Below, in pieces: positions 1-64,000 of a stretch of 64,000 nt of DNA. The stretch lies in assembly GCA_964544295.1 (NCBI GenBank), contig CAZJBJ010000002.1:11494-75493 (forward strand), read 5' to 3'. The stretch comes from an uncultured Bifidobacteriaceae bacterium. GTDB lineage: Bacteria > Actinomycetota > Acidimicrobiia > IMCC26256 > JAENVU01. The stretch's first letter is position 1. Each line of letters starts with the position of its first letter. The position numbers and the translations under genes are program-made. The notes beneath the pieces are model-generated. The model searched no databases. It was not told the origin of the DNA and was given only the letters and a program-made list of their open reading frames with translations.

Positions 1-1
1 G

Positions 2-439
2 CCCCAGGCCGAGATGTTGGTGGTCACCACGCCCGCGCTCGCCGCGCAGAAGGTGGCGACCCGCGTCGCGGACATGGCCCGCCGTTCGTACATGAAGATC
101 GTGGGCGTCGTCGAGAACATGAGTGAGTTCGTCACGCCCGACGGTCAACGCTTCGCGCTGTTCGGTCGCGGCGGCGGCGCGGCCCTCGCCGCCGAGATCG
201 GCGCACCCCTCGTCGCGTCCGTGCCCCTCGAGCCCGAGGTCTCCGAAGGTGGGGACACCGGGAACCCCATCGCGGTGGCGGCGCCGCAATCCCCGGCGGG
301 CCTCGCGTTCAACGAGCTGGCGGCACGCGTCGTCGAAGAACTCCTGCCCCCCGTGGAGATGGCCGGTTGCACCGCCCGCATCTTCGAGCTCGCGGCGGAG
401 AACCTCGCTCGCATCGATCAGGACCGCGCCGCCAAATAA
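2..439 (+). CDS. Mrp/ApbC-type P-loop Fe-S cluster carrier ATPase, C-terminal part (5' end lies outside the window)
   Basis: The frame is open to the window edge. The translation ...VVTTPALAAQKVATRVADMARRSYMKIVGVVENMSEFVTPDG..FALFGRGGG matches the C-terminal half of Mrp/NBP35 proteins. Confidence 0.75.
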   Translation, partial: PQAEMLVVTTPALAAQKVATRVADMARRSYMKIVGVVENMSEFVTPDGQRFALFGRGGGAALAAEIGAPLVASVPLEPEVSEGGDTGNPIAVAAPQSPAGLAFNELAARVVEELLPPVEMAGCTARIFELAAENLARIDQDRAAK

Positions 440-441
440 TT

Positions 442-481
442 TGTCAAGAGTCTTGACACTTCTTTCCGGGGTACCTAAGTT
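442..481 (+). promoter_or_regulatory. Perfect palindrome TGTCAAGAgTCTTGACA (442-458) overlapping a sigma70-like promoter (-35 TTGACA 453-458, 17-bp spacer, -10 TAAGTT 476-481)
   Basis: Read directly from the sequence. It sits 40-80 bp upstream of the ATG at 521, in the only AT-richer patch of this intergenic region. The operon downstream encodes a TetR regulator. Confidence 0.45.
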
Positions 482-520
482 CCCCGGGGTGGACGAGCGT
501 CGCCTGACACCACCGCTGAC

Positions 521-1606
521 ATGAACTTCGAAGTTCAGCGGGCACACCTCGACGTCGTCCGGATTCGAGACGATCGGCCGACTCCCCTCGAACCCGGCCA
601 CGCTCGGGTTCGTATCGACGCGTTCGCGCTGACGACGAACAACATCACCTACGCCGTATTCGGTGACGCGATGCAGTACTGGAACTTCTTCCCCTCCGAG
701 GAACCTTCGGTCTGGGGCCGCATCCCGGTCTGGGGCTTCGGTGAGATCGTCGAGAGCACCGTCGACCCGTGCGCAGTCGGCGAACGCGTCTACGGGTACT
801 GGCCGATGGCCTCCGAACTCGTCGTCGAACCCGGCCGCAGTGACGACCGGGGCTTCACCGACATGGCGGCGCACCGGGCGCCGATGGCCGGCGCGTACAA
901 CCGGTACCTGCGGGTCGGTGCGGATCCGATCTACGCGCCCGATCGGGAGGCGCAGCAGATGGTCCTCTATCCGCTGTTCTTCACGTCGTTCCTCATCGAC
1001 GACTTCTTCGCCGCCCGGGACGACCTCGACGCCGACCAGATCATCGTCTCGAGCGCATCGAGCAAGACCGCGATCGGTGTGGCGTTCCTCGCTCACGCGC
1101 GCGGTCGGCGGGTGGTCGGCCTCACCTCGGCCCGCAACCACGCCTTCGTGGCGGGGCTCGGCGTCTACGACGAGGTCGTCGACTACGGCGACCCGGACGC
1201 CATCTCCCCGGGCACTTCGGTCTTCGTCGACATGGCCGGGAACCAGGACGTGGTCCGCGCGGTCCACACTCGGGGCGGCGAGACCCTCCGCCACTCCATG
1301 GTCGTGGGCGGGACGCATTGGGATCACACGGCCGCTGCGGTCGACGGCGTGCTCCCGGGCCCGACACCGGAGTTCTTCTTCGCGCCAGGCCAGATCGCGC
1401 GTCGCACCGAAGAATGGGGGCGCGACGAGTTCGACCGGCGCACTGCGGGCGCGTGGGATGCCTACTCCCGGTGGACCGACGAGTGGATGCGGTTCGAGAC
1501 GGCCGCCGGACCGGAGGCAGTCCAGTCGGCCTATGCAACGCTGCTGGCGGGGCGCGCCGACCCGAGCACCGGGTTCATCGCTTCGCTCCCATCCACGAGC
1601 TCGTGA
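521..1606 (+). CDS. DUF2855-like protein (MDR/zinc-independent dehydrogenase-like fold), function unknown
   Basis: 361-aa ORF with an ATG start and coding-like composition. The N-terminus MNFEVQRAHLD...RVRIDAFALTTNNITYA resembles DUF2855 family members as I remember them. Confidence 0.6.
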   Translation: MNFEVQRAHLDVVRIRDDRPTPLEPGHARVRIDAFALTTNNITYAVFGDAMQYWNFFPSEEPSVWGRIPVWGFGEIVESTVDPCAVGERVYGYWPMASELVVEPGRSDDRGFTDMAAHRAPMAGAYNRYLRVGADPIYAPDREAQQMVLYPLFFTSFLIDDFFAARDDLDADQIIVSSASSKTAIGVAFLAHARGRRVVGLTSARNHAFVAGLGVYDEVVDYGDPDAISPGTSVFVDMAGNQDVVRAVHTRGGETLRHSMVVGGTHWDHTAAAVDGVLPGPTPEFFFAPGQIARRTEEWGRDEFDRRTAGAWDAYSRWTDEWMRFETAAGPEAVQSAYATLLAGRADPSTGFIASLPSTSS

Positions 1607-2235
1607 ACGCCGAGCCGCGAGTGACGGCTTCCGCCACGGTCTCACCGGCGGATCCCGCCGACGGCCGGCTGGCCCGCCGCGACCGCAACCGGACTGCGGT
1701 CCTCGAAGCGATGATCGAGATGTTCTCCGAGGGTGATGTCGAGCCCACACCGGAGGCGGTCGCTCAGCGCGTCGGCATCTCCCCCCGATCGGTCTACCGG
1801 TACTTCGACGATCGGGAGTCCCTCGTGCGCGCCGCGATCGATCACCAGCTCGCCGCGGTCTGGCATCTGTACGTGATCCCGAAGATCGGCGAAGGACCGC
1901 TCGCCGAACGCATCGATCGATTCGTGCGCTGCCGCGTTCGCCTCTACGAAGCCGTCAGCTCGACCGCACGCGCATCGAGGGTGCGGCTCAACACCGACGA
2001 CATCGTGCGCGAGCAAGTTGAACTCACCCGCCGGGCGCTTCGGGAACAGATCGAGCAGCAGTTCGCGCCCGAACTCGCGAACTTCGGCCCGTCGGTCCGC
2101 CGCGCCCGAGTCGCCGCCCTGGACGTGCTGTGCGAACTCGAAGCCTTGGACCACTACCGCCTGCACCGCGGTTTCTCGTCGAGCGAGACCGTGGCGATGC
2201 TCACCGACACGATCCCTCTGCTCCTGACCCTCTGA
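1603..2235 (+). CDS. TetR/AcrR family transcriptional regulator
   Basis: The GTG at 1603 overlaps the upstream stop (GTGA). The HTH segment is TPEAVAQRVGISPRSVYRYFDDRESL. The longer track ORF starting at 1318 runs inside the previous gene. Confidence 0.8.
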   Translation: MNAEPRVTASATVSPADPADGRLARRDRNRTAVLEAMIEMFSEGDVEPTPEAVAQRVGISPRSVYRYFDDRESLVRAAIDHQLAAVWHLYVIPKIGEGPLAERIDRFVRCRVRLYEAVSSTARASRVRLNTDDIVREQVELTRRALREQIEQQFAPELANFGPSVRRARVAALDVLCELEALDHYRLHRGFSSSETVAMLTDTIPLLLTL

Positions 2236-2261
2236 GCCGCACCACGATCGAAAGGACTCGC

Positions 2262-2987
2262 ATGGCCGGCACCGCGAAACCTGCATACGGCACCCCGAAC
2301 TGGGAGATGATCCAGCGGTGGTTCGCCCTCGACCCGGCGGACGACGGGCCCTTCTGGGCGCTCAACCTCATGAAGTACCACGAGGTGGCCCAGTACTCCG
2401 ACCCCTCCGCGCCCGCGGTGAGCGGAAAATCGGCCGACGACGCGTACGCACCCCGCGGTCCGCTCGCGGCGGTCGGCGCTCGCATCGCGTTCTTCGGCGA
2501 CGTCCTCGACCAGCACGGCGGTACACCCGCCTGGGACCGTATCGCCATCGTGCGGTATCCGACCCGCGCCGCATTCTTCGAAATGCAACAGCGCGACGAC
2601 TTCAAGGACCAACACGTCCACAAAGAGGCTGGGATGGAATTCACGATCGTGATGTCGTGCCTGCCGCGCGCCGCCGGGCCCGCGACCGACACCGAGCCGG
2701 ACTCCTGGGTGTTGACGGTCGAGCGCGGCGCGGATCTCCATTGCGGTCCGCTGCCGGATGGCGTGTCACTCGTCGCCGACTTCGACGTCGAAGGGGTCAT
2801 CGTCGGCGACGAGCGCTCATTCGACCGGGCGCAGTTTCTTCGAGCCGACAGTGACACCGCGATCGCCGCGATCGCCGACCTCTGTGGTCAGGCCGAGGAC
2901 GCGTGCGTGATCGTCGTCGACCGGGCGATGGACCACCTCGTCGAGTCGATCGAATCTGCCCACACCGACACCACACCGAGGGGCTGA
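2262..2987 (+). CDS. Conserved hypothetical protein, DUF1330/Dabb-like
   Basis: In-frame ATG at 2262 following the TetR stop, 241 aa. The segment IAIVRYPTRAAFFEMQQRDDF is typical of DUF1330-type domains. Confidence 0.5.
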   Translation: MAGTAKPAYGTPNWEMIQRWFALDPADDGPFWALNLMKYHEVAQYSDPSAPAVSGKSADDAYAPRGPLAAVGARIAFFGDVLDQHGGTPAWDRIAIVRYPTRAAFFEMQQRDDFKDQHVHKEAGMEFTIVMSCLPRAAGPATDTEPDSWVLTVERGADLHCGPLPDGVSLVADFDVEGVIVGDERSFDRAQFLRADSDTAIAAIADLCGQAEDACVIVVDRAMDHLVESIESAHTDTTPRG

Positions 2988-2992
2988 TCCTG

Positions 2993-3910
2993 ATGGACGT
3001 CTTGCGGACCCCCGACGAACGCTTCGCCGATCTCGAGGACTATGACTTCGTACCGCACTACCGCGAGGTGACCGCGGCGGACGGCACCCGGCTGCGGTTC
3101 CACTTCGTCGACGAGGGACCGCGCGACTCGGCACCCGTGCTCCTGCTCCACGGGAACCCGACGTGGTCGTATCTCCACCGTCACATGATCCGTGGATTGG
3201 TGGTGCGCGGCCATCGGGTCGTCGCCCTCGATCTCATGGGCATGGGCCGCTCGGACAAACCGACGGAACGATCCGCGTACACACTCGCGACGCACGTGGA
3301 CTGGATGAGCCAGTGGTTGGCCGCCGAGGACCTCACGGACATCACCCTCTACTGCCAGGACTGGGGCGGCCTCACCGGCCTGCACCTGCTCCCCCGCTTC
3401 CCCGACCGGTTCGCGCGCGTCATCGCGTCGAACACCGGTCTGCCCACGGGGGAAGGCGCGAACGCCTTCATGGAGCAGTGGCTGGAATTCAGCCAGAGTG
3501 TCGATGAGCTGCCGATCAGCGCACTGGTGGCCAACGGCACCACGCGTGCGCTCACCCCCGGCGAACGGGCCGCGTACGACGCACCCTTTCCCGACGGGAC
3601 CTACCAGACGAGCCCGATCCACTTCCCGATGCTGATCCCGATCCAGCCCGACAACCCCGGCGTCCCGATGTGCGAGGCGACCTGGGCGTTCCTCGGGACC
3701 TGGACCAAGCCGTTCCTCACCGTGTTCGGATCCGAGGATCCGGTGTCGTACAAGCCCGGCGCGCACCGGAAGTTCCAGCGCGTCGTTCCGGGCGCGGCCG
3801 ACCAGGACCACCAGGTCATCGACGGCGCCAACCACTTCATCCAGGAAGAAATCCCTGACCGACTCGTCGAGATCATCGACGCCTTCACCCACCAAGGACA
3901 TTCCGCATGA
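2993..3910 (+). CDS. Haloalkane dehalogenase (HLD-I, DhlA/DhmA-like alpha/beta hydrolase)
   Basis: HGNPTWSYLHRHMI, nucleophile motif CQDWGG, and the C-terminal GANHFIQEE histidine. ATG at 2993, 5 nt after the upstream stop. Confidence 0.85.
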   Translation: MDVLRTPDERFADLEDYDFVPHYREVTAADGTRLRFHFVDEGPRDSAPVLLLHGNPTWSYLHRHMIRGLVVRGHRVVALDLMGMGRSDKPTERSAYTLATHVDWMSQWLAAEDLTDITLYCQDWGGLTGLHLLPRFPDRFARVIASNTGLPTGEGANAFMEQWLEFSQSVDELPISALVANGTTRALTPGERAAYDAPFPDGTYQTSPIHFPMLIPIQPDNPGVPMCEATWAFLGTWTKPFLTVFGSEDPVSYKPGAHRKFQRVVPGAADQDHQVIDGANHFIQEEIPDRLVEIIDAFTHQGHSA

Positions 3911-4671
3911 CCACCACCGCTCGCTCCCACCGTCTGATCCCGACCACCTTCGCGACCCTGGCCGCGGCGCTGATGCTGCTCAGCGGATGCGGATCCGATG
4001 CGTCGACACCGAAGGCGATCAAGTCGCCCGACACGACCACGACCACCACCGCTTCGCAGACCGCGACTGACCTGCGCGGCAAGCGGTACTGCGAAGTACT
4101 GCTGCTCCGCCCCGCGACCCCGGGCTTCACCGCCGACGTCTACAACTCGTACCCGATGAACGACTGCCCGGAGGCCGAGTGGAAAGCCCTCGACGCCGGG
4201 AGCATCGCGACCGCCAACGGTGTGCCGATCGCGAGGCTGAACGGCCCCCGGTACTGGCTGATGGACGAGATCCAGAAGACGTCGGAGGAGACGGTCACCG
4301 TCGACTTCGGTGGGATCGAGATGGCCAAGCGGGCGACCGTCGCCGTACCCGACGTCGTGAAGGCCAACACGCCGTACACACCGAATCACGTGAACCGCAA
4401 GACCGTGTTCGGCTTCGACGCCGGAAGCACGGTCTACGAGCTCACCGGACCGGACGGCGCGAAGTACGTGATGCAGTCGTGGAGCCAGCAGAACGATCCG
4501 ACGCTCGTCGAGGCCGACCTGGCAGGTCTCGCTGCCCGCCTGCAGCTGCCCGCCGGGTGGAGCTACGCGCCCCGCACGCTCACCGCCCGCCTCCAGGTGG
4601 TCACGACGACCGAGGACGCGTTCGTGATCCAGGACGATCTCCACAACACCTACTCGCGCGAAACCAACTGA
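3907..4671 (+). CDS. Secreted lipoprotein, function unknown
   Basis: ATGA overlap with the dehalogenase stop. Signal peptide with lipobox LLSGC followed by a Thr-rich linker. Confidence 0.65.
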   Translation: MTTTARSHRLIPTTFATLAAALMLLSGCGSDASTPKAIKSPDTTTTTTASQTATDLRGKRYCEVLLLRPATPGFTADVYNSYPMNDCPEAEWKALDAGSIATANGVPIARLNGPRYWLMDEIQKTSEETVTVDFGGIEMAKRATVAVPDVVKANTPYTPNHVNRKTVFGFDAGSTVYELTGPDGAKYVMQSWSQQNDPTLVEADLAGLAARLQLPAGWSYAPRTLTARLQVVTTTEDAFVIQDDLHNTYSRETN

Positions 4672-4703
4672 CGCCCGCGGTCGGCAGGTCACGGAGGTCC
4701 CGG

Positions 4704-5525
4704 TCAGGAGCCGGCGGCGCTCCACGTCGATCGTTGATCCCGACCGACGACCTTGCCGTCGGCCCGCAGTTTCTTGAGATGCGAATAGATCTGCTTGGCG
4801 GCCACCGGCTGGAGCGGCGCGGGCGTGTCCACGTAGAGCGACCCGACGATCGCCTTCACTGTGGTCGGGCCCTTGCGCACGAGGGCGAGGACCTGGCGCT
4901 CGCGGTCGCGTCGATGCTTGAGGTATTCGTCGATGCGCGCCCGCGGTTCCTCGATCAGCTCCCCGTGGCCCGGCGCGATCGACCGCAACCGCAGCTTGCG
5001 CAGCCGTTCCAACGTCGCCAAGTACTGCCCCATGTCACCACCGGTCGCGGGTGACACGACCGAATACATCCCACCGAGAATCGTGTCGCCGGTGAAGAGC
5101 ATCCGCTCCTCCTCCAGGTGGAAGCACAGATGGTTCGGCGCGTGGCCCGGGGTGTGGAGGACCTCCAGCCGGAACTCGGTGCCGTCGATCGTGGCACCGT
5201 CGCCGATCGCCCGATCCACCCGCACCGACTTCTCCCGCTTGGAGAACGCGAGGATCTCGGCTCCGGTCGCCTTCGCCAACCGGGTCGCGCCGGGCGCGTG
5301 GTCCGGATGGGTGTGGGTGAGCACGATCCAGCGGATCCGTTCCTTCATCGCGCCGCCGACGATCGCGTCGGTGTGCCGCTTGTCGTCCGGACCCGGGTCG
5401 ATCACCGCGACCTCGTCGATGCCGACGAGGTAGGTGTTGGTCCCGGGGCCGGTCATATGGCTCGGGTTGTCGGCCACGACGCGTCGCACCAGGGGTGAGA
5501 GCGCGCTGGGAACGTCGGGCGTCAT
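4704..5525 (-). CDS. MBL-fold metallo-hydrolase with a C-terminal winged-helix-like tail
   Basis: Motif THTHPDHAPG (HxHxDH). I chose the ATG at 5525 (MTPDVPS...) because the upstream 131 aa of the track ORF are Arg-rich and antisense to the next gene. Confidence 0.8.
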   Translation of the reverse strand: MTPDVPSALSPLVRRVVADNPSHMTGPGTNTYLVGIDEVAVIDPGPDDKRHTDAIVGGAMKERIRWIVLTHTHPDHAPGATRLAKATGAEILAFSKREKSVRVDRAIGDGATIDGTEFRLEVLHTPGHAPNHLCFHLEEERMLFTGDTILGGMYSVVSPATGGDMGQYLATLERLRKLRLRSIAPGHGELIEEPRARIDEYLKHRRDRERQVLALVRKGPTTVKAIVGSLYVDTPAPLQPVAAKQIYSHLKKLRADGKVVGRDQRSTWSAAGS

Positions 5526-6325
5526 GTCGGGCACGGCTGCGCTCCCGGTGCGTCGTCGGTCAGGGAATCGTGCGGCAACGGGATCCGGCGACCACCACTC
5601 GGCTCGGCGACCACCGCGACGCCGCCGCTCGTCGGCACCCGATTGGCCGCGGCCGCGACCCCGAGGAACTCGTCCGCGCGGCGGAATGGCGCCATCGCCT
5701 CGAGGCAGCGACGGGTCGGCAGGATCAGTTCGACCGTCCCGCGATCCGCGTCGGCCAGGGTGTCGGCGGGTCGTCGCCAGGCGGACGCGACGAGCTCGGT
5801 CCGGTCGTGCTCGTACGCGCCGGCGGGCGCCGCCGCCGCGAAGAACCACGTGTCGTAGCGACGAGGACTCCCAGGCGGGGTGACCCAGTGGGAGAAGACG
5901 TGCAGTTGGTCCACGCACAGCATCAGGTCGTGCTCGTCGACGAATGTCGCGAAGCTCAGCTGGCCCTCATTGAGTTCCTGGCGGGCGCTGACGAACGCAG
6001 CCGCGCTCGCGTCGACGGGCTCACCGCCGCGCCGTTGGGCCAGCAGGACTCCCACCTCTTCGAACGTCTCGCGGATCGCCCCCGCCCAGAACCCTAGTCC
6101 GCCGCGGCGCAGGCCCAGCGCATCGCTCGCCGTCGCGTCGTCGCGCCCGAGACACCGCGCCTCCCAGCGGAGATCACGATCGTCGGGATCGATGGCTCCC
6201 CCGGGAAAGACCGACGCGCCGGCGATCCACATCGAGTCGACGTTGCGGCGGCCGAGGAACACGTGCAGGTCGGGCGCGTCGCGCACGAGCATGACCGTGG
6301 CGGCGTCCTTGGGGATCAGCACCAT
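5522..6325 (-). CDS. NUDIX family hydrolase
   Basis: Nudix box GGAIDPDD...AIRETFEEVGVLL. ATG at 6325 (MVLIPKD...). The stop overlaps the MBL start (ATGA). Confidence 0.8.
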   Translation of the reverse strand: MVLIPKDAATVMLVRDAPDLHVFLGRRNVDSMWIAGASVFPGGAIDPDDRDLRWEARCLGRDDATASDALGLRRGGLGFWAGAIRETFEEVGVLLAQRRGGEPVDASAAAFVSARQELNEGQLSFATFVDEHDLMLCVDQLHVFSHWVTPPGSPRRYDTWFFAAAAPAGAYEHDRTELVASAWRRPADTLADADRGTVELILPTRRCLEAMAPFRRADEFLGVAAAANRVPTSGGVAVVAEPSGGRRIPLPHDSLTDDAPGAQPCPT

Positions 6326-6404
6326 CGCCGCTCGGTCCGTTCGATCACCCGGCCAGCCTAGGACCGGTGCGAGGCTCGGGCGTCGGCCGCGTACGCTCGG
6401 CCCG

Positions 6405-7724
6405 ATGGATCCCCGGCGCGCCCTCCCTTCGGTCGAACGGGTCCAACGCGCACTCGACGGGCTCCCGAGCGCGCTCCTCACCGCGGCGGCCCGCGATGCC
6501 GTCGACGCGGCGCGCGCGGCGATCGCCGACGGCGCCACACCCACCGAAGCGGACGTCCTGGCCGATGCGACGGCACGCGTCGCCGATCAGCGTCGGCGGC
6601 TCCTGCAACCCGTGATCAACGCGACGGGCGTGCTGCTCCACACCAACCTCGGGCGGGCGCCGATCGGCGAGGAAGCGTTGGCCGCCGCGCTCGCCATCGG
6701 TGGCGGAGCATCGAACCTCGAGCTGAACCTCACGACCGGCACGCGCGGGTCCCGGCATGATCACGCCGGCGCGCTGCTCGCGCGCGCCGTCGGCGCCGAG
6801 GCCGGCATGGTCGTCAACAACAACGCAGCGGCGGTGTTGCTCACGCTCGGCGCGTTGGCGCGGGGACACGAGGTCGTCGTCTCGCGCGGCGAACTCGTCG
6901 AGATCGGCGGCGGATTTCGCGTGCCGGAGATCATGGCCGAGTCCGGGTGCGCGCTGATCGAGGTGGGGACGACCAACCGCACGCGTGTCGCCGACTACGA
7001 ACGCGCGGTGACCGAGTCGACCGCACTCCTCCTGAAGGTGCACGCGTCGAACTACCGGATGGTCGGCTTCACCGAGGCCACGCCGGTGCACGCGCTCGCC
7101 GGGTTGGGTCCGACGGTCATGGTGGACGCCGGGTCCGGACTCCTCGACGAGACCACCCCCTGGCTGCCCGCGCGGCCCGCGTGGTTGCGCGACGAACCCG
7201 GGATCCGCCAGGCGATCGCCGACGGCGCCGGGGTCGTCACCTTCTCCGGCGACAAGCTGCTCGGCGGTCCCCAGGCCGGCATCATCGTCGGCCGCGCCGA
7301 TCTCCTCGCCACGATCGCCAAGCATCCACTCGCCCGCGCGATGCGTGCCGACAAGCTCACGCTCGCCGCGCTCCAACAGGTCGCGCTCATCTACCTCTCC
7401 GGCGACGCGACCGCGATCCCGCTGTGGCGGATGGCCACCGCCGACGTCGCGTCGTTGCGAACCCGGGCCGAACGCATGGTGACGACGGCGCCGGGGGCGG
7501 CCATCGTGGACACCGAGGCCGTCGCCGGTGGCGGATCACTGCCGGGCTTGACCATTCCGTCGCTCGGGGTGCGGTGTGCAGTCGCCCGGGTCGACGACGC
7601 GATGCGTGAACTCCGGGCAGCCGGGATCATCGCCCGCGCCGATGGCGACGGCGTCCTGTGCGACCTCCGCAGCGTCGACCCCACGGACGACGACATCGTC
7701 GCCCGTGCCCTCGCCGATCTCTGA
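6405..7724 (+). CDS. selA: L-seryl-tRNA(Sec) selenium transferase
   Basis: VINATGVLLHTNLGRAP, SNLELNL..G.RGSR, and the PLP-lysine region FSGDKLLGGPQAGII. In-frame ATG at 6405. Confidence 0.9.
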   Translation: MDPRRALPSVERVQRALDGLPSALLTAAARDAVDAARAAIADGATPTEADVLADATARVADQRRRLLQPVINATGVLLHTNLGRAPIGEEALAAALAIGGGASNLELNLTTGTRGSRHDHAGALLARAVGAEAGMVVNNNAAAVLLTLGALARGHEVVVSRGELVEIGGGFRVPEIMAESGCALIEVGTTNRTRVADYERAVTESTALLLKVHASNYRMVGFTEATPVHALAGLGPTVMVDAGSGLLDETTPWLPARPAWLRDEPGIRQAIADGAGVVTFSGDKLLGGPQAGIIVGRADLLATIAKHPLARAMRADKLTLAALQQVALIYLSGDATAIPLWRMATADVASLRTRAERMVTTAPGAAIVDTEAVAGGGSLPGLTIPSLGVRCAVARVDDAMRELRAAGIIARADGDGVLCDLRSVDPTDDDIVARALADL

Positions 7725-9502
7725 TGCGGGTCGTCGCCACCGCCGGCCACGTCGACCACGGCAAGTCGACCCTCGTCCACGTCCTCACCGGCACCGATCC
7801 CGATCGCTTCCCCGAGGAGAAGTCGCGAGGTCTGACCATCGACCTCGGGTTCGCGTTCGCGACGCTGCCCTCGGGCGCGGAGGTCGGATTCGTCGATGTT
7901 CCCGGACACACGAAGTTCATCAAGAACATGCTCGCGGGCGTCGGGGCCGTCGACGTCGCGATGCTCGTGGTCGCGGCGAACGAGGGCTGGAAGCCCCAGA
8001 GTGAGGAGCACCTGCGGATCCTCGATCTGCTGGACATTCGCCACGGCATCGTGGTGATCACCAAGTCCGATCTCGTCGACGCGGAGACGCTCGAGATCGC
8101 CCACCTCGAGGTGGGCGAGCACGTCGACGGGACGACGCTGGCCGAGTTCGAGGTCGTCACGTGCGCCGCGTCGCGCGGTGAGGGGCTCGACGACGTGCGG
8201 GCCGCGCTCGATCGTGCGCTGGCCGCCGCGCCCGGCGCGCGCGACGTCGGCCGGCCGCGGCTCTGGGTCGATCGGGTGTTCGCGGCCAAGGGTGCGGGCA
8301 CCGTGGTCACCGGCACGTTGACCGGTGGCCACCTCCAGGCGGACGACGACGTTCTCGTCGCCGGTCATCGGGTGCGCATCCGCGGGATCGAGAGCCACGG
8401 CCGTCCCGGTGGTGTCGGCGATCCTGGTGCGCGGGTGGCGCTCAACCTCGTCGGCGTCGATCGCGATGCGATCACCCGGGGCGACGCCGTCGTACGCCCG
8501 GATCAGTGGGAGCACGTCACGGTCGTGGACGTTGCCCTCCGGCTCACGCCCGGCACCGAACTCCGCACTCGGGGTCGGCTCACCGCGGCGGTCGGTTCCG
8601 GCGAACACCGGGTCTGGTTCCGCCGCCTGGGCGACGCGTGGGCGCGCATCCGGTTCGACGAGCCCGTACCGTTGGCGCCCGGCGACCGGATCGTGCTGCG
8701 GGATTCCGGCTCCCGCGCGACCGTCGCCGGCGCCGAAGTCCTCGACATCACCCCACCCCGCAAGGTCGGCGATGCGTCCGCGCGTCTGGATCGACCGCTC
8801 GCGGATCGACTGCTCGACGCGGGTTGGCTGCCCCGGCAGGGGCTCGACGCCCGCACCGGGCTGGCCCCGGACACCGCGGTCGCGCTTCTCGTCGGGGCCG
8901 GCGCGGCGCCGGTCGGCGACTGGCTCGTGCACCCGGTCGCGTTGCAGCAGGCCCGCCTGGACGCGCTCGCCCGCGTCCAGGCCCGCCACGACGAGCACCC
9001 CGACGCGCCCGGGTATCCCACCACCGAGCTCGCGGCGGCGATCGGTCTCGATCTCGATCGACTCCAGGCGCTGCTCACCGGCGACGCCGACCTCGTCGTC
9101 GATCAGGGGTTCGTCCGCCACCGCGAGCACGCGGGCCGGCCGTCGACCTCCGCGGCGGGCATCGCGCTGATCGCCGAGCTCGACGCGCAACCGTTCGCGC
9201 CGCCGACCCCGACCGACCAGGCGCTGACCCGCGCGCTGGTGCGCGAGGGTGCGCTGACCGACATCGACGGAGTCGTGTTCAGTACCGCGGCGATCGCATC
9301 GGCACGCGACCTGATCGTCGACGCGCTGCGGACCCGGGGATCACTCACCGTCGCCGACGCGCGCGACGTGCTGGGGTCGACGCGCAAGTACGTGGTGCCG
9401 ATCATGAGTCATCTCGACGCGACCGGCGTGACCCGCCGGCGCGGTGACGACCGGATCCCGGGGCCGCGCTCGGGCCTCGTCGACCGAGCGGACGGGGGCT
9501 GA
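7724..9502 (+). CDS. selB: Selenocysteine-specific translation elongation factor
   Basis: G-domain AGHVDHGKSTL, DVPGH, TKSD, plus long C-terminal winged-helix repeats. The ATG overlaps the selA stop (TGATG). Confidence 0.92.
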   Translation: MRVVATAGHVDHGKSTLVHVLTGTDPDRFPEEKSRGLTIDLGFAFATLPSGAEVGFVDVPGHTKFIKNMLAGVGAVDVAMLVVAANEGWKPQSEEHLRILDLLDIRHGIVVITKSDLVDAETLEIAHLEVGEHVDGTTLAEFEVVTCAASRGEGLDDVRAALDRALAAAPGARDVGRPRLWVDRVFAAKGAGTVVTGTLTGGHLQADDDVLVAGHRVRIRGIESHGRPGGVGDPGARVALNLVGVDRDAITRGDAVVRPDQWEHVTVVDVALRLTPGTELRTRGRLTAAVGSGEHRVWFRRLGDAWARIRFDEPVPLAPGDRIVLRDSGSRATVAGAEVLDITPPRKVGDASARLDRPLADRLLDAGWLPRQGLDARTGLAPDTAVALLVGAGAAPVGDWLVHPVALQQARLDALARVQARHDEHPDAPGYPTTELAAAIGLDLDRLQALLTGDADLVVDQGFVRHREHAGRPSTSAAGIALIAELDAQPFAPPTPTDQALTRALVREGALTDIDGVVFSTAAIASARDLIVDALRTRGSLTVADARDVLGSTRKYVVPIMSHLDATGVTRRRGDDRIPGPRSGLVDRADGG

Positions 9503-9503
9503 G

Positions 9504-9767
9504 CTACCCCGCGGGCGTTGCCAGCATCTGGGAGCGTTCCTGCTCGTTCAGGCCGCCCCAGATCCCGTGCGGTTCCTTGATCGACAGGGCGTAGTCCAGG
9601 CATTCGACCCGCACCGGACACTCCCGGCAGATCACCTTGGCCCGTGCCTCGCGCATCTCGCGCTCGTCTCGCCGTTCCCCGCTCGTCGGTGGGAAGAAGA
9701 CCCCCGACCGGGGACCGCGGCAGGCGGCGCGCACCTGCCAAGTCTCGTTTGCTGTCCCGACACTCAC
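9504..9767 (-). CDS. WhiB family Fe-S transcriptional regulator
   Basis: 87 aa with C..x..CxxCxxxxxC (CRG...CRECPVRVEC) and the GIWGG turn. It is convergent with selB, with 1 nt between the two stop codons. Confidence 0.9.
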   Translation of the reverse strand: MSVGTANETWQVRAACRGPRSGVFFPPTSGERRDEREMREARAKVICRECPVRVECLDYALSIKEPHGIWGGLNEQERSQMLATPAG

Positions 9768-9867
9768 CGGAGCCCTCCTGGAGGATGGCGTGGGGCCTCT
9801 CCGCCGCGACCCGAGGTCGAACCTACTCCCAGGGTGTGACAGGCCACAAGAGCGAGGAAAACCGAAG

Positions 9868-11286
9868 TTATTCGGGCGTCTTGGGCTCCCGGTAGTCCCG
9901 GGCGGCGCCGGTTTCGGGCTCGACTTCGAGCACGAGACCGTCCACCTCGACGACCCGGATGGCCTCGCCCGCCGCGATCGGGGTGGCCCGGTTGGTGCGG
10001 GCCCGCCACCGGGCGCCCCGGATCAGGACGACACCGTCCGGGTCGACCGCGACCGCCGCTTCGCCCTCCTCGCCGATCAGCGACTCCCGCCCGATCGTCG
10101 GCGTGGAGAAGCGGGATCGCACGGCGACTGGCATGGCCGAGGTGAAGAACGCGATGACCGCGGCCATCATCACGACGACCACCCACCAGTACACGTCGAG
10201 CCGCGACGAACCGCCGTAGAGGAACAACGTGCCGACGAGCAGGAGCACGGTGGCGATCACCGTCCACGAATAGGCCCGGCCGGCTTGCACGTCGATCGCG
10301 TACCCGAACATCGCGACGAGGATCAGGACGAGCGCCCAGGTGGTCACCGGCAGATGCGAGAACCCGACGAATGCGCCGACCAGCGCGACGGCACCGGTAC
10401 CGCCGGCGAGGCCGATCGAGATGGTGAAGAACTCGAAGATGATGAGCGCGAGCCCGACGACGAGCAACAGGTAGGCGATCGACGGACTGGTGAGCGTGTG
10501 CACGGCCTGGCCGACGAGATCGAGTTTGCGGAACCGGATCTCGTGGAGCGGTTCGAGACGGCGACCGTCGCCGGTCCCGACGACCTTGGCGGTGCGCAGC
10601 TTGACCGGGCCGTGCGCGGTCTCGACCGTCTGACCGTTGAGCGCCACGAGCAGGTCGCCGATCGTCGCGCACCCGGGCGGCGACGGGCAGACCCGGTCGG
10701 TCACGCCGCGGCGCACCGCCTGGTCGGCCGTCGCCGCGCGGTGGGCGATGAAGGCGTCGTTGCGTTCTTTGGGGACGACGGGCGTCAACGACGCGCCGCC
10801 GTCCTGGTCCAACATCTGGGGATCGAGCGGGCCGATGGTGGACCCGTTTGACACCGCCACGACCGACGCCTGGAGCGCGAGTTCGGCGGCGAGGCCGCGG
10901 GCCTTGGATCCCGACGGGCCGATCCACGCGACGACGGGAACCCGTGAGTTGCGGATCGCACGGAGGAGCGGCCGCGGATCGACATCGACCGCGCCCCCCG
11001 AGTTGAACGTGATGAGCAGCAACGTCGCCCGATCCGCGTTGGCGCCGCGCACCGCATCCCGGATCAGCGCCGCATTGGGCGGATCTACCAGCCCGCCGAT
11101 CTGGATCACGTCGAAGGTCGAGCGCGAGCGTGCCGCCGCGCCGCCGGCCGAGCCGACGCCCACGACACCGACGAGGATCCCGAGCCCGACGAGGACGGCA
11201 CCGAGCCGGCGCAGACCGGACGAGCGGCGCGGTCGAAGATCGGAACCACGCGCTCCCGTAGGCTCACGGCGATGGAGCTGGCTCAC
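9868..11286 (-). CDS. NfeD-family membrane protein (long form: ClpP-like N-domain, polytopic membrane region, C-terminal OB/NfeD domain)
   Basis: Domain order is read from the translation. The C-terminus GEEGEAAVAVDPDGVVLIRGARWRARTNR..IAAGEAIRVVEVDGLVLEVE is a typical NfeD OB domain. I chose the GTG at 11286. The rest of the 819-aa track ORF is antisense to the ArsA-like gene. Confidence 0.7.
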   Translation of the reverse strand: MSQLHRREPTGARGSDLRPRRSSGLRRLGAVLVGLGILVGVVGVGSAGGAAARSRSTFDVIQIGGLVDPPNAALIRDAVRGANADRATLLLITFNSGGAVDVDPRPLLRAIRNSRVPVVAWIGPSGSKARGLAAELALQASVVAVSNGSTIGPLDPQMLDQDGGASLTPVVPKERNDAFIAHRAATADQAVRRGVTDRVCPSPPGCATIGDLLVALNGQTVETAHGPVKLRTAKVVGTGDGRRLEPLHEIRFRKLDLVGQAVHTLTSPSIAYLLLVVGLALIIFEFFTISIGLAGGTGAVALVGAFVGFSHLPVTTWALVLILVAMFGYAIDVQAGRAYSWTVIATVLLLVGTLFLYGGSSRLDVYWWVVVVMMAAVIAFFTSAMPVAVRSRFSTPTIGRESLIGEEGEAAVAVDPDGVVLIRGARWRARTNRATPIAAGEAIRVVEVDGLVLEVEPETGAARDYREPKTPE

Positions 11287-12219
11287 TTTTGCTCCACCTC
11301 CCGGGTGGTCATCGTTGCGGGCAAGGGTGGCGTCGGCAAGACCACGGTCACGGCCACGTTGGCCGTTGCCGCGGCGCGTACCGGCCTCCGGGTGCTGATC
11401 GTCGAGGTCGAGGGTAAATCGGGGCTGTCGACGGCCTTCAATCGGCCCAGCCTCGGATACGAGGAACAGGATCTCGCACCGGGCATTCGGGGACGAACCC
11501 TCACCCCGGATGCCGCCCTCCTGGACTGGCTCGCGGGCAACGGGTTGAAGCGGATCTCGAAGCGGCTGGTGCAGTCCGGGGCGCTCGACGTCGTGGCCAC
11601 GGCGGTGCCCGGGATGAAGGACATCCTCGTACTGGGCAAGGTCAAGAGCCTCGAACAGTCCGGCGCGGCCGATCTGATCATCGTGGACGCGCCCGCGGCC
11701 GGGCACGCGTTGACGTTCCTCACCTCGGCTCACGGTCTGCTCGATGCGGTCGCCGTCGGCCCGGTGCGCAAGCAGGCGGCCGACGTCGTCGCCATGCTCT
11801 CCGATCCGGCGCGCTGCCAGGTCGTGCTCGTCACCCTCCCCGAGGAGACGCCGGTCAACGAAGCCGTCGACACCGCGTTCGCGATCGAGGACCGGGTGGG
11901 GGTGCGGCTCGGACCCATGATCGTGAACGGGTGCTATCCCGACCTCGACCTCCCCGAAGGATCGGCCACCGCCGCGTCGGCCCAGGCGGATGCCGAGCTC
12001 ATCGACGTGTTCGTCTCGGATCACGAGGCGGCCGCTCTCGCGGCGGCCGCCGCCTTCCGCGCCGAACGCACGGCGATCCAGTTGGTCCAGGCGGAACGCC
12101 TCGCCGAGCGGCTCCCGCTCCCCCAGATCCGGCTTCCGTTCGTCTTCACCTCCGAGCTCGGCTTCACCGAGATCGAGACTCTCGCCGACGCCTTCGTCAC
12201 CGGATTGGACGAGCTGTGA
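11272..12219 (+). CDS. ArsA/Get3-like P-loop ATPase (first of a pair)
   Basis: Deviant Walker A VAGKGGVGKTT, plus DAPAAGHAL. Confidence 0.8.
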   Translation: MELAHFCSTSRVVIVAGKGGVGKTTVTATLAVAAARTGLRVLIVEVEGKSGLSTAFNRPSLGYEEQDLAPGIRGRTLTPDAALLDWLAGNGLKRISKRLVQSGALDVVATAVPGMKDILVLGKVKSLEQSGAADLIIVDAPAAGHALTFLTSAHGLLDAVAVGPVRKQAADVVAMLSDPARCQVVLVTLPEETPVNEAVDTAFAIEDRVGVRLGPMIVNGCYPDLDLPEGSATAASAQADAELIDVFVSDHEAAALAAAAAFRAERTAIQLVQAERLAERLPLPQIRLPFVFTSELGFTEIETLADAFVTGLDEL

Positions 12220-12307
12220 AGCGAAGCGCGCACCGACGGCATCGTCGACCGCGGTCGCTGAGCGGGGCCCGACCGGCCTGGCCCGAAGGGCCGAGAGGGG
12301 GACAGTC

Positions 12308-13492
12308 GTGACCGTCCACACGCTCAACGACGTCGTCGATCACGGCGCGATCGCGGTGTGCTGCGGATCCGGTGGCGTGGGCAAGACCACCACCGCCGCG
12401 GTCGTCGCGATCGAAGGCGCGCGCCGCGGCCGCCGGACCGTCGTCGTGACCATCGATCCGGCGAAGCGCCTGGCGAACGCGCTCGGTCTCGACGAGTTGG
12501 CCAACGAGCCGCGCCTGATCGACCCGGCCCGGTGGGATCCCGACAACGACCGCGTCGGCGGCGGGGAACTCTCGGCGATGATGCTGGACACCAAGAGCAC
12601 GTTCGACGGTCTCGTCACCCGGTACGCGGATTCGCCCGAGCAGTCCGAGCGCATCCTCGCCAACGGGTTCTACCGGAACATCTCCGGGGCGCTGTCGGGC
12701 ACGCAGGAATACATGGCGATGGAGAAGCTGCACGAGCTGCACGAGGACGGCGGCTTCGACCTGATCGTGGTGGACACGCCGCCGAGCCGGCACGCGCTCG
12801 ACTTCCTCGACGCGCCGGCCCGGCTGCTCCGCCTCCTCAACAACGCGATCTTCCGCATGCTGATGGTGCCGACCCGCACCTACCTCAAGGTGGCCGGCGC
12901 CGCCGTGCAGGCGTTCATCCGCACGATCTCGCGGGTGGTCGGCGCCGAGGTCGTCGACGACATCGTCGCGTTCTTTCGTTCGTTCGAGGGGATGGAGGAG
13001 GGCTTCCGTACCCGTGCCGAGCGGGTGGTCGAGATCCTCCAGCAGGACTCGACCCGGTTCGTCCTCGTCACCTCACCGCGGCGCGACGCGATCGAGGAGG
13101 CGCGCTTCTTCGCGGAGCAGATCGGCAACCATCACCTCTCGGTCGACGCGCTCGTGGTGAACCGGGTGCACCCGCGCTTCGGCACCGAGCTCTCAGCCGG
13201 GTTGCGTGCCCGCGCCACCTCGCTGCGCGAGCTGCAGTTCTCGAACCGCAGCCAACGCGAGGCGCGCGATCGCCTCGCGGCCCGGTACCAGAACCTCGGC
13301 GAGTTCAACGAGATCGCCGAACGGGAGCGGACCCAGATCGAGACCGTGCGGGTGCGCACGCGATCGGCCGGGGTGGCGTTCGTGCCCTATCTCCCGCACG
13401 ACGTCCACGACTTCACGGCCCTGGCCGAGATCGGCCGGATCCTCTTCGCACCGCCGGAGAACGAGGCGAGACCGCCGGCGAGCGGGGAGTAG
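12308..13492 (+). CDS. ArsA/Get3-like P-loop ATPase (second of a pair)
   Basis: In-frame GTG at 12308. CCGSGGVGKTTTAA, TIDPAKRLA, VVDTPPSRHALDFL. Confidence 0.8.
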   Translation: MTVHTLNDVVDHGAIAVCCGSGGVGKTTTAAVVAIEGARRGRRTVVVTIDPAKRLANALGLDELANEPRLIDPARWDPDNDRVGGGELSAMMLDTKSTFDGLVTRYADSPEQSERILANGFYRNISGALSGTQEYMAMEKLHELHEDGGFDLIVVDTPPSRHALDFLDAPARLLRLLNNAIFRMLMVPTRTYLKVAGAAVQAFIRTISRVVGAEVVDDIVAFFRSFEGMEEGFRTRAERVVEILQQDSTRFVLVTSPRRDAIEEARFFAEQIGNHHLSVDALVVNRVHPRFGTELSAGLRARATSLRELQFSNRSQREARDRLAARYQNLGEFNEIAERERTQIETVRVRTRSAGVAFVPYLPHDVHDFTALAEIGRILFAPPENEARPPASGE

Positions 13493-13502
13493 CGTTTCCG
13501 CC

Positions 13503-13892
13503 GTGACCACGATCCTCGTTGCCGCCGAAGCCTCCTGGATTCGCGACCAGGTGACCACCGCGTTCGCCGGATCCGGCCAGCAGGTCGTCGAGGTGCGGCG
13601 CGGGCAGGACGTACGTGACGCCGTCGCCCAGCACGCTCCCGACCTCGTCGTGCTCGACATGCAGATCGCCAACATGGGCGGGATCGCCTGCGCGATCGAC
13701 CTGCGGATGGAGGCGGCCGAGGGCCGCGTCCCCCCGACGAAGATCCTGCTCCTGCTCGATCGGGAGGCCGACCGGTTCCTGGCCAAGCGGGCCGACGCCG
13801 ACGCCGAAGTGGTCAAGCCGGTCGACGCCGGGATCCTGCGCCGGGTGGCGAAACCGTTGCTCGGCCCCACGCCGGCTCCGGCTCCGAGCTAG
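13503..13892 (+). CDS. Stand-alone receiver (REC) domain response regulator, no output domain
   Basis: GTG at 13503, 129 aa. ILVAAEAS...DLVVLDMQ...KPV layout of CheY-like receivers. Confidence 0.65.
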   Translation: MTTILVAAEASWIRDQVTTAFAGSGQQVVEVRRGQDVRDAVAQHAPDLVVLDMQIANMGGIACAIDLRMEAAEGRVPPTKILLLLDREADRFLAKRADADAEVVKPVDAGILRRVAKPLLGPTPAPAPS

Positions 13893-13917
13893 CGGGTCGC
13901 TACACTCTCGCCCCTTA

Positions 13918-13995
13918 CGGGATGTGGCGCAGTTTGGTTAGCGCGCAGCGTTCGGGACGCTGAGGCCCCGGGTTCAAATCCCGGCATCCCGACCA
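13918..13995 (+). tRNA. tRNA-Pro (anticodon CGG), CCA encoded
   Basis: Cloverleaf folded by hand: acceptor CGGGATG/CATCCCG, D stem GCGC/GCGC, anticodon stem CAGCG/CGCTG with loop TTCGGGA, T arm CCGGG-TTCAAAT-CCCGG, discriminator A, then CCA. Confidence 0.9.
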
Positions 13996-14067
13996 CCTTT
14001 TCGGCTGGTCACCACCAGATCCATCGGCCGCATGCCGCGCCCGATCCGCATCCACCGCCGCGCGTCG

Positions 14068-14862
14068 TCAACGACGGCGAGCAGTCACCAACGTGGCGGT
14101 GAGAGGGCGAACGATCCACCCGTCGTAGCTCGTCTCGATGAGGGCCTCGACCTCGGCAAGCATCGCGTCGCGGGCTTCCGGATCGGTCATGGCCCGACTG
14201 TTCGAGTCGGTCCGCTTGAGCTCCGTGTAGCCCCGAGCCGTGTAGCGCTGATCCCAGCGGTAGCGATGGATCGACGGCTCGTCGAAATCCGGTGAGGCGA
14301 CGATCTCATCCACGAACGCGGGAACCAGTTCCTCGTGGGTCGGCGCGGGCTCGTACGTTCCCGGCAGTCCGTGCCGGCTGAACACGTGGTGGACCTCGTC
14401 GAAGAACCCTCGGTCGGTGGGTGACGAGACCTGGTTGAGCGCGATCAGCACCAGGTGTCCGCCCGGTCGGAGCAGCGTCGCCGGTCGGCTCATCCGCACT
14501 TCGGGCGACACCCAGTGGTAACTCGATGCCGCGACCACCGCGTCGAACGAGCCCGGGGCGAGGTCGACGTCCTCGAAGGGCCCGACGATGAGTTCGACGG
14601 TCGGGAGGTTGCGGGCGAGGACCGCGGCCAGATGGGGACCCAGCTCGACCGCGGTCACATTCGCGCCTCGGGCAACCAGCCCCTGCGTTGCCTGGCCCGT
14701 GCCGGGACCCACCTCGAGCACCATCGGTGACTCCGGCAGCGTGGCGGCCAACTCGTCGAAGAGTTCGTCGGGGTAGCCGGGACGCACCCGGTCGTAGAGC
14801 TCGGCCACCTCATCGAACCCCTCGCGCCAGGCTCGGGGAAGGTCGGACGCGGGCACGCGCAC
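14068..14862 (-). CDS. Class I SAM-dependent methyltransferase
   Basis: Motif I VLEVGPGTGQAT, then the post-I acidic VTAVE. Confidence 0.8.
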   Translation of the reverse strand: MRVPASDLPRAWREGFDEVAELYDRVRPGYPDELFDELAATLPESPMVLEVGPGTGQATQGLVARGANVTAVELGPHLAAVLARNLPTVELIVGPFEDVDLAPGSFDAVVAASSYHWVSPEVRMSRPATLLRPGGHLVLIALNQVSSPTDRGFFDEVHHVFSRHGLPGTYEPAPTHEELVPAFVDEIVASPDFDEPSIHRYRWDQRYTARGYTELKRTDSNSRAMTDPEARDAMLAEVEALIETSYDGWIVRPLTATLVTARRR

Positions 14863-14888
14863 TTCTTAGCCCATCAACGTCCCACTAT

Positions 14889-14908
14889 CCGTAACGATTG
14901 TGTTACGG
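14889..14908. promoter_or_regulatory. Inverted repeat CCGTAAC-gattgt-GTTACGG, candidate ArsR-family operator
   Basis: Perfect 7-bp arms located 42 bp upstream of the ArsR-family GTG start, in the divergent intergenic region. Confidence 0.45.
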
Positions 14909-14949
14909 TAACCTCACGGTGACCGAGGTCGGTCGCGAGGAGGTACCTG

Positions 14950-15279
14950 GTGAGTTCCGCGAGGTCGAGCGGCGATCCGTTCGAGGCGCTCGGCGATGCA
15001 CATCGACGGGAGATCCTGCGGTTGCTGAGTGTCGGCGACAAGCCGGTGCACGAACTCGCCGACGCGCTCCCGATCAGCCGGCCCGCGGTCTCACGCCACT
15101 TGCGGTTACTGAAGAGCGCCGGGCTGGTCGCCGAAGAGCGACGCGGAACCGAGCGGGTCTATCACCTTCAGGAACACGGGTTACAGACGGTGCACGAATA
15201 CCTGGAACGCGTGTGGGGCGACGCGGCCGGACGGTTCCGCCTGGTTGCCGAGAACACGCAGCGAAGGCGGCGGACGTGA
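14950..15279 (+). CDS. ArsR/SmtB family transcriptional regulator
   Basis: ALGDAHRREILRLL....PVHELADALPISRPAVSRHLRLLKSAGLV winged HTH. GTG start. Confidence 0.85.
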   Translation: MSSARSSGDPFEALGDAHRREILRLLSVGDKPVHELADALPISRPAVSRHLRLLKSAGLVAEERRGTERVYHLQEHGLQTVHEYLERVWGDAAGRFRLVAENTQRRRRT

Positions 15280-15719
15280 CCGAGCCGCTGCAGTTGTCGT
15301 ACGAAGTCGATTGCGCGGCCGACCACGCCTTCGAGGTCTGGACCTCACGTATCAGCGTGTGGTGGCCCCTGGACCACACGATGAGCGGGGATCCGGACGC
15401 GATCGTGCTCGAGGGCCAGGTCGGCGGGCGCATCTTCGAACGGGCTCGCGACGGCACCGAGCACGCGTGGGGCGTCGTCACCGACTGGGACCCGCCTCGC
15501 GGGCTCACGTTCACGTGGCACCTGGGACGCCCTGCCGACGAGGCCACCGAAGTCGCAGTGCGCTTCCTCAGTGAGGAGGACACGCACACGATTGTCACGA
15601 TCGAGCATCGGGGTTGGGAGCGGCTCGCGAAGCTCGGCGACGTGCGCGAGCGGACGCGCGACAACTGGGGATCCGTCGTCGGCCGCTTTGCCGACGCGAT
15701 ACGAAGCGAAGGGACCTGA
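15276..15719 (+). CDS. SRPBCC/AHSA1-domain protein
   Basis: The GTG at 15276 overlaps the ArsR stop (GTGA). The ArsR + SRPBCC pairing is common. Motifs W..W...HT and WHLGRP..E.T.V.V.F. Confidence 0.7.
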   Translation: MTEPLQLSYEVDCAADHAFEVWTSRISVWWPLDHTMSGDPDAIVLEGQVGGRIFERARDGTEHAWGVVTDWDPPRGLTFTWHLGRPADEATEVAVRFLSEEDTHTIVTIEHRGWERLAKLGDVRERTRDNWGSVVGRFADAIRSEGT

Positions 15720-16127
15720 ATGATGAACGGTGCGGGAACGAAGGACGATCCGTGGCGTCTCACGACGCCACCCGGGTCGTCGGCATACACGATGTACCGC
15801 GACGAGGATGCGGATCCACCAGCCCTGGTGTGTCAGGTAGGCAGCACGAAGCTGACCTATCACCTTCAGGCGATCGAGGACCTTCACGCGTGGCTGGTGG
15901 AGCAACGCGACTGGGTGCCGCTCGGCGCCGCCGACGAGCAGAAACCCGCGGCCGATGGCACCGTTGAAGCATGGGGCCGATCTGCGTCGAATCCGGTGCA
16001 CGGGTGGTACGGCCTGAAGAAGGGCTATCGCGGTCGCTTCGGCATGTACCTGCCGCCGCTCCTCGAAGCGCTCGGCCTCGCAGAACTCACCCACGAGAAG
16101 CGCAACAACCAGATGCGAGCGAAGTAG
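15720..16127 (+). CDS. Conserved hypothetical protein (actinobacterial DUF family)
   Basis: 135-aa ORF starting directly after the previous stop. KDDPW..TPPG.S.YTMYRD and GRFGMYLPPLLEALGLAE look like a conserved family that I cannot name with certainty. Confidence 0.55.
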   Translation: MMNGAGTKDDPWRLTTPPGSSAYTMYRDEDADPPALVCQVGSTKLTYHLQAIEDLHAWLVEQRDWVPLGAADEQKPAADGTVEAWGRSASNPVHGWYGLKKGYRGRFGMYLPPLLEALGLAELTHEKRNNQMRAK

Positions 16128-16140
16128 GAGGCGAACGACG

Positions 16141-16455
16141 ATGACGAATGCGATCGTGGTGCGCTACCGCACCACCTCAGAAGCGGCGGACGAGAACCTC
16201 CAGGCTGTGCGTGACGTCTACGAGGAGCTCGCCTCGCACCGGCCCGATGGATTTCACTACCTGACGCTCCAACTTGAGGATGGCGTCTCGTTCGTCCATA
16301 TCGCGATCCACGACGACGACGTCGAGAACCCCCTCTCCGAAAGCGGTGCGTTCGCGCGGTTCCAAGCCGGACTTGCCGACCGCGTCGTCGAGGGTCCCGA
16401 ACCGAGCAGGGGCAGCGTGGTCGGCTCCTACGCCTTCGGGTTGGGCGACCAGTAG
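16141..16455 (+). CDS. Small ABM/Dabb-like (antibiotic biosynthesis monooxygenase-like) protein
   Basis: 104 aa with a beta-alpha-beta-like pattern. Weak assignment by eye. Confidence 0.4.
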   Translation: MTNAIVVRYRTTSEAADENLQAVRDVYEELASHRPDGFHYLTLQLEDGVSFVHIAIHDDDVENPLSESGAFARFQAGLADRVVEGPEPSRGSVVGSYAFGLGDQ

Positions 16456-16490
16456 CACGAACTCAGCGAGCGAACCGCTCACGACGCTGG

Positions 16491-17063
16491 TCAGGTTCGC
16501 CGACTGTCCGGTGGACTCCCGTCGCGATCGTCATTTTCGAAGTCGGTTGCCTCCGGGGCGGATCGGGCCGACGGCCGTTCGAGTCGCATGACGAGGCACC
16601 GGTCACCGTCGAACTCACGCTCGCCGTCGGGCACGAAACCCACTCGGGCGTAGAAGGCGATCGCCCGGTGGTTGGTCACCAGTGGGTCGATCATCACGAC
16701 GCGGGCGCGGTGCAGTTCGAAGATGCGGCCGAGGGCCGCTTCCATCACGGCGGTTCCGAGGCCGCGCCCGCGATCGGACGGCGACCCGATCCAGATGTCG
16801 ATCGCCCACGTGCCCGATCCGACCTCGCCCCAATAGTGCGACTCGTCGTTGAGGGCGTCGATGAGCTGCACGAAGCCGATCGGTCGACCGTCTTCGGTGG
16901 CGATGAGCAGCTCCCGCCACGGAACGGCTCGAGCGAGTTCGGTCGGCCAGTCGTACCAGTCAATGCCACGCCCACCCAATGCCGCCGCGACGTCAGGATC
17001 GTCGTCCCACTCCGCGATCAAGCCGACGTCATCGATGCGCATCAGTCGCAACTCGACCATCAC
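16491..17063 (-). CDS. GNAT family N-acetyltransferase (aminoglycoside 6'-N-acetyltransferase-like)
   Basis: Acetyl-CoA motif RGRGLGTAVMEAAL and NHRAIAFYARVGF. Confidence 0.8.
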   Translation of the reverse strand: MMVELRLMRIDDVGLIAEWDDDPDVAAALGGRGIDWYDWPTELARAVPWRELLIATEDGRPIGFVQLIDALNDESHYWGEVGSGTWAIDIWIGSPSDRGRGLGTAVMEAALGRIFELHRARVVMIDPLVTNHRAIAFYARVGFVPDGEREFDGDRCLVMRLERPSARSAPEATDFENDDRDGSPPDSRRT

Positions 17064-17164
17064 CCCAGGGTACGCGGACCCCGGAGATTGGACCCATCGA
17101 CATCGACGCTCAATCCGCCGTACCCCTAGCCTTGAGCTCCACGCCGACGGGCCGAGGAGATGGC

Positions 17165-17461
17165 ATGGCGACGCTGCACATCGAGCATCCGATCACCGAT
17201 CTCGACACCTGGCTCGGTGCCTTCAACACCTTTGCCGACGCCCGCGCGAACGCCGGAGTCCGGTCACAGCGCGTCCGTCAACCGGTCGATGATCCGTGCT
17301 ACATCGTCGTCGACCTGGAGTTCGACGATCCCGATGCGGCCCACGGTTTCAAGGAGTTCCTGGAGGGCGTCGTCTGGCAGTCCCAGGACCTGTCACCGGG
17401 GCTCGACGGCGTCCCGACGGCGCGTGTGCTCGACGACGTCGATCCCGACAACGGGCCGTAG
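17165..17461 (+). CDS. Small hypothetical protein
   Basis: In-frame ATG at 17165 (MATLHIEHPITDLDTW...), 98 aa, coding-like composition. Confidence 0.4.
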   Translation: MATLHIEHPITDLDTWLGAFNTFADARANAGVRSQRVRQPVDDPCYIVVDLEFDDPDAAHGFKEFLEGVVWQSQDLSPGLDGVPTARVLDDVDPDNGP

Positions 17462-17565
17462 AGCACCGACGCCGTCGCACTCACGTGCGACCGGAGTGGT
17501 CCTCAGCCTTGCCGCGCTCGGCTCGTAGCCGAATCAGTCCCGCCGCGGCTTCCTACGATGGTCCA

Positions 17566-18222
17566 GTGCGCAGATTCGACCTCGTGATCTTCGATTGCGA
17601 CGGAGTGCTCGTCGACAGCGAGCGGCTGATCGTGAAGCTCGAAGCCCAGATCTGTCAGGAACGAGGGTGGCCGTTGACGGAGGACGATGTCATCCGCGAG
17701 TTCGTCGGTCTCTCGGATCACGCCATGCGTGCACGGCTCTCCGAGTTGGTGGGCGAGAAACTGACTGAGGACTGGGACGCCGAATACGCAGACCGGTACC
17801 AGAAGGCACTCGCGGAGGATGTCGAGGCGGTCTCCGGAGTCGCGGCCGCCATTGATGCCATCGAGCGCGCGGGTCTCGTCACCTGCGTGGCGTCGAGTGG
17901 CAGTCATCAGAAGATGGCGCTCACGCTCGGCAGGACCGGCATGCTTTCCAGGTTCAACGGACGGATCTTCAGCTCGAGCGACTCGGAGGTCGCGCGAGGC
18001 AAACCTGCCCCGGATTTGTTCCTGCACGCCGCCGCGTCCATGGGCGTCGAACCCAGCCGATGCGCGGTCGTCGAGGACAGCCCCTTCGGTCTCGTCGCAG
18101 CACTTGACGCCGGCATGAGCCCGTTCGGCTTCTCCGGCAGCGTGATGCCGGCCCACCGGCTCGCGATCGACGGCGTGACGATGTTCGAAGCGATGGCCGA
18201 CCTTCCCGGGCTCGTCATCTGA
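17566..18222 (+). CDS. HAD-superfamily hydrolase (subfamily IA, phosphatase/beta-phosphoglucomutase-like)
   Basis: Motif I DLVIFDCDGVLVDSE, motif II VASSG, motif III KPAPD, motif IV VEDS. GTG at 17566. Confidence 0.8.
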   Translation: MRRFDLVIFDCDGVLVDSERLIVKLEAQICQERGWPLTEDDVIREFVGLSDHAMRARLSELVGEKLTEDWDAEYADRYQKALAEDVEAVSGVAAAIDAIERAGLVTCVASSGSHQKMALTLGRTGMLSRFNGRIFSSSDSEVARGKPAPDLFLHAAASMGVEPSRCAVVEDSPFGLVAALDAGMSPFGFSGSVMPAHRLAIDGVTMFEAMADLPGLVI

Positions 18223-18434
18223 TAGTGAACGAACACAGCCGTGAGGGAGTGGGTACGCCGTCCTGGACGGTATGGCGCCAGCACCGATTGAGTCTCGGGC
18301 GGCAGCGATCCCAGCTCCGGGCGAGGTCACGTGCGGTGTATCGACTCGTGGTCGCCTCCCGTGACGGGCCGCATTCGTCAGGAGCAGCGCAGCGAGCACC
18401 GCTCGGTCGACCCCGGGCGCGGTTCGACCGGGTC

Positions 18435-19058
18435 TCAGATCGGACCGTCTCGGACGGAAGAGGGAGGAACGTGACTCGGAATCGCAACCGCGGTGGTGCG
18501 AGGAGTCAGCAGCGTGAGCAGGCCGCCGATCACGGCGAGCGATCCACCGATGATGCACAGGTAGACGCCGGCCGCCGGGGAATGCTGCACGATCTTGTCT
18601 CGAATCTGGTCGAGCACGCTCGAACCGGACGGCTCGCGGATCGTCACCAGCGCGCCCAGTCCCAGCAGTAGTGCTGCGGCGCCGCTTGCAAGCACTGCGA
18701 GCGCGAACACGCGAAGGTACGGCACGAGCGTGAGAAGGACCGCGACCGTCATGAACGACGCGACGCCGATCAGGAACCCCTGGCCGTCTCCCGACAGCGA
18801 CCCCGAACTACCGAAGGTGAGATTCAGGCCCGAGCCTCCCGAACCGAGGTTCAGCCGCACGGGTGAGCTCGTATTCACCCACGCGGTCAGACTCGACGTG
18901 ATCAGGAAGCAGGCTGCAGCGACCACGAACGCGCAAGCGACGAGTCGGCCCGCATGCAGGTGGCCACGCGTCGTCCTGCCTTCCACAACGCCGATCCTAC
19001 GGAGAGGATGTGCACCGCTCGGGGACCGCCGGGACCGCCGATCACGGAACGGTGCCAT
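18435..19058 (-). CDS. Hypothetical integral membrane protein
   Basis: Four hydrophobic segments separated by a Gly/Ser-rich loop. The start is uncertain. Confidence 0.45.
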   Translation of the reverse strand: MAPFRDRRSRRSPSGAHPLRRIGVVEGRTTRGHLHAGRLVACAFVVAAACFLITSSLTAWVNTSSPVRLNLGSGGSGLNLTFGSSGSLSGDGQGFLIGVASFMTVAVLLTLVPYLRVFALAVLASGAAALLLGLGALVTIREPSGSSVLDQIRDKIVQHSPAAGVYLCIIGGSLAVIGGLLTLLTPRTTAVAIPSHVPPSSVRDGPI

Positions 19059-19116
19059 GGGCTGGGCAATGCTTGAGGTTGACGACCTGGTGTTCCAGCG
19101 ACTTCAGCCGGCGGAT

Positions 19117-20013
19117 TCAGCGAGTGGCATTGGCCTCGGCCGCGCTTTTGAGGAACCGGCCACGCTCAACGATCAGTCTGTGGAGGTATCGAGCGAGGAT
19201 CAGTCGCTCGACGACATCACCGATCGGGCCGAGCGGGGCGTCGAATCGGAGTCGGTCCACCATCTCGGTGCCCGCACCGGTCTCACGGAACTGGTGGACG
19301 TGGCGAAACCGCCGGAAGGGCCCTCTGACCTGTTCATCCACGAACCGGTGCGGTCGATCGAGCTCGGTGACTCGGCTCGTCATCGTGAACGGGACGCCGA
19401 AGTGGGTTGCCCGCCAGGTGACTTCTTCGCCGAGCCCGATCGTTCCGGTCGTCACACCGCGAATCGCTCGCTCGCCCGACGCGGCCATCGACTCGAGATG
19501 CGCGTCGATGTCCAGCGACAGGTCGAAGACCGTTGCCACCGGTGCGCCGATCTCGGTGACGGACTCGAACTCCACAGTCACCGCTCCATCATGCACGAAG
19601 GGGCACATGACCGCGCGAAGGGACCACCTCAGGCAGCCGGACAACAGGTCGTCGTCTCCGACGACCGAGACCGACGGGCGGAGCACGACGAGATGGCGCG
19701 GGCGCGCCGTGCGGTTGCGGAGCCACGCCACGACGTCGAGTCCGAAGATGTTGTCCTGCACGACGGTGGTGAACCCGGCGTCGCAGTATTGGTCCGCGAC
19801 GGACCCGGAGAGTTGGTAGCGGAGGTCCAACAGCCGGCGAGCTTCGAGAGGATCGCTGGGGTCACCAGCATGCACCCAGCCACGGACCACCGACCGGTAG
19901 AACGCGCCGCCGCGCACGTGCACGCCTCGCTCGAACCGACTCGCCAGGAGCTCCGCGATCGTGGACTTCCCAGCAGCTTGTGCTCCGGTGACGAGCCATA
20001 CCGATCCGGACAT
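19117..20013 (-). CDS. In-frame fusion: truncated P-loop (AAA/shikimate-kinase-like) phosphotransferase N-part + complete SRPBCC (cyclase/dehydrase-like) C-part
   Basis: MSGSVWLVTGAQAAGKSTIAELL (Walker A) ... HLVVLRP, then with no stop codon ...VMCPFVHDGAVTVEFES..IGAPVATVFDL... (SRPBCC). An internal ATG at 19608 could express the SRPBCC part alone. Confidence 0.6.
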   Translation of the reverse strand: MSGSVWLVTGAQAAGKSTIAELLASRFERGVHVRGGAFYRSVVRGWVHAGDPSDPLEARRLLDLRYQLSGSVADQYCDAGFTTVVQDNIFGLDVVAWLRNRTARPRHLVVLRPSVSVVGDDDLLSGCLRWSLRAVMCPFVHDGAVTVEFESVTEIGAPVATVFDLSLDIDAHLESMAASGERAIRGVTTGTIGLGEEVTWRATHFGVPFTMTSRVTELDRPHRFVDEQVRGPFRRFRHVHQFRETGAGTEMVDRLRFDAPLGPIGDVVERLILARYLHRLIVERGRFLKSAAEANATR

Positions 20014-20815
20014 GGCCACAGTGTCGTTGATCCGATGGGCGCAGGCAGGTGCCATTCCGCAGGCTTCCCCGACCGCAGGGGGTGGACTCTGGTGGAAACC
20101 GGCTCGGCGCGCGGCGCAGCCCTCCGACGAGAATGGCCCGGTGGACGCCCGGGCTGAGCTGCTGACCGCGATCAGGCGCGCCCGTAATCGCCTGCCTGCA
20201 CCGGCCGAAAATGTCGCTCGCGCGCCCGGAGACTTCGAGCACATCTCGTTGCCAGCAAGCGACGGGGACGTTCTGCGCGACCTTCTCCTCGCCGACGGCG
20301 CTCGCGTGGTCATCGAGATCGGCCTCGCGTACGCAAGCTCAGCTCTCGCCATTGCCGAAGCACTGGTCGCGGGAGGGACGGATGATGCTTCGCACGTGAT
20401 CATCGACGCGTTCCAGGACCACTTCGACGACACCGGATGGGACACGCTCGTCGCAGCAGGCCTCGGCTCCGTCTGTTCCCTGCACCGCGAACGCTCGCAG
20501 CTGGTGTTGCCCCGCCTCATCACCGAAGGCGCCGTCGCCGACGCGGCGTTTGTCGACGGCAGTCACGTCTTCCACAATGTCTTCGTCGACCTGGCGTTTC
20601 TTCGAGAACTGGTACGGCCCGGCGGTCTCGTGATTCTCGACGACTGCGACTGGCCATCGGTCGACACCGCGGCTCGGTACTTCGAAGTCAACGCCGGCTG
20701 GGAACGCGTTCCGATGCACACTCCGACCCGGCTGCGCGCGTATCGGATGCCCGATCCCCCCATCGACCCGGACTTCCAAGATTTCACGCCGTTCGATTCC
20801 CTATCCACCAACTGA
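20012..20815 (+). CDS. Class I SAM-dependent O-methyltransferase (Methyltransf_24-like)
   Basis: VVIEIGLAYASSALAIAEAL, FVDGSH, PGGLVILDD. The start is ambiguous between the ATG at 20012 and the in-frame GTG at 20141. The first 43 codons look less protein-like. Confidence 0.7.
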   Translation: MATVSLIRWAQAGAIPQASPTAGGGLWWKPARRAAQPSDENGPVDARAELLTAIRRARNRLPAPAENVARAPGDFEHISLPASDGDVLRDLLLADGARVVIEIGLAYASSALAIAEALVAGGTDDASHVIIDAFQDHFDDTGWDTLVAAGLGSVCSLHRERSQLVLPRLITEGAVADAAFVDGSHVFHNVFVDLAFLRELVRPGGLVILDDCDWPSVDTAARYFEVNAGWERVPMHTPTRLRAYRMPDPPIDPDFQDFTPFDSLSTN

Positions 20816-20818
20816 CGG

Positions 20819-21313
20819 ATGCAACGCGAAGCCCGGTTCGAGAGCGCGGCGCTTCCGTATCGTTGTCGACCAATGGTGCGCGACTTTCGATCGAGCGACC
20901 AGCAGGAGCTTCGCTCGCTGATCCTCGACGGCCTCCGGGAACGGTGGGGCGAAGCATTCGACGCGACCCACAATGCTGACGTCGACGACTTCGTGACGAA
21001 CTATCTCGACCGCGGCGCCGAGATCGTCGTCGTCGAGTCCGACCGCTCGATCGTCGCCACCGGGACGCTGGTCCCGCGCCGCGATCGAGTTGGCGAGATC
21101 GTCCGCATGTCGGTCGCGGCCACCCACCGTCGTCAAGGGTTGGCCCGCCGCGTCATCACCGAACTGATCGAACGAGCGAGTCGTCGGAACATGGCGGAGA
21201 TCACCGTGCTCACCGACACACCGTGGACGAGCGCCGTCTCGCTGTACCGGGCCTGCGGTTTCGTCGAGGTCGGACACGACGAAACCGACACCCATTTCGT
21301 CATGCGGCTCTGA
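20819..21313 (+). CDS. GNAT family N-acetyltransferase
   Basis: RRQGLARRVITELIERA and SAVSLYRACGF. An alternative start at the ATG at 20873 is possible. Confidence 0.8.
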   Translation: MQREARFESAALPYRCRPMVRDFRSSDQQELRSLILDGLRERWGEAFDATHNADVDDFVTNYLDRGAEIVVVESDRSIVATGTLVPRRDRVGEIVRMSVAATHRRQGLARRVITELIERASRRNMAEITVLTDTPWTSAVSLYRACGFVEVGHDETDTHFVMRL

Positions 21314-21358
21314 GGGCGTCGCTGCTCGCTCGCTGTCGGGCACGGGTAGTTTTCTCGC

Positions 21359-21375
21359 CCTACTACTGGTAGGAT
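21359..21375 (+). promoter_or_regulatory. Inverted repeat CCTAC-tactg-GTAGG overlapping a -10-like TAGGAT that ends 6 nt before the mazE ATG (possible leaderless, autoregulated TA promoter)
   Basis: Read from the sequence. No Shine-Dalgarno motif is visible before the ATG at 21382. Confidence 0.35.
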
Positions 21376-21381
21376 GGCGGT

Positions 21382-21600
21382 ATGAAGCTCAGCGTGAGTC
21401 TGCCCGCGGAGGATGTCGAGTACCTCGACGCCTACACCAAGAGTCAAGGCCTCGATTCCCGGTCCGCCGCGTTGGTGAAGGCCGTGCGCCTCCTGCGCGC
21501 CTCCGAACTGGGTGCGGAGTACGAAGCCGCGTGGACCGAATGGGCCCGAAGCGAGGACTCCGCATCGTGGGACGAAGCGACTGCTGACGGACTCTCCTGA
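21382..21600 (+). CDS. mazE: Ribbon-helix-helix (CopG/MazE-type) antitoxin
   Basis: 72 aa with N-terminal MKLSVSLPAEDVEYLD (RHH beta strand). The stop overlaps the toxin start (TGATG). Confidence 0.8.
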   Translation: MKLSVSLPAEDVEYLDAYTKSQGLDSRSAALVKAVRLLRASELGAEYEAAWTEWARSEDSASWDEATADGLS

Positions 21601-21947
21601 TGCGCCGTGGCGAGATCCGGTGGGTCGACCTCGATCCGGTTCGCGGCGCCGAATCGAACAAGCGTCGGCCGGCGGTGATCGTGAGCAACGACGGCGCGAA
21701 CTTCACGGCGAACCGATTGGGCCGCGGTGTGATCACGGTCGTCCCCGTCACGTCGAACACCGAACGGATCTATCCGTTCCAGGTACTGCTCCCCGCCGCG
21801 TCGACCGGGCTGACCGAAGACTCGAAGGCGCAGGCCGAGCAGATCCGATCCGTAGCCGTCGAACGGATCGGCATGCGGGTCGGATCATTGTCCGGTGCGG
21901 ACCTGTCCGCCTTGGACGAGGCACTCCGACTCCACCTCGCGCTGTGA
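21600..21947 (+). CDS. mazF: MazF/PemK family endoribonuclease toxin
   Basis: RRGEIRWVDLDPVRGAE...RPAVIVSND...VVPVTSN...KAQAEQIRSV closely resembles mycobacterial MazF9-type toxins. Confidence 0.9.
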   Translation: MRRGEIRWVDLDPVRGAESNKRRPAVIVSNDGANFTANRLGRGVITVVPVTSNTERIYPFQVLLPAASTGLTEDSKAQAEQIRSVAVERIGMRVGSLSGADLSALDEALRLHLAL

Positions 21948-21978
21948 TGAGCGGCTCGCCCACCACGGAGGATCCATC

Positions 21979-22635
21979 GTGAGTGCCCCGACCCAACAGC
22001 TCCTGCGGGTACAGAACTTCATGCTCTCGACCGACGGGTACGGCACCGGCGAGGGTCAGAGCATCGAACGACCCTTCGGCCACGCGGATCCGGCCGCACT
22101 CGCCGCGTGGGCGGGCGCGACGGCAAGCTGGCCCAACCGCACCGACCCGGGAGGGACCCGGGGCCTCGACGACTACTTCACCCGGGACTTCACCAACAAC
22201 ATCGGTGCCGAGATCATGGGGCGCGGCAAGTTCGGTCCGCAGACCGGGCCGTGGGAGAACTTCGAGTGGGAGGGCTGGTGGGGTGACGAGCCGCCGTTCC
22301 ACACCCCCGTCTTCGTGCTGACCCACCACGTCCGACCCAGCATCTCGTTGTCGGACACCACGTTCCACTTCATCGACGCGACACCAGCCGAAGCCTTCCG
22401 CCAGGCCAAGGCCGCCGCCGACGGGAAGGACGTGCGCCTGGGCGGCGGCGTGGCGACCGTCCGCGAGTTCCTCGAGGCCGACCTCGTCGACACGATGCAC
22501 GTCGCCGTCGCTCCCGTCGAGATCGGACGGGGCGGCAAGTTGTGGGATTCGCCCGACGAACTCCTCGACCGCTTCCAGCTCGAGCGCATCCCGAGTCCGA
22601 GCGGTGTCATCCACCACCTCTTCTGGCGCCGATAG
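21979..22635 (+). CDS. Dihydrofolate reductase-like / RibD C-terminal domain protein
   Basis: GTG at 21979 preceded by GGAGGA. IMGRGKF, VFVLTHH, RLGGGVATVREFLEADLVD. Confidence 0.75.
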   Translation: MSAPTQQLLRVQNFMLSTDGYGTGEGQSIERPFGHADPAALAAWAGATASWPNRTDPGGTRGLDDYFTRDFTNNIGAEIMGRGKFGPQTGPWENFEWEGWWGDEPPFHTPVFVLTHHVRPSISLSDTTFHFIDATPAEAFRQAKAAADGKDVRLGGGVATVREFLEADLVDTMHVAVAPVEIGRGGKLWDSPDELLDRFQLERIPSPSGVIHHLFWRR

Positions 22636-22683
22636 TCCCCGAGACCGGGAGTTCGCGCCCGCACCGCGGGCAACAATGGGCTC

Positions 22684-23145
22684 GTGCGAGTCACGATCAT
22701 CGGTGTCAACCTGCCGGGGCGAACGTTCTGTCGACCCGACGGCTCACCCCTGAGCAACGTCCATGTCGGCGTACAGAACAGGCGTGACGCCGCCTGGCTG
22801 ATCCCGGCCGACAGACACGAAGCCAGATGGGAACTCCAGGTGGGCGTCGTCGACCGAGACGGCGGGCCCGACTTTCGCGGGCCGGTGGTCCAGGGCCGGC
22901 CGGGTGATCGGTTCATCTACCTGACCTGGGGTGAGCTCGGCGCCCACGAAGCATTCGAGATGTTCCGCCGGGCCAAGCTGATGCTCGACCGAATCGACGA
23001 GCGCGTCGTTCGGGCCGCGCGAGCCGCCGACCACCTCGTGGCCCGCGTCGACCTGACCGGCCCCGACGGCGGGCCTCGCTGCGCCCGGGTCGACCCGCCC
23101 GACGTCGTGTGGTCCGCCCCGAACCTCTCGCCGACCGGCACATGA
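22684..23145 (+). CDS. Conserved hypothetical protein (DUF5990-like)
   Basis: 153 aa with a GTG start. FRGPVVQGRPGDRFIYLTWG and RRAKLML resemble that family as I remember it. Confidence 0.5.
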   Translation: MRVTIIGVNLPGRTFCRPDGSPLSNVHVGVQNRRDAAWLIPADRHEARWELQVGVVDRDGGPDFRGPVVQGRPGDRFIYLTWGELGAHEAFEMFRRAKLMLDRIDERVVRAARAADHLVARVDLTGPDGGPRCARVDPPDVVWSAPNLSPTGT

Positions 23146-23161
23146 GGCGCGGGGCGACGCG

Positions 23162-23623
23162 TCACTCCACGGCGAGGCGTTCGTCGTAGGCGCGGACCCG
23201 CTCGGTGTCCTCGTAGTCCTCCTGCTCGAGGATCTTCCCCCAGCGCACACGAACCATGAGCACGGCGCGGTTCGTATAAACGTCCTCACCGGATCCGTCC
23301 GACGGGTCGGCGATGCCGTGATGGACCCGGACCGCGGCCCGGGTGTTCCACGGCGGACCGTTCACCAGGATGTCGTCGACGTGCATCTCGATCCCCGAGT
23401 CCACGAACCGACGCAGGAAGGCCTCGATCTCGGCAGTGCCACGATGGGTCGCGAACGGCTGCTGGCTCTTCACCTGCGTCCGGAACATCCTCGCCCACGA
23501 GTTGTCGCCGGGAAACGCGAGGGTCGCGCCCGGCGCGAACATCGCCAGTGTCGGCTCGTACCTCCCGGCATTGAGGAATCGAATGTTGCGCCGGATCAGC
23601 GCCCGCACTGTTGCCTTGTACAT
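23162..23623 (-). CDS. NTF2/SnoaL-like family protein
   Basis: 153 aa with an alpha+beta cone-type pattern (...FAPGATLAFPG...ILEQEDYEDT). Confidence 0.6.
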   Translation of the reverse strand: MYKATVRALIRRNIRFLNAGRYEPTLAMFAPGATLAFPGDNSWARMFRTQVKSQQPFATHRGTAEIEAFLRRFVDSGIEMHVDDILVNGPPWNTRAAVRVHHGIADPSDGSGEDVYTNRAVLMVRVRWGKILEQEDYEDTERVRAYDERLAVE

Positions 23624-23642
23624 CGCTCGGCTCCCGGAGAGG

Positions 23643-23669
23643 ACTAAATAGATCGTTCGTTCTAATAGT
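23643..23669. promoter_or_regulatory. AT-rich patch ACTAAATAGATCGTTCGTTCTAATAGT in the divergent SnoaL/TetR intergenic region; candidate promoter/operator
   Basis: This is the only AT-rich stretch for several kb, and the symmetry is imperfect. It lies between divergent starts at 23623 and 23680. Confidence 0.3.
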
Positions 23670-23679
23670 ATGGCCCACC

Positions 23680-24273
23680 ATGAGTCCCACCCAATCGGAC
23701 ACGCACCGAACCCGCGATCGGATCGTCACGGCGGCGGAGGATCTGTTCCGCCGGCGCGGCTACGCCGGCACCGGCCTCAAGGCGATCCTGGCCGCGAGCG
23801 ACGCGCCCTCCGGGTCGCTCTACCACTTCTTCCCGGGCGGCAAGGAGGACCTCGGAGTCGCCGCGTTGACCAAGGGCGGGGAGACGTACCGGGAACTGGT
23901 CGAACTCGTCTACGCGCCCGACGTTGACGTGGTCGAGGCCACCAAGGACTTCTTCGCCGGTGCTGCTGCGATACTCGCCGAGACCGACTACGCCGACGCC
24001 TGCCCGATCGCGACGGTCGCGCTGGAGATCGCGAGCACGAACGAGCCGATGCGCGAGGCCGCCGCGGCCGCGTTCCGGTCGTGGCTCGAGGTCCTGACCG
24101 AACGACTGATCGCGGCCGGTGTCCGCGCCGACCGGGCGAACGACGTCAGCGTCGAACTGTTCTGCCTCGTCGAGGGCGCATTTCTGCTGTGCCGCACGAC
24201 TCGCACCACCGGTCCGATGGAGGTCGCCGGGCGCGCGGCCGTGAGCGCCGTCGCCGCGGCCGTAGACCGCTGA
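23680..24273 (+). CDS. TetR/AcrR family transcriptional regulator
   Basis: RDRIVTAAEDLFRRRGYAGTGLKAILAASDAPSGSLYHFFPGGKEDL. Confidence 0.85.
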   Translation: MSPTQSDTHRTRDRIVTAAEDLFRRRGYAGTGLKAILAASDAPSGSLYHFFPGGKEDLGVAALTKGGETYRELVELVYAPDVDVVEATKDFFAGAAAILAETDYADACPIATVALEIASTNEPMREAAAAAFRSWLEVLTERLIAAGVRADRANDVSVELFCLVEGAFLLCRTTRTTGPMEVAGRAAVSAVAAAVDR

Positions 24274-24314
24274 TCGCTCTCGCCACCGACCGAACCTGCG
24301 ACTACCGTTCGCTC

Positions 24315-24716
24315 GTGCTGGAGAAACATGGGCAACTTCTTGCTGTGCTGCCTGTCGCGCGCACCATCAACCTCGAGCCGGGTGGCGTCATCATCGTGGT
24401 GTCCATCGAGCTCTGGGAGGACGGGATCGTGCTGCACACGGTCGAACCGCTCCGTACCCGCGGTCTGCGGAACGGGACCACATCCCGCCGCCCCCGCTGG
24501 ACGATCACCGACGACGTGAAGACCGACTACGAACCTGGCCTCTTCGCATCCGGCCGGTGGCTGGGCGGCCGGCTGCGGCGGGCCTTCGGTTTCGTCCCGT
24601 CGGCCCCGGCCGGGGCGACACACCTCACGTTGGAACGAGAGGGCGCGTCCGACGGGCAGACCATCTCGGTGGCGATCCCGGATCGAGATCCGCCCGCCGC
24701 GAAACGACGGTCGTGA
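24315..24716 (+). CDS. Hypothetical protein
   Basis: In-frame GTG at 24315 after the TetR stop. VVSIELWEDGIVLHTVEP...WTITDDVKTDYEP...ATHLTLE looks like a real small beta-rich protein. The opposite-strand ORF is Arg-rich shadow. Confidence 0.45.
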   Translation: MLEKHGQLLAVLPVARTINLEPGGVIIVVSIELWEDGIVLHTVEPLRTRGLRNGTTSRRPRWTITDDVKTDYEPGLFASGRWLGGRLRRAFGFVPSAPAGATHLTLEREGASDGQTISVAIPDRDPPAAKRRS

Positions 24717-24866
24717 GCACCCTGCGCCGGCGAGTGCTGCCAACCTGATTCAGAGCCCGGACGAACCGGAATGAATCGGAAGAACACCCCCGGATCCACC
24801 CTCGAAATAGTGCGGGCGCGACGGTAGGGTCCGTGCCCTCACAACTCCCTGGGGAGGGCCCATCAC

Positions 24867-25685
24867 ATGAACTTCCGGAGAACCGCCCTGGCGGTCATCA
24901 CCGTCGGCATCTTCGCCACCCTCACCGCCTGCGGCAGCAGCAGCGGTAGCTCGGGTAGCGGGTCGACGGACTCGAACGACCTCGGCGGCAAGACCGTCAC
25001 CGTCGCGGTCGAGAACCAGTACCCACCGTTCAACTACATCAACAAGGACACCAACAAGGCTGAAGGCTGGGACTACGACACCTGGCGGGCGATCTGCAAG
25101 AAGATCAACTGCAAGCCCGAGTTCAAAGAGACCGGGTTCGAGGGCATGATCCAGGCCGTCTCCGACAGCCAGTTCGACGCCGCGGCTGACGGCATCACCA
25201 TCACCGACGAGCGCAAGCAGGTCGTCGACTTCTCGGACGGCTACATCAAGGTCGAACAACGACTGATGGTGAAGAAGGGCGAGGACCGGTTCTCGACCCT
25301 CGCCGAGTTCAAGGACGGCAACTACAAGGTCGGTACGCAGACCGGCACCACGAACTTCGAGACCGCCACGAAGGAATACGGCGAGAGTCGTGTCCAGGCG
25401 CTCGAGACGTTCCCGTTCGCGGTTCAGGCGTTGCTCAACGGTGACATCGACGCGGTGATCATCGACGACACCGCGGGACAGGGTTACGTCGGCGCCGACC
25501 GCGAGAAGCTCGAATTGCTGCCGGGCAGCATCTCGTCGGACGAACTCGGGTTCATCTTCCCGAAGGGTTCCGATCTCGTCGGCCCGGTGAACTTCGCGCT
25601 GAAGCAGCTCACCGCCGACGGAACCTTGAAGAAGATCAACGACAAGTACTTCGCGCCGGACTTCGAGGCACCGGTCGCCGAATAG
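24867..25685 (+). CDS. Polar amino-acid ABC transporter substrate-binding lipoprotein (family 3)
   Basis: Lipobox LTAC, Gly/Ser linker, and PPFNY..., DAAADGITIT.ER family-3 SBP motifs. Confidence 0.85.
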   Translation: MNFRRTALAVITVGIFATLTACGSSSGSSGSGSTDSNDLGGKTVTVAVENQYPPFNYINKDTNKAEGWDYDTWRAICKKINCKPEFKETGFEGMIQAVSDSQFDAAADGITITDERKQVVDFSDGYIKVEQRLMVKKGEDRFSTLAEFKDGNYKVGTQTGTTNFETATKEYGESRVQALETFPFAVQALLNGDIDAVIIDDTAGQGYVGADREKLELLPGSISSDELGFIFPKGSDLVGPVNFALKQLTADGTLKKINDKYFAPDFEAPVAE

Positions 25686-25711
25686 TCGCAGCCGAGTTTC
25701 CCATCGACTCC

Positions 25712-25743
25712 GAGATGCGCCAGGCTTCGGCCTGGCGCATCTC
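25712..25743 (+). terminator. Perfect 14-bp stem / TTCG tetraloop hairpin between the SBP and permease genes (intra-operon attenuator or partial terminator)
   Basis: GAGATGCGCCAGGC-TTCG-GCCTGGCGCATCTC, read directly from the sequence. No clear U-tract follows. Confidence 0.5.
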
Positions 25744-25780
25744 GCGTCTCTGACCACCCGCCACGACCTGAGGAAGGGCC

Positions 25781-26602
25781 ATGCCCATCACCGGAGGCGC
25801 CTCCGAAGCCGAACGCACCACGCTGGTCCCCCCGATGTCCGAGCGGTTTCGGGCGGGCGCTCGCGACTTTCCCTACTGGCTGGTCGCGATCATCGGCATC
25901 CTCGCCTGGATGGCGTTCCTGATCATCACCGACGAGAAGTACCGCACGGCGTGGGATCGGATCCTGCCCGGTCTCGGCACGACCGTCAGCGCCACCGTGA
26001 TCGGCTTCGGGCTGGCACTGGTGTTCGGTCTCCTCGCCGGACTCGGTCGCATCTCCAAGAACGTCGTCGTCCGCAACATCGCGATCACCTACATCGAGTT
26101 CGTCCGGGGCGTGCCGATCCTCGTGCTGATCTTCACTGTCGCGTACGTGGTCGTCCCTCAGCTGTCGAGCGCGTTCGGTTTCCAGAACTCCGCGGTCACG
26201 CCGTTCACGCGCGCGGTCAGTGCCCTCGCGATCATCTACGGCGCGTACCTCGCCGAGGTCTTCCGCGCCGGGATCGAATCCGTCCCCAAGGGACAGACCG
26301 AGGCCGGCCGGTCCCTGGGGCTGAGCCGGAGACAGACGACCCGCCTCATCGTGCTCCCCCAGGCCGTGCGCAACATGACGCCGGCGATCGGCAACGACCT
26401 CATCGCGATGCTGAAGGACTCGTCGCTCCTCTCGGTCCTCGGCGTGCGGGAGCTGACCCAACAGGGGCGTCTGTACGCGAGTTCGAGTTTCCAGTTCCGC
26501 CCGACCTACCTCGTGCTCACGTTCTTCTACCTGAGCATGACGGTGATCCTGTCGTTGCTCCTCCGGTGGTACCGCTCACGACTGGGGCTCGACGATGCCT
26601 GA
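25781..26602 (+). CDS. Amino-acid ABC transporter permease (HisM/GlnP type)
   Basis: EAA-loop region AGIESVPKGQTEAGRSLGLSRRQT. Confidence 0.85.
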   Translation: MPITGGASEAERTTLVPPMSERFRAGARDFPYWLVAIIGILAWMAFLIITDEKYRTAWDRILPGLGTTVSATVIGFGLALVFGLLAGLGRISKNVVVRNIAITYIEFVRGVPILVLIFTVAYVVVPQLSSAFGFQNSAVTPFTRAVSALAIIYGAYLAEVFRAGIESVPKGQTEAGRSLGLSRRQTTRLIVLPQAVRNMTPAIGNDLIAMLKDSSLLSVLGVRELTQQGRLYASSSFQFRPTYLVLTFFYLSMTVILSLLLRWYRSRLGLDDA

Positions 26603-27350
26603 GGACACCCGCGACATGGTCGTGATCGACGGCCTGGTGAAGACCTTCGACAAGGGCAAGGTCCTGGCCGTCGACGGCGTGGACCTGCGCGTCAGCGAGG
26701 GGCAGGTCGTCGCGCTCGTGGGGCCGTCGGGTTCGGGCAAGAGCACCGTGCTGCGCTGCATCAACGGGCTGGAACTCGCGACCGCCGGCACCGTCACCGT
26801 CGACGGCCGCCTCCTGACCCCGAAGTCGAAGGAACTCGACACCATCCGCCAGGAGGTCGGCATGGTGTTCCAGCAGTTCAACCTGTTCGCGCACCTCACG
26901 GCGCTGGAGAACGTCACGTTGGCCCAGCGCGTAGTCCGTAAGCGGTCCAAGACCGAGGCCGAGGAGATCGGGCGAGCGCAGCTCGAGCGGGTCGGCATTC
27001 CCGAGAAGGCCGACAGCTACCCGCGCGAGCTCTCCGGCGGCCAGCAGCAACGCGTCGCCATCGCCCGATCCCTCGCGATGCACCCGAAGCTGATGCTGTT
27101 CGACGAGCCGACGAGCGCCCTCGACCCGGAGATGATCAACGAAGTGCTCGACGTCATGCTCGAACTCGCGGGCGCGGGCATGACCATGGTCGTGGTCACC
27201 CACGAGATGGGGTTCGCGCGTGCGGCCTGCACGGAACTCGTGGTGCTCGACCACGGTCGGATCGTCGAGCAGGGTCCGCCCCAGCAGGTCTTCGAGTCAC
27301 CGCGCGAAGAACGCACCCGTCAGTTCTTCGAGAAGATCCTGCATCACTGA
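26595..27350 (+). CDS. Amino-acid ABC transporter ATP-binding protein
   Basis: GPSGSGKST, LSGGQQQRVAIAR, LMLFDEPTSALD. It overlaps the permease gene by 8 nt. Confidence 0.92.
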   Translation: MPEDTRDMVVIDGLVKTFDKGKVLAVDGVDLRVSEGQVVALVGPSGSGKSTVLRCINGLELATAGTVTVDGRLLTPKSKELDTIRQEVGMVFQQFNLFAHLTALENVTLAQRVVRKRSKTEAEEIGRAQLERVGIPEKADSYPRELSGGQQQRVAIARSLAMHPKLMLFDEPTSALDPEMINEVLDVMLELAGAGMTMVVVTHEMGFARAACTELVVLDHGRIVEQGPPQQVFESPREERTRQFFEKILHH

Positions 27351-27389
27351 CCGCCTCGCAGCACACGCGGCCCGAGACCGGGAGCGCGT

Positions 27390-28082
27390 TCAGCCGAGCT
27401 GGTCGTGCAGGAAGCTCAGCGCCTCGGGCCAGATCCGGCCGGCCAACTGCTCGTCGAGCGTGCCCAGCGCGTTGTGCGGGCCCATGAAGGCGTGGCCGGT
27501 GCCCGGGTGGACCGTGAGCGTCACGTCCTTGCCCAGGCCGCGGAGTTTGGCTTCGAGCGCGGCGGCCGCCTCGGGTCCGAAGAAGTCGTCGTGCTCCGCC
27601 ATGTGCCCGCGCACGACGGCCGTGAGGCCGGACCAGTCGGGCTCACCGTCGCCGGAAGGGAATCCGTAGAACGGGACCGCGGCCTTGACCACGTCGCCGC
27701 GGTTGGCGGCGATCAGGAACGTCAACATCCCGCCCATGCAGAAGCCCATGACGCCGACCGCATCACCCGTGGTCCCCGTGTCGGCCAGAAGGAAATCGAT
27801 CGCACCGCTCATGTCGCGCGCGGCACGCTCGGGCGGAAGCGCGCCCATGAGCGTGGCGGCCTTGTCCATCTCGTCGTGGCTCGCGACCTCACCGTGGTAC
27901 AGGTCGGGTGCCAACGCGGTGAACCCACCCTCGGCGAGGCGATCGGCCATCACCTTGAGATCGTCACTGAGACCCCACCACTCCTGGATGATCAACACAC
28001 CGGGTCCGGAACCACTCGCCGGGCGGGCCAGATAGCCCGACGCGGAGCTGCCGTTGCTTGCGAATTCCACTATTTCCGTCAT
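27390..28082 (-). CDS. Dienelactone hydrolase family protein
   Basis: GVLIIQEWWGL, GVMGFCMGG nucleophile elbow, HPGTGHAF. Confidence 0.85.
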   Translation of the reverse strand: MTEIVEFASNGSSASGYLARPASGSGPGVLIIQEWWGLSDDLKVMADRLAEGGFTALAPDLYHGEVASHDEMDKAATLMGALPPERAARDMSGAIDFLLADTGTTGDAVGVMGFCMGGMLTFLIAANRGDVVKAAVPFYGFPSGDGEPDWSGLTAVVRGHMAEHDDFFGPEAAAALEAKLRGLGKDVTLTVHPGTGHAFMGPHNALGTLDEQLAGRIWPEALSFLHDQLG

Positions 28083-28170
28083 GCCCGGAGACTACGACGC
28101 GCGGCGAACAGTTTGCCCGTGCCGCGAAGAGTGGCAGACTGGTGCCTGCACGTGGCTGTTTGGGGGGCAC

Positions 28171-29130
28171 ATGCACGCACACGCATCCGAGCTGATCCGA
28201 CGCGTCGTCGGCGACGCCGTCCCCGGGTCGGTCGTCCGGCCCGACGGTCGGCTGGGTCCGGCGGTACCGCTCGGTCGCCGGATCGCGCTCCCGGGTCGGG
28301 GCACCACCTTCGTGCGTGAGATCCCCGGTCCGGTCGGGGCGCCGACCCTCGTGCTGCTCCACGGCTACCTGGCCAGCGGCGGCCTCAACTGGTTCCGGAC
28401 CTTCGAGCCGCTCTCACGCGAGTTCACCGTCATCGCGCCCGACCTGCGCGGCCACGCGCGCGGCATCCGATCCCGACGGCGCATGCGGCTGAGCGATTGC
28501 GCGGACGACATCGCCGCCCTCATCGATCACCTCGACACCGGTCCGGTGATCGCGGCGGGCTACTCGATGGGCGGGCCCGTCGCCCAGTTGCTCTGGCGGC
28601 GGCACCCGGAACACGTGGCCGGTCTCGTGTTGTGCGCAACGGCGTCCCGGTTCGATGTGGGTTCACGACCACTCACCGACGCCTACCTCGCGGGTCTGGC
28701 CACGTTGGCCCGGATCACCGAGCGGGTCGCGGCGGCGCCGGCCGCAGGCGCCCGGGTCCTCCGGCTGGCGAACGCCAATCGACCGGCGGGCTTCCTGGAG
28801 TGGGCCGCCGACGAGATGCGGCGCCACGACGTGCGGATGCTCGCCGACGCGGCGCGCAGCATCGGTCGGTTCGACTCCCGCGAGTGGCTCGGCGAGGTCG
28901 ACGTGCCCACCGCGGTGCTGCGGACCAACCGCGACCGCCTGGTCGACCCCCAGGCCCAGACCGATCTCGCCCTGGGCATCCCTCGGTCGGTCGTCATCGA
29001 CCACGACCACGGCCACATCGCCTGTTCCCGGAGCGAGTTCGCCGACCCGATGATGGCCGCAGTGCGCGACGTCGCGTGGCGCGCCGCCGGGCAGGTGGGC
29101 ACGCGCCGACCCGTCAGCGTCAGATCGTGA
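28171..29130 (+). CDS. Alpha/beta hydrolase
   Basis: LVLLHG, GYSMGG nucleophile elbow, DHDHGH near the C-terminus. I chose the ATG at 28171. Confidence 0.75.
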   Translation: MHAHASELIRRVVGDAVPGSVVRPDGRLGPAVPLGRRIALPGRGTTFVREIPGPVGAPTLVLLHGYLASGGLNWFRTFEPLSREFTVIAPDLRGHARGIRSRRRMRLSDCADDIAALIDHLDTGPVIAAGYSMGGPVAQLLWRRHPEHVAGLVLCATASRFDVGSRPLTDAYLAGLATLARITERVAAAPAAGARVLRLANANRPAGFLEWAADEMRRHDVRMLADAARSIGRFDSREWLGEVDVPTAVLRTNRDRLVDPQAQTDLALGIPRSVVIDHDHGHIACSRSEFADPMMAAVRDVAWRAAGQVGTRRPVSVRS

Positions 29131-31363
29131 TGTTGCGGGCGATCGTCCAGCCCGGCCAGTAGCTCGCACCCGACGGCCGCAGCGGCACACCACCGGCGAT
29201 GCCGAAACCGTGGAGCCCGCCGAAGCCGTCGAGCACGAACCCGGCGGTGCCGTTGGACTGCACGCCGATCCCCCGCGCCGGGGCGAAGATGGGCGAGTAG
29301 GGCTGGCCGACTCCCGGCGGCGCGGTACCGCTACCGATTTTGAACGGGTACGTGAGGCCGAACACGTCGGTCACGTACCCACCGGAACCGTCGGGCAGGA
29401 TCGTGATACCGCGCGCCCGGTCCTGCCCGAACCAGTACGGCAGCCCGGCGATGGGTGGCGGGGTCGACCCGGACCCGATGCGGAACGGATGGATCCCGCC
29501 GAACGCATCGAGTGTGTAGCCCCCGCTGCCGTCGGGCAGCACGGCGAGGCCACGGGCGATGTCCCAGCCCAGCCAGTAGGAGTTGCCGGTCGGCGCGGGA
29601 GGAAGCGCCGCGCCCGCGGCGGCGAACCCGTGGATGCCGCCGAAGCCGTCGAGCACGTAGCCGGTCTGGTGATCGGGCCGACGCGCGGCGGCGCGTGCGA
29701 TGTCCCACCCGGGCCAGTACGGACCGCGTGCGATGTTCGGCGCGGCGGCGCTGCCGGCGAAGCCGAACGGGTGGAGCCCGCCGAAGCCGTCGAGGGTGTA
29801 CCCGCCGTTCGGCATCGCGGCGTTGCCCTCGAGGTGGATCCACTTGGCGGCGGAAGGAACGCCCGCCGAGTCGACGACGAAGAGCATGTACCAGCCGGGC
29901 GGTGCGAGGTTGGGCTCCGTGGGCATCGTCACCGCCACCCCCGATCCGGTCTTGGTGAAGTTGACGTCGATCAGCCGTTGGTTCGGATCGGAGGAGTGGG
30001 TCGTCGAGCCCGGCCGCACCAGCACCACGTTGCGGATGGCGCTGGCCTGGGTCGTCGAGTAGTTCACCGCGTCGCCGTAGTGGAGGTCGTTGACCGATCC
30101 GGAGATGGTCGGGCGCGCGGTTCCGGTCTCCAGGTACGGCGGGGTGAACACCTCGATGCGCATCTCGAAGGAGTTGGTGGGGTTCCCACCGAAGGTCGCC
30201 ACCCGACCGTCGGGCAGCAGGATCGCCGACGAGTGGTACACCCGGGGAACCGTGGCGGACGCGACCTTGGTCCAGCTGTTCGTCTTCGGGTTGAAGATCT
30301 GCGTGCTCGTGACCGGCGATCCGTTGTACACGACCGACTTCGTCGCGCCGCCGGTCTGGAGCACGGTCGAGTCAGGGAGCACGACCGCGCTCACGTACAT
30401 CTTCGCCGCGTCGATCGCCGGGCCCGGGGTGAACGTCGGGTTCGTGGCCTTGAGGTCGGCGATCGCCGTCGACGCCACCGCACCGACGTCGGCGTACTGG
30501 TTGCCGCCACCGATGACCATGACCCGCTGATCCTGCGCCGGAGGAAGCATCACGCTCGCGCCCTGGTCGCGCCGGGTGTCGTCGGTCAGCCCCGGCACCG
30601 ACTGGTACGCGTTGGTGGTGAAGTCCCACGATCCGGGCGGCACCTCCGTCGCGTTGCCGCCGAACGTGTTGACCCCCGAGTAGAAGAGGCGTCCGTCACG
30701 CATCTGGTGCAGTCCCGGATACATCGGCTGGTACACGTACCGGCTCGGTCCGTTCGCCGGCGTCGTCCAGGTCGATCCGTCGAAGATCTCGAACTGGGAG
30801 GTGTAGTGCCCGGTTTGGTCGAGACCGCCGAGCGCCAGGATGCGACCATCGCCCAACTCGGTCGTCGTCGGGTACCACCGCGCCAGGTGCATGTCGGCCG
30901 TGCGCGTGTACTTCCCGGAACTCGGGTCGAACAGGTACGACCGGTTGGAGCCGGCCGAGCTGTTGTTCGTGGCGGGGCCCGGGTACGCGGTGGTGCCACC
31001 GGCGACGAGCACCCGACCGTCTGCCATCACCACGTGCCCGGCGCAGAACGCGTCCCAGGGGGTCGGGACCGCGGTGAGATCACCGGTGGCAGGGTCCCAG
31101 ATCGAGGTCGTGAACGTGCCCGCGTTGAACGCGTTCCGATCGTTGCCCGAGCCCGCGATCAGCAACACCTTGCCGGTGCGAAGCAGGGTGACGTGCACGG
31201 CGCGCACGTCGGACGGGGTGGTCGTGACCGTCCAGGTCCCGTCGGTGGCTGCCCCCGCGCTCGGCGTCACTGCCGGGAACGCAGTCGCGATCGCGACGAC
31301 CGAGGCCCCGGCCGCGACCAGCCGGCGAACTCGTCGTCTCATGCGACGCCGTCGCGTTTCCAT
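29120..31363 (-). CDS. Secreted radical copper oxidase (GlxA / galactose-oxidase / glyoxal-oxidase-like kelch propeller + DUF1929) with a C-terminal repeat domain
   Basis: Arg-rich signal peptide METRRRRMRRRVRRLVAAGASVVAIA. FCAGH (cross-link Cys), ARWYPT (cross-link Tyr), VYHSS (Tyr-His Cu ligands), DUF1929-like PGWYMLFVV. Confidence 0.8.
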   Translation of the reverse strand: METRRRRMRRRVRRLVAAGASVVAIATAFPAVTPSAGAATDGTWTVTTTPSDVRAVHVTLLRTGKVLLIAGSGNDRNAFNAGTFTTSIWDPATGDLTAVPTPWDAFCAGHVVMADGRVLVAGGTTAYPGPATNNSSAGSNRSYLFDPSSGKYTRTADMHLARWYPTTTELGDGRILALGGLDQTGHYTSQFEIFDGSTWTTPANGPSRYVYQPMYPGLHQMRDGRLFYSGVNTFGGNATEVPPGSWDFTTNAYQSVPGLTDDTRRDQGASVMLPPAQDQRVMVIGGGNQYADVGAVASTAIADLKATNPTFTPGPAIDAAKMYVSAVVLPDSTVLQTGGATKSVVYNGSPVTSTQIFNPKTNSWTKVASATVPRVYHSSAILLPDGRVATFGGNPTNSFEMRIEVFTPPYLETGTARPTISGSVNDLHYGDAVNYSTTQASAIRNVVLVRPGSTTHSSDPNQRLIDVNFTKTGSGVAVTMPTEPNLAPPGWYMLFVVDSAGVPSAAKWIHLEGNAAMPNGGYTLDGFGGLHPFGFAGSAAAPNIARGPYWPGWDIARAAARRPDHQTGYVLDGFGGIHGFAAAGAALPPAPTGNSYWLGWDIARGLAVLPDGSGGYTLDAFGGIHPFRIGSGSTPPPIAGLPYWFGQDRARGITILPDGSGGYVTDVFGLTYPFKIGSGTAPPGVGQPYSPIFAPARGIGVQSNGTAGFVLDGFGGLHGFGIAGGVPLRPSGASYWPGWTIARNITI
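29123..29806 (-). repeat. Five tandem protein repeats of about 47 aa (G[YF]xLDGFGG[IL]HxF ... YW.GWDIAR) forming the last 228 aa of the copper oxidase
   Basis: The G[YF] anchors fall at residues 2, 49, 96, 143 and 189 of the tail. Repeat 4 is the most degenerate. Confidence 0.8.
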
Positions 31364-31456
31364 CAGACCTCCCGCGCGACGGACCGCGCAGATGCGGGCA
31401 ATCGGCCCCAAAAGTGTAGATGCCTCGTACTCCGCACTTGACCCGGGTCGAACGAC

Positions 31457-32488
31457 TCAGGCGATCAGTACCTCGGCCATCTGCACCGCGTTGAGCGCGG
31501 CGCCCTTGCGGAGGTTGTCGCCCGTGACCCACAGGTCGAGCGTGTTGGGCTGACTCGGGTCCTCCCGCAACCGACCCACGAGGACGGGATCGATGCCGGC
31601 GCCCTCGAGCGCCGTCGGCGCGCCGTCGCCGTCGCCGACGAGCACGACGCCGGGCGCGTCCCGCAGAAGTTCGACGGCCTGTCCGCGCGACATCGGATCG
31701 CGGAACGCGACGTTCGCGGTCATGGCGTGGCCGACGTAGACGGGCACGCGGACACACGTTGCGGTGATTCGCATCGCGTCGTCGTGGAGGATCTTGCGGC
31801 TCTCGTGGACGAGCTTCCACTCTTCACTCGTGTAGCCCGCGTCCTTCACCGATCCCGCGAGCGGGATGACGTTGCCGGCGATCGGCTTCGGCCACACGTC
31901 GCCGGGCGCGATGAACCCGTCGATCGTGGCGGCGCGACGCAGCGAGTCGGAGTCGCCGGCGAACTTGTTCCACTGGGCGTCGAGCTCGGCGATGCCGGGC
32001 GCGCCGGCTCCGGACACCGACTGGTAGGTGGACACGACCATGCGATCGATGCCGGCGGCACGATGCAGGGGGGCCAGCGCCGTCACCAGGACCATCGTCG
32101 TGCAGTTCGGACAGGAGGCGATACCCCGCGGGAGTTCGGCGAGGTCCTCGGGGTTCACCTCGGCGACGACGAGCGGCACGTCGGGCTCCATCCGGAACGC
32201 GGCCGAGTTGTCGACGACGCGGGCGCCGGCGGCCGCCGCGATCGGCGCCCACTCGAGCGCGAGCGGGTCATCGACGTCGACGATCACGAGATCGAGTCCG
32301 TCGAAACACCCGTCGCGCAGGACTTCACAGGTCACCTGACCGTCGGCGAAGTCCAGACGTCGGCCCTCGGATCGCGCCGATGCGTACGCCCGGAGCTTTC
32401 CGACGGGGAACCGGCGCGCCTCGAGGATGCGCAGCATTTCCTGGCCGACGAGACCGGTCGCCCCGATCACCCCGATATCAACCGTCAC
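31457..32488 (-). CDS. asd: Aspartate-semialdehyde dehydrogenase
   Basis: VIGATGLVGQ, SCPNCTT active-site Cys, and end-to-end similarity to actinobacterial Asd. Confidence 0.92.
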   Translation of the reverse strand: MTVDIGVIGATGLVGQEMLRILEARRFPVGKLRAYASARSEGRRLDFADGQVTCEVLRDGCFDGLDLVIVDVDDPLALEWAPIAAAAGARVVDNSAAFRMEPDVPLVVAEVNPEDLAELPRGIASCPNCTTMVLVTALAPLHRAAGIDRMVVSTYQSVSGAGAPGIAELDAQWNKFAGDSDSLRRAATIDGFIAPGDVWPKPIAGNVIPLAGSVKDAGYTSEEWKLVHESRKILHDDAMRITATCVRVPVYVGHAMTANVAFRDPMSRGQAVELLRDAPGVVLVGDGDGAPTALEGAGIDPVLVGRLREDPSQPNTLDLWVTGDNLRKGAALNAVQMAEVLIA

Positions 32489-32549
32489 GACGGCAACCCT
32501 TCTCGAACAACGTGGTCGGGAAAGGGTATCGACCGGTCGGCGGCCGGCT

Positions 32550-33029
32550 TCAAGCGTTTTGCAGGTCGAACGCCTGGTGGAGGGCGCGCACGGCGGTCTC
32601 GATGTCGGCCGCCGGCACGACGCAGGAGATCCGGATCGAGGAGGTACTGATCATCTCGATGTTCACGCCCTCGTTCGCGAGCACCTCGAACATCTTGGCG
32701 GCCACGCCGGGGTTCGTCCGCATGCCCGCCCCGACGACACTCACACGAGCCACGTCCGAATCGTGGGTGATGCCGGTCGCCTCGAGGTCGCCCGAGATCT
32801 TGTCCATGACCCCGATGGCCCGATGCAAGTCGTCCTTGGGCACCGTGAACGAGATGTCGGTGTGGCCCGCGGTCGACACGTTCTGCACGATCATGTCGAC
32901 GTTGACCGCCGCCTCGGCCAAGGCGCGGAACAACGACGCCGCGACCCCCGGACGGTCGGCGACCTGGGCGATCGTGACCTTCGCCTCGGACGTGTCATGG
33001 GTGACCCCGGAAATGATCGCTTGCTCCAT
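32550..33029 (-). CDS. ask: Probable in-frame internal start giving the aspartokinase beta (ACT-only) subunit
   Basis: Internal ATG at 33029 ([12 protein letters not shown]) preceded by GAGGAGG with a 7-nt spacer. In-frame alpha/beta expression is established for Corynebacterium and Mycobacterium lysC/ask. Confidence 0.5.
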
Positions 33030-33767
33030 GCTGGGATCCTCCTCGACGACCCATGTCCCTGGTTCCCAGGTGAACGACGAACGGACGTGCACCGGCACGC
33101 CGTGGTTGCGCGCGAACTCGACCGACCGCAGCGCGAGGACCTTGCCCCCGGTCGCGGCGATCTCCAACATCTCCTCGAACGACACGTGCGCGAGCTTGCG
33201 CGCCTCTGGCACGATCCGGGGATCGGCGGTGAACACCCCGGACACGTCGGTGTAGATCTCACAGACCTCGGCACCGAGCGACGCGGCGAGGGCGACGGCG
33301 GTCGTGTCGGAGCCGCCCCGCCCGAGCGTGGTGATGTCCTTGTCGGTCGAGATGCCCTGGAACCCGGCGACGACCGCGACCGAGTCCTGCCCCAGCGTCT
33401 CGCGGATCCGATCGCCCTTGACCTCCAGGATCTTGGCCTTGCCGTGCACCGTGTCGGTGACGATGCCGGCCTGGGATCCGGTGAAGCTCACGGCATGCAC
33501 GCCGAGGTCGATGACGGCCATGCACAGCAACGCCATCGAGATGCGTTCGCCCGCAGTGAGCAGCATGTCCATCTCGCGACCGTGGGGGTCGTGGGAAACG
33601 TCGTGGGCCAAACGCACCAAATTGTCGGTGGACTTCCCCATCGCCGACACGACGACCACGACCTGGTTGCCGGCGCGATGGGTCCGCACGATGTGATCCG
33701 CGACGGCGCGGATCCGGTCGGGATCGGCGACGGACGACCCGCCGAACTTCTGGACGATCAGAGCCAC
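32550..33767 (-). CDS. ask: Aspartate kinase (alpha subunit reading frame)
   Basis: [24 protein letters not shown], two C-terminal ACT domains. Confidence 0.92.
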
Positions 33768-33898
33768 GGGCCGAGGGTACCTGGCGTCATGCCAGGTTCT
33801 CCGACCAAATCACCCGGCCGTCGAATCGGCTCCGCCGCCGTGTGGTGGTCTGATTTCTGCCACAATGCACCCTCGCCGCTGCCTGGGGGAGGCTCCTC

Positions 33899-36202
33899 GT
33901 GCGTTCCATCCGTTGGTTCACGATCGCCCTGATCGTCGCATTGTCCGTTCCGCTCGTCGCCACGACGGCGAGCGCCTCGGGCCCACGTCCGGCCGCCGTC
34001 GACGGCTCCGGGATCGTCGTGCGCCCCAGCGTGCACCAACTCGCGGTCCTGCACGCGCCCGCCGGCGCACCGATCTCGGTGACCCGCAACGGCTCCGTAC
34101 TCCAGAGCGACACCGTCGACAGCCTCGGTGGGTTCAACTTCCACAACCTCGCCTCGGGACCGGGCTACGCCGTCGAGATCGGCAGCGCACCCGACACCTG
34201 GGTGAGCCCGCCCGTCACGGTGCTCGATGCCGCCGACACGCCGCCGCAGTCGCTCTACACCGGTCAACAGCTGAACGTGACCAACCTCGGCAACAACAGC
34301 GGGTACGGCTACCTGACCACCCGCGACGGCACCCAGCTCTCGGTGAGTGTCGTCCTCCCCGGCCCGGCCGACCAAGGTCCGTACCCGACGGTCATGGAGT
34401 ACTCGGGCTACGACCCGTCGAGCCCCACGACCGGCCAACCCCAGTACAAGTTGCTCATGCCCCCGAGCGGGTACGCGTGGGTCGGGGTCAACATCCGCGG
34501 CTCGGGGTGCTCGGGCGGCGCGTACAACTACTTCGAGAACCTGCAGTCGCTCGACGGCTACGACGCCATCGAGACCATCGCGGCCCAACCGTGGTCGGAC
34601 GGACACGTCGGCATGGTCGGCATCTCCTACGCCGGGATCAGTCAGCTGTTCGTCGCCCGGACCCAGCCGCCGCACCTCGACGCGATCACGCCGGTGTCGG
34701 TCATCGACGACTCGTGGCGGGGCACCCTGTATCCCGGTGGGATCCTCAACAACGGATTCGCGTTGAACTGGGCCACCGAGCGGTTCGAACAGAACAGTTG
34801 GCCCAACGACAAGGCACCGAAGTGGGTCAAGGACCGCATCGCGGGCGGCGACACCACGTGCGCCGACAACATGTTGTTGCGCGGCCAGAACATCGACGGT
34901 CTGGATCAGATCGCCGCGCACCCCAACCCGTCGTCCGAACTCGATCCGGAGTTCGCCTACGACTTCCCCGGTGGCACCGACTCGCTGGCGCCCGCCGAGT
35001 TCGTGGACCAGATCACGGCACGAGTGATGCTGATCGGCGCGTGGCAGGACGAACAGACCGGCGGCCACTGGGCCAACATGATCAACCGCTTCGCTCCCGG
35101 CACCCTCGTCAAGGTGCTCGGCCAGAACGGGGTCCACACCGAAGCGCTCGATCCGACAGCTCTGTTGGCGACGACCGAGATGCTCGACCTCTACGTGGGA
35201 AACAAGAAGCCCGAGGTCTCGCCGTTCATGCGCGCGTTCGCGCCGGTGCTCTGGAGCACGATCACCGGCATCGACGGCCTCAGCATCCCGCCCGATCGCT
35301 TCGGGCCCAACACCTACGACGAAGCTCGACGCTGGTTCGAGGCCGAGCCCCGTGTCCGCATCCTGTGGGAGACCGGCAACGCCGCAGGCCTGCAACCCGG
35401 ATCGCTCATGCCGCGGGGCGAGTCGTGGTACCCGTCGTGGCCCATCGCCGACGCGCACGTGCGGACGTGGCACCTGCGAACGGATGGACGCCTGCGGAAG
35501 GAGCCCGGCGCCAACCACGACCCGGCCGACGAGTACCGCCCGGACCCGACGTTGCGGCCGCGCAAGAACTTCGACGGCGGCAACATCTGGGCGGCAACTC
35601 CCACCTACAACTGGGCACCCGTCGTCGACGGCGCCTCCCTCTCGTACTTCACACCCCCGCTCCGCAAGACACTGAGCGTCGCCGGCACCGGCAGTGTCGA
35701 TCTGTGGATCAAGTCCACCGCGGCCGACAACGACGTCCAGGTCACACTCAGCGAGGTCATGCCGAACGGCCAGGAGCGCTACGTGCAGAGCGGCTGGCTC
35801 CGGCTCAGCCACCGCAAGCTCGATCGGAACCGTTCGACCGACATCAACCCGTTCCATTCGGACGAACTGCAGGACATGCGCGACATCACGCCCGGCAAGT
35901 TCGTGTCGGCGCGCGTCGCCCTGTTCCCGTTCGCCCACCAGTTCCGGGCCGGGAGTCAGATCCGCCTGACCATCCAGGCCCCGGGTGGTGACCGACCGGA
36001 GTGGACCTTCGACACGCCGGCCACCGGCGGCTCGGTCGTGAACCTGGTGGCGCACGACGATGATCGGCCGTCCCGTCTGGTACTGCCGATCGTCGCCGGG
36101 CCCGACCTCGGTGCCGAACCGGCGCCGTGCCCGTCCATTCGAGCCCAGCCGTGTCGGCCGTTCGTCGTCCCGGCCCCGAACCGCTCGGTCCCGACCTCCT
36201 AG
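33899..36202 (+). CDS. Secreted CocE/NonD family hydrolase (S15 X-Pro dipeptidyl-peptidase-like)
   Basis: Signal peptide. MEYSGYD, GMVGISYAG nucleophile elbow, C-terminal jelly-roll-like domain. GTG start. Confidence 0.75.
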   Translation: MRSIRWFTIALIVALSVPLVATTASASGPRPAAVDGSGIVVRPSVHQLAVLHAPAGAPISVTRNGSVLQSDTVDSLGGFNFHNLASGPGYAVEIGSAPDTWVSPPVTVLDAADTPPQSLYTGQQLNVTNLGNNSGYGYLTTRDGTQLSVSVVLPGPADQGPYPTVMEYSGYDPSSPTTGQPQYKLLMPPSGYAWVGVNIRGSGCSGGAYNYFENLQSLDGYDAIETIAAQPWSDGHVGMVGISYAGISQLFVARTQPPHLDAITPVSVIDDSWRGTLYPGGILNNGFALNWATERFEQNSWPNDKAPKWVKDRIAGGDTTCADNMLLRGQNIDGLDQIAAHPNPSSELDPEFAYDFPGGTDSLAPAEFVDQITARVMLIGAWQDEQTGGHWANMINRFAPGTLVKVLGQNGVHTEALDPTALLATTEMLDLYVGNKKPEVSPFMRAFAPVLWSTITGIDGLSIPPDRFGPNTYDEARRWFEAEPRVRILWETGNAAGLQPGSLMPRGESWYPSWPIADAHVRTWHLRTDGRLRKEPGANHDPADEYRPDPTLRPRKNFDGGNIWAATPTYNWAPVVDGASLSYFTPPLRKTLSVAGTGSVDLWIKSTAADNDVQVTLSEVMPNGQERYVQSGWLRLSHRKLDRNRSTDINPFHSDELQDMRDITPGKFVSARVALFPFAHQFRAGSQIRLTIQAPGGDRPEWTFDTPATGGSVVNLVAHDDDRPSRLVLPIVAGPDLGAEPAPCPSIRAQPCRPFVVPAPNRSVPTS

Positions 36203-36213
36203 ACTCCGCCGCC

Positions 36214-36951
36214 GTGTCCAAGGCAGCGAAACGAGAACGTCAGAAGGAGAACCGCGAGCGCGCCCGCGTCGAGCGCGAGCGGATGCAGAAGCGGCAACGC
36301 CAGCTGAAGACCGCGCGGGGTCTGCTCTACCTCCTCGCGCCGCTGGTCGTCATCGCGATCATCGTCTCGCTCACGGGCGGCTCCGACACACCGACGCGCG
36401 ACTACAAGACCGCGCCGAAGGTCACGATCGATCCGAACAAGACCTACACGGCCACGATCGACACGACCGAGGGCGACATCGTCGTGGCCCTCGACCCGGA
36501 GGCGGCGCCGAACGCGGTGAACAGCTTCGTGTTCCTTGCGAAGAACCGGTTCTACGACGGCCTCTGCATCGACCGGATCATGCCTGGGTTCGGCATCCAG
36601 GGCGGTTCGCCGAAGTGTGACCGGGGCGGCGGTCCCGGCTACACGGTGACCGACAAACCGTCGACCGACTTCAAGGTCGGGTCCTTCGTCGCCGCTCGCT
36701 CCGCCGACCAACCCGCCGGTGCATTCGGCTCGCAGTTCTACATCGTCACCGGTGACGTGCCGTCGGTCCCCGCGGACGATCTCCAGTTCGGATCGGTCCA
36801 GTCCGGTCTCGACGTCGTTCAGAAGATTCAGGCCAAGGCCACGAAGCCCCCGGGCAGCGACATGCCCGAATCGTTCGTCCGGATCAACAAGGTCACGATC
36901 GCGACCGGTTCCACGCCGCCCACCAGCTCGACGACCACTTCGGCGCCGTAG
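36214..36951 (+). CDS. Membrane-anchored cyclophilin-type peptidyl-prolyl isomerase
   Basis: Lys/Arg/Glu-rich N-terminus, one TM segment, then FYDGL.IDRI.PGFGIQGG and GSQFYIV. GTG at 36214. Confidence 0.85.
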   Translation: MSKAAKRERQKENRERARVERERMQKRQRQLKTARGLLYLLAPLVVIAIIVSLTGGSDTPTRDYKTAPKVTIDPNKTYTATIDTTEGDIVVALDPEAAPNAVNSFVFLAKNRFYDGLCIDRIMPGFGIQGGSPKCDRGGGPGYTVTDKPSTDFKVGSFVAARSADQPAGAFGSQFYIVTGDVPSVPADDLQFGSVQSGLDVVQKIQAKATKPPGSDMPESFVRINKVTIATGSTPPTSSTTTSAP

Positions 36952-36958
36952 CCGTCGA

Positions 36959-37660
36959 TCAGGGCAGCGGGAGCCCCGTCGCCCCGTCGCCGTAGGGCTG
37001 CGGGTCACCGTCGCCGTAGATCGTCACGTGGCCGGGACCGGCCACCGACCAGGTCGCATCGGGCGCCCTGACCAGTGCGGTCTCGGCATCGAGACCGACC
37101 AGGATCGCATCCCGCGGCTTCAGTTCGATCGATCGTTCGAGCAGGTGACTCGCGATGGTGCCGTGGTACGGGAAGACCGCGATGCCGGTCACGAACCCGA
37201 GCCCCACGGTGTACGCACCCCCGCGCGGGTCGACCATCGGATCGCAGAGGACCGTCGCCGCCGCGCCCGAGGCCGCGATCACCGCTCCCCGCCGGTAGGC
37301 CGCCATCAAGGCGGCGTAGAGCGCGGAATCCTTCAGCACCGACCGGAGGTGCATCGGGGAGCCGTCGGCGAGGTACACGAACGACGCCCGCTCGACCGCC
37401 TTGGCGTGGTCGGCGTGCTCGGCGTCGCGTCGATTCACGACCGGAAGCGTCGTGACCTTCGCCCCGAGCGGCGCGAAGTGGCGGTCAGCGGCCTCACCGA
37501 CCAGCTCCGGGTGCTCGTAGGACGCGGCGGTCGGCACCACCACGACCTCGGAATCCCCGCTGACCGCGAGCAGCCGGCGGTCGAGCGCCTGATGATGTTC
37601 GCCCCATTCACCCCCACCGATGAGTGCGAGCGTTCCCTTGGGTGCAGTCCGACCGGCCAT
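36959..37660 (-). CDS. Peptidase S51 / cyanophycinase-like (class I glutamine amidotransferase-like) protein
   Basis: ALIGGGE...VVVPTAS...YLADGSP..L...AASGAAA pattern. ATG at 37660. Confidence 0.6.
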   Translation of the reverse strand: MAGRTAPKGTLALIGGGEWGEHHQALDRRLLAVSGDSEVVVVPTAASYEHPELVGEAADRHFAPLGAKVTTLPVVNRRDAEHADHAKAVERASFVYLADGSPMHLRSVLKDSALYAALMAAYRRGAVIAASGAAATVLCDPMVDPRGGAYTVGLGFVTGIAVFPYHGTIASHLLERSIELKPRDAILVGLDAETALVRAPDATWSVAGPGHVTIYGDGDPQPYGDGATGLPLP

Positions 37661-37773
37661 CCGCCGCAGACTAGAGGCTGCGCCCAGGACCACCGAGGCC
37701 AGGTTGGCGCTCCCTTGGCGATACCGACCGACTCGTCACTACTGTTTCCGCTTTCACTCGGGGAGAGGGAGCT

Positions 37774-38625
37774 ATGACCAAGCGCGTCGGAATCGTCGGT
37801 TCGGGGATCATGGGCAGCGGCATCGCCGAGGTCGCAGCCAAGGCCGGGACCGAAGTGGTCCTGCGCAGCCGGTCCCAGGCGACCGCCGACGCGATGGTGG
37901 CCGGGCTCGAGAAGTCCTTGGCCAAGCAGGTCGAACGGGGCAAGCTCGACGACGACGAGCGGACCGCGGTGCTCGGCCGGGTGAGCGCGGTGAGCGACCT
38001 CGATGCGCTGAGCGACTGCGACCTCGTGATCGAGTCCATCGTCGAGGACCTCCCCACCAAGAAGCACCTCTTCAGTGAGCTCGACCGCATCGTCAAGGAC
38101 GGCGCGATCCTCGCCACCAACACGTCGACCCTCCCGGTCGTCGAGATGGCGATGGAGACCGGCCGGCCCGAGTTGGTGTGCGGTGTCCACTTCTTCAACC
38201 CGGCGCCGATGATGCCCCTCGTCGAGCTGGTCCGAGCCATCACGACGAGCGACGAGACCATCGCCACCGCCCGGGCGTTCGCCGAGGCGTGCGGCAAGAA
38301 GCCGGTCGAGGTCAAGGACCAGGCCGGGTTCATCGTCAACGCGCTGCTGTTCCCGTACCTCAACAACGCGGTGAAGCTCTACGACGCGGGCGTGGCCTCC
38401 AAGGAGGACATCGACGCGGCGATGCAAGGCGGCTGCAACTTCCCGATGGGGCCGCTCGCCCTGCTCGACCTCGTCGGCCTCGACACCAGCCTCGCGATCC
38501 TCGAAGCGCTCTACGCCGAGTTCAAGGACCCGAACTACGCGCCGGCACCGCTGCTGCGCCGCATGGTCAGCGCCGAACGCTACGGCCGCAAGTCCAAGCT
38601 CGGCTTCTTCGACTACCGCAAGTAA
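37774..38625 (+). CDS. 3-hydroxybutyryl-CoA dehydrogenase
   Basis: VGIVGSGIMGSGIA Rossmann motif, NTSTLPV, HFFNPAP.M.LVE, C-terminal dimerisation domain. Confidence 0.9.
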   Translation: MTKRVGIVGSGIMGSGIAEVAAKAGTEVVLRSRSQATADAMVAGLEKSLAKQVERGKLDDDERTAVLGRVSAVSDLDALSDCDLVIESIVEDLPTKKHLFSELDRIVKDGAILATNTSTLPVVEMAMETGRPELVCGVHFFNPAPMMPLVELVRAITTSDETIATARAFAEACGKKPVEVKDQAGFIVNALLFPYLNNAVKLYDAGVASKEDIDAAMQGGCNFPMGPLALLDLVGLDTSLAILEALYAEFKDPNYAPAPLLRRMVSAERYGRKSKLGFFDYRK

Positions 38626-38647
38626 CCCCAGGGATCGAGCGACCGAC

Positions 38648-40642
38648 ATGCCAACGAAGCCGGACGGGCAGAAGAGCAGGCCCTGGATGATTCGGACGTA
38701 CTCGGGGCATTCGTCGGCGCGGGCGTCGAACGAGCTGTACCGGACGAACCTGGCGAAAGGCCAGACCGGGTTGTCCGTGGCATTCGACCTGCCGACGCAG
38801 ACCGGCTACGACCCCGATCACGTGTTGGCCCACGGGGAGGTGGGCAAGGTCGGTGTGCCGGTGCCGCACCTCGGCGAGATGCGCACGCTGTTCGATCAGA
38901 TCCCCCTCGGCGAGATGAACACGTCGATGACGATCAACGCAACCGCCATGTGGCTGATCGCGATGTACGTGGCGCTCGCCGACGAACAGGGCGTGCCCCG
39001 TGATCAGCTCTCCGGGACGAGTCAGAACGACATCGTCAAGGAGTACCTCTCGCGCGGGACGTTCATCTTCGGGCCGGAGCCCAGCCGCCGGCTCACGGTC
39101 GACCTGATCACCTACACGGTGCGCAACATCCCGAAGTGGAACCCGATCAACGTCTGCCCCTACCACCTCCAGGAGGCGGGCGCGACCCCGGTCCAGGAGT
39201 TGGCGTACGGGCTCGCGACGGCGATCGGCGTCCTCGATGCGGTCCGCGACTCCGGTCAGGTGAGCCCGGAGGAGTTCCCCGAGGTCGTCGGGCGCATCTC
39301 GTTCTTCATCGACGTCACCACGCGCTTCGTCGAGGAGATGTGCAAGATGCGCGCGTTCACCCAGATGTGGGATCGCATCTGTCTGGAGCGCTACGGGGTG
39401 ACCGACGAGAAGCTGCGCCGGTTCCGCTACGGGGTGCAGGTGAACTCGCTGGGATTGACCGAGGCCCAGCCCGAGAACAACGTGCAGCGCATCGTGTTGG
39501 AGATGCTCGGCGTCACGTTGTCACGCGATGCCCGGGCGCGGGCGATCCAGTTGCCGTGCTGGAACGAGGCGCTGGGCCTGCCTCGTCCGTGGGATCAGCA
39601 GTGGTCGCTGCGGATGCAGCAGGTCCTCGCGTACGAGACCGACCTGCTCGAGTACGAGGACCTCTTCGAAGGTTCGAAGGTCGTCGAAGCCAAGGTCGCC
39701 GAGCTGATCGCCGAGGCCACCGACGAACTGAACTGGGTCCTCGACGGCGGCGGGGCGTTCGCCATGATCGACGACGTCAAGGCCCGGCTCGTCCAGTCGA
39801 ACGCCGAACGTGTGCGCGCGATCGAGGCGGGGACGCGCAAGGTCGTCGGCGTCAACTGCTTCACCGAGACCGAGCCGTCACCCCTGACCGACGAGAGTGC
39901 GAGCCACATTCTCGAACTCGATCCGGCGGCGGAACGCGAACAGATCGCGGCGCTCGCAGCCTGGCGCGCCGAGCGTGACGCGGACGCGGTCGCTGCGGCA
40001 CTCGCGCACGTCCGGGCGGTGGCCGCGACCGACGAGAACCTGATGGAAGCGACCATCGATCTCGCCCGTGCCGGTGGCACCGTGGGCGAGTGGGCGGGCG
40101 CCCTGCGCGAGGTCTTCGGCGAATACCGCGCGCCGACCGGCGTGTCCGGCGTCGCCGCGTCCACCGGGGAGGCGATGCTGGCGGTCCGGGCCCGCGCCCA
40201 ACAGGCGGCCGACGACCTCGGCGGCCCGCTCCGCATCCTCGTCGGCAAGCCGGGGCTCGACGGACATTCCAACGGGGCGGAGCAGATCGCCGTCGCGGCG
40301 CGCGATGCGGGTATGGAAGTCGTGTACCAGGGCATTCGGCTGACGCCGGAGCAGATCGCGGCGGCCGCCCGGGACGAGGATGTCGACGTGATCGGCCTGT
40401 CGATCCTGTCGGGTTCCCACCTCGAACTCGTCCCCGCGACGTTGGAACTCCTCCGGGCGGCCGATGTTCAGGCGCCAATGGTCGTCGGCGGAATCATCCC
40501 GCCGGCCGACGCCCGGGCGCTCGAAGCGGCCGGAATTGCCCGGATTTACACGCCCAAGGACTACGAACTGGCGGCGATCATGGCCGACGTCGTGGGCCTG
40601 GCCACCGAATACCGGCGGGAGCGCACAAAAGCCCTCCACTGA
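38648..40642 (+). CDS. ecm: Ethylmalonyl-CoA mutase (MeaA-type fused B12-dependent acyl-CoA mutase)
   Basis: RPWMIRTYSGHSSARASNELYRTNLAKGQTGLSVAFDLPTQTGYD (the MRTY.GHS signature distinguishes Ecm/MeaA from Mcm as I recall). C-terminal B12 domain GKPGLDGHSNGAE (DxHxxG). Confidence 0.8.
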   Translation: MPTKPDGQKSRPWMIRTYSGHSSARASNELYRTNLAKGQTGLSVAFDLPTQTGYDPDHVLAHGEVGKVGVPVPHLGEMRTLFDQIPLGEMNTSMTINATAMWLIAMYVALADEQGVPRDQLSGTSQNDIVKEYLSRGTFIFGPEPSRRLTVDLITYTVRNIPKWNPINVCPYHLQEAGATPVQELAYGLATAIGVLDAVRDSGQVSPEEFPEVVGRISFFIDVTTRFVEEMCKMRAFTQMWDRICLERYGVTDEKLRRFRYGVQVNSLGLTEAQPENNVQRIVLEMLGVTLSRDARARAIQLPCWNEALGLPRPWDQQWSLRMQQVLAYETDLLEYEDLFEGSKVVEAKVAELIAEATDELNWVLDGGGAFAMIDDVKARLVQSNAERVRAIEAGTRKVVGVNCFTETEPSPLTDESASHILELDPAAEREQIAALAAWRAERDADAVAAALAHVRAVAATDENLMEATIDLARAGGTVGEWAGALREVFGEYRAPTGVSGVAASTGEAMLAVRARAQQAADDLGGPLRILVGKPGLDGHSNGAEQIAVAARDAGMEVVYQGIRLTPEQIAAAARDEDVDVIGLSILSGSHLELVPATLELLRAADVQAPMVVGGIIPPADARALEAAGIARIYTPKDYELAAIMADVVGLATEYRRERTKALH

Positions 40643-40669
40643 GCGCCGATTCGAGCCGATGCACTGCGT

Positions 40670-41446
40670 GTGAAGGATCGTTGCCTTGCGAGTTCCATCG
40701 CGGCCGGCATTGCCGCGCTCGTCTGCGGCATGGTCGACAGCGTCATCGGGTCGTCGCCACTCGGCATCGTGACCGGCCTCCTCGGGTTCTCGGCTGCGAT
40801 CGGCGCGGCGGCGATCGCAGCTCGCCAGTTCAACGCCTCGGACCAACTCGTCGAGGTCACTGAGGAACGCGACCGACTCCGACGGGAACTCGGCGCGCTC
40901 GCCGCAATTTTCGGCGACGAAGCCGCCGATGCCCATGACCCGACCCTTGCGCTCGCCCCGCCCCTCGACATGGAGAAGTCCGTGGATCACGCATCCGGTC
41001 TCTTGGACCAGCAGTTCTTCAAGGTGATGGTGCAGCAACGGGTCGCCGCCGCCCGCCGGCAGCTCCAACCGCTGACCGTGATCCTGTTCGACATCGACGG
41101 GCTCGACGGTGCGAGTCACGACGAGTGCAACGCTGCGATCGGCGCGCTCGGCGCGACCGTGACCCAGACCCTGCGTGAGTCCGACGCCGCCTGTCGGGTC
41201 GGCACCAAGATGGCCGCCGCGATTCTCGAGGACACCGCCGAGGCCGGCGCGGTCTGGGCTGCGGAGCGGATCCGGGGCACGCTGCACCAGACGACCGACG
41301 GCGTGACCATCACGGTCTCTGCCGGCATCGCGTGTTACCCGACACACGCGCTCAGCGCACCGGAACTCATCGAACGCGCCGGGCGAGCGCTCGACACCGC
41401 CCGCGCCCAGGGCCGCGACCGCCTCGAGATCGCCAACTCCGACTAA
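40670..41446 (+). CDS. Membrane-anchored degenerate GGDEF-domain protein
   Basis: Two N-terminal TM segments and a coiled linker, then a GGDEF-fold layout. The signature reads RVGTKMAAAIL instead of RxGG(D/E)EF, and DIDGLDGASHDECN replaces DIDHFKxxND. Confidence 0.6.
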   Translation: MKDRCLASSIAAGIAALVCGMVDSVIGSSPLGIVTGLLGFSAAIGAAAIAARQFNASDQLVEVTEERDRLRRELGALAAIFGDEAADAHDPTLALAPPLDMEKSVDHASGLLDQQFFKVMVQQRVAAARRQLQPLTVILFDIDGLDGASHDECNAAIGALGATVTQTLRESDAACRVGTKMAAAILEDTAEAGAVWAAERIRGTLHQTTDGVTITVSAGIACYPTHALSAPELIERAGRALDTARAQGRDRLEIANSD

Positions 41447-41456
41447 CGGGACTCTC

Positions 41457-43268
41457 CTACCCTTTGTAGAGAGCCTCGATCTCGCGTTCGTACTTGGCGT
41501 GGATGCCGCGTCGCTTGAGCTTGCTCGTCGGGGTGAGCTCCTCGGAATCGGGCATCCATTCCTGATGGAGGACGCGCACCTTCTTCACCCGCTCGGCGTT
41601 GTTGAAGGGCGCCATCGCCTCGGCCACCTGCCGATCGACCTCGGCGAGCACCTCCGGGTGTTCGGCAAGGGCCGCGAGATCGGCGGCGTCGATGTCGTGC
41701 CCCTTCGCCCAGACCGGGGCCACCTCCGCGTCGAGCACCACGAGCGCGCTCATGAACGGGCGCTGGTCACCGATCACACAGGCTTGCCCGATGAGTAGCT
41801 GTGCCTTCAGGGCGGATTCGAGGTTGGCCGGCGATATGTTCTTCCCGCCCGCGGTGATGATGAGTTCCTTCTTGCGGTCGACGATCGTGAGGTACCCGTC
41901 GTCGTCCAGGACCCCGATGTCACCCGAGTGCAACCAGCCGTCGGCGTCCAGCGCCTCGGCGGTCTTCTCCGGATCGTCGAGGTACCCGCGGAACACCTGA
42001 CCGCCGCGGGTGAGGACCTCACCGTCCTCGGCCAGCGCGATGGTGCCGCCCGGCACCGCCCGGCCGACCGTGCCGGCCCGCACCGCGAAGGGGTCCCAGG
42101 TCATGATCCCGCTCGTCTCGCTCATGCCGTAGACCTCCGAAAGCGGTACGCCGAGACCGCGGAAGAAGTCGAAGATCTCGACGGAGATCGGCGCCGCCCC
42201 GCTGATCGCGGCGACGCACGCGTCCAATCCGAGCAGACCGCGGACCATGCCGAGCGCCTCGTCCGCCACTGCGAACTCCGCAGCCAGATCGGTGGGGAGT
42301 TCCTCGCCCTGCGCGCGGCACCTTGCGGCCCGCAGTCCGACCTCCAGCGCCGCCTCGAGCTGGGCCTTGCGCGCGGGGTCGGCGCCGGCCATGGCCATCA
42401 CCCCCGCGTGGATCTTCTCCCAGACACGCGGCACCGCGAAGAACACCTGGGGCCGGACCTCGGGAAGGTACTGCGCCACCGCGCCGGGTTCCGGACACGT
42501 CGTGACTTCGTAGCCGTAGGTCAGCGCGAGGTAGTGCGAGACGTTGCGCTCGGCGATGTGCGCCATCGGCAGATAGGACACGAGTCGCGCCCGCTCGAGG
42601 TCGACGTCACCCAGCACTTCCCACAGTGACTTCATCGTCCAGGCCACGTTCGCGTGGTCGATCATCACCCCCTTGGGCGGTCCGGTCGTCCCCGAGGTGT
42701 AGATGACCGTCGCGAGATCCGATGGCTGCGCGATCCGCGCCAACGTGTCGAGATCCTCGGGATCCGCAGCCAGCAGCTCGGACCACGCCCGGATGCCGTC
42801 AGGAACGCCGGCCGACGGTGGGTCGATGACCACGACCTCACGGAGGCCGGGGAGTTCGTCCCGCACCGCCACCACACGACCGAGGAAGCCCTCGTCCTCG
42901 ACGATCGCGATGGTCGCGCCACAGTGACCGCTGAGGTACCGGATCTGGTCGGCCGATGACGAGTTGTAGATCGAGATCGGCGTGGCACCGAGGAGCACGA
43001 CCGCCATGTCGGCGACGTGGAACTCGGGCCGATTGCGGATCATCAGGACCACACGGTCACCGCGCGTGACGCCCAGACCGCGGAGACCGGCCGCGAGCCG
43101 ACAGGCCTGGTCGGCGTACTCACCGAAGGTCGTTTCCTGCCACCCGTCGCCGGCCTTCCAGCGCAGCGCCACCTGGCCCGCGCGCGCCGCGACCGTGTCC
43201 CGGAACAGCGTCGCCACGGTCTGACCGGCGGTCGCGTCCGCGATCTGCTCATCCGTCCACTCGGTCAC
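41457..43268 (-). CDS. Long-chain fatty-acid--CoA ligase (AMP-dependent synthetase)
   Basis: VIYTSGTTGPPKGV, SGDIG..DDDGYLTIVDRKKE, GKNISP. I chose the GTG at 43268. The upstream 90 in-frame codons have low GC3. Confidence 0.85.
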   Translation of the reverse strand: MTEWTDEQIADATAGQTVATLFRDTVAARAGQVALRWKAGDGWQETTFGEYADQACRLAAGLRGLGVTRGDRVVLMIRNRPEFHVADMAVVLLGATPISIYNSSSADQIRYLSGHCGATIAIVEDEGFLGRVVAVRDELPGLREVVVIDPPSAGVPDGIRAWSELLAADPEDLDTLARIAQPSDLATVIYTSGTTGPPKGVMIDHANVAWTMKSLWEVLGDVDLERARLVSYLPMAHIAERNVSHYLALTYGYEVTTCPEPGAVAQYLPEVRPQVFFAVPRVWEKIHAGVMAMAGADPARKAQLEAALEVGLRAARCRAQGEELPTDLAAEFAVADEALGMVRGLLGLDACVAAISGAAPISVEIFDFFRGLGVPLSEVYGMSETSGIMTWDPFAVRAGTVGRAVPGGTIALAEDGEVLTRGGQVFRGYLDDPEKTAEALDADGWLHSGDIGVLDDDGYLTIVDRKKELIITAGGKNISPANLESALKAQLLIGQACVIGDQRPFMSALVVLDAEVAPVWAKGHDIDAADLAALAEHPEVLAEVDRQVAEAMAPFNNAERVKKVRVLHQEWMPDSEELTPTSKLKRRGIHAKYEREIEALYKG

Positions 43269-43342
43269 CGGCAGCTCCCCTGTCGTGTTTCCCCTGATGA
43301 GGGCCCAATTGGTAGCCGACGCGGCGCCGGTCGGGCCACACG

Positions 43343-43407
43343 GTCCCCACCTGGTTGGGGACAACTCGACCGACGTTGGGGACAACCCCGCGGCGCCTGG
43401 GGACAAC
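43343..43407. repeat. GTCCCCA/TGGGGAC palindrome followed by three direct TGGGGACAAC repeats spaced exactly 21 bp apart (43356, 43377, 43398)
   Basis: Read directly from the sequence. The reverse complement GTTGTCCCCA is a 1-mismatch version of the actinobacterial DnaA box TTGTCCACA. Confidence 0.85.
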
Positions 43408-43530
43408 CGGAGCAGCCGATCCCGTGTGTCTGCGAGCCCAGAAACTGGGAGGCGACGGAGCGTGGCCGGGTCAGTCCCCGGGACACGATCCACAAGCCCA
43501 TCCCCAGGCGCCGGGCTGATTTCCCCAGCG

Positions 43531-43539
43531 TTATCCACA
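43531..43539 (+). promoter_or_regulatory. Perfect E. coli-type DnaA box TTATCCACA
   Basis: Exact 9-mer in the same 310-bp intergenic region. A further near-box cGATCCACA lies at 43486-43494. Confidence 0.5.
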
Positions 43540-43578
43540 GGGAAGGCGGTCAGAAGTCGCCGGGCGTCGCCTCGGCGG

Positions 43579-44715
43579 TCACTCGTCGTGGTCGTGCGCG
43601 TCGAGCTCGCCGATCACGGTGTCGGTGTCCGCGCCCAACGACCGCCCCGCCCAACGGACCTCGCCGGGTGTCTCCGAGAACCGGGCGATCAGCCCGGGCA
43701 TGATCACGCCGTCGACGTCGACGAGCGAGCCGCGCTCCACCACGTGGGGGTCGCGGGCGACTTCGGCGACCGAGTACACCGGGGCGATCGCCGCGTGGGC
43801 CGCCTCGAACCCTGCGATCACCTCCTCGGCACTGCGCCGACCAACCCACTCCGCCACGATCGCGTTCAACTCGTCCCGATGGTCGACGCGATCGGCGAAG
43901 GTCGCGAAGCGCGCGTCGTCGCCGACGCCGAGCAGGTCCAGTAACCGTGACGCCACGGACTCGGCGGAGGCGGAGATCGCCACCCACCGGCCGTCGGCAC
44001 ATCGGTAGGTCCCGCGGGGCACCGAGTACGGGATCCCACTGCCGAGACGAGGTTGTTCGTAACCGAGATGGGCCGACGCGCTGTGCAGCGGACCCATCAG
44101 CGAGAGCATCGTGTCGAGCAGGTTCACGTCGATCACCTGGCCGACACCGGTCCGATCCCGATGCCGGAGCGCGGCGAGGATCGCGAATGCGCCGACGATC
44201 GCGGTGACCTCGTCGGTCAACGCGATCGGCGGCGGCAGCGGCGCACCGTCGGGCTCCCCGTTGATCGCCGCAAAACCACTCATCGCCTCGGCCGTGGTCG
44301 CGAATCCGGGTCGTTGGGAGTACGGACCGGTCTGACCGAACCCGGTGACCCGCAGGATGACGAGACCCGGGTTGGCGGCAAGCAGGTCGGACGGATCGAG
44401 GCCCAGGCGTTCGAGCGCTCCCGGCCGCAGGTTCTCGATCAGCACGTCGGCGTCGCGCACGAGCGCATGCATGTGTGCGAGTCCGGTCTCGGATTTGAGG
44501 TCGAGCACGACGGCACGCTTGCCCCGAGCGACGAGCTTCCACATGTACGAGTCGCCGTCGTTCGGATCGACCCAGCCGAGGCGGCGGGTGCCGTCACCCC
44601 CGGGAGCTTCGACCTTGACGACGTCCGCTCCGAAATCGGCGAGGTAGCGAGCCGCGCCCGGCGCGGCGATGACGGTGGCCATGTCGATGACCCGGATGCC
44701 CTCGAGCGCCTGCAC
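43579..44715 (-). CDS. CaiB/BaiF family (class III) CoA-transferase
   Basis: LEGIRVIDMATVIAAPGAARYLADFGADVVKVE. The GTG at 44715 avoids an 80-nt overlap with surE. Confidence 0.8.
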   Translation of the reverse strand: MQALEGIRVIDMATVIAAPGAARYLADFGADVVKVEAPGGDGTRRLGWVDPNDGDSYMWKLVARGKRAVVLDLKSETGLAHMHALVRDADVLIENLRPGALERLGLDPSDLLAANPGLVILRVTGFGQTGPYSQRPGFATTAEAMSGFAAINGEPDGAPLPPPIALTDEVTAIVGAFAILAALRHRDRTGVGQVIDVNLLDTMLSLMGPLHSASAHLGYEQPRLGSGIPYSVPRGTYRCADGRWVAISASAESVASRLLDLLGVGDDARFATFADRVDHRDELNAIVAEWVGRRSAEEVIAGFEAAHAAIAPVYSVAEVARDPHVVERGSLVDVDGVIMPGLIARFSETPGEVRWAGRSLGADTDTVIGELDAHDHDE

Positions 44716-44734
44716 CCGATTCAGGATAGAGACG

Positions 44735-45613
44735 TCACGACGGGCCGGCCGGACGGTGGAGGCTGCCCAGGGCGTCGGCGTCGGGCACGGTGTGGGTCGG
44801 CTCGAGTGGTGCACCCGGCATCACCGCCTGTCCGACCGGCACGGTGGCGGTGCGGTCGGCGGCACCACCCGGCCAGGCCTCGGTGATACCGACCAGTGTC
44901 GTGAGCGTTACGAACCCAGCCCGCACGAGACCCGTGTCGGTATCGGGATCGAAACTCACCTGTGCGAGCCGGAGCTCCGCGGCGACGCGACGCGAGCGGC
45001 CGCCCATCGCGTCGGCGTCGGTGCCGGTCAGCACCATACGAACTTCACCGAACGGCGCCAGGCGCGCCCAGCGCAGCCCGCGCACCTCGCCGGACGGCCG
45101 CGCGGGGACGTTCAGATTCAGCACCGACCGCCGCGGTGCGCGGATCAGCAGTTCGACCGCTTCCAGCGCGAACCCGGTTGCGGTCTCCCAGTGCCACGGA
45201 TCACTGGACTGGAGGCTGACGGCCAGCGCCGACAGCCCCAGGTTCTGAGCCGCGAGCGCCGCACCGACGGTGCCCGAGTACAAGACGGCCCGGCCCGTGT
45301 TCAGACCGGCGTTGATCCCCGAAACCACGAGGTCCGGCGGCGGGCCGAATGCGCCGAGATTCGCGGCCATCACGCACATGGCCGGGGTGGCATCGAGGGC
45401 CCACGCCTCGATCCCGTCGTCGTCGGCAAAGTGCACCTGGTGCGCCACGAGGCCGTCGGCCGCGAGCGCGCCGAGCGACGCGGCAGTGCCGCTGCGGTCC
45501 CGGTCAGGCGCGACGAGCACCACCTCGAACCGGGGATCGCGAGCCAGCGCCCGGGCCATGGAGTGGATGCCGACCGCCTCGGCACCGTCGTCGTTGGTCA
45601 CCAGCACTCGCAT
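44735..45613 (-). CDS. surE: 5'/3'-nucleotidase SurE (with a C-terminal extension of about 40 aa)
   Basis: MRVLVTNDDG, SGINAGLN, YSGTVGAA. Confidence 0.85.
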   Translation of the reverse strand: MRVLVTNDDGAEAVGIHSMARALARDPRFEVVLVAPDRDRSGTAASLGALAADGLVAHQVHFADDDGIEAWALDATPAMCVMAANLGAFGPPPDLVVSGINAGLNTGRAVLYSGTVGAALAAQNLGLSALAVSLQSSDPWHWETATGFALEAVELLIRAPRRSVLNLNVPARPSGEVRGLRWARLAPFGEVRMVLTGTDADAMGGRSRRVAAELRLAQVSFDPDTDTGLVRAGFVTLTTLVGITEAWPGGAADRTATVPVGQAVMPGAPLEPTHTVPDADALGSLHRPAGPS

Positions 45614-45695
45614 CGGGCGATCCTCTCACCCGGGCGTCGGCCGCACCGACCGGGACCGCAAGGATTCGGGTGATCGCTGCGCTACGTTCACCGCG

Positions 45696-46580
45696 ATGCA
45701 GGTCAGACACGCGCCCGGGATCCTCGAATCCCCTGCGCGCGTGCACGCGGCGACCCGAGCGCCGTTCCGGATCGGCGCCGTGCAACTCGCATGGCAGGAC
45801 GACCCGGTCGCCCACCAGGCCGCGCTCACCGAGGCCGCGACCCTCGCGGCGGCCGAGGGCGCGCACCTCGTGTGTCTCCAGGAACTGACGTTGTCGCCGT
45901 ACTTCGCGATCACCGAGACCAACGCGGACGCGGTCCCGGAACCACTGCCCGGTGGTCCCACGCACGAGTTCGCGGCGCGCCTCGCCCGTGATCTCGACGT
46001 TCCGGTCCACGCGTCGCTGTGGGAGGCCGCCGACGACGGCGGGCTCGGGTACAACACCGCCATCGTCGTGGACCCGTCGGGCGCGCTGCTGGCGCGTACC
46101 CGCAAGGTGCACATCCCGATCACCGCCGGGTACTACGAGGACCGCTACTTCCGGCCGGGTGACACCGGCTACCCCGTCGTCGAGATCGACGGCGCCCGGT
46201 TCGGCTTCCCGACCTGCTGGGACCAGTGGTTCCCGGAGGTGGCACGGGAGTATTCGCGCGGCGGTGCCGAGGTGTTGGTGTACCCGACGGCCATCGGCTC
46301 GGAGCCCGATCACCCGGAGTTCGACACCCAGCCGTTGTGGGAGCACGTGATCCGGGGGAACGGCATCACCAACGGCACGTTCATGGTGGCGATCAACCGC
46401 ATCGGGACCGAGCGGGCCGGAGACACCGCGATCACGTTCTACGGCTCGTCGTTCGTCTCCGACCCGTACGGCCGGGTGTTGGTGCAGGCGCCGCGGGACG
46501 AACCCGCCGTCCTCATCGCCGACCTCGACCTCGACCAACGCCGCGACTGGCTCGACCTCTTCCCGTTCCTCACCACCTAA
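45696..46580 (+). CDS. Carbon-nitrogen hydrolase, N-carbamoylputrescine amidase-like
   Basis: Glu-Lys-Cys triad contexts CLQEL, RKVHIP, PTCWDQWFPE. Confidence 0.75.
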   Translation: MQVRHAPGILESPARVHAATRAPFRIGAVQLAWQDDPVAHQAALTEAATLAAAEGAHLVCLQELTLSPYFAITETNADAVPEPLPGGPTHEFAARLARDLDVPVHASLWEAADDGGLGYNTAIVVDPSGALLARTRKVHIPITAGYYEDRYFRPGDTGYPVVEIDGARFGFPTCWDQWFPEVAREYSRGGAEVLVYPTAIGSEPDHPEFDTQPLWEHVIRGNGITNGTFMVAINRIGTERAGDTAITFYGSSFVSDPYGRVLVQAPRDEPAVLIADLDLDQRRDWLDLFPFLTT

Positions 46581-46585
46581 ACCCC

Positions 46586-46635
46586 GAACTTGCGTCAATA
46601 ACCCCGCGGATCGGCCGGGTTATCGACGCAAGTTC
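46586..46635. terminator. Bidirectional hairpin between convergent genes: 19-bp stem (1 mismatch), 12-nt loop
   Basis: GAACTTGCGTCAATAACCC ... GGGTTATCGACGCAAGTTC. The right arm reaches into the stop codon of the minus-strand gene. Confidence 0.6.
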
Positions 46636-47758
46636 AGAAGTTGTACGTGAAGCAGCGGTGGTCGAGGCGGCCTCGGGAGTAGTCCGGGTAGAGGCCGCCG
46701 TAGAGGAACCGGGTGCGTTCGGACCACGATTGGGCCTCGGGACTCGCCAGCCGGTGGACCACCTGGGTATAGCCGCCCGCGTACACCTGGTATTCGGCCC
46801 AGACGCCCATGTACTCCTTGACCGCACCGATCTCGACGAAGGGCACGTTGCGCGATTCCTCGAACCGGCGGATGCGGTTGCGGTGGGTGTGACCGGCGAA
46901 GTAGCCGACGACGTTCTCGCGCCGACCCACGACCGCGGCCAACGCCTCACTGCTGTCCGGGTCGATCCCGAAATAGTTGGTGGACCGCTCGGCCGCCCGG
47001 AGGTCCCAGACCTGGTGGTGACCGAAGACGAAGACCGGGCCGCCGGTCTCGGCCGCGGTGGCGTCGAGCCACGCGATTTGCTCCCTGGTGATCTGCCCAC
47101 CCGCGTCGCCGGGCCGCACGGTGTCGATCACCGCGAGGGTGACGCCGTTGAGCTCCACGGCATAAGGCGCGCCTTCGAGCGCGAGGGTCGGGTCCCGCAT
47201 CGCGTCGTGGTTGCCGCGCACGTGGTGCAGCGACTCGCCGAACGACGCGTACGTGTCGAGGAACGCCTGGTATTCCTCGTCGCTCCCGACGCAGGTGAGA
47301 TCGCCTTTGGCGATCACCGCGTCGGCTGCGAGTGCCTCGATCTCGGCGACCGCCGCCCGGTTCATGGTCACGGGGTACGGGTCCTCGCCCGGCTCGGCTC
47401 GCGCCCACGGGCCGAGTTCCTCCTCCGGGATGTTGTGGATCATGCCGCAGACGGTCTCGCCGAAGTGCACGTCGTTGACCGTCGCGAACGTCGCCAGCAG
47501 TTCGCCGGGCGGCTGGTCCAGCGTGTGCACCGCGGCCGGCATCTCGTCGGTGACCTCGGCCAGTCCCTCGATCGCGATCGAGTACTCGGTCGCCGGTTCG
47601 AGCCCGGCGACCGACACCACGTGGTACGGACCGGTGCTCACCGTTTCCCGATCGCCGACCTGCGTCGTGACCGTTACCCCCGGGTCGGTGACGAACGTGA
47701 CCGTGACCGTGCTCGGTCCGACGGTCGCGACCTCCGCGTCCCGGATCGTCGTGCTCAT
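46634..47758 (-). CDS. Metallophosphoesterase with an N-terminal FN3/purple-acid-phosphatase-like domain
   Basis: VNDVHFG, KGDLT, RGNHD, GHHQ, GHTHRN motifs. Confidence 0.85.
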   Translation of the reverse strand: MSTTIRDAEVATVGPSTVTVTFVTDPGVTVTTQVGDRETVSTGPYHVVSVAGLEPATEYSIAIEGLAEVTDEMPAAVHTLDQPPGELLATFATVNDVHFGETVCGMIHNIPEEELGPWARAEPGEDPYPVTMNRAAVAEIEALAADAVIAKGDLTCVGSDEEYQAFLDTYASFGESLHHVRGNHDAMRDPTLALEGAPYAVELNGVTLAVIDTVRPGDAGGQITREQIAWLDATAAETGGPVFVFGHHQVWDLRAAERSTNYFGIDPDSSEALAAVVGRRENVVGYFAGHTHRNRIRRFEESRNVPFVEIGAVKEYMGVWAEYQVYAGGYTQVVHRLASPEAQSWSERTRFLYGGLYPDYSRGRLDHRCFTYNF

Positions 47759-47988
47759 CCGACGCTTCGTCGACCCATCCGGCCCGAGAGCCGCCAGTCA
47801 CCGCGGGTCATGCCCGACCGACGGGCGGCGAGCCGGGACGCCGTCACCCAGTGCGAGGAGGGCGCGCCAGCATCCGCCGTCGGGGCGCCGGCCGGCATCA
47901 TCACGGTGAGCGCGGCGATGATCGCCGCGACCTCTTCGTCCGACGCGTTGGCGTCGATCACCTTGAGCACCGGTCCGTCGCCACCCAT
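47755..47988 (-). CDS. Acyl-CoA carboxylase epsilon subunit
   Basis: 77 aa, ...LKVIDANASDEEVAAIIAALTVMM...W, typical of AccE/PccE. The ATG overlaps the pccB stop (ATGA). Confidence 0.75.
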   Translation of the reverse strand: MGGDGPVLKVIDANASDEEVAAIIAALTVMMPAGAPTADAGAPSSHWVTASRLAARRSGMTRGDWRLSGRMGRRSVG

Positions 47989-49565
47989 CAGAGCGGGACG
48001 TTCCCGTGCTTGCGGGCCGGAACCTGTTCCTTCTTGCTGGCCAGCATCTCCAACGCGTCGGCGATCACCCGGCGGGTGTCGCGCGGGTCGATGACGTCGT
48101 CCACGTAGCCACGCTCGGCCGCGTTGTACGGGTTGGCGAAGCGCTCCCGGTATTCGACGTCCCACTGGGCCTTGCGTGCGACCGGGTCGTCGGACTCGGC
48201 GAGTTCGCGGCGCAGCAGGATGTTCGCCGCGCCGTTGGCGTCCATCACCGCGATCTCGGCCGACGGCCACGCGTAGGCGAGGTCGGCGCCGATCGACTTC
48301 GAGTTCATGACGACGAACGCGCCGCCGTAGCCCTTGCGGGTGATGATCTGGATACGCGGCACCGTCGCCTCGCAGTACGCGTAGAGGAGTTTGGCGCCGT
48401 GGCGGATGATGCCGTCGTACTCCTGGTTGGTGCCGGGGAGAAAGCCGGGCACGTCCACGAAGGTGACGAGCGGGATGTTGAACGCGTCACACGTCCGGAC
48501 GAAGCGCGCCGACTTCTCGGAGGCTTCGATGTCGAGACACCCGGCGAGCACCTTGGGCTGGTTGCCGACGATGCCGACGACCTTGCCGTTCACCCGACCG
48601 AACCCGCACACGATGTTCATGGCCCAGCGGGCGTTGACCTCGAAGAAGTCACCGTCGTCGACGACATCGGCGATGACCTCCTTCATGTCGTAGGGCTTGT
48701 TGGGCGCGTCGGGCAACAGATCGAGGATCGCGTCGCAGGCGCGGTCGCGCGGGTCGTCGGGCTCGAAGGCGGGCGGGTCTTCGAGGTTGTTCGACGGAAG
48801 GAACGAGAGCAGGTACCGCACCTGTTCGAGGCAGGTCGCCTCGTCGTCGTAGACGAACCCGGCCACGCCCGACTTCTGCGCGTGGGTCATCGCCCCGCCG
48901 AGCTCCTCCTGGGTGACGTCCTCACCGGTGGCCGCCTTCACCACGTCGGGACCGGTGATGAACATGTGCGAGGTGCCCTTCACCATGAAGATGAAGTCGG
49001 TCATGGCGGGCGAGTAGACCGCGCCACCGGCGCAGGGGCCGAGGATCACGCTGATCTGGGGGATGACTCCGCTCGCCTGCACGTTGCGGTGGAAGATGCC
49101 GCCGTAGCTCGCGAGCGACACGACACCTTCCTGGATGCGCGCCCCGGCACCGTCGTTGAGCCCGATGAACGGTGCGCCCGTACTCGCGGCGAGGTCCATC
49201 ACCTTGTGGATCTTCTCGGCGAACACTTCACCCAGCGCGCCGCCGAAGACGGTGAAGTCCTGCGCGAACAGGAACACCTTGCGCCCGTCGACGGTCCCCC
49301 AGCCGGTGACGACACCGTCGGTGAGCGGTCGGGTGTTCTCGATGCCGAAGCCGTGCGCGCGGTGGCGGGCGAGCATGTCGAGTTCGTGGAACGAGCCCGG
49401 GTCGAGGAGCAGGTCGATCCGCTCCCGGGCGGTGAGCTTGCCGCGACTGTGCTGGCGGGCGATCGACTCCTCGCTGCCCGCGTGCAGGGCCTGCTCGCGG
49501 CGCTCGGCGAGCTGGTCCATCAACTCGTGGATCGGGTGCGGGGTCGTCGGTTCCTGTGCAGCCAT
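47988..49565 (-). CDS. pccB: Acyl-CoA (propionyl-CoA) carboxylase carboxyltransferase beta subunit
   Basis: GKLTARERIDLLLD, FAQDFTVFGGALGE, GPCAGGAVYSPA, AWPSAEIAVM. ATG at 49565. Confidence 0.9.
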   Translation of the reverse strand: MAAQEPTTPHPIHELMDQLAERREQALHAGSEESIARQHSRGKLTARERIDLLLDPGSFHELDMLARHRAHGFGIENTRPLTDGVVTGWGTVDGRKVFLFAQDFTVFGGALGEVFAEKIHKVMDLAASTGAPFIGLNDGAGARIQEGVVSLASYGGIFHRNVQASGVIPQISVILGPCAGGAVYSPAMTDFIFMVKGTSHMFITGPDVVKAATGEDVTQEELGGAMTHAQKSGVAGFVYDDEATCLEQVRYLLSFLPSNNLEDPPAFEPDDPRDRACDAILDLLPDAPNKPYDMKEVIADVVDDGDFFEVNARWAMNIVCGFGRVNGKVVGIVGNQPKVLAGCLDIEASEKSARFVRTCDAFNIPLVTFVDVPGFLPGTNQEYDGIIRHGAKLLYAYCEATVPRIQIITRKGYGGAFVVMNSKSIGADLAYAWPSAEIAVMDANGAANILLRRELAESDDPVARKAQWDVEYRERFANPYNAAERGYVDDVIDPRDTRRVIADALEMLASKKEQVPARKHGNVPL

Positions 49566-49615
49566 AAGGCGGACACGATACCGGGCAGCGGGGGCCGGAG
49601 TTCCGGCCGGAGACC

Positions 49616-50419
49616 TCAGCCGAGCGGCTTCATGAAGGACCACAGTGCGCCCTCCAGATCGCGAGCGCTGTACTCCCGATATCCGTACGGCTGATCGACC
49701 GGCTCGTAGACGATCTCGGCGCCCTTGGCCTGGGCTCGACGGAAGTGTTCGTCGACATCTCCGACCATCACCGCCATGCTCGCGGTCGCAGCTCCGAGGG
49801 ACGCCGGCGAGGCGAGGCCGTAGGTGTCGGTCTCGGGGTGGAGCCACACCAGCCCGTCGCCGGCATGGAGTTCCGCATGGACGACGGTGCCGTCGGGCGC
49901 GGTGGTCACCTCACCGGGTTCGAACCCGAAGACATCGATGAGGGAGTCGTAGGCCGCTTGGAGATCTCGGTACACGAGGATCGAGATCCGTTGACGAACG
50001 AGTGAATCGAGCATGGTCATGTCCTCCAGGATGGTGATGAGATCGGCCGCGCGGGCTGCGTCGGCCTGGTCGATGCTGGCGAGCGCCGCGGTGAGGCGCG
50101 TTCGCACCCGCGAGGCCGAGGCGAGACGACGATCGACATCGTCGCGATGGTCACTCAGTGCTTGGTGCAGATCGGCGTGGGGATCGTCGAGCGTGCGCGC
50201 GATCTGGTCGAGCCCCATCCCGAGCTGGCGCAGTCGACACACCCGGTACAAACGGTCGACGGCTTCCGCGCCATACAGACGATGGCCGGCCGCGGACCGA
50301 GTGGTCGGTTGCACCAGGCCGATCTGTTCGTAGTGGTGCAGCGTGCGGACCGTCAGACCGGTCGCAGCCGCGAGATCGCCGACTCGCAACGGAAGTTCAA
50401 CCGTAGGTGCATCGTCCAT
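49616..50419 (-). CDS. MerR family regulator fused to a C-terminal VOC/glyoxalase-bleomycin-resistance domain
   Basis: LRVGDLAAATGLTVRTLHHYEQIGLV (MerR HTH), a coiled linker, then ISILVYRDL...HAELHAGD..V....YGYREYSARDLEG..W.F. Confidence 0.8.
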   Translation of the reverse strand: MDDAPTVELPLRVGDLAAATGLTVRTLHHYEQIGLVQPTTRSAAGHRLYGAEAVDRLYRVCRLRQLGMGLDQIARTLDDPHADLHQALSDHRDDVDRRLASASRVRTRLTAALASIDQADAARAADLITILEDMTMLDSLVRQRISILVYRDLQAAYDSLIDVFGFEPGEVTTAPDGTVVHAELHAGDGLVWLHPETDTYGLASPASLGAATASMAVMVGDVDEHFRRAQAKGAEIVYEPVDQPYGYREYSARDLEGALWSFMKPLG

Positions 50420-50490
50420 GCCCCGACCGTACGGCCTGACGTCGCGTCAGTTGCAAGCGCTTTCCCGAGGTTCTCGCGACCGACTGAGTG

Positions 50491-50892
50491 CTACTCCTGG
50501 ACGAGTTCGATCAGCGTGCCGAACGCACCCTTGGGGTGGACGAACGCGACCGTCGTGCCGCGACTCCCCGGACGCGGGGCCTCGTCGATCACGCGACCGC
50601 CGTTCGCCTTCACCCGCTCCAGCGCGGCGCCGCAGTCGTCGACCCGGTACCCGATGTGGTGGAGCCCCTCGCCCTTGTTGGCGAGGTACTTGGCCACCGG
50701 CGAGTCGTCGCGCGTCGGCGTGAGGAGCTGCACGTAGGAGTCCGCCACCTTGAGCAGCGCCTCTTCCACGCCGTCGCTCTCGACGACCTCGCGATGCTCG
50801 ACCGTGCACCCGAAGGTGTCGTGGTAGTACGCGATCGCGGCTTCGAGGTCGTTGACGGCGATGGCGACGTGGTCGATCTCAGTCAGTTGCAT
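50491..50892 (-). CDS. mce: Methylmalonyl-CoA / ethylmalonyl-CoA epimerase
   Basis: 133-aa VOC fold. IDHVAIAV.DLE.A...Y, GEGLHHIGYRVDD, AFVHPK...G.L.ELV. Confidence 0.85.
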   Translation of the reverse strand: MQLTEIDHVAIAVNDLEAAIAYYHDTFGCTVEHREVVESDGVEEALLKVADSYVQLLTPTRDDSPVAKYLANKGEGLHHIGYRVDDCGAALERVKANGGRVIDEAPRPGSRGTTVAFVHPKGAFGTLIELVQE

Positions 50893-50928
50893 GGCACGGA
50901 TGGTACCGAGTCGATTCCCCCGAAGGCG

Positions 50929-51495
50929 CTACGAAACCGACTTCAGCGTCACGACGAACCACAGCGCCTCGTCGGGTCCGATGTCCGCACCCTGACCCGT
51001 CGGCCCGTAGGCCAGGTCCGACGGAATTCCGAGCAACCGGACACCGCCGACCTTCATGCCGACGAGGCCTTCGGACCAACCCTTGATGACGCCGCTGAGG
51101 GCGAAGGTCGCGGGCTCACCTCGCGAGTACGACGAGTCGAAGATCTTGCCGGTCGAACAGGCCACCCCGATGTAGTCGACGGTCACCGTCGAGCTCGCCA
51201 CGACTTCGGCACCGTCACCGACCTCGAGGTCTTCCTTGATCAGTTCCGTGGGCGGCGGGCCGACCTTGACCGGCACTTCCGGCGCGCCGGCGGGGGCGTC
51301 GGAAGTGACCTCGGCGACGCAGGGCTTCCCGGCCGCCGAAGCCGGGTTCGTGGTCGAACTCGATGCCGGCGCGGCCGGGCCGGCCGGGTTCGTGGCGATC
51401 TTGCCGGGTGACGGGTCCGAACTCCCACAGGCGGCGAGTGCCAGTGCGATGACCGGGAGGACGGACGCGGACAAGCAACGGGAGAGCTTCTGCAT
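50929..51495 (-). CDS. FKBP-type peptidyl-prolyl isomerase lipoprotein
   Basis: Lipobox LAAC. VTVDY.G......FDSSY.RG.P..F.L..VI.GW.EGL.GMKVGG.R. Confidence 0.85.
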   Translation of the reverse strand: MQKLSRCLSASVLPVIALALAACGSSDPSPGKIATNPAGPAAPASSSTTNPASAAGKPCVAEVTSDAPAGAPEVPVKVGPPPTELIKEDLEVGDGAEVVASSTVTVDYIGVACSTGKIFDSSYSRGEPATFALSGVIKGWSEGLVGMKVGGVRLLGIPSDLAYGPTGQGADIGPDEALWFVVTLKSVS

Positions 51496-51565
51496 GCGAG
51501 CACGGTAGCGGGCCCGAACCCTGGTTGTGCAGGCATGTGGGCGGCCCTAGCCTCTGCGGGTCGCT

Positions 51566-52819
51566 GTGGGTCTGATGGGTCGGATGCGTCATCGTGTGGG
51601 ATTGGCCGCGCTGCTCGTCGCTCTCAGCGCGTGCTCGTGGACCATGGCCGGCCACGGGCCCGACCGGCGGGGGTGGAGCGGCGCTGAGACGGTGATCACC
51701 CCCGCGAATGTCGCGTCGCTCACCTCGAGCTACTCGATCAGCGCGGCGCCGAACTCGTCCGAAGTACTCGGCGACGGTTCTCGGATCGTCACGACCGGCG
51801 GCGGCGTCCAGGCCTTCGACCCGACCACGGCCACCAGTCAGTGGTCATCCGGAGGTGGCGCATCCGCACCTCCGGCTCTCCGTGACCAGACGATCGTGGT
51901 GCCGACGGGGTGCGCGGTCACGACCCGGAACGCGACCACCGGTGACACCACGGGCACGACCACCTTCGCGACACAGGTCGTCAACCCGCCGAACGACATC
52001 GAACTCTGCGGTATCGCCAGTTCGGTGGTGGAGGACAACGGCACGTTCCTCGTCAGCTGGTGGAAGGCCGGCCAGGGCCTGGCCATCCACTGCGGCACCG
52101 CCTGGTTCGTCGACACCGAGATTGCGGCATTCACTGCGACCCGGCAACCCATCTTCAGCGTGCAGCAGCGTGCGTCCGGGTGTGGCACTCCGCCGAGCGA
52201 CCTGTTGACCCGGCCCCGCTTCGGTGAGATCACCCGCACCGCCCATCACTACGTCGCGGTGTTCGGCGGCAACCTCGTCGGGATCCCGGACTCGTGCGCG
52301 GTCAGCTGCGGTATCGAGTGGAGCACGCCCGTGTCGGAACCAATCGGTCCCGCGGTGGCGATCGGCGGTGGCCGCGTCGCGATCGTGAACCGATCGGGCA
52401 CGATCGCCGTGCTCGACGAGCAGACCGGCAGTGAACAGTGGACCGGCTCGATCGGCACGAGTGCCACCTACTCGCTGGGCGCGACCGACGACTCCCTGAT
52501 CGCGGTCGGCACCGACACGAACACCCTGTACGCCTTCCGGACCACGGGCTGCGGCGCTCCGATCTGTTCGCCGAGTTGGCAGGCGCCGATGCCCGACGCG
52601 GCGGGCGCCCGACCGTCGATCGCGGGGAACGTGATCTATGTCGGCGGCGCCGGCGGCATTCTGAGCGCCTACGACGCACGAGGTTGCGGGTCACCTACGT
52701 GCACCGCACTCACCTCAAGGCCGGTATCCGCCGCGGTCACGGGACCCGTCACAGTGCTCTTCGGCCGAGTGTTCGTGCCGACCGCGACCGCCGTCGATAC
52801 GTTCGCTCTCCCGAGCTGA
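51566..52819 (+). CDS. Secreted PQQ-like beta-propeller (BamB/YfgL-like) lipoprotein
   Basis: Lipobox LSAC. Repeated G.V.A.D..TG...W blades and recurring C-x3/4-C pairs (CAVSC, CGAPIC, CGSPTC). The start could be the ATG at 51575 or 51584. Confidence 0.6.
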   Translation: MGLMGRMRHRVGLAALLVALSACSWTMAGHGPDRRGWSGAETVITPANVASLTSSYSISAAPNSSEVLGDGSRIVTTGGGVQAFDPTTATSQWSSGGGASAPPALRDQTIVVPTGCAVTTRNATTGDTTGTTTFATQVVNPPNDIELCGIASSVVEDNGTFLVSWWKAGQGLAIHCGTAWFVDTEIAAFTATRQPIFSVQQRASGCGTPPSDLLTRPRFGEITRTAHHYVAVFGGNLVGIPDSCAVSCGIEWSTPVSEPIGPAVAIGGGRVAIVNRSGTIAVLDEQTGSEQWTGSIGTSATYSLGATDDSLIAVGTDTNTLYAFRTTGCGAPICSPSWQAPMPDAAGARPSIAGNVIYVGGAGGILSAYDARGCGSPTCTALTSRPVSAAVTGPVTVLFGRVFVPTATAVDTFALPS

Positions 52820-52844
52820 CCGCGCGTCTCGGGACGCACGCTCA

Positions 52845-54194
52845 CTACGCGTGGCGTTGGAAGAGGGTGATCTCCGGAAGGAGCCGTTCCCGCATCTCGC
52901 CGTTGGTCACCCCGAGGCCTTCTTCGGGCGCCAGGCACAGGACGCCGAGCTTGCCCTCGTGCATGTTGTGGTGGACCTGGTACGCCGCCTCGCCGGTCTC
53001 GTCGAGCGTGAACACCTTGGACAGCGTCGGGTGCACCTTGCCCTCGCAGATGGCCCGGTTCGCCTCCCACGCTTCGCGGTAGTTCGCGAAGTGGCAGCCC
53101 TTCAGGGTCTTGAGGTTCATCCAGAGGTACCGGTTGTCGTACTCGATCATGAACCCGCTCGTGGCGGCGCACGTGATGATCATGCCGCCGCGCTTGGCGA
53201 CGAAGACCGACGCGCCCATGGTCTGGCGGCCCGGGTGCTCGAACACGATGTCGACGTCACGACCGCCGTTGAGCTCGCGGATCTTCTTCCCGAGCCGCCG
53301 CCACTCACCGGGGTCCTGTTCGGTGTCGCTCTTCCAGAAGTTGTAGCCCTCGGCCCGCCGGTCGATGACGGCGTCGATGCCCATCTCGTTCAGGAGCGCC
53401 ACCCGCTTCTCACTCGACACCACCGCGATGGGTGTGCCGCCGCCGTTCTTCACGTACTGGCAGGCGTAGGCGCCGATACCGCCGGTCGCGCCCCACACGA
53501 GCACGCTCTGACCCTGGGTCATGTGGGAACCGTTCGGGCTCACGATCATGCGGTAGCTGGTGCTGTTGCACAGCGCGTTGACCGCGGCCTCTTCCCAGGT
53601 CAGGTGCTCGGGCTTGGGCATCAGCTGGTTGGCCTTCACGACGCTGAGGTCGGCGAGACCACCGAAGTTGGACTCGAACCCCCAGATGCGCTGGTTCGCC
53701 GCCATCATCGAGTCGTCGTGCGCGGACGGGTCCTGGTCGTCGAGGAAGTTGCAGTGGACCGTCACCCGGTCGCCCGGCTTCCAGTTGCGTACCGCCGATC
53801 CGACGCGCAGCACCACCCCGGAAGCATCGCTGCCCATCACGTGGTACGGCTGGTCATGGCGGGCGCCCCACACGCTCTCCTTGCCGAGGCGCTTCAGGAA
53901 GCCGAAGGTCGGCAGCGGCTCGAAGATCGACGTCCACACCGTGTTGAAGTTGATCGAGCTGGCCATCACGGCCATCACGACCTCGTCCGGCGCGATCTCG
54001 GGAAACGCGAACTCCTCGACGTGGGTCGACACGCGCGGGTCCTTCGCCTCCGAGGCGAGGTCGGCGAACATCTCCTGCTCGTCGGCCTTGACCAGCGCAC
54101 CGCGCACGGCTTCGGGGATGGGCAGGGCGGCGAGTTCCTCACCGGGCGCGCCTTCGAGAATGGCGGAACGGATGGCATCGATCTCGGTCGTCAT
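52845..54194 (-). CDS. ccr: Crotonyl-CoA carboxylase/reductase
   Basis: 449 aa. SSINFNTVW, RIWGFE.NFGG.A, VLVWGA.GG.G, CHFANY.EAWEANR, typical of Ccr. ATG at 54194. Confidence 0.88.
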   Translation of the reverse strand: MTTEIDAIRSAILEGAPGEELAALPIPEAVRGALVKADEQEMFADLASEAKDPRVSTHVEEFAFPEIAPDEVVMAVMASSINFNTVWTSIFEPLPTFGFLKRLGKESVWGARHDQPYHVMGSDASGVVLRVGSAVRNWKPGDRVTVHCNFLDDQDPSAHDDSMMAANQRIWGFESNFGGLADLSVVKANQLMPKPEHLTWEEAAVNALCNSTSYRMIVSPNGSHMTQGQSVLVWGATGGIGAYACQYVKNGGGTPIAVVSSEKRVALLNEMGIDAVIDRRAEGYNFWKSDTEQDPGEWRRLGKKIRELNGGRDVDIVFEHPGRQTMGASVFVAKRGGMIITCAATSGFMIEYDNRYLWMNLKTLKGCHFANYREAWEANRAICEGKVHPTLSKVFTLDETGEAAYQVHHNMHEGKLGVLCLAPEEGLGVTNGEMRERLLPEITLFQRHA

Positions 54195-54411
54195 GGCCGA
54201 GGACGGTAGTGGCCGCCTCCGGTAGGGCCAAAACCGTCGGTGGACGGATGCGGAGTCGAGCAGCCCGGGAGCGAACGTCGCGTGCCCAACTCCGACGGAG
54301 TGTGAGCGGACGGGCAGACAGCTGGACGAAATGCCCGGGTGCAGGAGTACCATCGTGACCCCTACTCGTCGGTAACCCGAATCCGACGTCCAGCTCTCGA
54401 CGGGAGTCGCC

Positions 54412-55596
54412 ATGCCCGGTTCCGTGATCGTCTCCACCGCCCGCACGCCGATCGGCAAGCTCTCGGGTGCGCTCGCATCCTTCAGCGCGCAGGATCTCGG
54501 CGGTATCGCCATCAAGGGTGCGCTCGAGCGCGCCGGCGTCGACGCCGAGCAGGTGGACTACGTGATCATGGGGCAGGTGCTCCAGGCCGGTCAGGGCCAG
54601 ATCACCGCGCGGCAGGCGGCCCACAACGCGGGCATCCCGATGAGCGTCCCCGCGATCACCATCAACAAGGTGTGCCTCTCGGGCGTGAACGCGCTGTACC
54701 TGGCCGACCAGATGATCGCGTCGGGCGACGCGGAGGTGGTCGTCGCCGGCGGCATGGAGTCGATGACCAACGCGCCGTACCTGCTGCCCAAGGCGCGGGC
54801 CGGGTACCGCATGGGCAACGGCGAACTGATCGATTCGCTGATCCACGACGGGCTGTGGTGCGCATTCGACGCGGTGCACATGGGCGCCGGGACCGAGCAG
54901 TACTGCGGCACCTTCGGCGGCCTCACCCGTGAACTGATGGACGAGGCCGCGGCCAAGAGCCACGAGCGGGCGGCGGCGGCGATGAAGGACGGTCGGCTCG
55001 CCGACGAGATCGTCGGGGTGCCCGTGCCCCAGCGCAAGGGCGACCCGGTCATGGTCCTCGAGGACGAAGGCGTGCGGCCGGAGACGTCGATGGACTCGCT
55101 CGGCAAGCTGCGTCCGGCGTTCGCCAAGGACGGCGCGATCACCGCGGGCAACGCCTCGCAGATCTCCGACGGTGCCGCGGCACTGATCGTGATGAGCCGG
55201 GAGAAGGCCGAGGAGCTCGGTGCGACCCCGATCGCCGAGCTCGTCGGTTTCGGCATGGTGGCCGGCCCTGACCCCTCGCTGCTCACCCAGCCGTCACGAG
55301 CGATCAAGCGGGCGCTCGACCAGGCGAACCTGCCCCTGGCCGACGTCGACCTGTTCGAGCTGAACGAGGCGTTCGCCGCGGTCGGTTTGGCGTCGATGCG
55401 TGACCTCGGCATCTCCGACGACGTCGTGAACGTCAACGGTGGTGCGATCGCACTCGGTCACCCGGTCGGCATGTCGGGTGCCCGCATCGTCGGTTCGATC
55501 ATCCACGAGCTGCGCCGTCGTGGCGGTGGCCTCGGTGCCGCCGCCCTCTGCGGTGGTGGCGGCCAGGGCGACGCCGCGCTGATCCGGACTCTGTAG
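54412..55596 (+). CDS. Acetyl-CoA C-acetyltransferase (thiolase II)
   Basis: NKVCLSG (active-site Cys), NVNGGAIALGHP, CGGGGQG. Confidence 0.92.
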   Translation: MPGSVIVSTARTPIGKLSGALASFSAQDLGGIAIKGALERAGVDAEQVDYVIMGQVLQAGQGQITARQAAHNAGIPMSVPAITINKVCLSGVNALYLADQMIASGDAEVVVAGGMESMTNAPYLLPKARAGYRMGNGELIDSLIHDGLWCAFDAVHMGAGTEQYCGTFGGLTRELMDEAAAKSHERAAAAMKDGRLADEIVGVPVPQRKGDPVMVLEDEGVRPETSMDSLGKLRPAFAKDGAITAGNASQISDGAAALIVMSREKAEELGATPIAELVGFGMVAGPDPSLLTQPSRAIKRALDQANLPLADVDLFELNEAFAAVGLASMRDLGISDDVVNVNGGAIALGHPVGMSGARIVGSIIHELRRRGGGLGAAALCGGGGQGDAALIRTL

Positions 55597-55747
55597 GTTC
55601 GCGGCGTCCTGGCCGGGTTTGGTGCCAGGGCGACGCCGCGCTGATCCGGACTCTGTAGGTCCGCGGCGTCCTGGCCGGGTTTGGTGCCAGGGCGACGCCG
55701 CGCTGATCCGGACTCTGTAGGTCCGCGGCGTCCTGGCCGGGTTTGGT
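55562..55747. repeat. 62-bp tandem repeat, three copies (55562, 55624, 55686). Copy 1 contains the last 35 nt and the stop codon of the thiolase gene
   Basis: Copies 2 and 3 are identical. Copy 1 differs at one base (gttcgcgg vs gtccgcgg). Each unit can fold as GCCAG-bulge-GACGCCGCG / CGCGGCGTC-CTGGC followed by GGGTTTGGT. Confidence 0.9.
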
Positions 55748-55749
55748 GA

Positions 55750-56112
55750 TCAGTTCCGTGTGTTCGCGGCAGCTGCCGCGAAGATGATCACGTAGATCAC
55801 GACGACAGCCAGGCCGACTCCGAAGGAGACCCACGCCCACGTCTTGGCCTTGTTGGACGCGTCGCGCGCCCCGGCATAGTCACCCGCGGTGAGCTTCGAG
55901 TTCACCTGCGCGGCGAACACGATGGACACGATTCCGGCCGGCAGACAGCAGAACAAGGTGCACAGGATGGCCTGCACGAGATAGTTGGGGATCTGCGGCG
56001 CGGGCATGCCGTAGCCACCCGGATACACGCCACCGCCAGGCGGACCCGGAGGAGGCGGCGGACCCGGAGGAGGCGGCGGCGGAGGCGGGAGTGGGGGCGG
56101 TGGTTGCGTCAC
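55750..56112 (-). CDS. CD225/dispanin (IFITM-like) family membrane protein with a poly-proline N-terminus
   Basis: GTG at 56112 preceded by GAGGAGG. PPPPLPPPPPPPPGPPPPPGPPGG, then NYLVQAILCTLFCCLPAGIVSIVFAAQV...A.NKAK. Confidence 0.8.
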   Translation of the reverse strand: MTQPPPPLPPPPPPPPGPPPPPGPPGGGVYPGGYGMPAPQIPNYLVQAILCTLFCCLPAGIVSIVFAAQVNSKLTAGDYAGARDASNKAKTWAWVSFGVGLAVVVIYVIIFAAAAANTRN

Positions 56113-56141
56113 GGACGGATCCTCCTCGGTGGGACGAGCGC

Positions 56142-56615
56142 TCAGACCGGGCTGATTGCGTCGAAGGGCGGAATCGGCAGGTTGCGCAGCACCCAGTAGG
56201 CGAGCACCACCCCGGCGAGTACCCAGGTGGCGCGGGCGGAGAACTGCGGTGTCCGCCATCGGGGACCACCGAGCGCGCGGGTCAGCGCCGCGAACAGCCA
56301 CCAGGCTACGAGCGGCACGAAGACGAACGCGAGGGGGTTGTACCGGAACGCGCCCAGCGGATCACCCACGGCGAGGCGGTGAAGCATCCGCGTGGAGCCG
56401 CAGCCCGGACACGCGAGTCCTGTCGCGGCCCGGAAGGGACACAGGACCGGCCCGCCGGTGGGATCGACCAGACCCATGAGCGCGCAGGCCCCGATTCCGA
56501 TCGCACCTGCGAGCACCGGAGCGAGCACCGGTCGACGAACGAGGCTCGCCGACGGGGGTGACGTCGGCGGCCCGAGGGGCACCACGGCCGGTCCGCTCGC
56601 TTCGAGAATCGCCAC
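56142..56615 (-). CDS. DUF2752-domain membrane protein
   Basis: CPFRAATGLACPGCGSTR motif plus following TM segments. The start is uncertain (GTG at 56615 chosen). Confidence 0.7.
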   Translation of the reverse strand: MAILEASGPAVVPLGPPTSPPSASLVRRPVLAPVLAGAIGIGACALMGLVDPTGGPVLCPFRAATGLACPGCGSTRMLHRLAVGDPLGAFRYNPLAFVFVPLVAWWLFAALTRALGGPRWRTPQFSARATWVLAGVVLAYWVLRNLPIPPFDAISPV

Positions 56616-56728
56616 AAGGCAAGCGTAGGTCCGCGGGCCAGGCACGTCAGTGGATGGAGGAGGTCCGCGATCCTCCCGACCTGCACCGTTAGCGTCGTGC
56701 CGTTCGTTCGGACGATCGGAGTCTGCCC

Positions 56729-57505
56729 ATGTCCCAAACACCACCACCCCCTCCCCCACCCCCGATGCCTCCCGGCGGTATGCCGATCGGCGGTGGGAGT
56801 CAGCCGGCCGAAGGCAGCGCCGCGATCAAGTACGGCTGGGAGAAGTTCAAGGAGAACTGGAGCGACATCGTCGTCGCGCTGGTGATCGGCTTCGCCGCGA
56901 TCGTGGTACTCGCCGTCATCGGCTACTTCATCCGGTCGAGCCTGACGAGCGTGGATGAGTGCAAGGTCGACCTCAACAACGGGGTGCTCCGCACAAGCGG
57001 CTGCGGCGACAGTCCTGGGTTCTTCACCACGCTTCTCGCAACCGGAATTTTCCAGTTCCTCGTCTTCCTGGGATCGTCGGTTCTGCAGTTGTTCGTGATC
57101 CGGGCCACGCTGATGATCGTACGGGGTCAGAAACTCGAAGCATCGGCCGTGATGAAGACCGACAACCTCGCCAACTACATGATCGGCGCCATCCTCGTCG
57201 GCATCATGACCTTCGTCGGCTTCATCCTGTGCGTGCTGCCGGGGATCGCCGTCGCCTTCCTGACTGTGTTCTGGGGCTACTTCGTCGTCGACAAGAACAT
57301 GTCGCCGGTCGAGGCGATCACGGCGAGCTACAACCTGGTCAAGGACAATGCGGGTGCGGTGTTCGTATTCCTGCTCCTGAGTTGGGTCACGATCCTGGTG
57401 GGCGCGATCGCGTGCGGTGTCGGGCTCATCGTGGCCTGGCCGGTCGTGATCATCGCGACGGGCTACATGTACAAGCGACTGCAGGGCGAACCGGTCGCCG
57501 CGTAG
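56729..57505 (+). CDS. Polytopic membrane protein with a Pro-rich N-terminus (DUF975/GDPD-membrane-domain-like)
   Basis: MSQTPPPPPPPPMPPGG, then about 5 TM segments. The KYGWEKFKENW start of the domain resembles that family. Confidence 0.6.
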   Translation: MSQTPPPPPPPPMPPGGMPIGGGSQPAEGSAAIKYGWEKFKENWSDIVVALVIGFAAIVVLAVIGYFIRSSLTSVDECKVDLNNGVLRTSGCGDSPGFFTTLLATGIFQFLVFLGSSVLQLFVIRATLMIVRGQKLEASAVMKTDNLANYMIGAILVGIMTFVGFILCVLPGIAVAFLTVFWGYFVVDKNMSPVEAITASYNLVKDNAGAVFVFLLLSWVTILVGAIACGVGLIVAWPVVIIATGYMYKRLQGEPVAA

Positions 57506-57528
57506 CAAACCCACCTGGTCACTCGAGA

Positions 57529-57560
57529 GCAATCGGCCGTCCTTCGGGGCGGCCGATTGC
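57529..57560 (+). terminator. Hairpin GCAATCGGCCG-(10-nt loop)-CGGCCGATTGC followed by TGTGCT
   Basis: Perfect 11-bp stem located 24 nt after the stop at 57505. Confidence 0.5.
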
Positions 57561-57627
57561 TGTGCTCACCGCCGGTACGGCTCCGCGCATCCACGGCGGG
57601 GCCCCGTGCCGCTCCTAGCGTGACCGG

Positions 57628-58620
57628 ATGGACTACGAGCACCTCCGCCCGCTGGGAATCGGGGAAGTGCTCGACGCCGCCTTCCGGCTCTACCGGCGCC
57701 GCTTCGGGTCGCTCGTCGCCGCCATCAGCGTCGTGGTCATCCCCGCCGCGGCGCTACGACTGTTCGTCACCTTGTCGACGCCGACGACGACCACGCGGGT
57801 CCAGCAGTTCGGCAACACGAGTTTCCGCACGACCACCACGTCGGGCGGCGCCCAGCTCGCGATCTTCTTGATCGGCCTGTTGATCACCGCGCTCACGATC
57901 GCCCTCGGTCAGGGTGCTGCGATGCGAATACTGACCGACCACTATCTCGGCACCACGACAACGTGGATCGAGTCCCTGCGGTTTTCGGGGCGACGCCTCG
58001 GCTCACTGCTCTGGGTCGTGGTTCTCGGCGGTCTCTGCTGGATACTCGGCAGCGTCGCCTGCGTCATTCCGGGCATCTATCTCTACGTCGCGTTCGCCGT
58101 GAGCATCCCGGTGCGGTTGGTCGAGGACGTGCGCGGCGGCAAGGCACTGTCGCGATCACGCGCCTTGATCGGCACCCGCTGGTGGGCGACGTTCTGGACG
58201 TTGCTGGTGATCCTGCTCATCTCGACCACGTTGACGCTGATTGGAAACCTCCTCGTCGGCGGCAGCACATTGTTGGTGACGAACACCACGAGTTCGACCG
58301 CAACCCGTACTGCCCAAGCAGTCCTCTCGGGGGCGATCGAAGTGCTCATCACGCCGATCAGTGCCGCCGTCGCGGTCATCATCTACTTCGACCTTCGGGT
58401 ACGCAAGGAGGGCTTCGACGTTGCGCTCCTGATCCAGCGCCTCGGTGTCGTGCCCGCATCTTCCCCGCCGAACCACGCCGCGACGTTGCTCCCGGGGGCG
58501 ACGGTGGCTCCGCGGGCGGCGGGCACGCCACCGACGACCTCGACGCCGCCGACGTCACCGTGGGCCGGGGTCGACGACCCGCCCCCGCCCACACCATCGG
58601 CGGGCGCGCCTCCGACATGA
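57628..58620 (+). CDS. Polytopic membrane protein with a Pro/Thr-rich C-terminus (first gene of the MoxR module)
   Basis: About 6 TM segments, YFDLRVRKEGFD motif, C-terminal PPTTSTPPTSPWAGVDDPPPPTP. Confidence 0.6.
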   Translation: MDYEHLRPLGIGEVLDAAFRLYRRRFGSLVAAISVVVIPAAALRLFVTLSTPTTTTRVQQFGNTSFRTTTTSGGAQLAIFLIGLLITALTIALGQGAAMRILTDHYLGTTTTWIESLRFSGRRLGSLLWVVVLGGLCWILGSVACVIPGIYLYVAFAVSIPVRLVEDVRGGKALSRSRALIGTRWWATFWTLLVILLISTTLTLIGNLLVGGSTLLVTNTTSSTATRTAQAVLSGAIEVLITPISAAVAVIIYFDLRVRKEGFDVALLIQRLGVVPASSPPNHAATLLPGATVAPRAAGTPPTTSTPPTSPWAGVDDPPPPTPSAGAPPT

Positions 58621-59249
58621 TGCGACCGATCGATGTCGATCCGGCTGCCGCGCGAGATTCGGCGCGGTCGATCCTGCGGAGCCGCGAGTTTCGGCCTGAG
58701 CAACCACCGAAGCCGTTGGAGAGCCCACTGCGCTGGCTCGGCGATCGGCTCAACGGTGTCGCCGACTGGATCGGCCGGACCATCGGCGACTTCTTTCGAT
58801 GGCTCTTCGATTTCCTCCCTGGCATCTGGGGAACGATCGTCGGGATCGTCATCCTGGTCGGGCTGGTTGCAGCCGTCGCCGGGTTGCTGAGTCGCGCTGC
58901 CCACGGGCGGCGAGGGCTGGATCCCACCGACCGCGACGAGGCATCGGTCGGGGACCCCGACGAGTTGGATGCGGCCGCCGACGCCGCGGCGAGCTCCGGC
59001 AACTACTCCCGGGCCGTGCGGCTGCGCTACCGCGCTGGGCTCATTCGTCTGGATCGCGCCTCGGTCATCGACCTGCGACCGTGGAACACGAGTGCGACCC
59101 TCGCTCGTCGCGTCGGGTCCCCGCGCTTCGATCGCATCACCGAGACGTTCGATGCCGTCACCTACGGAGGTGCGCCGGCGACGAACGAGACGGATTCGTC
59201 GGCCCGCACCGAATGGCCCGCACTGCTCGCCGAGGTCGACCCACGATGA
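58617..59249 (+). CDS. DUF4129-domain protein
   Basis: ATGA overlap with the upstream gene. N-terminal REF..EQPPKP, one TM segment, then C-terminal RLRYRAGLIRLD.......RPW.T..T...V....F. Confidence 0.65.
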   Translation: MMRPIDVDPAAARDSARSILRSREFRPEQPPKPLESPLRWLGDRLNGVADWIGRTIGDFFRWLFDFLPGIWGTIVGIVILVGLVAAVAGLLSRAAHGRRGLDPTDRDEASVGDPDELDAAADAAASSGNYSRAVRLRYRAGLIRLDRASVIDLRPWNTSATLARRVGSPRFDRITETFDAVTYGGAPATNETDSSARTEWPALLAEVDPR

Positions 59250-60328
59250 ACCCCGCGTCGTCACGCTGGCGTCGACTTCCCCGCGGTGTGCAGGCCGCCG
59301 CCGTCGTGGGCATCGTGTTCGTCGTACTCGTGGTTGCCGTCAGCGTCGTAGATCGGGCGACTCGGGGCCGCCAGGAGTCGTCCTTCGACACCCAAGGGTC
59401 GACCCGGTCGACCGCGCGCAACGGCACGAAGGCGTACCGGATCCTGCTGGACCAGTTGGGCGCAGGAACTTCGCAACTCGGACGTCGCCCGCACGCGGGG
59501 CTCGACTCGTCGGCGACGCTGATGATCCTCGACAACTGGTTCCCGTCCGACGCCGACCGCCGAGCCGTGTCGGCCTTCGCGGACCGCGGTGGGCGGGTGG
59601 TGATCGGAGGACTGGGGGCCGCCGACTGGCTCTCGCAGGACCGACCGAGCCCGGTGCGTGGATCACCGCGTTCCGTCACCACCGAACTCGGGCAACGATT
59701 CGAGATCGAGACCGCCGGCACCTCGCGGTGGCGCAGCTCCGGGGGGCCGGAGCTCACCGCGGTGCGCAAGGTCGGAGACGGTGTTGTCGTCCTCATCGCC
59801 GACAGCTCCCTGCTCGAGAACGAGCTCCTGGGCAAGCGCGACAACGCCGCATTCGGTCTCGCCCTGGCCCGGACGGACCGTCGGGTGATCTTCCTGGATC
59901 AGCGTGCCGCCGCCACCCGAGCCACCGGGTGGTCCGCGGTGCCCGAGGGTTGGAAGATCGCGATCCTGGGCGGGGCGCTCTCGTGGTTGCTCACGGCGAT
60001 CGCGCTCGGGCACCGGATCGGTTCGGCCGAGGACCAGCATCGGGAGCTCAACCCTCCCCGCGGTGCCACTGCCGAAGTGCTCGCGGCCGGGCTCCAACGC
60101 AGTCGTCAACCGGCGGAGGCGCTCGACGAGCTCAGGCGAACCGCTCGCCGCCATGTGATCCACGAGGCGCGCCTCGAACCCGACGCGGACCCCGCCCTGG
60201 TCATCGACGCTGCCATCGCATCGGGGTGGAGCGTCGCGGAAGCGCGCGCCCTCGTCGACCGACCGTCGGACCGTGACTCCGTGCTGGCCCTCGGTCGCGC
60301 CTTTTCCCGCACCCAGAGAGGAACCTGA
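59246..60328 (+). CDS. DUF4350-domain protein
   Basis: ATGA overlap. N-terminal TM segment, GTKAYRILLDQLG, a second TM segment near residue 240. Confidence 0.6.
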   Translation: MNPASSRWRRLPRGVQAAAVVGIVFVVLVVAVSVVDRATRGRQESSFDTQGSTRSTARNGTKAYRILLDQLGAGTSQLGRRPHAGLDSSATLMILDNWFPSDADRRAVSAFADRGGRVVIGGLGAADWLSQDRPSPVRGSPRSVTTELGQRFEIETAGTSRWRSSGGPELTAVRKVGDGVVVLIADSSLLENELLGKRDNAAFGLALARTDRRVIFLDQRAAATRATGWSAVPEGWKIAILGGALSWLLTAIALGHRIGSAEDQHRELNPPRGATAEVLAAGLQRSRQPAEALDELRRTARRHVIHEARLEPDADPALVIDAAIASGWSVAEARALVDRPSDRDSVLALGRAFSRTQRGT

Positions 60329-61257
60329 TGAGAGAGCTTCGCAATCGTCTGCTGTCCGAGATCCGCAAGGTCGTGGTCGGCCAGGACGAGACCGCCGACT
60401 TCGTGCTCGCCGCGATCTCGGTCCAAGGCCATGTGTTGCTGGAAGGGGTACCCGGCGTGGCGAAGTCGCTTCTCGCGAGCACGGTGGCGCGGGCGCTCGG
60501 CGTGTCGTTCCGACGAGTGCAGTTCACGCCCGACATGCTCCCGTCGGACCTGACCGGAACGATGACCCTGCGCGGCCAAGAGTTCGCGTTTCGACCGGGT
60601 CCGGTCTTCACCAACGTCATGCTGGCGGACGAGATCAACCGCACGCCCCCCAAGGCACAGGCAGCCCTGCTCGAGGCCATGCAAGAGCGCAGCGTGTCGG
60701 TCGACGGGGTGTCACACCCACTCCCGGATCCATTCCTCGTGCTCGCGACTCAGAATCCGATCGAATACGAGGGCACCTACCCGCTTCCCGAAGCGCAGTT
60801 GGACCGGTTCCTGCTCAAGGTCGACGTCGGCTATCCGCAACCGGCCGACGAGCTGGCGATGCTGAAGATCGCGCATCACGGTGTATCACCGGCCACTCTC
60901 GATGACGTCACGGTGGTGACGTCCGCCGACGAACTGCGGGACCTGCGCGCCACGGTCGACGCGACGCGCGTGACGGACGACGTCTTGGGCTACATCGCCC
61001 AGCTCGGTCTCGCGACGCGTGCCCTCCCGAGCGTCGCGCTCGGCGCGAGTCCCCGGTCGATCATGCACCTCCTCGCGGCCAGCAAGGCATCCGCACGAAT
61101 GGCCGGTCGGGACTTCGTCACTCCCGACGACGTCGCGTGGATGGCCTCGCCCGTCTGGCGACACCGGATCCAGCTGCGCCCGGAGGCCGAGCTGGAGCGG
61201 AGCACCAGCGACGACGCGATACGCGCCGCGCTCGCCACGGTGCCCGTGCCCCGATAG
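60328..61257 (+). CDS. MoxR-family AAA+ ATPase
   Basis: The ATG overlaps the upstream stop (TGATG). LLEGVPGVAKS (Walker A), MLADEINRTPPK (Walker B), ATQNPIE.EGTYPLPEAQLDRF. Confidence 0.92.
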   Translation: MRELRNRLLSEIRKVVVGQDETADFVLAAISVQGHVLLEGVPGVAKSLLASTVARALGVSFRRVQFTPDMLPSDLTGTMTLRGQEFAFRPGPVFTNVMLADEINRTPPKAQAALLEAMQERSVSVDGVSHPLPDPFLVLATQNPIEYEGTYPLPEAQLDRFLLKVDVGYPQPADELAMLKIAHHGVSPATLDDVTVVTSADELRDLRATVDATRVTDDVLGYIAQLGLATRALPSVALGASPRSIMHLLAASKASARMAGRDFVTPDDVAWMASPVWRHRIQLRPEAELERSTSDDAIRAALATVPVPR

Positions 61258-61259
61258 CT

Positions 61260-62570
61260 ATGGCCATCGTCCTCTTGGTCGTTGCGTGCGTCGCGGGAGC
61301 CACCATCGGGCTCGGCGCGTCACCGCTGATGGTCACGCCGCGGGCAGGGCTCGTCGCCGTCGCGCTCACCGTCGCGGCGATCGCCCTCCCGACGTCGATC
61401 GTCGCCGGCGGGGCGCTCGTGTTGGGCGGTGCATGCGTGGCCGATGCCTTCCTCGCCCGGCACCGCCCGCGGCTGACGAGGACCCTGCCACCGCTCCTCG
61501 TGCGCGGCCTCCCGGCCGCTCTGACCGTCCAGGCCGCTCCGAGCGTCGGCGTGGTTCGCATGCGTCAGCCGCGCGCCGCCGAGGTCCGGGTCGATCCGCC
61601 CGAGGCGGATACTCGACTCGAGGCTCACCTGATTGCCGCGCGACGCGGCCGTCACCAGCTCCGCCCGGTCGCGACCCGTCATACCGGCCCGCTCGGCCTT
61701 GCCGCCTGGTACCACCAGAAGGGGCCGAACGAAGAAGTCGTCGTCTACCCGGATGTCCCCCAGGCCCGGCGCATCGCGACCGAGGTGAGGCGGGGCCGCT
61801 TCCGAGACTCGGGCGAACTCACGCGAGGACCGCTCGGACTCGGATCCGACTTCGAGTCGATTCGTGACTACCTCCCCGACGACGACATCCGCCAGGTGAA
61901 CTGGGCGGCGACCCAGCGTCAGGGGCGCCCGATGAGCAACCAGTACCGGGTCGAGCAGGACCGTACGGTGATCGGTCTCGTCGACAGCGGACGGCTGATG
62001 GCCGCACCCATCGGCGATCGCACCCGGCTCGACGCGGCGCTCGACGCCCTGACCGCGATCGCCTTCGTGGCCGACGAACTCGGCGACCGCGTCGGCGTGA
62101 TCGCTTTCGCCGAGTCCATCCGCGTCAAGGTCGCACCCCAACGCCGTGGCGCGGACGCGATCGTGCGCTCGATCTTCGATCTGGAGCCGACCGAGACCGA
62201 CGCGGCATATGACCTCGCATTTCGGACCGTCGGAGGTGGCAAGCGGTCGCTCGTCGTCTTCTTCACTGACTTACTCGACGGTGCGGCCGCCGCGGAGCTG
62301 CTCCAGTCCCTCCCCGTGTTGCGTCGGCGTCACGTCGTGGTCGTCGCCAGCGTCGTCGATCCCGATCTGGACCTGCTCCGGCGCGCGGAACCCGAGACGG
62401 TGGCCGACGTGTACCGCGCCGCAGCGGCGGTCGACCTGCTCGGCAATCGCGCGTCGGTCATCGGACAGTTGGAACATGCCGGTGCCGTGGTCGTCGAGGC
62501 GCCCGTGCAACAGCTCAGCGAAGCGTGTGTGCGCGCGTACCTCAGAGAGAAGCGGCGCTCACGGTTGTGA
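61260..62570 (+). CDS. DUF58 (VWA-like) protein with an N-terminal membrane anchor
   Basis: G.DF...R.Y.P.DD.R.VNW.ATQR.GRPM..QY..E motif. Starts 3 nt after the moxR stop. Confidence 0.85.
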   Translation: MAIVLLVVACVAGATIGLGASPLMVTPRAGLVAVALTVAAIALPTSIVAGGALVLGGACVADAFLARHRPRLTRTLPPLLVRGLPAALTVQAAPSVGVVRMRQPRAAEVRVDPPEADTRLEAHLIAARRGRHQLRPVATRHTGPLGLAAWYHQKGPNEEVVVYPDVPQARRIATEVRRGRFRDSGELTRGPLGLGSDFESIRDYLPDDDIRQVNWAATQRQGRPMSNQYRVEQDRTVIGLVDSGRLMAAPIGDRTRLDAALDALTAIAFVADELGDRVGVIAFAESIRVKVAPQRRGADAIVRSIFDLEPTETDAAYDLAFRTVGGGKRSLVVFFTDLLDGAAAAELLQSLPVLRRRHVVVVASVVDPDLDLLRRAEPETVADVYRAAAAVDLLGNRASVIGQLEHAGAVVVEAPVQQLSEACVRAYLREKRRSRL

Positions 62571-63555
62571 GCCGGGGCCGTGCCACTTCGATCGGCGCGT
62601 CGGGGTCGTCAGTCGCGGATTCCGGGCGGCCACGGAAGAACACCAGCGACCAGAACCCGCCGCCGAGTATGACCCCGACCGCGATGGCCGGCACGAGCCC
62701 GATCCCTGACGTCGACAGCGAGCCTTCGACAATGCCGCAACCGGTCAGGACGATCGCGGTCCCGATGATCATCTCGATCGCACCGATCGCCTCGGCGCGA
62801 AAGGCGCTGGCACGAGTCCGGTAGCCCGGCGCGACCAACGCCCAACCGAGGCGCATCCCGGCCGCGCCCGCGACGATGATGCAGCTGAGTTCGAGGATCC
62901 CGTGCGGGAAGACGAACTCGAACAGCGGCTCGCCGTTCCCCACATGGATCGCGAGCCCGAACGTCGCACCGAGCGCGACGCCTTGGTAGCCCAGGAAGGC
63001 CAGCGCCCCCACACCCCCGATCACGCCCAGACCGAAGGCGACGAAGGTCACCTGGATGTTGTTGGTGAAGATCTGGGAGGAGACGGCGGCCTTCTCATCC
63101 GCGCTCAGGCCGAAATCAGCGCGGTCACGCGACGTGACCGATTCGGCGCCGCCGGGTACCAGACCTCGTGCCTTCGCCGGCTCGCGGGTTGCCCACACCG
63201 CGGAGAGCACGAAGGGAACCATGAGGAACAGGAAGGCGACGAGCAGGAGACGCGGCCGCTCGCGGATTCGACGCCAGTAGCCCGTCGTCAGGAAGTGGAC
63301 CACGCGCGGGCGGCTGCGATCGAGGCCGGCGAGGCGCTGTCGGGCGGCGACCACTCGGCGCTCCAGCGCGACGCCCACCGGGTCTCCGGGGAACCGTCGC
63401 CGCGCGATCGCGAGGTCGGCGGTCGTCGACCGGTACAGCTCCGAGAGCCGCCGAATCGCCCCCGGATCACGCCGAATCGCGCGGCCACGGTCGATGATCG
63501 AGTCGAGCTCGGACCAGCGAGCAGCACGATCGGCGATGAAGAGCTCTCGATCCAC
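62542..63555 (-). CDS. Stage II sporulation protein M-like (SpoIIM/DUF95) polytopic membrane protein
   Basis: IFTNNIQV, FPHGILELS..IVAGAAG motifs. GTG at 63555. The 3' end overlaps the DUF58 3' end by 29 nt (convergent). Confidence 0.75.
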   Translation of the reverse strand: MDRELFIADRAARWSELDSIIDRGRAIRRDPGAIRRLSELYRSTTADLAIARRRFPGDPVGVALERRVVAARQRLAGLDRSRPRVVHFLTTGYWRRIRERPRLLLVAFLFLMVPFVLSAVWATREPAKARGLVPGGAESVTSRDRADFGLSADEKAAVSSQIFTNNIQVTFVAFGLGVIGGVGALAFLGYQGVALGATFGLAIHVGNGEPLFEFVFPHGILELSCIIVAGAAGMRLGWALVAPGYRTRASAFRAEAIGAIEMIIGTAIVLTGCGIVEGSLSTSGIGLVPAIAVGVILGGGFWSLVFFRGRPESATDDPDAPIEVARPRLTTVSAASL

Positions 63556-63579
63556 ACGGAGATTGTCTACCGTTTCGAC

Positions 63580-64000
63580 GTGGAATTGGATGACCGGCTC
63601 AAGATTGTGACTCCGGAGGGGGTTGCGATCGAGCTGATCGTCGCCGGAATCGGCTCTCGATTCATTGCCGGGATGCTCGATATCACGATCCAGATGCTCG
63701 CACTCATGGCCATCGGGCAGGCCGTGACCTTCGGGTTGCAGGACGGGTTCGCCGCGGCGGTCGCCATCGTCACCTTCTTCCTCGTGCTCTTCGCCTATCC
63801 CATCCTGTTCGAAGTCCTGAACCAGGGACGTACACCAGGCAAACTGGCAGTCGGGATCCGGGTCGTCCGCATCGATGGGAGCCCCATTCGCGCCACCGGC
63901 AGCGTGCTGCGCAACGTCCTCCGGCTCATCGACGGGTGGATCGTGATCACGTTCTTTCTGTTCCCAGTCGGGTTCATCACCGCGTTCGTGACCAAACACG
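63580..64000 (+). CDS. RDD-family membrane protein (3' end outside the window)
   Basis: Not in the ORF track because no stop is reached. My translation from the GTG at 63580: VELDDRLKIVTPEGVAIELIVAGIGSRFIAGMLDITIQ...NQGRTPGKLAVGIRVVRIDG, which matches RDD domain features. Confidence 0.7.
   Translation, partial: MELDDRLKIVTPEGVAIELIVAGIGSRFIAGMLDITIQMLALMAIGQAVTFGLQDGFAAAVAIVTFFLVLFAYPILFEVLNQGRTPGKLAVGIRVVRIDGSPIRATGSVLRNVLRLIDGWIVITFFLFPVGFITAFVTKH

Follow-up and report, generated by a model that had tools for sequence, protein, structure and literature searches.

Gene content and layout of the locus

The window, by which we mean the whole 64-kb stretch of DNA that was analysed, comes from an uncultured, high-GC member of the Acidimicrobiia, MAGs of this class having given the best protein matches. 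Two genes on its minus strand, specifying a fadD-like long-chain acyl-CoA ligase and a CaiB-like family III CoA-transferase, are separated by 310 bp of intergenic DNA. The annotation confirmed the limits given for this gap in the preliminary description, namely the CoA-transferase stop at 43579 and the fadD-like start at 43268. The coordinates of the CoA-transferase gene are those of the longest open reading frame, and its true start possibly lies further in.

41457–43268, minus strand: fadD-like long-chain acyl-CoA ligase gene (603 aa; PF00501 and PF23562, AMP-binding), downstream of the cluster
43269–43578, minus strand: intergenic region between the CoA-transferase stop and the fadD-like start (310 bp), holding the whole cluster
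43579–44814, minus strand: CaiB-like family III CoA-transferase gene (PF02515, CoA_transf_3), upstream of the cluster

The GC content of the gap (69.7%) is equal to that of its surroundings. The genes around it are those of acyl-CoA and propionate metabolism: Pfam searches with 40 ORFs of the window revealed propionyl-CoA carboxylase, methylmalonyl-CoA epimerase-like and mutase-like proteins, 3-hydroxyacyl-CoA dehydrogenase, thiolase and a GGDEF protein. Among these 40 annotated ORFs there are no replication genes, and the usual origin-region genes are likewise absent. A tblastn search of the 64-kb window with E. coli DnaA as the query gave no match, in agreement with the earlier remark that no dnaA lies near the repeats, and dnaA is also absent from every orthologous locus (5–14 kb) examined. 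A consensus scan of 43000–43900, tuned to low-GC consensus sequences, found neither a sigma-70-type promoter nor an intrinsic terminator.

The gap contains eight 9-mers of the form nnnTCC(A/C)CA within 199 bp (43341–43539), arranged as two opposed arrays with the consensus TTGTCC(A/C)CA. One is a perfect match to the DnaA box, three have one mismatch and four keep the TCC[AC]CA core. These boxes and two further elements are listed below in the order of transcription, with distances measured from the fadD-like start codon.

43531–43539, plus strand: DnaA box TTATCCACA at -271, the perfect E. coli/Bacillus-type consensus; outer box of pair 1
43519–43527, plus strand: box ATTTCCCCA at -259, 3 bp from the TTATCCACA box and in the same orientation
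43498–43506, plus strand: box CCATCCCCA at -238, first box of pair 2
43486–43494, plus strand: box CGATCCACA at -226, 3 bp from the CCATCCCCA box and in the same orientation
43436–43464, no strand assigned: box-free central element GCCCAGAAACTGGGAGGCGACGGAGCGTG (29 bp), kept in the window, L001, L004 and L005
43398–43406, minus strand: box TTGTCCCCA at -138, first of three at 21-bp spacing, opposed to the upstream array
43377–43385, minus strand: box TTGTCCCCA at -117
43356–43364, minus strand: box TTGTCCCCA at -96
43341–43349, plus strand: box CGGTCCCCA at -81, inverted with respect to the -96 box across a 6-bp spacer; kept in L001, L004 and L005
43308–43316, minus strand: GCTACCAAT motif, which reads GCTACSAAT in relatives; it precedes the start codon by about 40 nt and lies about 25 bp past the last box

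The upstream array (43486–43539) is made up of two pairs with a 3-bp gap inside each, its two CCACA boxes flanking two CCCCA boxes. The array at 43341–43406 consists of three boxes in the opposite orientation (43356–43406), 21 bp apart, and one inverted box (43341–43349); about 80 bp without boxes lie between the two arrays. Along the direction of transcription the order is TGTGGATAA-3 bp-TGGGGAAAT, a 12-bp spacer, TGGGGATGG-3 bp-TGTGGATCG, the box-free stretch of about 80 bp, the three TTGTCCCCA boxes and, 6 bp on, the inverted TGGGGACCG.

Most of the repeats noted in the preliminary description are part of this layout. GTCCCCA (43343–43349) and TGGGGAC (43356–43362) do form a palindrome with a 6-nt spacer, and TGGGGACAAC recurs at 43356, 43377 and 43398 with an exact spacing of 21 bp, these being its only exact copies in 64 kb. 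The further motifs CGATCCACA (43486–43494), ATCCCCAGG (43500–43508, with ATCCCCA at 43500–43506), TTCCCCAG (43521–43528, with TTCCCCA at 43521–43527) and TTATCCACA (43531–43539) were found where they had been reported. The GTCCCCGGGAC sequence at 43474–43484, which had been counted among the half-sites, is present but is not conserved in other species, and is probably not part of the array.

The box at -81 would adjoin the upstream edge of a putative -35 region of the fadD-like promoter, and the GCTACCAAT motif may serve the same gene as a -10 or leader element. Its GCTACSAAT form is kept even in distant relatives, and ATTCGTA/TACGAAT is enriched, being present in 8 of 12 species. A GGGGAG ribosome-binding site lies between this motif and the fadD-like start codon. 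The putative promoter is placed by means of this GCTACSAAT motif, which differs from the textbook -10 hexamer.

Clustering and conservation of the boxes

The pattern TT[GA]TCC[AC]CA occurs four times in 64 kb, each time within 43356–43539. TCC[AC]CA hexamers number 45 in the window, and eight of these fall within 200 bp at the cluster; 200 Markov simulations never gave more than four core hexamers per 200 bp, and chance was therefore rejected as the source of the cluster. Boxes with no more than one mismatch from TTRTCCACA are found seven times across the window, where 8.1 are expected, and four of the seven are in the gap. Since the window-wide count is that of chance, the signal is one of local clustering and not of base composition, which, as far as these 64 kb go, answers the concern, raised with the first description, that the motif might be equally dense throughout.

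The order CoA-transferase, gap, fadD-like gene recurs in 12 other related genomes, in a comparison set (loci of 5–14 kb) that comprises every close relative retrieved. In these syntenic orthologous loci the gap measures 216–389 bp, and all 12 hold boxes, between 2 and 11 each. In one relative with a complete sequence (ENA ERZ25039549, contig_15983, 3.83 Mb) the cluster is found near 817 kb. The identities below are those of the FadD-like protein.

Window: reference for FadD identity, 8 boxes
L001: 97% identity, 8 boxes
L004: 87% identity, 8 boxes
L005: 84% identity, 8 boxes
L006: 81% identity, 8 boxes
L007: 79% identity, 10 boxes
L208: 76% identity, 4 boxes
L128: 75% identity, 11 boxes
L209: 74% identity, 10 boxes
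L129: 71% identity, 3 boxes
L210: 70% identity, 2 boxes
L211: 67% identity, 3 boxes
L131: 62% identity, 4 boxes

Non-syntenic homologues (no more than 61% identity, without the CoA-transferase neighbour) have 0–1 boxes, and nearly all core hexamers of each 5–14-kb locus are found inside the CoA-transferase/fadD gap. The small box sets of the distant relatives, a pair and one further box, suggest that promoter control was the ancestral role and that the array was later expanded in the clade of the window.

Conservation within the gap is selective. The distances of the boxes from the start codon are identical in the window, L001, L004 and L005, namely -271, -259, -238 and -226 in one orientation, -138, -117 and -96 in the other, and -81 for the inverted box. 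When L004 and L005 are compared to the window, all 48 of the 48 core bases are unchanged, whereas identity falls to 51–54% over the remaining bases from the first box to the last. Phylogenetic footprinting of this kind points cleanly to eight short sites for the binding of a protein. The central element GCCCAGAAACTGGGAGGCGACGGAGCGTG is not conserved in L006, L007 or L128.

In an unbiased count of hexamers in the orthologous gaps of 12 species, TCCCCA headed the list, with 54 copies where 0.7 were expected; TCCACA, which occurs in all 12 species, was also in the top four, with 25 copies against an expectation of 0.7. At aligned positions the CCCCA and CCACA forms interchange, as do the prefixes TTA, TTG and TCG. 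The box at -271, for instance, reads TTATCCACA in the window, TTGTCCACA in L004, L005 and L128, and TCGTCCCCA in L006 and L007, while L006 has TTGTCCACA at the position aligned with the -138 box TTGTCCCCA of the window.

In every species, boxes paired in the same orientation start 11–12 bp apart, leaving gaps of 2–3 bp, and L128 and L209 carry runs of six to seven boxes with starts at this distance. The exact 21-bp phasing, on which the preliminary description had laid stress, is real in the species of the window, but its emphasis was partly overstated: L128 and L209 use the 11–12-bp spacing there, and by this comparison the 21-bp phasing is not essential.

A probable DnaA-box cluster and the competing readings

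We consider it probable, with moderate confidence, that the locus is a DnaA-box cluster outside the replication origin, which would titrate DnaA, modulate the fadD-like promoter, or do both. The preliminary description had already offered a secondary titration or regulatory site, and the conservation, the exchange of box forms, the pair spacing, the hexamer enrichment and an origin used as a control all lend support to that proposal. The high-affinity DnaA box of Streptomyces and Mycobacterium is TTGTCCACA, and that of E. coli and Bacillus is TTATCCACA (PMC4285127); the latter, at 43531–43539, is likely to be a high-affinity anchor. E. coli DnaA prefers box pairs 2 or 3 bp apart, as seen by ChIP-seq (PMC11317965), and same-orientation neighbours in the cluster stand 2–3 bp apart, a geometry that fits cooperative DnaA binding. 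One feature counts against DnaA: position 7 is C in most boxes of the cluster, while it is A in every high-affinity box of Table 1 in PMC4285127 except that of the atypical Thermotoga.

The positive control was the dnaA-dnaN intergenic origin of an Amycolatopsis MAG (L121, 6507–7252), which has 17 core boxes, nine of them CCCCA and eight CCACA, at 11-bp spacing and in both orientations. The boxes of the cluster are thus like those of a genuine origin and, since that origin mixes the two forms, CCCCA boxes appear to be a normal component of an actinomycete origin. L121 was met in a scan of contigs from the genome collection for three TGTCCCCA boxes with variable gaps, a pattern too permissive where tandem repeats are concerned. 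Of the matches listed, at least 120, most were tandem repeats without relation to the cluster and came from a wide range of phyla; L121 was the only one of all those listed that lay beside dnaA. A 21-bp perfect tandem repeat of GTTGGGGACAGGCCCCGAAGC, present three times in an Acidimicrobiales MAG (L040), was set aside as no more than a tandem repeat, in DNA of lower GC content with unrelated ORFs around it, and has no evident relation to the cluster.

We infer that DnaA binds the cluster, that it does so cooperatively, and that this binding affects replication or transcription. DnaA would fill the consensus CCACA boxes first, that is TTATCCACA and also CGATCCACA with its CCACA core, and would then spread cooperatively, probably in the ATP-bound form, to the weaker adjoining CCCCA boxes. 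On this view the CCACA boxes would anchor the protein and the CCCCA boxes would be weaker sites that depend on cooperativity to be filled, resulting in two oppositely directed DnaA oligomers with about 80 bp between them. A loaded cluster might sequester at least eight DnaA molecules away from oriC. Since the array ends next to what may be the -35 region of the fadD-like promoter, expression of the ligase may depend on DnaA occupancy, and transcription of this gene would be tied through the boxes to the level of active DnaA. Our literature search revealed no precedent for a link between DnaA and an acyl-CoA ligase, and nothing on DnaA boxes in Acidimicrobiia.

A different protein might occupy the same sites. 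The boxes stand immediately before the fadD-like gene, at constant distances from its start codon, and could form an operator with several sites for some other transcription factor, one that binds asymmetric sites as tandem monomers and controls this gene; their likeness to DnaA boxes would then be due to coincidence. Such a factor might be an OmpR/PhoB-type response regulator (MtrA-like), a SARP or an AraC-type regulator. The direct repeats bound by winged-helix response regulators and AraC-type proteins are typically 11 bp or 21–22 bp apart, spacings that are also found here, and the enriched motif extends to the following G (CTGGGGA, CTGTGGA), which is outside the classical DnaA box. The mycobacterial MtrA site GTCACAGCG (PMC4285127) loosely resembles GTCC(A/C)CAGG, but it matches the boxes only after the deletion of 1 nt. 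We regard such an operator as unlikely: the 9-mer consensus agrees with the DnaA box at 8–9 of 9 positions, perfect TTATCCACA or TTGTCCACA boxes stand at conserved positions in five species, and the same CCCCA/CCACA mix in the L121 origin argues against it. The synteny block, moreover, is without a conserved regulator gene, the GGDEF protein being the sole conserved candidate.

That the locus is a working DnaA-dependent origin, be it a displaced oriC or a second one, or else a datA/DARS-like locus which couples fatty-acid catabolism to the timing of initiation through shared occupancy of the fadD-like promoter by DnaA, seems to us quite improbable. The origin by itself deserves separate consideration, whether as the chromosomal oriC of the Acidimicrobiia clade in question, standing apart from dnaA, or as an additional origin that depends on DnaA. 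The DnaA-oligomerisation region of E. coli oriC has two opposed box arrays over about 200 bp, which is the scale and the layout of the cluster. As in that region and in L121, the arrays are opposed, the spacing is 11–12 bp and strong boxes are combined with weak ones; the CCCCA/CCACA composition is the same as that of the L121 origin, and L128 and L209 have 10–11 boxes at 11–12-bp spacing. The cumulative GC skew of the window is lowest near 44–48 kb, and the window is without dnaA, hence an origin beside dnaA is not demonstrable for this contig.

The resemblance to oriC noted in the preliminary description thus holds for the box array; it does not extend to an AT-rich unwinding element, a skew switch or diverging gene orientation. 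The most AT-rich 30-mer of the gap is 47% AT, compared to a 99th percentile of 50% for the window, and no run of trinucleotide repeats (DnaA-trios) was found beside the outer boxes. After correction for the coding strand, the change in skew at the site was 0.006 ± 0.008 (coding-strand effect -0.020 ± 0.007; 64 kb examined), and the shallow cumulative minimum at 44–48 kb is due to gene orientation. The genes converge on the site, with 19 on the plus and 8 on the minus strand to its left and 3 and 7, respectively, to its right, the reverse of what an origin would show. The neighbouring genes are metabolic, without dnaA or dnaN or the other genes usual at an origin; the boxes are fewer than in an oriC, the cluster falling well short of the Amycolatopsis origin with its 17 boxes in 750 bp, and the 2–4 boxes kept by distant syntenic relatives are too few for one. 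The cluster is probably not a replication origin, and an oriC or second origin of the clade at this site is, in our estimate, very unlikely.

The inverted TGGGGA/TCCCCA sequences raise the question of whether the region specifies a structured RNA. Such an RNA might belong to the fadD-like mRNA, as its leader or attenuator, or might mark a place where a read-through transcript is processed. An inverted repeat of 31 nt (43373–43403 and 43501–43531) is 81% complementary, and folding gave z = -3.3 for the plus strand and z = -1.9 for the minus strand. The better fold is on the strand that is not transcribed, and the inverted repeat arises because the same motif stands in both orientations. Complementarity beyond the boxes occurs only in the window and its 97% relative. 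A seven-species consensus fold (alifold) had a score of -29 kcal/mol and a covariation term of -1.25; pairs were invariant inside the boxes and often broken outside, and Rfam gave no relevant family match for the gap or the whole window. Relatives alter the number and spacing of boxes on one side only (L128 has four versus seven), which would destroy any common hairpin. We give an RNA element hardly any credence.

A coding repeat, for which 21 bp would be seven codons, was rejected on both strands: the plus-strand ORF 43355–43519 has low GC3 by inspection, and the 78-aa minus-strand ORF is without ATG in L004. An iteron-type origin of a plasmid or mobile element was rejected as well, there being no rep gene and chromosomal synteny being kept across the 12 other genomes; no plasmid similarity was found beyond a 130-bp stretch inside the CoA-transferase gene.

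Comparison with known DnaA-box clusters

The DnaA-box clusters of B. subtilis outside oriC, at which DnaA is stably bound, regulate sda, ywlC and yydA and jointly restrain initiation (PMC2533591, PMC3245932). The cluster described here is similar in being a dense intergenic mix of consensus and one-mismatch boxes, and in being defined by the local density of boxes and not by any single site (Ishikawa 2007, PMC2533591; Okumura 2012, PMC3245932). It differs in that the neighbouring gene is for a metabolic enzyme and is not cell-cycle-linked, that the host is an uncultured, high-GC member of the Acidimicrobiia, and that most of its putative DnaA boxes are of the CCCCA variant. The effective B. 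subtilis clusters are origin-proximal, whereas this one is placed only within 64 kb without dnaA. For S. coelicolor, a cluster of DnaA boxes that regulates replication has been described (Smulczyk-Krawczyszyn 2006, as cited in PMC3245932). As far as that citation goes, it shares with our cluster the phylum Actinomycetota, the TTGTCCACA-type box family and, probably, a position outside the origin, and is unlike it in being origin-proximal and tested in vivo.

In E. coli, datA, DARS1 and DARS2 are also short, non-coding clusters of opposed DnaA boxes, a few hundred bp in size; they lie far from dnaA and modulate the pool of DnaA-ATP and DnaA-ADP (PMC4585315). datA and DARS2 need sites for IHF or Fis and a specific box geometry (PMC4585315) and, unlike the cluster here, the E. 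coli loci are not in the promoter region of a metabolic gene. A nearer parallel for a promoter is oriCII of P. aeruginosa, an origin-like DnaA-box cluster for which DnaA-dependent control of the adjacent gidAB-parAB promoter is documented (PMC13438810). That cluster lies in the origin region beside cell-cycle genes, whereas the one in the window is among genes of acyl-CoA metabolism.

The theme is a familiar one: Bacillus, Streptomyces and E. coli all have DnaA-box clusters outside oriC, and the present case broadens that theme without starting another. Work on such clusters is, to our knowledge, confined to a few cultured species, and we know of few other restraints on initiation in bacteria without the SeqA and Hda systems of E. 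coli. This one is unusually well footprinted by evolution, the boxes keeping the same positions though the spacers have diverged to about 50% identity, and it combines an origin-like layout of two arrays with a box number that ranges from 2 to 11 among relatives. The comparisons suggest that TTGTCCCCA is a regular working variant of the DnaA box in high-GC Actinomycetota, which would matter for the prediction of origins. If DnaA does control the acyl-CoA ligase, lipid catabolism in these bacteria would be linked to the replication cycle.

Further conserved elements of the gap

Besides the DnaA boxes, assigned as such by inference, the intergenic gap separating the CoA-transferase and fadD-like genes contains two short elements.

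43436-43464: 29-bp box-free element, GCCCAGAAACTGGGAGGCGACGGAGCGTG, midway between both box arrays
43308-43316, minus strand: GCTACSAAT motif, GCTACCAAT in the window, about 40 nt before the start codon of the fadD-like gene

The 29-bp element includes a small palindrome (CCCAG-AAA-CTGGG) and is nearly invariant across the window and the syntenic loci L001, L004 and L005 of related genomes; it is absent in three others (L006, L007 and L128). It may serve as a second promoter, or an architectural protein may bind there. The GCTACSAAT motif is kept in nearly all of the syntenic relatives, those with few DnaA boxes included. It is no textbook -10 hexamer, but may act as a promoter or leader element.

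A conserved element of about 75 nt is found in the more distant syntenic relatives, between the DnaA boxes and the CoA-transferase gene, and is absent from the window.

L208: 5715-5795
L209: 105-185
L211: 5755-5840
L129: 2215-2292
L131: 1188-1270

Its sequence can be written as ACGCCCCGAGGAG..GG(C/A)GTAGAGAAC..[variable hairpin]..GGCCCCAACG..CTCCTCGGGACG; its outer stem is long, and the hairpin inside it varies in sequence but keeps pairing. In L211 the stop codon of the CoA-transferase gene is the TAG within GTAGAGA of this element. No match to it was found in Rfam; an undescribed RNA is one possibility, a protein-binding inverted repeat another.

Tandem arrays in other phyla

Among the matches listed from the scan of the genome collection for three spaced box copies, tandem arrays with TGTCCCCA occur in many phyla, often as the near-palindrome GGGG(A/T/C)C-TGTCCCCA.

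TGTCCCCA tandem arrays: L009, L016, L020, L038, L040, L045, L046, L057, L064, L072, L082, L117 and others

The hosts among these matches include Planctomycetota, Verrucomicrobiota, Kiritimatiellia, Coriobacteriia, Bacteroidota and Acidobacteriota, and the repeat period lies between 14 and 39 bp, with several arrays at 21 bp. The arrays may have a binding protein in common or be minisatellites with no relation to one another. The Collinsella genomes among them have a 33-bp unit, CACTCATGTAAGTCTGTCCCCAATGAGTGAAAA, in common.

Other features of the window

13918-13995: tRNA-Pro (anticodon CGG), the sole tRNA gene of the window
5859-9502: adjacent genes for SelA (selenocysteine synthase) and SelB (selenocysteine-specific elongation factor)

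No tRNA-Sec was found in the window using ARAGORN and Rfam. After the tRNA-Pro gene lies a stretch of approximately 6 kb (15300-21500) of lower GC content (66%) with almost no clear coding frame by the GC3 criterion. It may represent an integrated element or, alternatively, a stretch where codon usage is atypical.

Ends of the flanking genes

The CoA-transferase gene of L004 ends in three tandem 15-bp copies of cgaccccgatcacca (L004:3620-3668), which seem to specify a tail rich in Asp and His. The window protein (43579-43600) has a shorter tail ending in ...DAHDHDE, and the length of this C-terminal tail thus differs between relatives.

The longest open reading frame of the fadD-like gene (41457-43538, minus strand) extends 270 nt upstream beyond the conserved start and spans most of the box cluster. 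In the databases, several homologues exceed the remainder by 20-30 residues (for example P0011, 625 aa, and P0025, 632 aa). Gene callers may sometimes mask the box cluster by extending the fadD-like gene across it.
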